Assembly: GCF_048403405.1 (NCBI RefSeq)
Contig: NZ_CP183129.1
Source: Escherichia coli
Lineage (GTDB): Bacteria > Pseudomonadota > Gammaproteobacteria > Enterobacterales > Enterobacteriaceae
DNA length: 64,000 nucleotides
Reading direction: 5' to 3' (one strand)
Below the pieces are notes generated by a model. That model saw only the letters and a list, made by a program, of their open reading frames with translations. It was not told the origin of the DNA and did not search any database. The position numbers were made by a program, and so were the translations under genes. Each line of letters starts with the position of its first letter. Position 1 is the stretch's first letter. Positions 1 through 64,000 of this stretch are shown one piece after another.

Positions 1-1
1 G

Positions 2-766
2 CTGACTTTCGCGACCGAAGAAGAAATTCGTGCCGTGGTTAAAGCCGGTCCGGGTTCACTGGGTCCGGTAAACATGCCGATTCCGGTGGTGATTGACCGT
101 ACCGTTGCAGCGATGAGTGATTTCGCTGCTGGTGCTAACATCGATGGTAAACACTACTTCGGTATCAACTGGGATCGCGATGTCGCTACCCCGGAAATTG
201 CTGATATCCGTAACGTGGTGGCGGGCGATCCAAGCCCGGATGGCCAGGGTACACTGCTGATCAAACGTGGTATCGAAGTTGGTCACATCTTCCAGCTGGG
301 TACCAAGTACTCCGAAGCACTGAAAGCCTCCGTACAGGGTGAAGATGGCCGTAATCAAATCCTGACGATGGGTTGCTACGGTATCGGAGTAACGCGTGTA
401 GTAGCTGCGGCGATTGAGCAGAACTACGACGAACGCGGCATCGTATGGCCTGACGCTATCGCGCCGTTCCAGGTGGCGATTCTGCCGATGAACATGCACA
501 AATCCTTCCGCGTACAGGAGCTTGCTGAGAAACTGTACAGCGAACTGCGCGCGCAGGGTATCGAAGTGCTGCTGGATGACCGCAAAGAGCGTCCGGGCGT
601 GATGTTTGCTGATATGGAACTGATCGGTATTCCGCACACTATTGTGCTGGGCGACCGTAACCTCGACAACGACGATATCGAATATAAATATCGTCGTAAC
701 GGCGAGAAACAGTTAATTAAGACTGGTGACATCGTCGATTATCTGGTGAAACAGATTAAAGGCTGA
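2..766 (+). CDS. proS: Prolyl-tRNA synthetase, C-terminal part (5' end lies outside the window)
   Basis: ORF 35..766 translation matches the class II ProRS C-terminal anticodon-binding region; reading frame is open back to the window edge; followed by a hairpin plus T-run terminator. Confidence 0.93.
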
Positions 767-775
767 TGCCAGAAA

Positions 776-802
776 GGGTCCTGAATTTCAGGGCCCTTTT
801 TT
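776..802 (+). terminator. Intrinsic terminator after proS
   Basis: Imperfect GC-rich inverted repeat gggtcctga/tcagggccc immediately followed by tttttt, about 10 nt after the proS stop. Confidence 0.7.
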
Positions 803-818
803 ACATGGATTGTATAAA

Positions 819-1643
819 ATGGATAAACCAAAGGCGCATTGCTGCCTGCTTCTCCCCTGCTTTCTTTTCCTTTCGGCCTGTACCGTAGATATCAGCCAGC
901 CAGACTCATCAGCCACAGCGGTAGATGCCGGGGCGAAAACATGGGCAGTCCAATTCCAGCATCAAAGCTCTTTCACCGAACAATCAATAAAAGAAATAAC
1001 GGAACCTGATCTCAAACCCGGCGATTTGCTGTTCTCCTCAAGCCTTGGGGTAACCTCATTTGGAATCCGCGTCTTCAGCACTTCCTCTGTGAGTCACGTT
1101 GCAATCTATCTGGGTGAAAATAACGTTGCAGAAGCGACAGGCGCTGGCGTCCAGATTGTTTCCCTCAAAAAAGCGATGAAGCATAGCGATAAGCTTTTCG
1201 TCTTACGAGTCCCGGATCTTACCCCGCAACAAGCCACAGAAATCACCGCGTTCGCCAACAAAATTAAAGATAGCGGTTATAACTATCGCGGCATTGTCGA
1301 ATTTATTCCCTTTATGGTGACTCGCCAGATGTGCTCACTGAATCCGTTCTCCGAGGATTTTCGTCAACAGTGCGTCAGCGGCCTGGCGAAAGCGCAGTTA
1401 AGCAGTGTGGGCGAAGGAGACAAAAAGTCGTGGTTTTGTTCGGAGTTTGTCACTGATGCATTTGCCAAAGCCGGGCATCCGCTTACCCTGGCGCAGTCGG
1501 GCTGGATTAGTCCTGCCGACCTGATGCATATGCGTACTGGTGATGTCTCTGCGTTTAAGCCAGAAACGCAGTTACAGTATGTTGGGCACCTGAAGCCAGG
1601 GATTTATATCAAGGCGGGTCGCTTTGTTGGGCTGACTCAGTGA
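819..1643 (+). CDS. yaeF: Putative lipoprotein / NlpC-P60-like endopeptidase YaeF
   Basis: ORF 810..1643; N-terminal signal peptide with lipobox LSAC; position between proS and nlpE as in K-12; start taken at the second in-frame Met to give the 274-aa form. Confidence 0.8.
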   Translation: MDKPKAHCCLLLPCFLFLSACTVDISQPDSSATAVDAGAKTWAVQFQHQSSFTEQSIKEITEPDLKPGDLLFSSSLGVTSFGIRVFSTSSVSHVAIYLGENNVAEATGAGVQIVSLKKAMKHSDKLFVLRVPDLTPQQATEITAFANKIKDSGYNYRGIVEFIPFMVTRQMCSLNPFSEDFRQQCVSGLAKAQLSSVGEGDKKSWFCSEFVTDAFAKAGHPLTLAQSGWISPADLMHMRTGDVSAFKPETQLQYVGHLKPGIYIKAGRFVGLTQ

Positions 1644-1645
1644 TG

Positions 1646-1669
1646 AAAGCCGGAGAATGCTCCGGCTTT
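1646..1669. terminator. Bidirectional hairpin between convergent yaeF and nlpE
   Basis: Perfect inverted repeat aaagccggag / ctccggcttt with a 4-nt loop, lying between two convergent stop codons. Confidence 0.6.
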
Positions 1670-1672
1670 CAA

Positions 1673-2383
1673 TTACTGCCCCAAACTACTGCAATCCTGG
1701 TTTGGGTAAAATTTCCCTGCCGTATCGGGTGCTAATACTTTGGTTGGCGCACCGGTATCCGGATTAGCCTCAAGCGTAAAGTGACCTTCTACTGACAGTA
1801 ACATCGGTTTTTCACTATGACCGCGCGCAGTCAGGTAGCCACGCTCCAGCTCTGCGTTATTCGCTACCATGAAACGTTTTCCGGTCGCGCAATCAGTGAA
1901 GGTCGCCGCATCAGCCATATAAAAATACATGCCCCGCAGGGTCATCGGCGTCATGGGTAAACTGGATTGCGCCGGTTCCAGCGTATAGTTGAACTGCGAT
2001 TCAATCGGATTACCTTCACGATCGAGCATCTCCAGCGCATCTCCTTTCGCCCGATAATATGACTTTTCACCTTTGCTGTCGGTTAATACCAGCTTGTCAG
2101 CGGTTCGCGCCCATGTACCGTAGGAAGCGAAAGAGGAAGGCTCTTCACGCGCACCAAGATAGCGCTCATTCATCACCCAGGTTCCGTCTTTTTCGAGGAA
2201 CAGAGAGGTTTCGATCCCTTCGCAATCAGCACACGGCAGCACGCCGCGCCAACTTTGCGGCATCGGTTTCAGTTCGGCAGCCTGCGCCGGAGAAAGCGTG
2301 TCGACTTCGGCCCGATTATTACATCCCATCAGAGTAAAGAGGCTGATTACAGCCATCGCTGTCACTATCGCTTTTTTCACCAT
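1673..2383 (-). CDS. nlpE: Outer-membrane lipoprotein NlpE (Cpx envelope-stress sensor)
   Basis: 236-aa ORF with signal peptide and lipobox LMGC, a CxxC motif, and conserved position. Confidence 0.88.
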   Translation of the reverse strand: MVKKAIVTAMAVISLFTLMGCNNRAEVDTLSPAQAAELKPMPQSWRGVLPCADCEGIETSLFLEKDGTWVMNERYLGAREEPSSFASYGTWARTADKLVLTDSKGEKSYYRAKGDALEMLDREGNPIESQFNYTLEPAQSSLPMTPMTLRGMYFYMADAATFTDCATGKRFMVANNAELERGYLTARGHSEKPMLLSVEGHFTLEANPDTGAPTKVLAPDTAGKFYPNQDCSSLGQ

Positions 2384-2396
2384 CCATTCCTTCTTT

Positions 2397-2819
2397 TTAT
2401 TCCCGACCGCTGCGCACTTTGCCGCGCATCGCCTTCACGCTTGATTTTTGTGCTTTCGATGCCAGCCTGCGCTCTTTTGATGCGCGGGTGGGCCGCGTGG
2501 GTCGTCGGGCTTTTTGTTCTGTTGTTAAATCTTTAATCACTGCCACCAGCCGGGCCAGCGCCGCTTCGCGGTTGAGCTCCTGATTGCGGTATTCCTGTGC
2601 CTTAATGACAATCACGCCATCACTGCTGATCAAATGATGGCTGGCGGCGAGCAGACGCTCTTTGTAATACTCTGGCAGGCTGGACGCCCGAATGTCAAAA
2701 CGCAGATGAATAGCCGTTGAGGTCTTATTAACATGCTGCCCGCCCGCGCCCTGCGCACGAATGGCGGTGATCTCAAGCTCACCATCGGGGATAGCAACAT
2801 GTCGGGAAATCACAATCAT
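2397..2819 (-). CDS. arfB: Peptidyl-tRNA hydrolase ArfB (alternative ribosome rescue factor B, YaeJ)
   Basis: 140-aa ORF with the class-I release-factor-like GGQ motif ([12 protein letters not shown]) and a basic C-terminal tail. Confidence 0.9.
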
Positions 2820-3361
2820 GAAGGTTGTTGCCAGACGGTTAAGTTCACTTCCAGATTATTCTTATCATCCGATAACCAGATCACGCCATCCTGAATCGTT
2901 GCCTGCAGCGTCATGGTACGATCGGCAAAGGCGCTCACTTTCGCCAGCTGCTCGTCGTCCAGATACCAGACGGAAAGATTGGCAAACTGCGCACATTTGC
3001 TCTGATTTTGCTGCCACCAGATTTGCGCCGCCCGACTATTATAGGTAAACAGCGCCACTTCTGCGGCCTGGGTGCAGGCTTTCTTAATTCGTCGCTCATC
3101 CGGCAGCCCCAGCTCAATCCACAAATCAATGCCCAAATGATCGTTACGCCGCCACGCTTCCGGCTCATCATCGGCACACAAACCACGGGTAAATTGCAGA
3201 CGTTCATCAGCATATTTCAGCCACGCCAGCAGGCGCAGCATCATACGCTCCTGGGTTTCTGAAGGATGGCGCGCCAGCGTCAGAGAGGCATCGAGAAACT
3301 GGTTGCGGTCGAGATCGGCCACATTAACCGTCGCTTTATAAATTGTCGCTTTAAGCGCCAT
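2816..3361 (-). CDS. yaeQ: YaeQ family protein
   Basis: 181-aa ORF; its stop overlaps the arfB start by 4 nt; position as in K-12. Confidence 0.85.
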
Positions 3362-3526
3362 AAGAAAACTCCTTTCGAATCAGGAGGCCATTGTAACGGA
3401 ATACGTGCAGTTGCGGCGCTGATATTGCAGAAATGAGTGTGGTATAGTCACCTTGCGAAACAGAGTTTATCTTCGTAGGCTTAGACTTGCATCCACGGTT
3501 AAGTCAGAGTGCTGACAGGAGGGCAT

Positions 3527-3727
3527 GTGGAAAAATATTGTGAGTTAATACGCAAGCGGTACGCGGAAATCGCCAGCGGAGACTTAGGATACGTTCCGGA
3601 CGCGCTGGGCTGCGTTTTGAAAGTGCTGAATGAAATGGCTGCCGACGACGCCCTTTCTGAGGCTGTCAGGGAAAAAGCAGCATACGCTGCGGCAAACTTA
3701 CTGGTGAGCGATTATGTCAATGAATGA
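3527..3727 (+). CDS. yaeP: UPF0253 small protein YaeP
   Basis: In-frame GTG start at 3527 preceded by a GGAGGG Shine-Dalgarno; product [23 protein letters not shown]... of about 66 aa. Confidence 0.75.
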
Positions 3728-3974
3728 TACGTATCAACCAATCAATTGTGATGATTACGATAATCTTGAGCTCGCCTGCCAGCATCATTTAATGCTGACA
3801 CTCGAGCTGAAAGATGGCGAAAAATTGCAGGCGAAGGCCAGCGATTTAGTCTCCCGCAAAAATGTGGAGTATCTGGTCGTCGAGGCCGCTGGTGCAACCC
3901 GCGAGCTGCGTCTGGATAAAATTACCAGCTTTAGCCACCCGGAAATCGGTACGGTGGTGGTGAGCGAGTCCTGA
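3720..3974 (+). CDS. rof: Rho-binding antiterminator Rof (YaeO)
   Basis: 84-aa product starting [23 protein letters not shown]...; overlaps the yaeP 3' end by 8 nt. Confidence 0.88.
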
Positions 3975-3983
3975 TTGACTTTC

Positions 3984-4016
3984 GCCGGATGCGACGTTTG
4001 AAGCGTTTTATCCGGC
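3984..4016. repeat. REP-like (repetitive extragenic palindromic) element between rof and tilS
   Basis: gccggatgcgacgtttgaagcgttttatccggc resembles the REP consensus (GCCGGATG...CATCCGGC-like arms); sits between convergent genes. Confidence 0.6.
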
Positions 4017-4022
4017 TTTCAC

Positions 4023-5320
4023 TTAACTAAGCGTTTTCTGCCAGACAAAACTGACGCCATTCTCACCTTCAGCCACACCTTCTTGCGTCACAAATACCCC
4101 TGCCGCCGCAATCAACGTTTCGCCATAAAACAGCAGTGGCGTGGTGTCACGTAGCCACGGCGGCACACCCAGCTCTTGCCAGATTTTCTTCAGCTTACGT
4201 CCGCCGTTGCGCCCGATAATATGCAGCAATCCTGGCGCTTTGAAACGCACGCTGACCGCTTCGTCTGCACGCGGAGGGCGAATATCGCCTCCCGCAGTAA
4301 GCTGTACACTTCCCAGTCCCGCCGGTAATTCCAGCGGTTGTAGCCACGTCTGCCACGGCACAATGGTTTCGCTTTGCCCGGCAACGGATTTAATCCACCA
4401 CAGTTGCGACTGATAGCGGCGGATTTCAAACGCGCCCAGACGTAAACAGGGGGAAGCATCTTCCCGCGCCAGCGCCACTTCCTGCCAGATCCGCACCAGC
4501 GCGTCGCGGGAAGGCATCGGTGCATTCTGCCCTGCCAGCCAGCGGCGGATAATTGCCGCGCGACGGGCATCACTCATCGCCAGCATTGGCGCAATCTGCA
4601 GCGTCCCCTGCGGCGTTTGGCAGTGCGCTAAATCATCTGCCAGCAATTCATCCAGCAGGCTCTCTTGTTCAGCACAAAGTGCGGCGCTGCGGGCCGTTGC
4701 GTCGGCAAAATGCGGCCAACGCTGCTGCAATAACGGCACTACGCGCAGGCGCAGAAAGTTACGATCGTATGAGTCGTCCTGATTACTTTCGTCTTCAATC
4801 CAGCGTAAACCATGCGCCAATGCCCACTGCTCCAGTTCCCCCGCGTGCGGGCGAGCAACGGGCGGATAAGCCGTGTTCCGGCAAACTCCGAAACTTCCGC
4901 CATAGCCGAAAGCCCGGCAGGGCCGCTACCGCGTTTTAGCGCCAGCAGAAAGGTTTCACATTGATCGTCGAGATGTTGCGCGGTGACCAGCACTTCGCCG
5001 GGCAATAGGGTACGGGCAAATGCCTGATAACGCGCCTGCCGCGCCTGGGCCTCAATCCCCAGCCCCTCTTGCGCAAGTTGTACGCGTTCGACCACCAGCG
5101 GCACCTGCCACTGTTGGCAGATGTTCTCGCAATGCCTAACCCAGGCATCGGCATTGGCACTTAAACCGTGATGCACATGGATAGCGCGTAGAGTGACGCC
5201 CGGATTTTCCGTCCGCCACTGCACCAACTGATGCAGCAAAACGGTGGAGTCAAGCCCGCCGCTAAAGGCCACCAGAATCTGGCGTGAGGTGAGAAGTTGT
5301 CTATTGAGCGTGAGTGTCAT
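4023..5320 (-). pseudogene. tilS: tRNA(Ile)-lysidine synthetase TilS, disrupted by a 1-nt frameshift (or sequencing error)
   Basis: N-terminal ORF 4739..5320 carries the PP-loop SGGLDS and the C-terminal ORF 4023..4820 continues the protein in another frame; the frames switch at a C5 run at 4838..4842 (G5 on the coding strand), where one extra base would restore ...[17 protein letters not shown]... Confidence 0.85.
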
Positions 5321-5384
5321 GATGGTGCGATTTTACAGTAGCAATGCCCGGCACGTTACCGGGCAAATGCGGCGATGACAAGCC

Positions 5385-5774
5385 TTACTGCTCATACAGT
5401 TCCAACGGCAGCCCGTCCGGATCGTTAAAGAACGTGAAGCGTTTTTGCGTGTATGGATCGACACGGATGGCTTCACACTTCACGTTATGGCTTTCAAGGT
5501 GCGCCACTGCCGCATCGATATCATCAACGCTAAAAGCCAGATGACGCAGGCCGCAAGCTTCCGGTCGGCTGGGGCGCTCCGGCGGGAACGGAAATGAGAA
5601 AAGCTCAATCACATATTGCCCATTAAGCGCCAAATCCCCTTTCCACGAGTCGCGCGCTTCGCGATAGACTTCGCTTTGCAGCGTGAAACCAAGAATATCG
5701 CAGTAAAACGCTTTGCTCACCGCATAATCCGTCGCAATAATCGCAATATGGTGAACCTGTTTTAAACCCAGCAT
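5385..5774 (-). CDS. yaeR: Glyoxalase/VOC-family protein YaeR
   Basis: 129-aa product MLGLKQVHHIAIIATDY... within ORF 5385..5801; start set at the Met matching the known N-terminus. Confidence 0.85.
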   Translation of the reverse strand: MLGLKQVHHIAIIATDYAVSKAFYCDILGFTLQSEVYREARDSWKGDLALNGQYVIELFSFPFPPERPSRPEACGLRHLAFSVDDIDAAVAHLESHNVKCEAIRVDPYTQKRFTFFNDPDGLPLELYEQ

Positions 5775-5830
5775 AACGTCTCCTTTATTTGTTAACAGCA
5801 CGTTACTCGCCCGGAAGCCGCTCTGGCAAG

Positions 5831-7972
5831 TTATCCCGCCATTTTTAGGACTCGTACGCGGTAAACGCCGTCTTCGTCCTGTTTCGCGCCGTGAATATCC
5901 GTTTCAAAACCGGGGTAATGTTGCCCTACGGAACAAAGCATCAGTAGAAAATCGAGTACTGTGCGGCTCTCTTTGGTCAGCATTTCTCCTGGCATCAGCA
6001 GCGGTACGCCCGGTGGATAAGGCAGGATCATATTTGCCGACACCCTACCAACCAGTTGTTCCAGCGCAATGGTTTCTACTTCGCCTTTAATCTGCCTCTG
6101 CCATGCCTGATGTGGCGTCATGATCATCTCCGGCAAGGTATCGAATGCCCGCAACATCAAACCGGGAAGATCGTGTTTACGAATCAGCTTATGGATCCCT
6201 TGCGCCAGATCCTGAATGCGCATATTGCGGTAGAAATCGGGATCTTCTGCATAGAGATCGGGTAGCATATTTTTGATCCGCAGGTTGAGATCGTAAGAGC
6301 GCTTAAATTCCGTCAACCCACGCAATAATCCCATTGCTTTGGTTTTATCGATTCCAATACTAAAGAGAAACAGCAGGTTATAAGGACCGGTTTTCTCTAC
6401 TACGATCCCTCGTTCGTCGAGGAATTTTGCTACCAGCGCCGCCGGGATCCCCTCCTCGCTCATATTGCCCTGCTCGTCCATCCCCGGTGTCAAAATAGTG
6501 ACTTTAACCGGATCGAGAAACATATGATCGGCATCCGCATCGTTAAAGCCGTGCCACTGTTCGCCAGGCGCAACGGGCCAGCATTCGGCTTCATCCACCT
6601 GCGGCGGTTGCCAGATATCGAAAAACCAACCGTCAGACTCTTCCCGCAGCCGCTGGACCTCTTTGCGAAAATGCAGCGCCCGCTCCACCGAACGGTTAAT
6701 CAGCCGTTTGCCCGGATTACCACGCAGCATCGCCGCCGCCGTCTCAACCGAAGCAACAATGGGATAACTGGGCGAGGTGGTGGTATGCATCATAAAGGCT
6801 TCGTTAAACGCCTCTTCGTCATACTCGCCTTTAATGTGGATCAGCGAAGCCTGCGATAACGCCGCCAGCATTTTGTGGGTCGACTGCGTTTCGAAGATCA
6901 CTTTTCCCGCAACACGCTCGCCGCTCATACCACTTTTACCCTGGTAGATCGGATGAAAATGGGTGTACGGCACCCAGGCAGAATCGAAGTGAATCGACGG
7001 GACATCCAGCGTCTGTTTGATCCAGTCGGTGTTGTAGAGCAAGCCATCATAGGTGGAGTTGGTGATCACCGCATGAACCGGCCATTGAGCTTGCGTGGTA
7101 GCAGCGACTTTCTCTTCGATGCTGTCGCGAGTAAATTCACGGCGCGGGATCCCACCAAGAATCCCCAACGCATTACGCGTCGGTTTCAGCCAGACTGGCA
7201 CTACATCGTTCATCATCAACAGATGCGCCAGCGATTTATGACAATTGCGGTCGATCAACAGCGTACTGCCGGACGGCGCGGCGTACATACCCACAATTTT
7301 GTTAGACGTCGATGTTCCGTTGGTAACGATATAACTCTGTTCCGCGCCAAAAGTCCGCGCGATGTACTCTTCCGCTTCCAGGTGTGGCCCGGTGTGGTCG
7401 AGCAACGAACCAAGCTCGGTAACCGAAATAGAGACATCAGCCTTAAGAGTATTCCCGCCGAAAAAATCATAAAACAGACAGCCAACCGGGCTTTTTTGAT
7501 ATGCGGTGCCGCCCATATGACCCGGCGTACAAAAGGTGTACTTCCGCTCTTTGACGTAGGTAAACAAGGCTTTCGTGAACGGCGGTGTAATGTTATCAAG
7601 ATATTCGTCGGTGTACTGACGCATACGAATGGCGATATCTTCTGCCTGCCCCAGCGCATATTCAAAAAACCAGAGCGCCATCCGCATATCCTGCACGCTG
7701 ACATCCATCGTCGAGTGGGTGTTGATGAAGGCATAAAGCGGGAGATATTCATTAAGCTGATTGATATCGCTACATAAATCGAGACTGTACTCATCCCAGT
7801 CAAAAATCACGCCGCAAATTCGAGGGTTATGTTCAATAAATTTCAGCAAATCAACGCTGTTTTGTGGCCAGATAATCTGAAAGCCTTGCGCCACCAGCGC
7901 CGACTCCAGTTCTTTGATGGGCTCATCTTTATAAAAGACGCCATGCGGTCCCATAATGGCAATGATGTTCAT
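5831..7972 (-). CDS. ldcC: Lysine decarboxylase, constitutive (LdcC)
   Basis: 713-aa ORF with fold-III PLP-decarboxylase features (...STHKMLAA... Lys region); position next to accA. Confidence 0.92.
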   Translation of the reverse strand: MNIIAIMGPHGVFYKDEPIKELESALVAQGFQIIWPQNSVDLLKFIEHNPRICGVIFDWDEYSLDLCSDINQLNEYLPLYAFINTHSTMDVSVQDMRMALWFFEYALGQAEDIAIRMRQYTDEYLDNITPPFTKALFTYVKERKYTFCTPGHMGGTAYQKSPVGCLFYDFFGGNTLKADVSISVTELGSLLDHTGPHLEAEEYIARTFGAEQSYIVTNGTSTSNKIVGMYAAPSGSTLLIDRNCHKSLAHLLMMNDVVPVWLKPTRNALGILGGIPRREFTRDSIEEKVAATTQAQWPVHAVITNSTYDGLLYNTDWIKQTLDVPSIHFDSAWVPYTHFHPIYQGKSGMSGERVAGKVIFETQSTHKMLAALSQASLIHIKGEYDEEAFNEAFMMHTTTSPSYPIVASVETAAAMLRGNPGKRLINRSVERALHFRKEVQRLREESDGWFFDIWQPPQVDEAECWPVAPGEQWHGFNDADADHMFLDPVKVTILTPGMDEQGNMSEEGIPAALVAKFLDERGIVVEKTGPYNLLFLFSIGIDKTKAMGLLRGLTEFKRSYDLNLRIKNMLPDLYAEDPDFYRNMRIQDLAQGIHKLIRKHDLPGLMLRAFDTLPEMIMTPHQAWQRQIKGEVETIALEQLVGRVSANMILPYPPGVPLLMPGEMLTKESRTVLDFLLMLCSVGQHYPGFETDIHGAKQDEDGVYRVRVLKMAG

Positions 7973-8027
7973 GTGTTCCTCCTGGAAAATCCTTCCTTAA
8001 TCATAGCCTGCTCAAACCGTGGCGATA

Positions 8028-8054
8028 AAAAAGGGCCACCGAAGTGACCCTTTT
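8028..8054 (-). terminator. Intrinsic terminator after accA
   Basis: On the minus strand a GC stem (gggtca/tggccc-like) is followed by tttttt just past the accA stop. Confidence 0.55.
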
Positions 8055-8069
8055 CAGAACATTTGCGAA

Positions 8070-9029
8070 TTACGCGTAACCGTAGCTCATCAGGCGCTGA
8101 TAACGACGATTTTTTAAATCTTCAGTGCTTAACACGTCGAGATCGGCCAGATCCGCCAGCAGCTGCGCTTTCAGAGACGCCGCCATCGCTTCCGGGTTAC
8201 GGTGAGCACCACCCAGCGGTTCCGGGATGATGGAGTCGATCAGTTTCAGCTCTTTCAGACGCGGAGCGATGATACCCATCGCTTCAGCCGCCAGCGGCGC
8301 TTTGTCGGCGCTCTTCCACAGAATGGACGCACAACCTTCCGGCGAGATAACGGAATAGGTGCTGTATTGCAGCATATTCACTTTATCGCCCACGCCAATC
8401 GCCAGCGCACCGCCAGAACCACCTTCACCGATAACCGTACAAACTACCGGTACGCTAAGGCGAGACATTTCACGCAGGTTGCGTGCAATGGCTTCAGACT
8501 GACCGCGCTCTTCTGCGCCCACGCCCGGATAAGCCCCCGGGGTGTCGATAAAGGTGATGATTGGCATCTTAAAGCGTTCAGCCATTTGCATCAGACGCAG
8601 TGCTTTGCGGTAACCTTCTGGCGCTGGCATACCAAAGTTACGGCGAATTTTTTCTTTGGTTTCACGACCTTTTTGATGACCAATGATCATCACCGGACGA
8701 CCATCGAGACGGGCGATACCACCGACGATAGCTTTATCGTCTGCATACGCGCGGTCGCCAGCCAGTTCGTCAAATTCATCAAATGCCAGGCGAACGTAAT
8801 CCAGGGTATAAGGACGCTGTGGATGGCGTGCCAGTTGCGCAATCTGCCATGCACCGAGATCGGCGAAGATTTTACGTGTCAGTTCTACGCTTTTTTCACG
8901 CAGACGATGCACTTCTTCATCGATGTTAATATCCAGTTTCTCATCCTGACGGCTAACCGCAGTCAGAGAATCGATTTTCGCTTCCAGCTCTGCAATCGGC
9001 TGTTCAAAATCAAGGAAATTCAGACTCAT
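8070..9029 (-). CDS. accA: Acetyl-CoA carboxylase carboxyltransferase alpha subunit
   Basis: 319-aa [23 protein letters not shown]..., the canonical AccA N-terminus. Confidence 0.95.
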
Positions 9030-9041
9030 AGTATTCCTGTA

Positions 9042-12000
9042 TTAGTCAAACTCCAGTTCCACCTGCTCCGAACCAATGAGGCCACGGAGATCGTTTAATA
9101 AACGATCGCTCGGAGAGACACGCCACGTCGCGCCAAAACGCAACCGCGCGCGTGCATCCGCCCTCTGATAGTAGAGATGTACTGGAATTGTCCCAGAGCG
9201 GTGGGGTTCCAGAGACTGACGGAGTCGGTTTAAAAGCTGGTCATCAATTTGCCTGTCCGTCAGCGAGATAGCAAGCCCGCGAGCATATTTTTCCCGGGCT
9301 TCGTCAATATCCATCACTTCGCGAGCGGTCATTTTAAGCCCACCGCTGAAGTCATCAAAGCTGACCTGTCCGCTGACGATAAGTATGCGGTCTTTTTCCA
9401 GCAATTGCTGGTATTTATCCAGGGCGTCAGTAAACAACATCACTTCCAGCCGCCCGGAACGGTCATCCAGCGTGCAGATACCGATACGATTGCCGCGCTT
9501 GGTGACCATAACCCGCGCGGCAACAACGAGCCCCGCAGCCGTGATGACTTTACCACGTTCTGTCGGGTGCATGTCTTTCAGCCTTACGCCTCCGACATAA
9601 CGCTCAATCTCTTTTAAATACTGATTGATAGGGTGTCCCGTCAGGTACAGACCTAACGTTTCACGTTCCCCATCTAATACCACCTGCTCCGGCCACGGTT
9701 GGCAGCTGGCGTAGGATTGTTCAATTTGTTCCGGCTCTTCGGCCAGCACACCGAACATATCGGCCTGACCGATAGCTTCCGCTTTCGCGTGTTGATCTGC
9801 CGCTTTTAACGCATCGCCCAGCGAGTTCATCAGCGCCGCGCGGTGTGGCCCAAGACGGTCAAACGCCCCGGACATGATCAGTTTTTCCAGCACCCGCCGG
9901 TTTAACTTTTTGGTGTCGGTTCGGGCGCAGAGATCAAACAGTTCGCGGAAGTAGCCGCCTTTATTACGGGCTTCGATGATGGCCTCAATCGGACCTTCAC
10001 CGACCCCTTTGATCGCGCCAATACCATACACGATTTCGCCGTCGTCGTTGACGTGGAAATGGTAAAGACCGGAGTTTATATCTGGTGGCAGGATTTTCAG
10101 CCCCATCCGCCAGCACTCATCCACCAGGCCCACCACCTTCTCGGTGTTGTCCATATCGGCGGTCATTACCGCCGCCATAAACTCCGCCGGATAGTGCGCT
10201 TTCAGCCATAACGTTTGATATGACACCAAAGCATAGGCCGCAGAGTGCGATTTGTTAAATCCGTAACCAGCGAATTTTTCCACCAGGTCGAAGATTTTCA
10301 TCGCCAGTTCAGCGTTGATTCCGTTCTTTTCTGCACCTTCAGCAAATACAGAACGCTGCTTAGCCATCTCTTCCGGCTTTTTCTTACCCATCGCACGACG
10401 CAGCATATCCGCGCCACCGAGGGTATAACCAGAAAGCACCTGGGCAATCTGCATGACCTGTTCCTGATACAGGATGATGCCGTAGGTTGGCTCCAGTACC
10501 GGTTTCAGGCTTTCATGCTGCCACTGCACGTCCGGATAGGAGATCTCTTCGCGACCATGTTTACGGTCGATAAAGTTATCCACCATCCCTGACTGCAACG
10601 GACCAGGGCGGAACAGTGCCACCAGTGCGATCATATCTTCGAAGCAGTCAGGTTGCAGACGCTTGATCAGGTCTTTCATGCCGCGCGATTCAAGCTGGAA
10701 TACCGCCGTGGTTTCCGAGCGTTGCAGCATATCGAAGCTTTTCTTATCATCCAGCGGGATCGCGGCGATATCCAGAGGCGGCTCGCCATTCTTCGCCCGC
10801 CGCTTGTTGATCATCTCCAGCGCCCAGTTGATGATGGTGAGCGTACGCAAACCGAGGAAGTCGAACTTCACCAGCCCGGCGTATTCAACGTCGCTTTTAT
10901 CAAACTGGGTGACCGGATGTTTGCCCTCTTCATCGCAATAAAGCGGCGCAAAATCAGTAATTTTGGTCGGCGCGATAACCACCCCACCGGCGTGCTTACC
11001 GGCGTTACGGGTGACCCCTTCCAGTTTGCGCGCCATGTCGATCAGCGCCTTAACTTCTTCATCCGCTTCGTAGATTTCCGGCAGCTGCGGCTCGGCTTCA
11101 AACGCTTTTGCCAGCGTCATCCCCGGATCGGGCGGGATCAGTTTCGAGATACGATCGACAAAGCCGTACGGATGCCCCAGAACGCGGCCTACGTCGCGGA
11201 TCACCGCTTTCGCCGCCATCGTACCGAAGGTGATAATCTGCGATACCGCATCACGACCGTACATGTCTGCCACGTGTTCGATAACCTGATCGCGTTTCTC
11301 CATACAGAAGTCAACGTCAAAGTCAGGCATGGAGACACGTTCCGGGTTAAGGAAACGTTCGAACAGCAGGTCAAATTCCAGCGGATCGAGATCGGTGATT
11401 TTTAACGCGTAGGCCACCAGTGACCCTGCACCAGAACCACGGCCTGGCCCTACCGGTACACCGTTATCTTTCGACCACTGGATAAATTCCATAACGATGA
11501 GGAAGTAACCCGGGAAGCCCATCTGGTTGATAACCTGAAGTTCAGTATCCAGACGTTCGTCATACTCCGGGCGGCGCTTAACACGTTCTTCCTCGTCAGG
11601 GAATAAAAATGCCAGACGCTCTTCCAGGCCCTCTTTTGCACGCTTGACCAGATAATCTTCGGTACTCATGTCCCCGGTCGGGAATTGCGGCAAGAAGTAT
11701 TCACCCAGACGCACGGTTACGTTACAACGTTTGGCTATCTCAACGGTGTTGGCAAGGGCTTCGGGAATGTCGGCAAAAAGCTCGCACATCTCCTCTTCGC
11801 TACGCATATATTGCTGCGGCGAATAGTTACGCGGGCGTTTAGGATCGTCGAGGGTAAAGCCGTCGTGGATCGCGACGCGGATTTCGTGTGCGTCAAAGTC
11901 GCTGCTGTCGATAAAGCGCACGTCGTTGGTCGCCACGACGGGCAAACCGCGCGCTTCCGCCAGTTCCACCGCAGCGTGCAGATAGCTTTCTTCGTCCGGC

Positions 12001-12524
12001 CTTCCGGTGCGGATCAGCTCGAGAAAATAGCGATCCGGGAAGTGTTCTTCATAAAACGCGACACACTCATCTACCAGCGCGCTGTTACCACGCAAAAGAC
12101 TGCGTCCGACGTCGCCCATGCGCCCGCCGGAAAGGAGGATCAGCCCTTCGTTTAATTCGATAAGCCAGTCGCGATCGATGATCGGCCCGGCAGCACCGTA
12201 CCCGCGCTGATACGCTTTTGAGATCAGCAACGTCAGATTCTGATAGCCGGTATTGTTCGCCGCCAGCACCGTCAGGTGGGTTAACTCATCACCCAGCAGG
12301 TCGCACTGGACATTAAAATCTGCCCCGACGATAGGCTTAATCCCTGCGCCATGTCCCGCTCCGTAGAACTTCACCAGACCGCAAAGGTTGGTGAAATCGG
12401 TGATCGCCAGTGCTGGCATCCCTAACGCCGCCGCCTTTTTTACCAGCGGCGCGGTTTTGGCCAGGCCATCGATCATCGAGTAGTCGCTGTGCACCCGCAG
12501 GTGTACGAAACGTGGTTCAGACAT
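9042..12524 (-). CDS. dnaE: DNA polymerase III alpha subunit
   Basis: 1160-aa ORF with an N-terminal PHP domain ([13 protein letters not shown]) and the polymerase core. Confidence 0.97.
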
Positions 12525-12560
12525 CTTCAGATTCCGGTTTACTTAATCTCGACACAAGAA

Positions 12561-13157
12561 TCAGGACGCAAGTCCCAGTGCGCGTTTGACAGGCCCAAAG
12601 CTGCGCCGATGGTGTTCGGTCGCGCCGTGTTCAGCCAGTTTTTCCAGATGAAAAGCGGTTGGATACCCTTTGTGTTGGGCAAAACCATATTGCGGGAAAA
12701 CAATATCCAGCGCCGCCATTTCGGCGTCGCGCGTCACTTTCGCCAGGATAGACGCAGCACTGATTTCTGGTACGCGGCTATCGCCTTTCACCACTGCCAT
12801 CGAAGGCATCGGTAATTTCGGGCAGCGGTTACCATCAATCAACACATATTCCGGCGCAATATGCAGCCCAGCGACGGCACGCTGCATCGCCAGCATGGTC
12901 GCATGTAAAATATTCAGTTCGTCGATTTCGTGAGGTTCCGCTCGGCCCAGACTCCAGCTCAACGCTTTCTCTTTGATCTCTTCACAGAGCGCCAGACGGC
13001 GTTTTTCGCTCAGCTTTTTGGAATCATTCAGCCCGGCAATCGGGCGCGACGGGTCAAGGATCACCGCAGCGGTGACGACCGCGCCAACTAACGGCCCGCG
13101 TCCGACTTCATCCACACCCGCAACCAGCTGCGTGTGCGGATAAACAAATTCGATCAT
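12561..13157 (-). CDS. rnhB: Ribonuclease HII
   Basis: 198-aa ORF ([10 protein letters not shown] motif); overlaps the lpxB stop by 4 nt. Confidence 0.93.
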
Positions 13158-14302
13158 TGTGCTAACTCCAGAACGGCTTGTGCCGCCTGCTCATCGGCAT
13201 TGCAGCGGATCTGCTGATGCAGTTCACGGAAGGTGTCGTGCATCGCGTGGCTGGTTTTCCCGTTCGCCAACAGCGGTAACAGCGCCGCAGCCAGTTTTTG
13301 CGGCTCACACTCTTCCTGCAATAACTCTTTGACTAACTCTCTGCCCGCCAGCAAATTGGGTAGAGAGACATAATCAGTTTTCACCAGTCGCTTCGCCAGC
13401 CAGAAGGTAAAAGGCTTCATGCGATATCCCACTACCATCGGGCATTTCGCCAGCATGCACTCCAGTGCTGCCGTCCCCGACGCCAGTAGTGCCGCATCAC
13501 TGGCGACCATCGCCTCACGGCCCATCCCATCCAGCATATGAACCGACAGGTCTGGCGCAACTTCAGCTTTGATGCGTTCAAACTGCTCGCGGCGTTTGGC
13601 ATTCACCAGCGGCACCACGATTTCGAGATCCGGATATGTCTGGCGCAAAAGCTGGGCCGTTTTCAGAAAATCGGCGCTAAGCATTTCGACTTCCGCACCA
13701 CGGCTGCCCGGCAACAATGCCAGACAGTGGGCATCGTGAGGGATCCCCAGCACATCACGGGCACCATTTTTATCTGGATCTAATGGCATGGCATCAGCCA
13801 TGGTATGACCGATAAAGCGGCACGGTACGTTGTATTTGTCATAAAACGCTTTTTCGAAAGGCAGAAATGCGAGCACCAGATCGGTGGCTCTGCCTATTTT
13901 GAAAACGCGTTTCTGTCGCCACGCCCAGACGGATGGACTGACGTAATGAATGGTTTTGATACCCTGCTTTTTGAGGTTACCTTCAAGAGTAATATTGAAG
14001 TCAGGCGCATCAATACCGACAAAAACATCTGGCTTCAGTTCGCCAAAACGCTTTGTCAGATCGGCACGAATATGCAGTAAGCGACGCAGACGCCCGAGCA
14101 CTTCAACAATGCCCATCACCGCCAGTTCTTCCATTTCGTACCAGGCTTCGCAGCCTTCAGCCTGCATTCGTGGCCCGGCAACACCAACAAAGCGGGCGTT
14201 GGGCACACGTTCTTTCAGAGCGCGGATTAAACCGGCCCCCAGGATATCGCCGGAGGTTTCTCCGGCGACCAGGGCAATCGTTAATGGACGCTGTTCAGTC
14301 AT
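13154..14302 (-). CDS. lpxB: Lipid-A-disaccharide synthase
   Basis: 382-aa ORF; position in the lpxD-fabZ-lpxA-lpxB cluster. Confidence 0.93.
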
Positions 14303-15090
14303 TAACGAATCAGACCGCGCGTTGAGCGTGCAAAGAAATCGGTAAAGGCTTTCACTTCCGGATATGTTTCCGCCAGTTCAGCAATTTCCGGTTTCACTTC
14401 ATCGAGCGTTTTACCGCTACGATAAATCAGCTTATACGCATTGCGGATAGCGGTAATCGCCTCACGGCTGAATCCGCGGCGCTTCAGCCCTTCGATATTG
14501 ACACCGAACGGCGTTGCATGGTTACCCTGCGCAATGACATAAGGAGGGACGTCCTGCGCCACACCGGAGCAGCCGCCAACCATCACATGCGCACCAATGA
14601 TGCAGAACTGATGGACTGCGGTCATGCCGCCGATGATCGCGAAGTCGTCAACCGATACGTGACCCGCCAGCGTTGCGTTGTTGGCGAGAATACAGCGGTT
14701 ACCTACCGTACAATCGTGCGCAATATGCGCGTTGATCATCAGTAAGTTGTCGCTGCCCACCTTCGTCAATCCACCGCCCTGGACTGTGCCACGATGAATG
14801 GTGACGCTTTCGCGAATGCGGTTACGATCGCCGATTTCCACGCGGGTCGGTTCGCCAGCATATTTCAGATCCTGGTTAACTTCGCCGATGGAGGCGAACT
14901 GATAAATCTCATTATCGCGGCCAATTTTAGTATGACCATTCACGACAACGTGAGATTTCAGTACGGTACCCTCACCAATTTCGACATGGGGTCCAACGAT
15001 ACAAAAAGGACCAATGTGAGCGTTCGCGCCAATCGACGCGCCCTCTTCCACAATGGCGGTTGGATGCACAAAGGCGGATTTATCAATCAC
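14302..15090 (-). CDS. lpxA: UDP-N-acetylglucosamine acyltransferase
   Basis: 262-aa ORF with left-handed beta-helix hexapeptide repeats. Confidence 0.95.
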
Positions 15091-15093
15091 GTA

Positions 15094-15549
15094 TCAGGCC
15101 TCCCGGCTACGAGCACACATCATCGTTGCTTCGCAAACTACTTTACCGTCGACCAGAGCAACCCCTTTAAAACGGGTCAGGCCGCGGCGCGTTTTTTCGA
15201 AAGTGACTTCCATGATCATTTGATCGCCAGGCACGACCGGGCGCTTGAAGCGCGCTTCGTCAATACCAGCGAAGTAGTACAGCTCACCCGGTTCCAGTTT
15301 TCCTACGCTTTTAAACGCCAGAATACCTGTTGCCTGTGCCATTGCTTCCAGAATCAGCACTCCCGGGAAAATCGGTTTTCCAGGGAAATGGCCCTGGAAG
15401 AATGGCTCATTGACAGAGACATTTTTTACTGCGCGCAGAAAACGACCTTCTTCAAAATCCAGCACGCGATCCACCAGTAAGAACGGGAAACGGTGCGGCA
15501 GAAGTTCTAAAATCTCTTCAATCTGCAGAGTATGAGTGTTAGTAGTCAA
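15094..15549 (-). CDS. fabZ: 3-hydroxyacyl-ACP dehydratase FabZ
   Basis: 151-aa product [27 protein letters not shown]... starting at a TTG codon (15547..15549); the track ORF extends further upstream. Confidence 0.9.
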
Positions 15550-15653
15550 GATACTCTTCCTGTCAAAATATAAGAAACGACAATAATAACACGGCCTGCC
15601 GCAATCGTAAGAATGAGACAGGCCGTAAAGTTTGGCGAACAAAAGATGGAACG

Positions 15654-16679
15654 TTAGTCTTGTTGATTAACCTTGCGCTCAAGCGATTTCAGACGCTTGC
15701 TCATGTCATCAATGTTCATCACCAGTGCAGCGGTTTTGCGCCAGACTTTGTTGGGTTGCAGCGGAATGCCTGAGGAATAGACGCCTGGTTCAGTGATGGG
15801 ACGCATCACCATACCCATGCCCGTAACCGTCACTTTGTCGCATATTTCCATATGCCCGTTGATTACGCTGGCTCCGCCGATCATGCAGTAACGACCAATT
15901 TTCAGGCTGCCCGCCATAATGACGCCACCGGCAACCGCCGTATTGTCGCCAATCACGACGTTATGTGCAATCTGGCACTGGTTATCAATGATCACGCCAT
16001 TGCCAATAACAGTGTCATCCAGCGCGCCGCGATCGATGGTTGTGCAGGCACCGATCTCCACGCGATCGCCAATAATTACGCGACCAATCTGTGGGATCTT
16101 CACCCAGTTACCACGATCGTTGGCATAACCAAAGCCGTCTGCGCCTACCACTGTTCCGGACTGGATCAGGCAATTCTGACCGATCTGGATCTCATGGTAA
16201 ATGGTTACGTTCGCCCAAAGACGCGAACCTGCACCGATTTTGCTGTTTTTACCTACGAAGCAACCGGCACCGATAATCACGTTATCGCCCAGTTCAACGC
16301 CGGACTCAATCACCGCGTTAGCGCCAATCGATACGTTGTTACCCAGCTTCGCCGTCGCGTCGATCACCGCACTGGGTGCAATGTTCTGCGCAGGCTGCGG
16401 CGTGGTATCTAAAATTTGCGCCATGCGCGCGTAAGTCAGGTAGGGATTCTTCACTACCAGTGCGGCACTTTTCGCGAAAGGAAGATCGTCCTGGGTCATG
16501 ACAACCGCGGACGCCTGGCACAAGCCTAAATGCTCACGGTATTTTGGGTTAACCATGAACGTGATGTGACCTGTTTGTGCAGATTGCATGGACGCAACGC
16601 CGGTGATGACGATATCGCCATCACCGTGTAGTTCTGCATCCAACTGCTGCGCTAAATCAGCCAGTCGAATTGAAGGCAT
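15654..16679 (-). CDS. lpxD: UDP-3-O-(3-hydroxymyristoyl)glucosamine N-acyltransferase
   Basis: 341-aa [25 protein letters not shown]... with hexapeptide repeats. Confidence 0.95.
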
Positions 16680-16682
16680 TAC

Positions 16683-17168
16683 TTATTTAACCTGTTTCAG
16701 TACGTCGGCAGTGATGTCTTTTACATCGCTGCTGTTGTAAGCAACGGCGTTTGCATCAACAACCAGATCGATATCCTGGCTGTTGGCAACGGATTTCACA
16801 GCAGTCTGGATACGAGTAACCAGTTTGCCGCGTTCTTCGTTGGAACGACGTGCGCGATCCTGCTCAAAAGCCTGCGCTTTCTGAGCAAAAGTCTGGCGCT
16901 GAGCCATCACGTCTTTTTCCAGTTTGGTGCGATCGCTGCCCGCTTTCATGGACTGCAGCTTTTTCATTTTAGCCTGCAGATCGGTTTCCATACGCTGCAG
17001 TTCGCTGGCACGGCCTTTGAACTCATTTTCCAGCGTGTTAGAAACACCGGTTTTCTGCGCTACCTGCTGGAACAGGCTGCCCATATTGACGATTGCAATT
17101 TTGTCAGCCGCCTGAGCAGAAGTTGCCAGTGCTAAACCGAGACCTGCAGCTAATAACCACTTTTTCAC
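16683..17168 (-). CDS. skp: Periplasmic chaperone Skp (OmpH)
   Basis: 161-aa ORF with a signal peptide and a basic coiled-coil-like body. Confidence 0.93.
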
Positions 17169-17289
17169 AATAAACTCCTTACCATCCCATTTGCACCGGA
17201 GGGTGCAGTTCTTTGCGTGGCCCGGCGATCTTATATTGATCGCCTAAAGTCATCGCTACACTACCACTACATTCCTTTGTGGAGAACAC

Positions 17290-19740
<2,451 letters not shown>

Positions 19741-19751
19741 CTAACTAACTC

Positions 19752-21104
19752 TCATAACCGAGAGAAATCATTGAAAAGTGCAAGCCCCATTAACAGCACC
19801 AGCAGAATCGAGCCAATGCGATAACAAAAGTCTTGAACCCGCTCGGATACCGGTCCGCCCTTGATCTTTTCGATCGCAAGGAACAGCAGATGCCCCCCGT
19901 CAAGTACGGGCAACGGAAACAGGTTAATTATCCCTAAGTTCACGCTAATAAGCGCAAGAAACGGCAGGTAATAAACAACCCCGAGTTCCGCTGTCATCCC
20001 AGCCCCCTTGGCGATAGAGATCGGCCCACTGAGGTTGTTCAGTTTCACATCACCGGTGATCAATTTTCCCAGCATACTGACCGTCAGCTTCATCAGCTGC
20101 CACGTTTTGTCCGTGGCTTCGACGATGGCGTTGAACGGCCCATACTGGCGTACAACTTTATACTCATCTGGCAAAGGAATGACTTTCGGCTCAATACCGA
20201 CAAAACCAATCGCTTTACCATTACCCGGTTTACTCTCCGGGATTAATGTCAAAGACAAGGGACTCCCCTGCCTTTCGATTTCTAACGCTAAGGATTTACC
20301 CGGGTTATCCCGGACAAGCATCACAAAGGTCACCCACTGCGTTAAGGGCTGACCATCGACTTTAACGATCCTGTCGCCTGCTTGCAAACCTACCTTGCTT
20401 GCCGCCGAGTTTGGCTGCACATTTTCCAGTACAGGTTCAATTTGCGGCCCACGAGGACGAATCCCCAGCGAAGTTACCGGATCTTCTTTATCAGGCTCAA
20501 ACGCCCAGTGACGTAAATCGAGCTTTACATCCCGCCGTTGGTCGCTGCCAAATGGCGCTACCGTAATGGTGGTGCTTTCATCGCCAATTTTATCGACCAA
20601 CTGCAAACGCACGGCATCCCAATCAGGCGTTTCGATACCATCTACGGCTTTTAGTTCCGTACCTGGTGCAATTTGTGCTTCCGCAGCTATCGAATTGGCT
20701 GCTATTTCGCCAACCACCGGACGTACGCCAGGCACACCAATAATAAAAACCAGCCAGTAGGCAAAGATAGCAAAAATGAAGTTTGCAACCGGACCTGCGG
20801 CAATAATCGCCGCTCGTTGGCCGACAGATTTATTATTGAAGGCATGGTGGCGGAGTTCCGGAACGACCGGTTCTGCGCGCTCATCCAGCATTTTGACATA
20901 ACCGCCCAACGGGATCAGGGCGATAACATATTCGGTGCCGAGCTTATCAGTTCGCCGCCAGAGCGCCTTACCAAACCCTATAGAGAAACGCTCAACGCGA
21001 ACACCACAACGCCGGGCAACCCAGAAATGACCAAATTCATGCACGGTGATAAGTACACCCAGTGCAACGATGAACGAAGCCAAATCCCAGAGAAAACTCA
21101 GCAT
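19752..21104 (-). CDS. rseP: Regulator of sigma-E protease RseP (site-2 protease)
   Basis: 450-aa product [11 protein letters not shown]... with the HEFGH zinc motif and PDZ domains; the track ORF extends upstream. Confidence 0.94.
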
Positions 21105-21115
21105 ATTACCTTCCG

Positions 21116-21973
21116 TTAAAGCGTCCTGAATACCAGTAACAACAAGCAAGCAAAGACCGGTACCGCAGCCGTCAGGCTATCAATACGATCTAAAATACCA
21201 CCGTGTCCTGGAATTAAATGACCGCTGTCCTTAATTCCTGCTTCACGCTTAAACATACTCTCGGTCAGATCGCCGAGCACTGAGGCTAACGCTGCGACAA
21301 TAGAGCAAATGAGTAAGGTGACGGGAGCGACGTCGAGATTCGCCCACATGCCATAACCCCATGAGATTACCGCTGCAGTCGCGAGTCCACCTATAAAGCC
21401 TTGCCAGGTTTTACCCGGAGAAACCTTCGGTGCCAGCTTATGTTTACCAAACAATTTGCCAAACATATATGCGCCAGAGTCAGCGCCCCATACCAGGATC
21501 ATGACATAGAGCAGCCATATTGCGCCACTGTAATGATTCTCGTCGTAGTGCCAGGCCCGTAACGCCAGCATGCCCCAGAAGAAGGGAACAATGGTTAGCA
21601 CGCCAAAAATAAGGCGCAATGTTTTAGAGTTACGCCAGATTGCTGCGGAACCTGGGTAAAACAGCACCAGCAATAGCGCGACAATCCACCAACCCAGCGA
21701 AGCCCAAAGTGAGATTTCAACCAGCGGTTGATGAATATTTCGGTGATATTCCGGCAACAGAAAAAGCATCAGCGCCAACAATAACCCGCATAACACCGCC
21801 AACCATACTCGCTGCGAACGAGTGGTAAAACCGCTAAGCTGTCCCCATTCCCACGCTGCCAGCATGCAGACCACCAGCGTTACAATGGCGAACCCCACCG
21901 GCGGCAACAGAAACAACGCCGCGATGACAACGGGTATTAACACAAAAGCAGATATCAGGCGATACTTCAGCAA
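21116..21973 (-). CDS. cdsA: CDP-diglyceride synthase
   Basis: 285-aa polytopic membrane protein [22 protein letters not shown]... Confidence 0.93.
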
Positions 21974-21985
21974 AAGCGACCCCCA

Positions 21986-22747
21986 TCAGGCTGTTTCATC
22001 ACCGGGCTCGGTGCCGCCGAAACGACGCTCTCGATTAGCAAAGGCATTTAACGCCCCTTCAAAGTCTTGTTCATCGAAATCGGGCCAGAGAACATCTGTA
22101 AAGTAAAGTTCGGCATAGGCAATTTGCCAAAGCAAAAAGTTACTAATGCGATGCTCTCCCCCAGTCCTAATTACTAAATCTACAGGGGCCAGTTCATGCA
22201 TACAGACATGCTGGTTTAGCATCTCTTCATCTATCTGATCTGGTTGCAGTTTTCCTTGCTGCACCTTTTCAGCCAGTTGCCTGACTCCCTGGACTATATC
22301 CCAACGTCCACCGTAGTTCGCCGCAATATTCAGCGTCAGACCGGTATTCCCGGCTGTTAGCGCTTCAGATTTACGAATACGTTCTTGCAAACGCGAGTTA
22401 AAGCGACTGGTATCGCCAATAATACGCAGACGCACGTTATGTCGGTGCAGACTTTTTACTTCGCTATCGAGCGCCCACACAAACAGTTCCATTAACGCAC
22501 TGACTTCCTGCGCTGGTCGGTTCCAGTTTTCACTACTAAAGGCATACAGCGTTAACGCCTCAATACCGTTGTTGGCCGCAAAAGAGACAGCCCGGCGGAC
22601 GGATTTTGCCCCGGCTTTATGCCCAAAGGCACGAATCTTCCCTTGCTTTTTTGCCCAGCGACCATTGCCGTCCATAATGATCGCAACATGACGACAGCCA
22701 TGCGCTGGCAATTTTTCGCTAAGTGGTTGAGTAGCAGACAACATCAC
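21986..22747 (-). CDS. ispU: Undecaprenyl pyrophosphate synthase
   Basis: 253-aa ORF MMLSATQPL...HVAIIMDGNGRWA (cis-prenyltransferase signature). Confidence 0.95.
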   Translation of the reverse strand: MMLSATQPLSEKLPAHGCRHVAIIMDGNGRWAKKQGKIRAFGHKAGAKSVRRAVSFAANNGIEALTLYAFSSENWNRPAQEVSALMELFVWALDSEVKSLHRHNVRLRIIGDTSRFNSRLQERIRKSEALTAGNTGLTLNIAANYGGRWDIVQGVRQLAEKVQQGKLQPDQIDEEMLNQHVCMHELAPVDLVIRTGGEHRISNFLLWQIAYAELYFTDVLWPDFDEQDFEGALNAFANRERRFGGTEPGDETA

Positions 22748-22802
22748 GCGTTTTTTATTCCCTGACAGGGTTTACGGTACTCAGGAATACTGAAGCCTAT
22801 AC

Positions 22803-22828
22803 AAAAAAAAGCCGTGTAAAACCACGGC
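22803..22828 (-). terminator. Intrinsic terminator after dxr
   Basis: Minus-strand hairpin gccgtg...cacggc followed by an 8-nt T-run (plus strand aaaaaaaagccgtgtaaaaccacggc). Confidence 0.65.
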
Positions 22829-22932
22829 ATACCTGACCTTATAAAGCCAACTACTTACGATCAGATGGCGCAGACTATATCACTGAAGCCCTACGCTAAC
22901 AAATAGCGCGACTCTCTGTAGCCGGATTATCC

Positions 22933-24129
22933 TCAGCTTGCGAGACGCATCACCTCTTTTCTGGCGACTTCACGCGCGTTCGCATCAACAGATAACACAT
23001 CGTCCACACATTGTGTTTCGCGCATATCCATTTTTTCCAGTACGGATAAATTCAACGCAGCGATATCCGTAAAGCGGATTTGTTGCGCAAGAAAAGCAGC
23101 AACGGTGATTTCGTTTGCGGCATTCAATGCTGTCGTCGCTGCCTGGCCTTGTTCGAACGCCTCCATCGCCAGTTTCAAGCATGGATAACGATCATAATCC
23201 GGTGCGGCAAATGTCAACGCACTTAGTTTGCAAAAATCAAGCGGCTTCACGCCAGAGTTCACGCGATTCGGCCATGCCATGGTGTGGGCAATTGGCGTAC
23301 GCATATCCGGTTCCCCCAGCTGCGCCAGAACACTGCCGTCCTGATAGCGCACCATTGAGTGAATCACTGACTGCGGGTGAATCAGCACTTCCATCTGGCT
23401 GGCGCTGGCGTTAAACAGCCAACGCGCTTCAATGTATTCCAGACCTTTGTTCATCATGGTAGCCGAATCGACAGAAATTTTACGCCCCATCGACCAGTTC
23501 GGATGACGGCAGGCTTGATCCGGCGTCATTGTTGCCAAATCGCGCAATGGCGTCTCACGGAAAGGGCCACCAGACCCGGTAAGTAAAATGGACACCACGC
23601 CATTTTGCTCAAGGTCAGCGTATCCCAGATTATGCTGGATAGGTTGCGGTAAACTCTGAAAAATGGCGTTATGTTCGCTATCGACCGGTAACAATTGCGC
23701 TTTGCTCTGCTTTACGGCGTCCATAAACAGACGTCCGCAAGTAACCAGTGATTCTTTATTGGCCAGCAAAATGGTTTTACCCGCGCGGATCGCAGCAAGC
23801 GTAGGTAACAGCCCAGCAGCGCCAACAATGGCTGCCATCACCTGATCAACATCCTCAAGCGCTGCCATATCGCAAGCGGCTTGTTGCCCACTTAAGACTT
23901 CGGTGCGGCTACCCTGTTGCTGTAGCATCGTTTTAAGAAGTTTCGCACTCGCTTCATCGTCCATTACAGCATAGCGGGGAGAGAATTCCAGGCACTGTTC
24001 TACCATGCGAGTGACATTTTTGCCTGCCACCAGCGCAACTACGCGGAAGTGTTCGGGATTATGGCGCACCACGTCCAGCGTGCTGCAACCAATCGAGCCG
24101 GTCGAGCCCAGAATGGTGAGTTGCTTCAT
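22933..24129 (-). CDS. dxr: 1-deoxy-D-xylulose 5-phosphate reductoisomerase
   Basis: 398-aa [23 protein letters not shown]... with an NADPH-binding N-terminus. Confidence 0.95.
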
Positions 24130-24162
24130 GAAACATCCAGAGTTGAGACAGAATAAAAAGCA

Positions 24163-24206
24163 AAACGCCGCCAGCCGATCCGCAAGGATCTACTGAGCGG
24201 CGTTTT
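24163..24206 (-). terminator. Terminator hairpin after frr (bidirectional-looking)
   Basis: Outer inverted repeat aacgccgc/gcggcgtt enclosing the palindrome gatccgcaaggatc, flanked by A/T runs on both sides. Confidence 0.55.
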
Positions 24207-24220
24207 TGTCGTTCAAGAAA

Positions 24221-24778
24221 TCAGAACTGCATCAGTTCTGCTTCTTTGTCTGCCAGCGCCGCTTCAATTTTCTTGATTGCAGCATCAGTCAGTTTCTGTA
24301 CATCGTCCTGAGAACGGCGATCGTCGTCTTCGCTGATCTCTTTATCTTTCAACAGTGCTTTCACTTTGTCGTTCGCGTCACGACGCACGTTACGTACTGC
24401 AACACGCGCTTGTTCTGCTTCACCACGAACGATTTTGGTCAAATCTTTACGACGTTCTTCCGTCAGCGGCGGCAGCGGAACACGGATGTCGCTACCCGCG
24501 GAGTTCGGGTTCAGGCCAAGATCGGACGCCATAATCGCTTTTTCAACGGCCGGAGACATTGAACGATCAAACACGTTGATTTTCAGAGTACGGGAATCTT
24601 CTACCGTTACGCTTGCCAGCTGACGCAGCGGCGTCGGCGTGCCGTAATATTCCACGACAATGCCATCCAGCAGGCTGGGAGAAGCACGACCCGTGCGTAT
24701 TTTGCTGATTTGGGTTTTGAACGCTTCTACGCATTTGTCCATGCGTACTTCAGCATCTTTTCTGATATCGCTAATCAC
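24221..24778 (-). CDS. frr: Ribosome recycling factor
   Basis: 185-aa [24 protein letters not shown]... Confidence 0.96.
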
Positions 24779-25069
24779 GTTACGAATCCTTGAAAACTTG
24801 TCTCAGTCAGACCAGACAGTCACACACAGTGGAAGTGTGCTAAGTATAGCCCTGATTAAACATATTACGGGTAATCGTCTGGATTATTAGGCTATTTTAT
24901 TTGCCATTTTGGCCCCGGGCAGTGCTCGCCATCCTCACGTACTTGTGTACGCTCCGGTTGCTGCGCGCTGGCCGTGACCAAACTGCCTGCAACAATAACG
25001 CCTTATAACCAGACTTACGCCCCCGCGATACTTACGCGGAATCTTACCCTTATTTATCCATCACGGGAA

Positions 25070-39275: not shown

Positions 39276-39899
39276 ATGCTCGTCTATTGGCTGGATATAG
39301 TCGGCACAGCGGTATTTGCCATCTCCGGCGTTTTGTTAGCCGGAAAATTGCGTATGGACCCTTTTGGTGTTCTGGTACTGGGCGTGGTTACCGCAGTAGG
39401 CGGCGGGACAATTCGCGACATGGCGCTGGATCACGGCCCGGTATTTTGGGTGAAAGATCCCACCGATCTGGTCGTTGCAATGGTCACCAGCATGCTGACC
39501 ATCGTGCTGGTGCGCCAGCCAAGACGCTTACCAAAATGGATGTTGCCGGTGCTGGACGCCGTTGGTCTGGCGGTGTTTGTCGGCATTGGCGTGAATAAAG
39601 CCTTTAATGCGGAAGCCGGTCCGTTAATCGCGGTTTGTATGGGCGTCATTACTGGCGTTGGCGGCGGGATCATTCGTGATGTACTGGCCCGCGAAATCCC
39701 CATGATTTTACGTACAGAAATTTACGCAACTGCCTGTATTATCGGCGGTATTGTCCACGCTACGGCTTATTACACATTTTCCGTACCACTGGAAACAGCC
39801 AGTATGATGGGCATGGTCGTGACGCTATTGATTCGGCTGGCGGCTATTCGTTGGCATCTTAAGCTACCGACGTTTGCGCTGGATGAGAATGGGCGTTGA
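39276..39899 (+). CDS. yadS: UPF0126 inner membrane protein YadS
   Basis: 207-aa hydrophobic ORF with the duplicated GGGTIRD / GGGIIRD motifs. Confidence 0.9.
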   Translation: MLVYWLDIVGTAVFAISGVLLAGKLRMDPFGVLVLGVVTAVGGGTIRDMALDHGPVFWVKDPTDLVVAMVTSMLTIVLVRQPRRLPKWMLPVLDAVGLAVFVGIGVNKAFNAEAGPLIAVCMGVITGVGGGIIRDVLAREIPMILRTEIYATACIIGGIVHATAYYTFSVPLETASMMGMVVTLLIRLAAIRWHLKLPTFALDENGR

Positions 39900-39910
39900 A
39901 GAGAGAAGAT

Positions 39911-39933
39911 GTGCCGGATAGTTTATCCGGCAC
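39911..39933. repeat. Inverted repeat between convergent yadS and erpA
   Basis: gtgccggata-gtt-tatccggcac perfect 10-bp stem; no T-run on either strand, so not a canonical intrinsic terminator. Confidence 0.5.
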
Positions 39934-39945
39934 ATGAACAACAGA

Positions 39946-40290
39946 TTAGATGCTAAAGGAAGAACCGCAACCGCAGGTGCTTTTCGCGTTCGGGTTGGTC
40001 ACGATGAAACGAGAACCTTCCAGACCTTCGGTATAGTCAACGGAACCGCCGACCAGATATTGCAGGCTCATCGGATCAACCACCAGGCCAACGCCCTGTT
40101 TTTCGATGGTCATATCGCCTTCGTTCACCTGATCATCAAAGGTGAAACCATACTGGAAGCCGCTGCAACCGCCACCGGTGATATACACGCGTAATTTCAG
40201 ATTCGGGTTATCTTCGTCAGCGATCAGGCTTTTAACTTTGTTGGCTGCTGCGTCGGTAAACTCCAGCGGCAGTGCTACGTCATCACTCAT
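39946..40290 (-). CDS. erpA: Iron-sulfur cluster insertion protein ErpA (A-type carrier)
   Basis: 114-aa product [20 protein letters not shown]... ending in the CGCGSSF cysteine motif; the track ORF has an upstream extension. Confidence 0.94.
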
Positions 40291-40371
40291 ATTTTGCTCC
40301 AAACGACATCGGCAATTGGGCAAATTCTAACCCAATAATAATCGCCATTATCTAATACCCTGGTATTTCGT

Positions 40372-41811
<1,440 letters not shown>

Positions 41812-42017
41812 TCATACAAATAAGATGACGGCATTTTACTCGCACGTTCCATGAAAATCCTTTGCAAAGCGTAATGTTTCAAATGCACAAAACTTTTATA
41901 CTCTAAGAAATCAGGATTGCACCAGTACAAGCAGCCTGATGTTTGACGAGTATTTAACTTGTTATGAATAACATAGAATAGCAGCCATTCACTTTTTCTA
42001 CGAATCAGGAACCCTCC

Positions 42018-43298
42018 ATGAGTAAGTCTGAAAATCTTTACAGCGCAGCGCGCGAGCTGATCCCTGGCGGTGTGAACTCCCCTGTTCGCGCCTTTACTGG
42101 CGTGGGCGGCACTCCACTGTTTATCGAAAAAGCGGACGGCGCTTATCTGTACGATGTTGATGGCAAAGCCTATATCGATTATGTCGGTTCCTGGGGGCCG
42201 ATGGTGCTGGGCCATAACCATCCGGCGATCCGCAATGCCGTGATTGAAGCCGCCGAGCGTGGTTTAAGCTTTGGTGCACCAACCGAAATGGAAGTGAAAA
42301 TGGCGCAACTGGTGACCGAACTGGTCCCGACCATGGATATGGTGCGCATGGTGAACTCCGGCACTGAAGCGACCATGAGCGCCATCCGCCTGGCCCGTGG
42401 TTTTACCGGTCGCGACAAAATTATTAAATTTGAAGGTTGTTACCACGGTCACGCTGACTGCCTGCTGGTGAAAGCCGGTTCTGGCGCACTCACGTTAGGC
42501 CAGCCAAACTCGCCGGGCGTTCCGGCAGATTTCGCCAAACATACCTTAACCTGTACTTATAACGATCTGGCTTCTGTACGCGCAGCGTTCGAACAGTACC
42601 CGCAAGAGATTGCCTGTATTATCGTCGAGCCGGTGGCAGGCAATATGAACTGCGTTCCACCGCTGCCAGAGTTCCTGCCAGGTCTGCGCGCGCTGTGCGA
42701 CGAATTTGGCGCGTTGCTGATCATCGATGAAGTGATGACCGGTTTCCGCGTAGCGCTAGCTGGCGCACAAGATTATTACGGTGTGGAACCGGATCTCACC
42801 TGCCTCGGCAAAATCATCGGCGGTGGAATGCCGGTAGGCGCATTCGGTGGTCGTCGTGATGTAATGGATGCGCTGGCCCCGACCGGTCCGGTCTATCAGG
42901 CGGGTACGCTTTCCGGTAACCCGATTGCGATGGCTGCTGGTTTCGCCTGTCTGAATGAAGTCGCGCAGCCGGGCGTTCACGAAACGCTGGATGAGCTGAC
43001 AACACGTCTGGCAGAAGGTCTGCTGGAAGCGGCAGAAGAGGCCGGAATTCCGCTGGTGGTAAACCACGTTGGCGGCATGTTCGGTATTTTCTTTACCGAC
43101 GCCGGGTCCGTGACGTGCTATCAGGATGTAATGGCCTGTGACGTGGAACGCTTTAAGCGTTTCTTCCATATGATGCTGGATGAAGGTGTTTATCTGGCAC
43201 CGTCAGCGTTTGAAGCGGGCTTTATGTCCGTGGCGCACAGCATGGAAGATATCAATAACACCATCGATGCTGCACGTCGGGTGTTTGCGAAGTTGTGA
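42018..43298 (+). CDS. hemL: Glutamate-1-semialdehyde 2,1-aminomutase
   Basis: 426-aa [29 protein letters not shown]... (class III aminotransferase fold). Confidence 0.96.
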
Positions 43299-43304
43299 TG
43301 ATTT

Positions 43305-43327
43305 TGCCTCGCCCACCGGGCGAGGCA
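43305..43327 (+). terminator. Terminator hairpin after hemL (convergent with fhuB)
   Basis: tgcctcgccc-acc-gggcgaggca perfect stem followed by a T-rich stretch, immediately before the fhuB stop on the opposite strand. Confidence 0.7.
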
Positions 43328-43332
43328 TTCTA

Positions 43333-45315
43333 TTAACGGCTCTGCTTTCTCAACAAATAGATAAAATATGGCGCGCCGATAAAGGTCGACAGCAGCCCCG
43401 CCGGGATCTGGAATGGAAACAATACCATCCGCCCACACCAGTCAGCGAACACCAGCAGTAATCCTCCCACCAGCGCCGAAATTACGATGTGTGGCATCGT
43501 CCGTCGAAAGCCCATCATCCGCGCAATATGCGGTGCCATTAAACCAACAAAACTCAACGGTCCAATAGTCATCGTCGCGGTCGCCGTCAGGCAAGCCGCT
43601 AATAGCAGCAGCGCAATTCGCGTCGGCGTCAGCGCCATTCCTACGGCTCGTGCGGTATCACCGCCCAGCGGTAAAATGGTCAGCCAGCGGCGGCACAGCG
43701 GGGTAATCGCCAGCAAAATTACCATCACAATTCCCGTGCGCCAGACCTGCGCATCGGTCGCGTTGTAGGTCGAACCGGAAATCCAGGTCAGAACTTGCGC
43801 CATTCGCGGGTCACCACTTGCCTGCAACATCATCAAAAGCATGGTGAACGCGGTACTTAACGCCATCCCCGCCAGCAACATGCGGTGTGGGGAAAATCCA
43901 CCGCGTCCGGCGGCGATTATAATGATCAACAGCGTCACCGCCGCCCCGAGACTTCCCGCTGGTAACAGCCAGCCAAAGGCATTACCCGGCACCAGAAACA
44001 GCATTAACACCACGCCAAACGCCGCGCCGGAGCTAATCCCCAGCACTTCCGGGCTTGCCATCGGGTTGCCGGTCAGCCGCTGAATAATACAGCCCGCCAC
44101 CGCCAGCATGACGCCCGCAAACAGCGCCGCCATAATTCGCGGCCAGCGCCAGGGCATCAAATCCTCGAGTAATGCCCCGCTCGCCCACGTCCAGCCGTGC
44201 GCATCACGACCAAACGACAGCGCCACCACCACAGCCATCAACAGCAGCACGCCGCCCGCGAGGGCAAACGCCAGCACATGTTGGCGTTCAGCAGCGACAC
44301 GATCGTTCACCTTCATATCCGGCGCGCTAATGCTGCGTAAACGCGGCAGCAGCCAAAGTAGCAACGGCGCACCGATCAACGCAGTGACCGAACCGGTAGA
44401 AACTTCCATCCACACGCGAGTCAGCCAGAGGATGATTTGATCAGAAAGCCACAGAATTAACGCACCAATCAGCGACGCCAGCATTAACCGTGGCAGCAGA
44501 CGCCGCGCCCCCAGCATTTTTGCCAGCAGCGGCGCGAACAACCCGATAAAGCCGATAATCCCCACTGCATTCACCAGCAGCGCACTGATGACTATCGCCA
44601 GCGACAGCGCCGCCAGACGCGCGAGCGACAAGGCCAGCCCGAGATTGCGCGCCACGCCATCATCAAGCCCCATCAGGGTTAACGGACGAAGTAGCAGTAA
44701 CGTCAGCATCACGCCGCCCAGCAACTGCGGCCATAAACGCTCAACGCCGCCCCAGTCGGTTTGCGTCAGCGTTCCGGTGCTCCACAGGAACATGCTTTGT
44801 AGCTGGTCGTGATGGAAGATAACCAGTAACTGATTGATTGCCCCACAATAAAGGCTCACTACCAGCCCCGCGAGAATCAGCGTTACCGGCGACAGCCGTT
44901 TCCCCCACGCGACGCCAAAGACAATTAAGCCAACAACGCAAGCCCCTGCCAGCGCAGCAAACTGGCTCGCCATAGCACCTGGGATCGCCCAGAGCGTAGT
45001 GACGGTAATCCCCAGTTGCGCGCCTGTTGCAACGCCCAACGTCGTCGGTTCCGCCAGCGGGTTACGCAGCACTTGCTGAAACAGCACGCCCACCAGCCCC
45101 AGGCCCGCGCCCACCAGCAGCGAAATCGCCAGACGCGGCAACAAGCTGTAGTGAAAAATCATCTGCTCGATGACGTCAATATCCGGCGACCAGGCGGCCT
45201 GCGCCCACTGGCTGCGCGGCAGCGCTTGCGAAAAGTTCATCCAGGTGAGCGCCGCTGCGACAATCACCAGCAGCGCCAGCAATAACGCCGGGAAAAGCGC
45301 AATTCGTTTACTCAC
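43333..45315 (-). CDS. fhuB: Ferric hydroxamate ABC transporter permease FhuB
   Basis: 660-aa duplicated-permease ORF; overlaps the fhuD stop. Confidence 0.95.
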   Translation of the reverse strand: MSKRIALFPALLLALLVIVAAALTWMNFSQALPRSQWAQAAWSPDIDVIEQMIFHYSLLPRLAISLLVGAGLGLVGVLFQQVLRNPLAEPTTLGVATGAQLGITVTTLWAIPGAMASQFAALAGACVVGLIVFGVAWGKRLSPVTLILAGLVVSLYCGAINQLLVIFHHDQLQSMFLWSTGTLTQTDWGGVERLWPQLLGGVMLTLLLLRPLTLMGLDDGVARNLGLALSLARLAALSLAIVISALLVNAVGIIGFIGLFAPLLAKMLGARRLLPRLMLASLIGALILWLSDQIILWLTRVWMEVSTGSVTALIGAPLLLWLLPRLRSISAPDMKVNDRVAAERQHVLAFALAGGVLLLMAVVVALSFGRDAHGWTWASGALLEDLMPWRWPRIMAALFAGVMLAVAGCIIQRLTGNPMASPEVLGISSGAAFGVVLMLFLVPGNAFGWLLPAGSLGAAVTLLIIIIAAGRGGFSPHRMLLAGMALSTAFTMLLMMLQASGDPRMAQVLTWISGSTYNATDAQVWRTGIVMVILLAITPLCRRWLTILPLGGDTARAVGMALTPTRIALLLLAACLTATATMTIGPLSFVGLMAPHIARMMGFRRTMPHIVISALVGGLLLVFADWCGRMVLFPFQIPAGLLSTFIGAPYFIYLLRKQSR

Positions 45316-46202
45316 GCTTTACCTCCGATGGCGTTATCCAGAATACGCACAAAGTGCATTGCCGAAAGCGTCGCGCCATAGAACCAGACCGCCGGAACGC
45401 GCTGAAAACGTCCTGCACGGACAAACGGCATGGCCTGCCACAGCGGGGTTGCCATTAGCGCATCCATGTCTTTGCTGTTGTCGTGATCAAAACAGAGCAC
45501 ATCAACGTCTTTATACGCTGCCAGACGATCGATACTGACGGCGGTACTGCCCCAGAAGTTGGTTTCCCCTTGCCAGGCATTTGGGATGCCGTACTCATCA
45601 AGAATTTCCTGGAACAAGCTGTTTGGACCGAAGACCAACATATGGCGCGGATCGATAAGCGTCGTCAGCAATAACGGGCGTGCACCACGCTTCACAAAGC
45701 GGGGTTTCATGCTGCGGATAAAGTCTTCATAGTGCGCTAAATGCGTTTCTGCTGCGCTTTGCAGGTTAAGTAAATCTGCCATTTCCGTCAGTGATTTACG
45801 CGCCATCGCCAGCGGCTGTTTGCCGTCACTGAAGTTAAATCCGCGACCCGGCGCAATACGTGCCAGCATTTCTGGTGAAGGGCCATATCCTGCCGACCAG
45901 ACCATAAACGATGGTTTCATTTCGGTCAGCAGTTCAAGGTTAGGTTCTGTGCGCAAACCGACGTCGATCACTGAGTCCGGCAATGGTGGTTCGCTGACCC
46001 ACAGGCGATAGTTGATGGTATCCGCCACGCCGTAAGGCACGATGCCGAGCGCCAGCAGTAATTCCACCGGCAACCACTCCAGCGCCACAATACGATTGGG
46101 ATCAATAGCCGCCGCGTGGGCGGTATTCATCTGCCATAACAACGGAGAAAGCGCCATCGCCGTTAACAGTCGACGGCGCGAAATAAGAGGTAAGCCGCTC
46201 AT
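45312..46202 (-). CDS. fhuD: Ferric hydroxamate periplasmic binding protein FhuD
   Basis: 296-aa product MSGLPLISRRRLLTAMALSPLLWQMNTAHA... (Tat-like signal peptide). Confidence 0.94.
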   Translation of the reverse strand: MSGLPLISRRRLLTAMALSPLLWQMNTAHAAAIDPNRIVALEWLPVELLLALGIVPYGVADTINYRLWVSEPPLPDSVIDVGLRTEPNLELLTEMKPSFMVWSAGYGPSPEMLARIAPGRGFNFSDGKQPLAMARKSLTEMADLLNLQSAAETHLAHYEDFIRSMKPRFVKRGARPLLLTTLIDPRHMLVFGPNSLFQEILDEYGIPNAWQGETNFWGSTAVSIDRLAAYKDVDVLCFDHDNSKDMDALMATPLWQAMPFVRAGRFQRVPAVWFYGATLSAMHFVRILDNAIGGKA

Positions 46203-46999
46203 CAATAAACAAAACTCACAGGTGCAGCACCCGCCGGATGCGGCAAAATACCCATCGGGATGCCATAAATCGTTTCGAGGGTTTCGCCGCGCATAATTTC
46301 CGCAGGCGTTCCCTGAGCAATCATTTCACCGCCGCGCAGGGCGACCAGATAATCACAGTAACGCGCCGCCATATTGATATCGTGCAGCACGGCAATGACC
46401 GTCAGGCCACGCTCCTGACTTAAACGATGCACCAGCGCCAGCACATCAACCTGGTGGGCGATATCCAGCGCCGAGGTCGGTTCGTCGAGCAACAGACAAC
46501 GGCTATCCTGCGCCACCAGCATGGCGATCCACGCCCGCTGACGTTCGCCGCCAGAGAGACTATCGACCAGCCGATGCGCCAGCGGTTTTAAGCCAACCAG
46601 CGAGATAGCTTCCTCGACCTTTTCGCGATCTGCCGCACCAAAGCGCCCTAGTGCGCCATGCCACGGGTAACGACCAATCGCCACCAGTTCACGCACTGTC
46701 ATCCCTTCTGCCGGAGGAAGCTGCTGCGGTAAATAAGCCACTTTGCGGGCAAACGCTTTGCTGCTCCAGCTTTCCAGCGGCTGGGCATCAAGAAGAATCT
46801 CCCCTTCCGACGGCGGCTGATGACGGCCAAGCATTTTGAGCAGAGTGGATTTACCAGAACCGTTGTGACCAATCAGACCGGTCACTTTCCCGGCAGGAAA
46901 GGTTAACGACAGCGGATGCAAAAGCGTGCGCCCGGGCACGCGAAAGGAGATATTACGCAGTGCAAAAGTGGTATCGGAATGATTCGTGTATTCCTGCAT
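46202..46999 (-). CDS. fhuC: Ferric hydroxamate ABC transporter ATPase FhuC
   Basis: 265-aa product MQEYTNHSDTTFALRNISFRV... with Walker A GHNGSGKST and ABC signature LSGGERQR. Confidence 0.95.
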   Translation of the reverse strand: MQEYTNHSDTTFALRNISFRVPGRTLLHPLSLTFPAGKVTGLIGHNGSGKSTLLKMLGRHQPPSEGEILLDAQPLESWSSKAFARKVAYLPQQLPPAEGMTVRELVAIGRYPWHGALGRFGAADREKVEEAISLVGLKPLAHRLVDSLSGGERQRAWIAMLVAQDSRCLLLDEPTSALDIAHQVDVLALVHRLSQERGLTVIAVLHDINMAARYCDYLVALRGGEMIAQGTPAEIMRGETLETIYGIPMGILPHPAGAAPVSFVY

Positions 47000-47049
47000 A
47001 ACAGCCAACTTGTGAAACGGGCACGGAAATCCGTGCCCCAAAAGAGAAA

Positions 47050-49293
47050 TTAGAAGCGGAAGGTTGCGGTTGCAACGACCTGACGTTCTGCGCCCCAGAA
47101 GCAGCCATAGGTGTTAAAGCAGCTGGCGACGTATTCACGATCGAACAGGTTGTTGACATGCAGCGCCACGTTGGAGCCAGCCATGCCGACTCGCGCCAGA
47201 TCATAACGCACTAACGCATCCACGACCGTATAACTTCCCACTTTAAAGGAGTTAGCCGGATCACCATAGCTGGAGCCAGTATAACGACCACCGGTGCCCA
47301 GCGTCAGACCTGAAAGCGGACCGTCAAAGAAGGTATAGTCAGCCCACAGCGAAGCCATGTGTTTTGGCACCTGTGCAGGCGTATTGCCTTTATAGGTAGT
47401 GTCGGTGGTGTATTCCGCATCGGTGTAAGTATAAGAACCGACTACGTTAACACTCGCCGACAGCGCCGCTTTCGCTTCGATTTCTACGCCACGAGCGCGG
47501 ATCTCGCCACCTTCAACCGAGAAGAAGGAACCCTCAGGGTCCGCCATCAGGTTGTTGGTTTTAGTGAGATTATACACGGCACCAGTAACCACAATTGGAC
47601 GATCTTCCGGTACATATTTCACGCCGACTTCATACTGCTTACCTTTAGACGGTGCGAAAATATTACCATCCTTCCCAACTTGCGAAGAAGGTTCAAACGA
47701 TTCGCTATAGCTGAAGTAAGGTGTTACACCATTATCAAACAGGTAGTTAACACCACCACGCCAGGTAAACTGTTTGTCATCACGTTTATCGGTCGTTCCC
47801 GCTACGCGGTTAAGAGATTCTTGATCTGCCCAGTCGTAACGACCGCCCAGGGTGACCAGCACTTTATCCCACTGCGCCTGATCCTGAACATAAACGCCCG
47901 TTTGCTTCTGCTTATTCAGAATGCGGTACGGACCGGAGTTATCCGGGTCTTTCGCATTGAAGTCGAAATCGGTATTCACCGGATTGTACAGATCGAGCAG
48001 CGGTACGGAGTCGTCGTAACCAAACCAGGCGTTGATGTCATTACGCATACGCATAAAGTCGACACCGGTCAGCAGGGTGTGGTCGATATCGCCAGTGGCA
48101 AACTTGCTCTGCAACTGGGTATCAACGGAGAAGTTTTGCAGCTTCTCATCATCAACGACGTATTTACGTGCCAGGTAGTGACCTTTATCGGCTGGCGCTA
48201 AAGCGGCACACTGTTTGCTGTAAGCATTCGCCGGATCGGAGCAGACGCCGTAACCATAAACGCTGTTTTGCGAGGTTTTGTTTTCAGCAAAGCGCAGGTT
48301 CTGACGCACAGTAAAGGTGTCGTTAAATTCGTGATCGAAGCTATAGCCCACCATCTTCTCATTACGAGAATAGGTGTTGTTCTTCGCCCCTTCGTTAAAA
48401 TCTGTCGGCAGACGCTTACCGTTCGGCAGCGGCTCAACGGTACCCTCTTTCGGCAACCAGCCGTAATAACCGGTTTCCGGCTCGTTCTGGAAGTAAGAAA
48501 GGAAGGTGAAATTGGTTTTATCATCCGGACGCCAGGTGAACGCCGGTGCAATAGCATAACGCTGCTCTTCTGAGCCTTTCTGCTGGGCATTGGCAGAACG
48601 CGCAAGACCGGTCAGGCGATAAGAGTAAACACCGTCATCATCCAACGCATCGCTAAAGTCAAAACCAGTCTGGAACAGGCTGTCAGTACCGGCTTTAAAC
48701 TGAACTTCTTTCAGCGGTTCAGTAGTCGGACGCTTGCTGACCATATTCAACAGACCGCCAGGACTGCTTTTACCGTAAAGCACGGAAACCGGGCCACGCA
48801 TAATTTCAGCGCGTTCCAGCATATACGGGTCAATGACCGCATCGTTATAGAAGTTGCCCTGCAACTTCAGGCCATTCAGATAGTTATTCTGGCTTTGGCC
48901 TTCTGCCGCAAAGCCGCGAATGATCAGGTGGTCATAGGTGTTGGATGCGCCACGCGTACCAACAGAGACACCCGGCGTGTAGCTAAGCGCCTCTTTTACT
49001 GACTTCGGCTGATGCAGCGCCATCTCTTCGGCGGTCACAACAGAAATAGACTGTGGCACTTTTTGAATCGGCGTATCAGTTTTGGTGCCGGTAGCGGACT
49101 GTCGCGCCGCAATAGTTGCAGCTGGCCCCCATGCGCTTTCTTGCGGCGCAGGTGCAGCGGTAACGGTGATAGTGTCTTCTTTCGGTTCAACCGCTGCCTG
49201 TGCATAAACAGACATGCCGCTAACCGCTGTGGCTACTACAACTGCGATTTTACGCAGTGAGTGTTTTGGCTGAGCAGTTTTGGAACGCGCCAT
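47050..49293 (-). CDS. fhuA: Ferrichrome outer-membrane transporter FhuA (TonB-dependent; phage T1/T5/phi80 receptor)
   Basis: 747-aa ORF with a signal peptide, TonB box DTITVTA, and a C-terminal barrel ending ...ATATFRF. Confidence 0.96.
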   Translation of the reverse strand: MARSKTAQPKHSLRKIAVVVATAVSGMSVYAQAAVEPKEDTITVTAAPAPQESAWGPAATIAARQSATGTKTDTPIQKVPQSISVVTAEEMALHQPKSVKEALSYTPGVSVGTRGASNTYDHLIIRGFAAEGQSQNNYLNGLKLQGNFYNDAVIDPYMLERAEIMRGPVSVLYGKSSPGGLLNMVSKRPTTEPLKEVQFKAGTDSLFQTGFDFSDALDDDGVYSYRLTGLARSANAQQKGSEEQRYAIAPAFTWRPDDKTNFTFLSYFQNEPETGYYGWLPKEGTVEPLPNGKRLPTDFNEGAKNNTYSRNEKMVGYSFDHEFNDTFTVRQNLRFAENKTSQNSVYGYGVCSDPANAYSKQCAALAPADKGHYLARKYVVDDEKLQNFSVDTQLQSKFATGDIDHTLLTGVDFMRMRNDINAWFGYDDSVPLLDLYNPVNTDFDFNAKDPDNSGPYRILNKQKQTGVYVQDQAQWDKVLVTLGGRYDWADQESLNRVAGTTDKRDDKQFTWRGGVNYLFDNGVTPYFSYSESFEPSSQVGKDGNIFAPSKGKQYEVGVKYVPEDRPIVVTGAVYNLTKTNNLMADPEGSFFSVEGGEIRARGVEIEAKAALSASVNVVGSYTYTDAEYTTDTTYKGNTPAQVPKHMASLWADYTFFDGPLSGLTLGTGGRYTGSSYGDPANSFKVGSYTVVDALVRYDLARVGMAGSNVALHVNNLFDREYVASCFNTYGCFWGAERQVVATATFRF

Positions 49294-49332
49294 TGGTATA
49301 TCTCTGATGTAAAGTGAATGATAACGTAAACG

Positions 49333-49365
49333 AGAATGATTATTATAAAGATAAGATAATATTCG
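49333..49365 (-). promoter_or_regulatory. Putative Fur box in the fhuA promoter
   Basis: AT-rich gagaatgattattataaagataagataatatt with GATAAT/ATTATC-like hexamers 40 to 70 nt upstream of the fhuA start. Confidence 0.55.
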
Positions 49366-49460
49366 AAACGCTGGCGGGTTCGCAAGCGGTACGCAATCTG
49401 AGCGTTCCTGAAGGGTTAATAAACAACCAGATGAAAAGAAAGGGTTAATACTTTGGGTGG

Positions 49461-49487
49461 GATGTTATTTTACCGGATGGCTACTCG
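49461..49487. repeat. Inverted repeat (REP-like hairpin) downstream of mrcB
   Basis: taccggatggc-tactc-gccatccggta perfect 11-bp stem; no trailing U-run on the mrcB transcript. Confidence 0.5.
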
Positions 49488-49512
49488 CCATCCGGTATGT
49501 CACGCTTAGACG

Positions 49513-52044
49513 TTAATTACTACCAAACATATCCTTGATCCAACCGGCTACACCGTCGCTGTCTTTCTGCTCTTGCTGAGCAGGTTGCTGTTGCGGCTGT
49601 TGCTGCGGCTGAGAAGACTGATCAAACGGATTGCCTGACGGCTGCTGCTGCATCTCACTCTGCTGGCACAGCGATTGCGGATCGCTGGTCCAGACCGGCA
49701 AGACACGCATACCACCGCTGCAAACAAAGTTGCCGTCGTAGTCCACGCCCATATCTGCAATATCTTCTGGCGGAACAAGATTTAGCGGCGTTGGCGTCTG
49801 GTTAGCCAGATAACGCTGATAAATCGACATTGCCCCGCTGGCTCCATACAGTTTGGTCGGCTGGTTGTTATCACGGCCGACCCAGGTGATGGTCACCGTG
49901 CTGCCGTCAATGCCCGCAAACCAGGTATCTACGTTATTGTTGGTAGTCCCTGTTTTCCCTGCCAGATGCAGGTTCGGGTATTTCGCCCCAAGCTGACGCC
50001 CCGTACCACGTTGTACCACCTGCTGCATGGTCCATAGTGTCAGATATGCCGCCTGCGCCGGAACCGCGCGTTCTGCCTGCGGGAAGCTCTGATACAGCAC
50101 CTTGCCATCTTCTGCGATGACTGAACGCAGCGCAGAAAGCGGTGCACGGTTACCACCGCTGGCGATGGTCTGGAATGCCTGCGCCACTTCGATTGGCGTT
50201 AAGTTCAACGCCCCCAGCAGCATTGCCGGAACCGGATGCAGCTGATCTTTCGGTACGCCCAGTTTAATCCAGGTCTCCGTAACCGCAGGCAGCCCCAGCG
50301 CCATCCCCAGATTCACCGTCGGCACGTTCATCGAACGGGTCAACGCATCCACCAGCATCACTCTGCCGCTTTCGCTATAACGACGGTCATCGTTCTGCGG
50401 TGACCAGACCTGGCCATTCGGCTGACGTAGCGCGATTGGCGCATCCGCAATCCACGTGTTCAGGCGATAGATTTTCGGCTGGCTTAAGGCCGTCAGATAA
50501 GTCGCTGGTTTTGCAAGAGAACCAATCGAACGACGCGCCTGCATCGCACGGTTGTAGCCCGCAAACTGCGGCTCAGAACCACCGACCATCGCACGAACTT
50601 CACCACTAAAGCGGTCGACGACCACAATCGCAGTTTCAAGATCGCTCAACTTACGCTGTTTCTTCAGTGCCGGAATGCCTTCCACGGCGGCTTTTTCTGC
50701 CGCGTCCTGGGCCACCGAGTCAAAGGTAGTGAAGATCTTCACGCCGGAGAGATCTTTTACCTTATCGCCCAGTTTTGCCTGCAGCTCCTGACGCACCAGT
50801 TGCATAAAGGCTGGCTGAGGAGAGATCACCCCACCGCGCGGCTGAACACCCAGCGGACGTGCACTCAACATGTCATAGAGTTCTTGATCAATAATCTGTT
50901 GCTGTTGCAGCAAACGTAGCACCAGGTTACGTCGCTCCAGCGCCAGTTTCGGGTTACGCCACGGGTTGTAGATGGACGCCCCTTTCACCATACCCACCAA
51001 CAGCGCCTGCTGATCGAGGCTCAATTCTTCTACCGGACGACCAAAGTAATACAAGCTCGCCAGCGGGAAGCCGCGGATTTCGTTGTCGCCGCTCTGACCG
51101 AGATACACCTCGTTCATATACAGCTCAAGAATACGGTCTTTGCTGTAACGCGCGTCCATGATCAGCGCCATGTAAGCTTCGTTCGCTTTACGCCAGTAAG
51201 AGCGCTCGCTGGAGAGGAACAGGTTTTTCACCAGCTGTTGCGTCAGCGTACTCGCACCCTGCACCGTGCGTCCGGCGGTCAGGTTTGCCAGCACCGCACG
51301 TCCGATGGAGTAGAGACTGATCCCATCATGCTCGTAGAAATGGCGGTCTTCTGTCGCCAGCAAAGTATCCACCAGCAAATCAGGGAAACCACTGCGCGGC
51401 ACAAACAAACGCTGCTCACCGTTTGGCGAGGAGATCATGGTGATCAGACGCGGATCAAGACGGAAGAAACCGAACTGACGGTTGTTCTCCATATTGACGA
51501 TCGTCGCCAGATGATCGCCATCAAAGGTCAGACGCGCACGCACCTGCCCTTCTTTACTGTCCGGGAAATCAAACGGACGGCGAATCATCTCAATGCTGTT
51601 GGCCTGCACGGTAAATTCGCCGGGACGGGTCATTTTCGACACCTGACGATACTGTGTTGCCTCCAGCAGCTTCACCATCTCGTTCTTGCTGATGGTCATG
51701 TCTGGCTCAAGGTTGACCATTCGGCCATAAACTGCCGCGGGCAATTGCCAGACCTTGCCATCAATACGGCTGCGAATTTTTTGATCGAGATAAACGCCGT
51801 AAATGGCGATCAGCACGGCAAAAACGATAGCCAGTTTTAGCAGCAGCCATAGCCAGCCGCGTTTGCCACGAGGCTTACGCCCTTTGCCTTTGCCCTTACC
51901 TTTGCGCGGCATCGGTTCTTCATCCTCATAGTCATCATAATCGTCGTAATCGTCATCTTCGTAACGACGACGGCTTACCTTTTGTTTGACCGGACGCGTC
52001 GGTTTCCCTTTGCGTCCAATTGGCTCGCGGTCATTCCCGGCCAT
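49513..52044 (-). CDS. mrcB: Penicillin-binding protein 1B (bifunctional transglycosylase/transpeptidase)
   Basis: About 843-aa product [22 protein letters not shown]... with a transmembrane anchor, glycosyltransferase domain and transpeptidase domain; a second in-frame Met follows the acidic tract. Confidence 0.95.
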
Positions 52045-52137
52045 GCTTTTTCTCCGCAATATTCAGGCGCAAAAGCCCGATTTTCTGTTCTTCTGTTGCA
52101 AGACAGAAGAAGATATCTCTCAAATTTGCTTTGGTCT

Positions 52138-64000: not shown

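Follow-up and report, generated by a model that had tools for sequence, protein, structure and literature searches.

Short overlaps between the stop codon of one gene and the start codon of the next are a classic setting for translational coupling. Coupling by RNA unfolding and coupling by scanning are both established models (reviewed in PMC12548453). Among native Escherichia coli gene pairs with a four-nucleotide overlap (−4), four of the five tested were coupled, the exception being bioBF (Huber et al., 2019; PMC6728339). The same study puts the proportion of overlapping pairs at about 15% in most prokaryote groups.

The pair analysed here, yaeP and rof, has been described before, and the name yaeP–rof operon is in use in the literature (Said et al., 2024, PMC11018626; Morita et al., 2022, PMC9765468). 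Both studies deal with the same genes at the same locus. Said et al. reported an overlap with the preceding reading frame of 8 nt for rof and of 4 nt for arfB; in Enterobacteriaceae, according to them, rof always overlaps yaeP. They also described REP elements that bracket the yaeP–rof locus. Morita et al. pointed out that the yaeP stop codon overlaps the first codons of rof and may modulate rof expression, and for this reason cloned yaeP and rof jointly. Neither the yaeP/rof nor the yaeQ/arfB overlap is new, and short overlaps between operon genes are routine. The additions made here, which come from sequence comparison, are a conserved 14-nt junction geometry and rof start, a Shine-Dalgarno (SD)-like GGUGAG where the literature reports no such element, and a predicted hairpin that is conserved in the rof leader.

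A further study lists yaeP among genes with AUGUG or GUGUG starts, as an atGTG-start gene with the SD sequence AGGAGG, a protein abundance of 94.5 ppm and no predicted start ambiguity (Kohl et al., 2022; PMC9841429). The yaeP gene studied here carries the same AUGUG and the same AGGAGG. This feature of the yaeP start is unrelated to the overlap with rof.

The window, that is, the whole 64,000-nt stretch of E. coli DNA that was analysed, aligned at about 99% to strain ST2747 and corresponds, in reversed orientation, to about 153–217 kb of K-12. The RefSeq annotation of ST2747 was carried over gene by gene, and each reading frame was checked. YaeP matched the UPF0253 family (Pfam PF06786) over residues 1–65 of 66, with E=7.5e-34 and 116.3 bits against a cut-off of 27; 72 of 82 distinct orthologues begin with GTG. 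Rof matched the YaeO family of Rho-binding antiterminators (Pfam PF07073; E=2e-28, 98.7 bits against a cut-off of 27.6) and differs from the proteins in PDB entries 1SG5 and 8W8D by a single substitution, E61A. The original prediction had placed here a yaeP of about 66 residues with a GTG start and a rof ending at position 3974, and the annotation and the Pfam matches confirm these coordinates and identities. A 901-nt query around the two genes matched 5424 of 5426 complete E. coli genomes, several of them at 100% identity; only 347 of the 5424 were at least 99% identical over the 901 nt. The 86-nt segment that holds the junction is identical in 5290 of the 5424. The features of the locus and of the other overlaps in the window are collected in Table 1.

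Table 1. Positions of the yaeP–rof features and of the other stop/start overlaps; numbering is that of the 64,000-nt window.
Feature	Position	Strand	Remarks
Promoter-like site 5′ of yaeP	3419-3448	+	CTGATA, 18-nt spacer, TATAGT, with TG as in an extended −10; candidate from a consensus scan
yaeP SD sequence AGGAGG	3517-3522	+	−10.8 kcal/mol against the 16S 3′ tail
yaeP coding sequence	3527-3727	+	66 aa; GTG start inside AUGUG (3525-3529); TGA stop 3725-3727
Conserved block GUCAGGGAA	3665-3673	+	YaeP codons 47-49; synonymous sites held
RNA hairpin GCAGC-AUAC-GCUGC	3677-3690	+	YaeP codons 51-55, in an Ala-Ala-Tyr-Ala-Ala-Ala stretch (codons 51-56)
SD-like GGUGAG of rof	3703-3708	+	5 nt 5′ of rof ATG 3714; contains an in-frame TGA (3705-3707)
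yaeP/rof overlap ATGTCAATGAATGA	3714-3727	+	14 nt from ATG 3714; 8 nt (3720-3727) from the K-12 start
rof coding sequence, conserved start	3714-3974	+	86 aa; TGA stop 3972-3974; K-12 annotation from 3720, 84 aa
CUCGCC, candidate anti-RBS segment	3771-3776	+	rof codons 20-21; complementary to GGUGAG; tentative
REP-like palindromic element	3975-4020		Between the convergent rof and tilS; weak Rfam match to REP-derived naRNA4, both strands
yaeQ>arfB overlap, 4 nt	2816-2819	−	ATGA; arfB without SD-like sequence
lpxB>rnhB overlap, 4 nt	13154-13157	−	ATGA; rnhB SD moderate
lpxA>lpxB overlap, 1 nt	14302	−	TAATG; lpxB without SD-like sequence
mtnN>btuF overlap, 8 nt	38438-38445	+	ATGGCTAA; btuF without SD-like sequence
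yadW>erpA overlap, 8 nt	40283-40290	−	ATGAGTGA; erpA SD moderate; absent from the original prediction
fhuD>fhuB overlap, 4 nt	45312-45315	−	GTGA; fhuB with strong SD GGAGGU, −10.9 kcal/mol
fhuC>fhuD overlap, 1 nt	46202	−	TGATG; fhuD without SD-like sequence
pcnB>folK overlap, 4 nt	58940-58943	+	ATGA; folK SD moderate

Nine co-directional pairs in the window share a stop/start overlap, of 1 to 14 nt with yaeP/rof included. All the further overlaps of 1–8 nt that had been listed for arfB/yaeQ, lpxA/lpxB/rnhB, fhuC/fhuD/fhuB, mtnN/btuF and pcnB/folK are present. Nine overlaps among 45 co-directional adjacent pairs (20%) do not exceed the frequency of about 15% known from other prokaryotes (binomial P=0.23), and the overlap frequency in the window is unremarkable and not above chance. 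Six of the nine are of the same type as the −4 and −1 overlaps (ATGA, TGATG, TAATG) at which termination–reinitiation has been described (Huber et al., 2019; PMC12548453). Three are longer than these experimentally tested arrangements, namely yaeP/rof (14 or 8 nt), mtnN/btuF (8 nt) and yadW/erpA (8 nt). Apart from yaeP/rof, all eight overlaps are ordinary −1, −4 or −8 junctions between operon genes, broadly similar in nature to it. Two of the pairs, yaeP/rof and yaeQ/arfB, were compared across Enterobacterales, and both have a conserved junction geometry; in 70 loci the yaeQ/arfB spacing was −4 in 48, −1 in 6 and +1 to +7 in 16. A literature search for coupling experiments on lpxA/lpxB, fhuCDB, mtnN/btuF, pcnB/folK, arfB and yaeP/rof found none.

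BtuF and FhuD are present at only 1–3 copies per cell (PMC12094219), so that an overlap alone is no guarantee of substantial downstream output. In these two genes, overlapped starts devoid of an SD sequence go together with very low protein output.

The length of the yaeP/rof overlap depends on where rof is taken to begin. In the K-12 MG1655 annotation rof starts at the second in-frame ATG (3720), which gives 84 residues and an overlap of 8 nt; in the RefSeq annotation made by PGAP it starts at the first (3714), which gives 86 residues and 14 nt. Both forms of the protein have been used in structural work, the 86-residue form in 1SG5 and the 84-residue form in 8W8D. For a comparison of the two starts, one genome per species was scanned for the Rof motif INCDDYD across many Enterobacterales genera. 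This gave 120 loci, of which 114 encode rof, with 95 distinct rof-start sequences and 82 distinct yaeP sequences. The equivalent of ATG 3714 is invariant (95/95), whereas no more than 54 of the 95 have one for ATG 3720; its place is taken by ACG in Pantoea and Erwinia, by ATA in Photorhabdus and Kosakonia, and elsewhere by TTG, GTG, ATC or AAA.

The conservation of the first ATG is visible in the overlapping gene as well. ATG 3714 spans the YaeP codons for Tyr63 and Val64, and its invariance forces the Tyr63 codon to be TAT. This is the codon in all 82 distinct yaeP sequences, whereas TAC makes up 12–34% at the other four tyrosines. Two neighbouring codons are similarly fixed, Val60 as GTG (81/82) and Leu58 as TTA (82/82), in contrast to the free variation at other Tyr, Val and Leu codons.

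Upstream of the first ATG lies the SD-like GGUGAG, which is kept in 92 of the 95 distinct sequences, 17 of the 19 without yaeP among them. The TGA inside this element closes the rof frame, so that 3714 is the first possible rof start. Said et al. (2024) worked from the K-12 start, with an 8-nt overlap, and described rof as having no SD sequence; the present data favour a start at ATG 3714, with a 14-nt overlap and a conserved GGUGAG, and add rof leaders without yaeP from within Enterobacterales. The comparison favours 3714 over 3720, and with it a conserved overlap of 14 nt, 8 nt being the figure of the K-12 annotation. In E. coli, which has both ATGs, both might be used, and protein data outside the present comparison may underlie the choice of 3720 by the K-12 curators. 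The original prediction of an 8-nt overlap was right that the genes overlap, but its length holds for one annotation and becomes 14 nt from the conserved start; its warning that such small genes are easily mis-started is borne out by the disagreement between K-12 and PGAP. The choice has a practical side, as overlap length and Rof residue numbering differ between the K-12 or UniProt-style entries (84 aa) and those of RefSeq PGAP (86 aa).

The junction is strongly conserved across the order. A yaeP gene lies directly 5′ of rof in 91 of the 114 rof loci, with the same 14-nt geometry in nearly all of them. This geometry extends over six families: Enterobacteriaceae, Erwiniaceae, Yersiniaceae, Pectobacteriaceae, Hafniaceae and Budviciaceae. 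From the yaeP stop to the INCDDYD motif of rof, most overlapping loci are free of indels. A 3-nt insertion near the junction was found in four loci, two of them from Budvicia (L022 and L058); in the other two (L034 and L084) the overlap is 17 nt.

With the gene anatomy, the rof start, the junction geometry and the constraint at the nucleotide level directly observed, we regard it as fairly probable that yaeP and rof form an operon in which translation of rof is coupled to that of yaeP. The two genes would share a transcript that begins at a promoter 5′ of yaeP. A consensus scan of the + strand gave no promoter-like match in the interior of yaeP 5′ of rof. The block GTGTGGTATAGTCA (3437–3450), within the candidate promoter, is nearly identical to TGTGCTATAGTCA 5′ of the stand-alone rof of Photorhabdus and Xenorhabdus, a near-identical extended −10 element being retained in rof leaders that lack yaeP.

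On such a transcript, the ribosome start site of rof would lie wholly within the last 25 nt of yaeP. Its putative parts are the weak SD-like GGUGAG, a 5-nt spacer and the conserved AUG 3714, with another AUG following in frame at 3720 in E. coli. The yaeP stop lies 11 nt 3′ of the first rof AUG, and a ribosome that terminates there would end on the rof start region. Coupling could then take either of two routes. The terminating ribosome could re-initiate at rof after a short backward scan, or the ribosome translating yaeP could keep local structure in the RNA at the rof start unfolded. By either route the synthesis of Rof would be tied, at least in part, to that of YaeP. The second route resembles coupling by RNA unfolding in the MS2 coat/lysis genes and in E. 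coli rpmI–rplT (PMC12548453), in that the rof start is predicted to be paired and an upstream ribosome would open it. At yaeP/rof, in contrast to those systems, the structure is a prediction with weak statistics and two pairing registers. In the predicted fold of the E. coli mRNA the rof start region is mostly paired, with an unpaired probability of 0.15, as against 0.46 in a fold without the rof sequence further downstream.

The original prediction held that overlaps of this kind imply translational coupling. The overlap is indeed a plausible setting for it, but "imply" is too strong a word, as bioBF is an uncoupled pair and the rof start is kept where yaeP is absent. Functional coupling of yaeP and rof is likely, in our judgement, but it does not follow from the sequence.

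An SD-like GGUGAG, and rof genes without yaeP that keep the same start region, make independent initiation at rof possible. The overlap would then be a case of compact dual coding, with rof translated by free 30S subunits from its own GGUGAG and AUG. Translation of yaeP would barely affect Rof, and the conserved junction would reflect two coding constraints and a ribosome-binding site. We hold this to be the less probable account. About 20 loci in several genera have rof standing alone with the same start region; the arrangement GGUGAG-N5-AUG without a preceding yaeP frame is found in Photorhabdus, Xenorhabdus, Morganella, Arsenophonus, Tatumella, Rosenbergiella, Acerihabitans and Steffania. 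Against the full 16S 3′ tail (GAUCACCUCCUUA) GGUGAG scores −7.6 kcal/mol, within about the top 5% of random 20-mers. Two uncoupled rof copies (L079 and L092) have UAGGAGA or GUGAGGA instead, which supplies a canonical SD with unchanged spacing. That an overlap need not couple is seen in bioBF, and the overlapped downstream genes of the window, taken as a group, have SD sequences no weaker than those of its other genes. However, a ribosome that terminates at 3725–3727 covers AUG 3714, which rules out full independence. The predicted pairing of the start region in the E. coli mRNA also speaks against free access, as does the retention of the exact 14-nt geometry in six families, with the 3-nt insertion confined to four loci.

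In a different reading, compatible with coupling, the 3′ third of yaeP would have a second role as the cis-regulatory RNA leader of rof, made up of GUCAGGGAA, the hairpin at 3677–3690, GGUGAG and CUCGCC. The output of Rof would be set or switched through RNA folding or by a putative RNA-binding factor or small RNA. The synonymous constraint in this region is strong. For YaeP Arg48, 77 of 81 sequences use AGG, a rare codon, and none uses CGN; Glu49 is GAA in 78 of 78. Acerihabitans, Steffania and Tatumella, whose rof leader is non-coding, have retained the segment UCAGGGAA there as well. The motif CAGGGA resembles the CsrA core motif, but in E. coli the SD region of rof is without GGA.

The hairpin shows covariation. 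Its middle pair occurs as A-U, G-C, C-G, U-A and G-U; 43 of 76 sequences have a Watson-Crick pair there, where 27.7 would be expected (permutation p<1e-4), and the covariation exceeded that in all of 500 shuffles. Leaders of rof that lack yaeP keep a hairpin at the same position, with different loops, together with GGUGAG. The G and C positions of the hairpin, and with them much of its stem, follow automatically from the run of alanine codons. The outer helix GUCAG:CUGGU around it is 86% paired, with almost no two-sided changes and a register that differs between groups. Read on the minus strand (3690–3677), the hairpin was considered as an antisense terminator and rejected: this is the same hairpin read backwards, and its T-run is specific to E. 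coli and absent in other genera.

Constraint of the same kind is found downstream, inside rof. At codons 20 and 21, 66 of 67 sequences have CTC or CTT for Leu20, and 66 of 67 have GCC for Ala21; alanine and leucine codons elsewhere vary freely. In the minimum-free-energy fold of the E. coli sequence CUCGCC pairs with GGUGAGC, and in the RNAalifold prediction GGUGAGCG forms a helix with rof codons 20–23, with 97% of cells paired and little covariation. The synonymous constraint at codons 20–21 supports this predicted helix. It is relaxed in the Morganellaceae-type loci that lack yaeP, a contrast that is statistically light, as the loss of yaeP in that group may be a single event. The minimum free energy of the yaeP/rof region is not statistically distinctive (z=−1.17), and two pairing registers are possible for the structure predicted at the rof start.

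Taken together, the conserved features tentatively suggest an RNA-level element that governs rof expression. None of the Rfam 15 covariance models matched the region of the yaeP 3′ and rof 5′ ends at the gathering threshold; with the threshold relaxed to E<=10, a spurious miRNA was returned besides the REP-like naRNA4, which lies 3′ of rof, and nothing else. The analysis brought up no candidate for a binding factor. Two papers on Rof and a 2025 review of Rho make no mention of translational control of rof, and neither they nor Said et al. (2024) name a regulator of rof expression, a point in favour of such a leader. We consider it possible, rather than probable, that the 3′ third of yaeP acts in this way. 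The further proposal, that the last ~60 nt of yaeP are a conserved leader which gates Rof synthesis and survives as non-coding sequence in lineages with no yaeP 5′ of rof, is put forward with the same caution.

A programmed +1 frameshift at the yaeP stop (AAU GAA UGA), which would yield a YaeP–Rof fusion in the manner of prfB, is very improbable: rof does lie in the +1 frame relative to yaeP and an SD-like element does precede the stop, but this element ends 13 nt before the GAA codon, as against a spacing of 3 nt in prfB, there is no slippery or shift-prone codon at the stop, which is itself TGA or TAA after codons that also vary, rof has its own invariant AUG in a frame closed by a TGA 9 nt upstream, and it exists without yaeP.

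Coupling of rof to yaeP is the preferred reading, with the leader as a possible addition to it. Rof inhibits the essential termination factor Rho, and the conservation of its start site provides a concrete place in which to seek its control. If the leader reading is true, the missing point of control over when cells switch off Rho-dependent termination could lie in the 3′ end of yaeP.

The essential gene tilS carries a frameshift in the window. A 1-nt deletion shortens a G6 run to G5 and splits the gene into reading frames of 193 aa and 265 aa. A comparison with 5379 complete E. coli genomes found the G5 version in none of them, and the top match, at 99.2%, corresponded to a single gap. The G5 run is most likely a homopolymer error of sequencing or assembly in the source. 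The hemL gene is intact in the window (42018-43298) and is annotated as frameshifted (20821-22100 of L002) in the record of ST2747, the E. coli strain whose RefSeq annotation was transferred onto the window; the frameshift in this reference is probably an assembly error.

In the yad-type fimbrial operon, codon 201 of the usher gene is TCG in ST2747 and TAG in the window. By its sequence, this amber codon marks the gene as a pseudogene, or a truncated gene, in the window strain. The start of the fimbrial chaperone is annotated as an ATT at 60430 (+ strand); a TTG follows directly at 60433 and may be the true start. An ATT is also the annotated start codon of pcnB (57546, + strand), a documented case of AUU initiation. 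Two very small genes, yadW and yadX, are readily overlooked by gene callers and went unmentioned in the original prediction.

Features located in the window.
Feature	Position	Strand	Remarks
Extended -10-like element GTGTGGTATAGTCA	3437-3450	+	Upstream of yaeP
GUCAGGGAA block and covarying hairpin	3665-3690	+	Constrained at synonymous sites
CUCGCC	3771-3776	+	Constrained at synonymous sites
tilS	4023-5320	-	Frameshifted; indel ~4838-4842
CssrA sRNA	26856-26965	-	Rfam, gathering threshold
t44 RNA	27804-27890	-	Rfam, gathering threshold
HtrA (degP) 5' UTR thermometer	36011-36056	-	Rfam, gathering threshold
yadW	40283-40348	-	21 aa, intact; 8-nt overlap with erpA
yadX	41805-41852	-	15 aa, intact; 11 nt before clcA
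Fimbrial usher gene	61199-63799	+	Amber codon at 61799-61801

The three RNA elements assigned by Rfam, namely CssrA (between rpsB and tsf), t44 (upstream of rpsB) and the degP thermometer, are all known. The conserved GUCAGGGAA block, the hairpin and CUCGCC, which surround the rof start, had no match in Rfam. In Enterobacterales that lack yaeP, the block, the hairpin and the SD-like GGUGAG motif are in part kept as a non-coding leader of rof. Within Rof itself, residue 61 (86-aa numbering; codon at 3894-3896) is Ala in the window strain, in the context AAGATRE; at this position Glu (AAGETRE) is found both in K-12 and in the solved structures.

The extended -10-like element upstream of yaeP is near-identical to TGTGCTATAGTCA, found upstream of the stand-alone rof of Photorhabdus and Xenorhabdus. 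At L005, one of the loci of comparison, the rof ATG is preceded by such an element at a distance of 100-85 nt. The near-identity of the two elements suggests that a single ancestral promoter serves both arrangements, yaeP-rof and stand-alone rof.

Follow-up and report, generated by a model that had tools for sequence, protein, structure and literature searches.

A Fur operator and a REP-like, probably REP-derived hairpin share the mrcB–fhuA spacer of Escherichia coli

Overview

The spacer between mrcB and fhuA in E. coli is shared by two independent and ordinary elements, namely, the Fur operator of fhuA and a hairpin located shortly after the mrcB stop codon. We consider that a Fur operator together with a REP-derived 3′ hairpin of the mrcB transcript is the best overall explanation for this region, and we would give it a probability of about 0.6. 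The two parts differ in strength: the operator is already known, while the origin and role of the hairpin are drawn from comparison with relatives and with published REP elements.

The window, that is, the whole stretch of 64,000 nucleotides that was analysed, is matched by E. coli chromosomes at up to 100% identity and runs opposite to K-12 numbering, window position x corresponding to K-12 position 167484 + (49293 - x). The spacer occupies 49294..49512 and is 219 bp long, as in K-12, and both genes lie on the minus strand:

47050..49293, minus strand: fhuA coding sequence (ferrichrome outer-membrane receptor), an ORF of 747 aa with its start codon at 49293..49291
49513..52047, minus strand: mrcB coding sequence (PBP1b), with its stop codon TAA at 49515..49513

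The fhuA annotation is carried by the E. coli genomes that match at 100% identity, and the protein is 99.6% identical to K-12 FhuA. A search of 48800..50000 against Rfam (E ≤ 10) found no known RNA family, the mir-2032 and isrG matches being at chance level and far under their gathering scores. On the other side of mrcB, an RNA 3′ end is recorded by Adams et al. 2021 at a distance of 94 nt before the start codon (about window position 52141; K-12 164636, plus strand in K-12); it belongs either to the terminator of hrpB or to a transcript that ends prematurely in the mrcB leader.

The Fur Operator and the fhuA Promoter

The original prediction had pointed to a cluster of GATAAT/ATTATC-like hexamers upstream of fhuA and had connected it with Fur repression of the ferrichrome receptor. 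The cluster lies where it was said to lie, and the following features can be placed around it:

49320..49361, minus strand: Fur operator of overlapping GATAAT/ATTATC-like hexamers, with the core 19-mer CTTTATAATAATCATTCTC at 49332..49350 and more matches extending into ACGTTATCATTCAC
49356..49385, minus strand: predicted sigma-70 promoter of fhuA (9/12 in a consensus scan)
49294..49349, minus strand: predicted fhuA 5′ leader, derived from the promoter prediction, holding the downstream half of the Fur cluster and the ribosome-binding region (CAGAGATATACCAATG)

The best 19-mer match to the Fur consensus GATAATGATAATCATTATC reaches 14/19 at 49332..49350 on the minus strand, and it is overlapped by 13/19 and 12/19 matches in a 3- and 6-bp register across 49320..49356. 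Matches of 14/19 occur nine times in the 64-kb window, so that a single match is not unusual and the single-consensus score discriminates poorly; for this reason, an array score was used instead. Five contiguous GATAAT/ATTATC-like hexamers at 49332..49361 score 23/30, which is the unique maximum of the window (the next score is 20) and was reached by one of 30 simulated 64-kb sequences. By sequence, a Fur box is either a 19-bp consensus site or a run of at least three GATAAT-like hexamers, and the fhuA site is one by that definition.

By position, a Fur box overlaps the promoter of the gene that it regulates, and this also holds here against the predicted promoter, which consists of a -35 element TTGCGA (49385..49380), an 18-nt spacer and a -10 element TATTAT (49361..49356), with an implied start at about 49349. 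Given these positions, the hexamer array covers the -10 element and the start region. Fe2+-Fur bound to the operator would thus block RNA polymerase at the -10/start region when iron is plentiful; binding and control are taken from the literature, and the geometry of occlusion follows from the predicted promoter.

That literature is explicit. Chen et al. 2007 (NAR, PMC2189734) described a fhuA Fur-site cluster at K-12 167439, which is window position 49338, with three sites over 31 bp and 19.5 bits, located 45 nt before the start codon, and obtained a gel shift with purified Fur. The Fur-2 iModulon of a nine-strain Fur study includes fhuA, fhuC and fhuD (PMC10164565), and a further paper states that fhuA transcription is inhibited by Fur. 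The cluster in the window and that of Chen et al. share the locus, the position, the overlapping sites of about 31 bp and the promoter of an iron-uptake operon; there is no difference of substance between them, and the operator is identical to that of K-12 across the site. Both the place of the cluster and its attribution to Fur are therefore borne out, the latter by a site that coincides with the published gel-shift cluster and by the iModulon membership.

The sequence around the operator is also well kept. Starting at CGTTTCG..TATTAT and ending at the ATG, the block does not change among divergent E. coli alleles and hardly changes in Enterobacter, Citrobacter amalonaticus and another enterobacterial contig, while the DNA farther upstream diverges; six sequences drawn from several lineages agree without exception in the CTTGC of the -35 element and in CGTTTCG..TATTAT. 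Reading the cluster as merely AT-rich promoter DNA with no Fur site finds some encouragement in the commonness of single 14/19 matches, but the gel shift at the exact site, the unique top array, the invariance across genera and the presence of fhuA in a Fur iModulon all speak against it; its probability is negligible, and it is already refuted by the published binding data. The hexamer array at 49320..49361 is almost certainly the Fur operator of the fhuACDB operon, which is textbook biology.

Two further observations concern the operator. E. coli B27 has a 5-bp deletion that aligns to window positions 49353..49357, where one unit of a tandem TTATC-TTATC is lost; the deletion falls between the -10 hexamer and the Fur core and shifts the operator relative to the promoter. 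In addition, there is a sigma-70-like match, ATGATA-17-TATTAT, at 49318..49346 on the plus strand, antisense to fhuA and within the operator, which is probably a by-product of the AT-rich palindromic sequence.

The Hairpin After mrcB and Its Variation in E. coli

The other element proposed from the sequence was a perfect 11-bp inverted repeat, just downstream of mrcB and without a U-run:

49471..49497, minus strand: perfect hairpin with an 11-bp stem and a 5-nt loop, TACCGGATGGC-GAGTA-GCCATCCGGTA, arms at 49471..49481 and 49487..49497
49498..49512, minus strand: 15-nt spacer from the mrcB stop codon to the foot of the hairpin

The repeat is real and perfect, although it had been placed at 49461..49487, which is 10 nt off; it begins 15 nt past the TAA of mrcB. 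The predicted RNA energy is -20.9 kcal/mol. On the transcribed minus strand, the hairpin is followed by AAAATAACAT, the first 8 nt of which (AAAATAAC) are A-rich and contain one T. The hairpin is thus without a U-run, as had been claimed, and the terminator scan did not call it. Perfect inverted repeats with stems of at least 10 bp are enriched in the window, with seven distinct ones against about 0.4 matches expected per simulated sequence. Others are located at 1644..1671, 34556..34583, 43305..43327, 59373..59399 and 62925..62954. A perfect 12-bp palindrome at 39909..39935 (ATGTGCCGGATAGTTTATCCGGCACAT) has the same CCGGAT/ATCCGG core and, by K-12 coordinates, probably lies in the convergent gap between erpA and yadS.

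In BLAST searches, the 45 nt around the hairpin were present in 4855 of 5426 complete E. coli genomes, in one to three places each (median 2); the third BLAST place is seen in K-12-like genomes. A scan for the exact pattern gave only two copies per genome. The same scan found 53 matches in metagenome contigs, 35 of them between mrcB and fhuA, at least 16 between ygiD and ygiC and one in an unrelated soil contig, and a single contig of 4.64 Mb held exactly two exact copies, one at each of the two E. coli loci. The second copy sits where ygiD and ygiC converge and takes up their 37-bp gap, with the two stop codons 4 and 7 nt away; it has identical 11-bp stems with the loop GAGT and is without T-runs. 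In one contig (L147), this copy adjoins a y-type REP.

Among seven E. coli alleles of the mrcB hairpin, the stems are invariant, while the loop (GAGTA, GAGTT, GAGCT) and the flanks vary. Adding the 35 metagenome copies, variation is still confined to the loop and flanks, but these copies were picked by the exact stem pattern and so carry no weight for stem conservation. Covariation is absent because no stem position varies, and that the stems are constant inside a single species says little about selection. Position 49499, two nucleotides 5′ of the stem, has all four bases (C, A, T and G) among E. coli alleles next to the constant stem, and it may be a mutational hot spot beside the palindrome.

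A Fimbrial Operon as the Alternative Allele

The hairpin belongs to a segment that is missing from a minority of E. coli genomes:

49456..49512, minus strand: variable segment of 57 bp, including the hairpin, which about 10% of E. coli genomes lack

Of 5421 genomes, about 570 have a match that begins only at query position 146, that is, from about 49455 towards fhuA. Two such hairpin-less genomes were inspected, E. coli DA33135 (locus L005, 6697..12160) and WL297 (locus L004), and in both a chaperone-usher fimbrial operon of about 5.3 kb lies between mrcB and fhuA, with four genes for a subunit, a chaperone, an usher and a 336-aa adhesin. On the left, the operon joins exactly at the mrcB stop codon (window 49512), and on the right at about 49455. 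The fimbrial allele opens with a different U-less hairpin, CGCTCTCCGC-TTAT-GCGGAGAGCG, with an energy of -20.4 kcal/mol and 9 nt after the stop. We also considered whether the operon is Ucl/F17-like; no PDB chain matches the N-terminal domain of its adhesin, whereas solved structures of UclD have been reported, so the operon is probably not Ucl.

The exchange of the 57-bp segment for an operon of 5.3 kb, with a junction precisely at the mrcB stop, could suggest that the hairpin is a recombination joint, either a scar or a target of insertion or removal of the operon. We regard this as very unlikely, since, in the loci that were read, the junctions are free of direct repeats, integrase and tRNA, the identical hairpin between ygiD and ygiC is not associated with this operon, and in C. 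amalonaticus the slot is filled by a REP pair without any island.

The Same Slot in Related Genera

To look at this position in relatives, their mrcB neighbourhoods were fetched via MrcB homologues. In Enterobacter, mrcB is followed by CCCCCC-GAAA-GGGGGG and then T7, and in three more enterobacterial contigs the stem is a different one each time, with a run of six or seven T behind it. In these four cases, canonical intrinsic terminators stand at the slot of the hairpin. They share with the E. coli hairpin the position, the orientation to mrcB and a stable GC-rich stem-loop, but the E. coli hairpin has an A-rich tail and no U-tract.

C. amalonaticus differs from all of these in having a genuine REP pair (a BIME, with GTAG/CTAC) directly 3′ of the mrcB stop, made up of GCCGGATGGCGCTTCGCTTATCCGGCCTAC, a linker and GTAGGCCGGATAAGGCGTTTTCGCCGCCATCCGGC, with the arms GCCGGATGGCG..TTATCCGGCCTAC, linker, GTAGGCCGGATAAGGCG..GCCATCCGGC. 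Aligned globally with this pair, the E. coli hairpin places its 5′ arm on that of the first REP and its 3′ arm on that of the second, and the interior of the BIME is missing from E. coli. Every lineage, as well as both E. coli alleles, keeps a strong stem-loop 4 to 30 nt from the mrcB stop.

Relationship to REP Elements

The REPs of E. coli (y, z1 and z2, group 2) are defined as sequences of 29 to 37 nt that form an imperfect palindrome with a two-base bulge and have GTAG at the foot; there are hundreds of copies, mostly paired into BIMEs, and they are recognised by TnpA_REP/RAYT. Both GTAG and the bulge are needed for binding and cleavage by TnpA_REP, so that mutating GTAG or removing the bulge abolishes activity (PMC3333891, PMC3479197, PMC8266576). 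The published y REP of E. coli reads GTAGGACGGATAAGGCGTTTACGCCGCATCCG.

The mrcB hairpin resembles a y-type REP or BIME in several respects. It is a GC-rich palindrome with a REP-related stem, extragenic and directly after the stop at the 3′ end of a gene, and a BIME occupies the orthologous position in C. amalonaticus. When aligned, its lower stem CCGGAT/ATCCGG and upper stem GGC/GCC equal the y REP stem minus the AA/GC bulge. In contrast, the features that define a REP are missing. There is no GTAG 5′ of the palindrome foot and no CTAC 3′ of it (the flanks are gaCA-TACC and GGTA-aaat), and GTAG occurs only within the loop of this allele (GAGTAG), being missing from the commoner loops GAGTT, GAGCT and GAATT. 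The stem has 11/11 perfect pairs and so no AA/GC bulge, the length is 27 nt and not 29 to 37, and the hairpin is unpaired, with two exact copies per genome as opposed to hundreds. A scan for canonical REPs by their consensus sequences found none in the window.

Perfect palindromes of this kind are present elsewhere in the family. Several of the form GCCGGATGGCG-loop-CGCCATCCGGC occur in Citrobacter genomes, at least six of them in one genome. When the pattern CCGGATGGC-N3-8-GCCATCCGG was searched across genome contigs, most of the matches listed were chance occurrences in GC-rich genomes. The Citrobacter palindromes mostly lie right after stop codons and have no GTAG/CTAC (loci L011, L012, L022-L028, L052 and L053, from Citrobacter and Enterobacter genomes), and they look like a class of bulge-less REP derivatives.

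Given that a perfect stem and the loss of GTAG each abolish binding and cleavage, the mrcB hairpin is predicted to be inert to TnpA_REP. Failing the defining features and yet having related arms, it is best called REP-like and probably REP-derived, with no membership in the strict sense. On the basis of these alignments, we favour an origin from a REP, and we infer that the hairpin may be the fossil of a REP or BIME that once stood in the slot. Either a BIME could have collapsed to leave it, or an imperfect palindrome could have been corrected into a perfect one; the case for collapse comes from one outgroup and from short arms. A recent tool with a much broader definition reports about 4,000 "REPs" in MG1655, and the mrcB hairpin might be included under such a definition.

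The original wording, a REP-like element in preference to a simple terminator, holds as it was put, given the lack of a U-tract, the arms that match a REP, the C. amalonaticus REP pair in the slot and the nearly identical copy between ygiD and ygiC. The comparison with REP families that had been suggested as a check gave a divided answer: the stem is related to the y REP, but GTAG, bulge, length and copy number all fail.

Possible Roles of the Hairpin in the mrcB Transcript

In terms of an intrinsic terminator, the hairpin offers a stable, GC-rich stem-loop (-20.9 kcal/mol) that begins 15 nt beyond the TAA, and lacks the U-tract, AAAATAAC being what follows the stem. Intrinsic termination needs a weak rU:dA hybrid. 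BIMEs are also said to be associated with Rho-dependent attenuation, a finding that reportedly goes back to Espeli et al. in 2001. Just downstream of the hairpin there is a tract of suitable composition:

49411..49470, minus strand: C-rich, G-poor tract, a candidate Rho-loading (rut) region, with 16 C and 4 G in 60 nt

This tract (49470..49411) is in the top 0.5% of 60-nt windows on the same strand of the window, which is not extreme, and its C>G bias overlaps a module that is kept in genera with a real terminator, so the bias may have another cause.

Since the hairpin would not terminate by itself and a C-rich, G-poor tract lies next to it, Rho-dependent termination with trimming is the likeliest model. 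In the mrcB mRNA, the hairpin would fold, 15 nt beyond the stop codon, into a stem-loop of high stability, which, without a U-tract, would not end transcription alone. Rho would then end mrcB transcription on the tract downstream, and 3′ exonucleases would trim the RNA until they met the hairpin, and the latter would thereby protect the mrcB message. Together, the hairpin and the Rho site would keep mrcB read-through out of the Fur-controlled fhuA promoter. We put this mechanism forward tentatively, at somewhat less than even odds, and the role that it would assign to the hairpin is that of a stabiliser or of a Rho-assisted insulator.

Published systems offer parallels. REPs are reported to stabilise upstream mRNA (Newbury et al. 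1987), and Rho-dependent transcripts that end at protective hairpins after trimming are the topic of Dar and Sorek 2018 (PMC6061677). The latter hairpins are, like that of mrcB, stable U-less stems at a gene end, with a C-rich, G-poor tract behind them; they differ in that, for mrcB, Rho dependence and the 3′ end are proposed from the sequence. The parts of the Term-seq and bicyclomycin tables that were searched list no mrcB 3′ end at K-12 16729x-16734x and assign no primary end to the gene, which is weakly expressed.

Other roles deserve consideration. The stable stem, perhaps aided by NusA or NusG, might release RNA polymerase without a U-tract, in which case the hairpin would be a working non-canonical intrinsic terminator. 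Its position, exactly that of the canonical terminators in four other lineages, its strong stem (-20.9 kcal/mol) and the lack of any other terminator-like site in a scan from mrcB to the fhuA promoter are in line with this idea, but the 8 nt after the stem contain one T, the hairpin does not pass the terminator scan, the requirement for an rU:dA hybrid stands against it and the tables searched have no 3′ end there. We consider it unlikely.

It is somewhat less improbable, though still doubtful, that the hairpin is a neutral relic, that is, a dead REP or BIME fragment that persists through the youth of the segment and the low diversity of E. coli. The hairpin is without the features required for the action of the REP transposase, about 10% of genomes do without the whole 57-bp segment, the content of the slot turns over between lineages and no covariation is seen. 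Neutrality sits less well with the retention of a strong stem-loop at 4 to 30 nt from the mrcB stop in all lineages and both E. coli alleles, and with the fact that the seven alleles vary in loop and flanks and not in the stems.

A different proposal is that the hairpin throttles the synthesis of PBP1b. Liang, Rudd and Deutscher reportedly found in 2015 that REP stems about 15 nt or less from a stop codon hinder the terminating ribosome and provoke trans-translation. The spacings observed are compatible with such an effect, as the stem lies 15 nt from the stop in this allele and 9 nt from it in the alternative one, and the copy between ygiD and ygiC is 4 and 7 nt away from its two stops. Nevertheless, 15 nt is the edge of the reported range, and the terminators of other genera lie farther from the stop (about 11 to 25 nt), so there is no evident conserved spacing; we find this proposal quite improbable. 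The preferred reading of the hairpin is still that of a REP-derived 3′ stem-loop that would protect the message, possibly with help from Rho.

A Conserved Module Upstream of the fhuA Promoter

Between the hairpin and the fhuA promoter, one further feature is found:

49406..49450, minus strand: conserved module of about 45 bp with an exact 11-nt direct repeat, TATTAACCCTT, at 49450..49440 and 49421..49411, the repeats being 29 bp apart

The motif TTAACCCTT occurs twice in the window, both times in the module, where 0.22 occurrences would be expected, and the module is single copy per genome. Upstream of the fhuA -35 element, it is nearly identical in C. amalonaticus and recognisable in Enterobacter, with three copies (its counterparts in relatives lie at L192 5658..5706 and L132 ~6080..6140). 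It survives even though all of the DNA between it and mrcB has been replaced in each lineage.

Several candidates for its identity were tried and set aside. Judged by eye against consensus sequences, ArcA, IscR type 2, PmrA, NarL, OmpR and PhoP do not fit in sequence or spacing. A second promoter within the module does not fit by eye either, and the scan called no promoter-like site; a small ORF (MKRKG) on the plus strand is not conserved in Enterobacter.

One could combine these elements in a single reading, in which E. coli would have lost the canonical mrcB terminator that its relatives retain and would use the collapsed REP/BIME hairpin and a Rho site instead, and the TTAACCCTT module would bind a second, so far undescribed regulator of fhuA. 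Such a combination has a low probability. If it were true, a mobile-repeat fossil would set both the stability of the PBP1b mRNA and the insulation of the Fur-controlled fhuA promoter.

Implications

The TTAACCCTT module is the only loose thread of this spacer, the rest of which matters little beyond tidy annotation. For the annotation of REPs, the hairpin illustrates that elements described as "REP-like" can be dead derivatives that fail every recognition test of the REP transposase. For the family, it illustrates how a single intergenic slot turns over among close relatives, which hold an intrinsic terminator, a REP pair, a REP-derived perfect palindrome or a fimbrial operon in the same place, and through this turnover some 3′ stem-loop after mrcB is always kept.

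Follow-up and report, generated by a model that had tools for sequence, protein, structure and literature searches.

Penicillin-binding protein 1b (PBP1b) has been known since the 1980s to occur as alpha and gamma isoforms (Kato 1984, Broome-Smith 1985 and Chalut 2001, cited in PMC13423804). In Escherichia coli K-12, the gamma form is translated from the second start codon, Met46, the M46L mutation yields the alpha form alone, and two PBP1b bands, of 94.2 and 88.9 kDa, are detected on blots (PMC13423804). The same study, published in 2026, described alpha-specific septal localisation and a link to FtsA in K-12, an interaction that according to its authors needs further biochemical validation. 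It assigned septum fortification to alpha and general synthesis to gamma, and described the N-terminal alpha peptide as confined to Enterobacteriaceae (PMC13423804). By Ribo-RET, a peak was found at the internal start of mrcB in both E. coli K-12 and BL21 (10.1101/520783). A long/short pair of MrcB proteins has profiling support in Salmonella as well, the long one carrying a 42-aa extension of basic-then-acidic composition (PMC11005335).

Internal starts in infB and clpB were recovered by Ribo-RET alongside that of mrcB (10.1101/520783). In each of these genes, one mRNA with an internal Shine-Dalgarno (SD) sequence and start codon gives two N-termini, namely the IF2 forms from infB and long and short ClpB from clpB. 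The proteins are unrelated to PBP1b, however, and mrcB differs from both in two ways: what its short form lacks is a disordered cytoplasmic tail and not a folded domain, and its internal SD is spelled by codons for acidic residues. Gram-positive class A PBPs that bind GpsB likewise use a cytoplasmic tail for division-site recruitment (an analogy drawn in PMC13423804), but with another partner and another sequence, no known dual start and no acidic tract. The two-start design of mrcB is already known, and nothing in the locus described here is new in kind. The comparative additions are incremental: the conserved location of the internal ribosome-binding site, the genera in which the gamma start is weakened or lost, and natural alleles of tail length.

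Identity and organization of the mrcB locus

The stretch of E. coli DNA that we analyzed (64,000 nucleotides; hereafter the window) carries mrcB on the minus strand, a strand that an earlier note on this DNA had left unstated. The mrcB product scored 1729.6 bits against the PBP1b equivalog NF007061 of NCBIfam (cutoff 1120) and 1247.6 bits against TIGR02071 (cutoff 717.75). Its Pfam domains are arranged in the order PBP1_TM (residues 1-78), UB2H (112-196), Transgly (208-378) and Transpeptidase (472-713). The catalytic motifs are all intact: the GT glutamate E232, S509-LAK (SxxK), S571-MN (SxN) and K697-TG (KTG). These residue numbers are one below those of K-12 because one Asp is missing here. 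The product is unambiguously PBP1b, a class A penicillin-binding protein.

The gene order in the window is hrpB-mrcB-fhuA, the flanking ORFs being hrpB-like and fhuA-like, and RefSeq annotation also places hrpB directly upstream of mrcB in other E. coli genomes. The N-terminal region of mrcB was present in 5,424 of 5,426 complete E. coli genomes and annotated as mrcB in every case; the start annotated by RefSeq in E. coli genomes is the same as here (52044). The locus shares with K-12 the gene itself, the flanking genes, the two start codons, their SD sequences and a 14-residue N-terminal peptide, whereas the hrpB-mrcB spacer measures 93 nt in the window and 195 nt in K-12, because a GC-rich palindromic insert is absent here. 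A sigma-70 promoter scan of 51600-52700 found none, and an Rfam search of 51000-53000 at E<=1 gave zero matches.

We fetched 80 species-level Enterobacteriaceae loci and left out one that was N-terminally truncated; the remaining 79 together with the window made up the 80 sequences analyzed below. The features of the window are collected in Table 1.

Table 1. Features of mrcB and its initiation regions in the window
Feature	Position	Strand	Basis or remark
mrcB (ponB) CDS, alpha form of PBP1b	49513..52044	minus	843 aa + stop; ORF listing, NCBIfam, Pfam, RefSeq start
Alpha SD, GGAG, 7 nt before ATG	52052..52055	minus	Read from sequence
Alpha start codon, ATG (Met1)	52042..52044	minus	Sequence; all 80 analyzed sequences read MAG(N/D)DREPI here
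Conserved alpha-only peptide, codons 1-14	52003..52044	minus	Reported to mediate FtsA-dependent septal recruitment
Basic segment, codons 11-27	51964..52014	minus	Part of residues 1-27, net charge +8
Acidic tract, codons 28-43, alpha-only	51916..51963	minus	12 of 16 residues acidic
One-codon length polymorphism	51949..51957	minus	GAT GAC GAT here, GAT GAC GAT GAT in K-12
Internal SD-like GAGGA, codons Glu40-Asp41, 10 nt before gamma ATG	51923..51927	minus	Sequence
Gamma start codon, ATG, Met45 (Met46 in K-12)	51910..51912	minus	Sequence and literature on K-12
KGKGKGKG tract at the gamma N-terminus	51880..51903	minus	Imperfect 6-nt tandem repeat, unit GGCAAA
Transmembrane anchor, codons 64-86	51787..51855	minus	Hydrophobic 23-residue run; overlaps Pfam PBP1_TM 1-78

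Two in-frame starts and the alpha-only extension

The earlier note had described two in-frame starts in mrcB, an acidic tract between the two methionines and a membrane anchor after the second. All of these elements were found as described: the translation of 52044..51781 is exactly as quoted there, and the marked range, 51900-52044, covers both ATGs, opening with the first and closing 10 nt beyond the second. The duplex of the alpha SD with the 3' end of 16S rRNA has an energy of -6.6 kcal/mol, which is also the mean over the 80 sequences. A TTG at 52059, to which the ORF lister had extended the frame, was rejected as a start; it sits within the alpha SD and is used by no RefSeq annotation.

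The alpha extension consists of 44 cytoplasmic residues, in which the conserved 14-residue peptide is followed by a basic stretch and by the acidic tract. The peptide is identical to that of K-12, including R6, P8, I9, G10 and R11, and nearly invariant across the 80 sequences. Along the cytoplasmic tail, net charges alternate from +8 (residues 1-27) through -12 (28-44, that is, the acidic tract including P44) to +10 (45-63). The acidic tract was found in 80 of 80 Enterobacteriaceae sequences as a run 11-19 residues long, variable in length and sequence (as in DEEYDDDYDDDDDDYEDEE of Citrobacter werkmanii) and marked by a recurring pattern of Tyr, and its composition is far from chance. Among the 150 best wider-family PBP1b representatives outside Enterobacteriaceae, none gave an alignment to the first ~40 residues of MrcB, in agreement with the published restriction of the N-terminal peptide (PMC13423804); an acidic stretch is clear in only 1 of the 150, and in nearly all the others the tail is purely basic. 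PMC13423804 does not bring up the acidic tract, and the words 'acidic', 'negatively charged' and 'linker' do not occur in it. At the protein level, candidate roles of the acidic block include that of a spacer, or of a block of charge, separating the membrane from the peptide that binds FtsA.

In MrcB of Salmonella Typhimurium the two-start layout is the same, the extension is again basic and then acidic, and ribosome profiling supports the pair, but the acidic tract is shorter (DDDYDDDYEDEE), the extension measures 42 aa and the basic repeat is (KG)3. The gamma methionine is Met43 in both Salmonella loci that we analyzed, which fits the published length of the extension (PMC11005335).

The earlier note had also attributed the alpha and gamma isoforms of PBP1b to these alternative starts, and the NF007061 match, the initiation region identical to that of K-12, the published isoforms and the Ribo-RET data all speak for this. 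With high confidence, we conclude that E. coli mrcB makes alpha- and gamma-PBP1b from one mRNA by means of two in-frame AUGs; from sequence identity with K-12, we infer that the source strain produces both isoforms. Ribosomes starting at Met1, with its SD GGAG, would make alpha-PBP1b with the 44-residue cytoplasmic extension, and those starting at Met45 would make gamma-PBP1b, which would begin directly with the membrane-proximal basic segment. Going by the published work on K-12, the extension present only in alpha would bring PBP1b to the site of division, with FtsA as the probable intermediary, and gamma would serve general wall synthesis.

The short form might instead be produced by proteolytic trimming of alpha, with no initiation at the internal codon. 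A third form of PBP1b, beta, has been attributed to cleavage by OmpT during sample preparation. As the origin of gamma, however, trimming is scarcely credible: Ribo-RET traps ribosomes in the act of initiating at the internal codon itself (10.1101/520783), M46L was used to obtain alpha alone (PMC13423804), and a conserved SD together with an unstructured region lies upstream of the gamma codon, as described in the following section.

The internal ribosome-binding site of the gamma start

The 24 nt preceding the gamma ATG are GAT GAC TAT GAG GAT GAA GAA CCG. From -39 nt of this ATG onward the sequence aligns with that of K-12 without a difference, and the alpha and gamma initiation regions both match K-12. 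We defined an SD-like core as GAGG, GGAG or AGGA at positions -18 to -4. Such a core was present in 73 of the 75 Enterobacteriaceae sequences having a gamma start and before only 114 of 2,138 other in-frame ATGs of the gene (5.3%; Fisher P about 1e-82), a contrast that is inflated by shared ancestry, since the compared species are related and their independence is overstated. The core also occurs in 5.1% of 15-nt windows of the gene. When Glu codons were resampled at gene-wide frequencies, the chance expectation was 24.2 +/- 3.8 of 75 sequences, with a maximum of 37 in 2,000 trials. Two of the five species without a gamma start have the core (P = 0.001 versus those with one).

The gamma region (-35 to +15) folds at -4.4 kcal/mol, compared with -12.0 +/- 3.4 kcal/mol for other 50-nt windows here, and over the 75 species the corresponding means are -3.8 and -13.1 kcal/mol, with a median percentile of 0.4%. 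Few stretches of the mRNA are as little structured as the gamma initiation region. This low structure is an expected by-product of the GAN/TAY codons of the acidic tract and need not reflect selection. A conserved hairpin upstream of the gamma start was considered and rejected: pairing of CGUCGUC (Arg) with GAUGACG (Asp) in E. coli had a z of -1.9 but is not conserved, and the consensus fold of this candidate over 28 sequences came to -0.37 kcal/mol with zero compensatory pairs.

The comparative evidence suggests that the acidic tract enables internal initiation at the RNA level. Its Glu-Asp codons would supply the SD-like GAGGA upstream of the gamma AUG, and its GAN/TAY codon composition would keep the gamma region almost free of secondary structure. 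The 10-nt gap between GAGGA and AUG exceeds the usual optimum.

Conservation and loss of the gamma start in Enterobacteriaceae

The earlier note had made its reading depend on a second in-frame start in orthologs, and one was present in 75 of the 80 sequences. The codon at the gamma position was ATG in 68 (including the window) and GTG in seven: two Silvania, two Leclercia, Kosakonia cowanii, Klebsiella pneumoniae and a Klebsiella MAG. No start codon was found at this position in the remaining five, which are two Kluyvera, Pseudescherichia vulneris, a related MAG and Kosakonia sp. S29. The gamma start is thus conserved widely but not universally. Because five species have no gamma start, gamma is not indispensable.

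All seven GTG species, in which the gamma position reads as Val, keep an SD-like core. The exclusive use of GTG among them was considered as proof of a retained start, but is suggestive only (naive P = 0.03, or 0.13 for four lineages); GTG accounts for 60% of Val codons in the GTG-bearing mrcB genes, and no other Val codon can be reached from ATG in one step.

It could be argued that the internal Met and GAGGA are conserved only for the residues that they encode, and that gamma is a by-product without selective value. The amino-acid sequence around the gamma site is itself well conserved, the gamma start is missing in the five species named above, and in published work a role in division is given to alpha alone (PMC13423804). 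Some other Glu columns are GAG-rich too: in 6 of 25 conserved Glu columns, GAG likewise reaches at least 80%. We accordingly discarded the conservation of the single GAG column as proof of selection and replaced it with two controls, the other in-frame ATGs described above and the use of GAG before codons that start with G. In this latter context, conserved Glu codons elsewhere in mrcB are mostly GAA and GAG is generally avoided, whereas at the gamma site GAG is kept. Moreover, the SD core moves rather than vanishes when the usual codon pair changes; in some species GAG-GAT is lost, and GAC-GAG-GAA, nearer the start, takes its place. The seven Val species, all with GTG and all with an SD-like core, point in the same direction (the all-GTG pattern not being significant), and profiling shows real initiation in two genera (10.1101/520783, PMC11005335). 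Taking both sides into account, we regard conservation for the protein residues only, with gamma as a by-product, as improbable.

We lean slightly towards a joint reading in which the acidic tract is dual-coded, specifying both a protein segment and the SD and unstructured zone of gamma, and in which gamma has been under selection across most Enterobacteriaceae and tuned or lost in particular lineages. According to this dual-coding reading, Glu and Asp codons would be held at synonymous sites so as to provide gamma with its ribosome-binding site and with an unstructured stretch for the ribosome to land on. The change from ATG to GTG may tune gamma down in Klebsiella pneumoniae, Leclercia, Silvania and Kosakonia cowanii, and Kluyvera, Pseudescherichia and a single lineage of Kosakonia would have lost it. 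This comparative point is not discussed in the cited mrcB literature. The genera with a weakened or lost gamma start offer natural test cases for the purpose of gamma.

Length alleles of the acidic tract and of the adjoining KG repeat

The window carries three Asp codons (DDD) where K-12 carries four (DDDD), so that the gamma start is Met45 in a protein of 843 aa here and Met46 in one of 844 aa in K-12, a difference that matters for residue numbering and construct design. The one-Asp indel sits at a GAT-GAT doublet; it lies 39 nt away from the gamma AUG, on its 5' side, and neither initiation region is altered by it. We sorted alleles in the 5,424 E. coli genomes by the identity band of their match to a 108-nt K-12 query spanning the acidic tract. 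Identity was at least 99% in 5,229 genomes (96.4%), which have the K-12 length; 184 genomes fell between 95 and 99%, the band expected of a one-codon gap (~3.4%), and 11 (0.2%) were divergent, at 90-95%. With the window sequence as query, an ungapped match was obtained in 178 genomes. The DDD allele is therefore a minority allele, found in ~3.4% of the 5,424 genomes.

The DDD allele was rejected as the mark of a single recent clone, given that 60-90 SNPs over 3.9 kb (1.5-2.3%) separate the flanks of four DDD genomes, and one DDDD genome is as near to these four as they are to each other. Around the indel, however, the four agree in a core haplotype that extends from about -205 to +254, one private SNP being the only exception, and this core is set in mosaic flanks. 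This pattern is compatible with one old deletion that would have spread by recombination, and the shared core haplotype makes recurrent slippage unnecessary.

The earlier note had called the repeated GAT/GAC codons slippage-prone and had proposed comparing the length of the acidic repeat among strains. Length alleles do exist, in the form of DDD and DDDD, and the one-codon indel at GAT-GAT and the 11-19 residue range agree with the proposal, but Tandem Repeats Finder did not call the acidic tract and 96.4% of the genomes share one length; slippage is at best weakly supported. In its strongest form, the idea would make the tract a hypermutable contingency locus at which frequent slippage switches or tunes alpha. 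Besides the indel at the GAT-GAT doublet and the range of tract lengths among genera, the expansion of the Asp run to DDDDDD in Citrobacter werkmanii and the occurrence of the short allele on flanks that differ by 1.5-2.3% could be taken to favor such a locus. A phase-variable locus would, however, be expected to have a near-perfect tandem repeat and many scattered length alleles, whereas the internal repeats of the acidic tract are 71-76% alike and a single length prevails in 5,229 of the 5,424 genomes. All tract variants that were read at the sequence level, a set that does not cover frameshift alleles exhaustively, are in frame, and the local haplotype common to the four short-allele genomes fits a single old deletion. 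A contingency locus is, on these grounds, very unlikely.

The KG tract at the N-terminus of gamma is a clearer tandem repeat than the acidic tract that it adjoins. Tandem Repeats Finder reported a period of 6 with 4.2 copies at 51881-51905, and a second repeat search agreed. This tract varies by one GGCAAA unit among E. coli. Among natural alleles of the species, the cytoplasmic tail thus varies in length by a single Asp codon or a single Lys-Gly unit. (KG)3 alleles were found on a DDDD background (MS8324 and NGF1) and on a divergent DDD background (Z1322HEC0005 and LR14), and rank positions in the match lists bound (KG)3 at roughly 140-280 E. coli genomes. (KG)3 is also the state of most other genera.

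Relatives of PBP1b outside E. coli

A member of the wider PBP1b family (representative P0121; 793 aa, 64% identical) begins with MSHYGHEPIGQKNKKIHSK…, a sequence that keeps an EPIG-K motif resembling that of the FtsA-binding peptide, the conserved alpha-only codons 1-14 of E. coli mrcB. This protein has neither the acidic tract nor the second Met. The presence of the motif without either element suggests, from the sequence, that an FtsA-binding-type peptide may be older than the acidic tract. An Enterobacteriaceae-type PBP1b (84% identical) was also found in an assembly labelled Chryseobacterium sp. 18061 (CACSKA010000010.1). Its tail is complete, with the N-terminal 14-residue peptide followed by the acidic tract and then PMPR. 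Mislabelling or contamination of this assembly is probable.

Repeats and length variation within mrcB

The stretch CGU-CGU-C in the Arg codons (residues 25-27) is reverse-complementary to GAU-GAC-G in the Asp codons of the acidic tract, and in E. coli the two fold into a hairpin across the GAT indel site (see table). Conservation of this Arg/Asp codon hairpin of E. coli mrcB was sought among genera and was not found. The KG tract at the gamma N-terminus has four units in Escherichia and three in most other genera; three units are also present in a minority of E. coli (MS8324, NGF1, Z1322HEC0005, and LR14). At the other end of the gene, the annotated mrcB of strain 7CC is 9 nt shorter than that of the window, and no extra indel was detected in its first 2.1 kb. 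Therefore, the Gln/Pro-rich tail is probably the site of a second length polymorphism.

Locations of features in and around mrcB
Feature	Location	Strand	Remarks
PBP1b C-terminal Gln/Pro-rich low-complexity tail	window, about 49516-49650	minus	3' end of mrcB
KGKGKGKG tract, gamma N-terminus	window, 51880-51903	minus	imperfect (GGCAAA)n tandem repeat
Arg/Asp codon hairpin	window, 51949-51975	minus	E. coli fold; spans GAT indel site
9-bp hairpin	window, about 52085-52110	minus	UUCUUCUGU / ACAGAAGAA
ORF with SfsA sequence	window, 55186-55890	plus	
GC-rich palindromic insert	L001 (mrcB locus of K-12 C600), about 175-280		contains …CCCTCTCCC…GGGAGAGGG…

The hrpB-mrcB spacer

In the alignment of E. 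coli loci, the K-12 (C600) spacer is 195 nt long, including the palindromic insert of about 100 nt, and the spacers of the window (52045-52137), strain 7/2, and MRSN346647 are 93 nt long and lack the insert. Z1322HEC0005 carries a differing version of the insert; in strain 11899A one half remains and the downstream hairpin is gone. The insert resembles a small extragenic repeat element; a search across the 64,000-nt window found its core at no other place. The 9-bp hairpin and a second short GC stem lie directly upstream of the mrcB alpha SD, and the spacer as a whole folds no better than shuffled sequences (z -0.45). The hairpin may act as an hrpB terminator or stabilise the mRNA, or it may have no role.

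mrcB across E. coli genomes and another gene of the window

Two genomes of the E. coli collection lack an mrcB match, and 3 of the 5,424 matches are located in plasmid-typed records. Within the window, one ORF has the sequence of SfsA. Because a Ribo-RET study (10.1101/520783) lists sfsA among genes whose internal translation start has been shown experimentally, this may be a second gene with alternative starts in the window.
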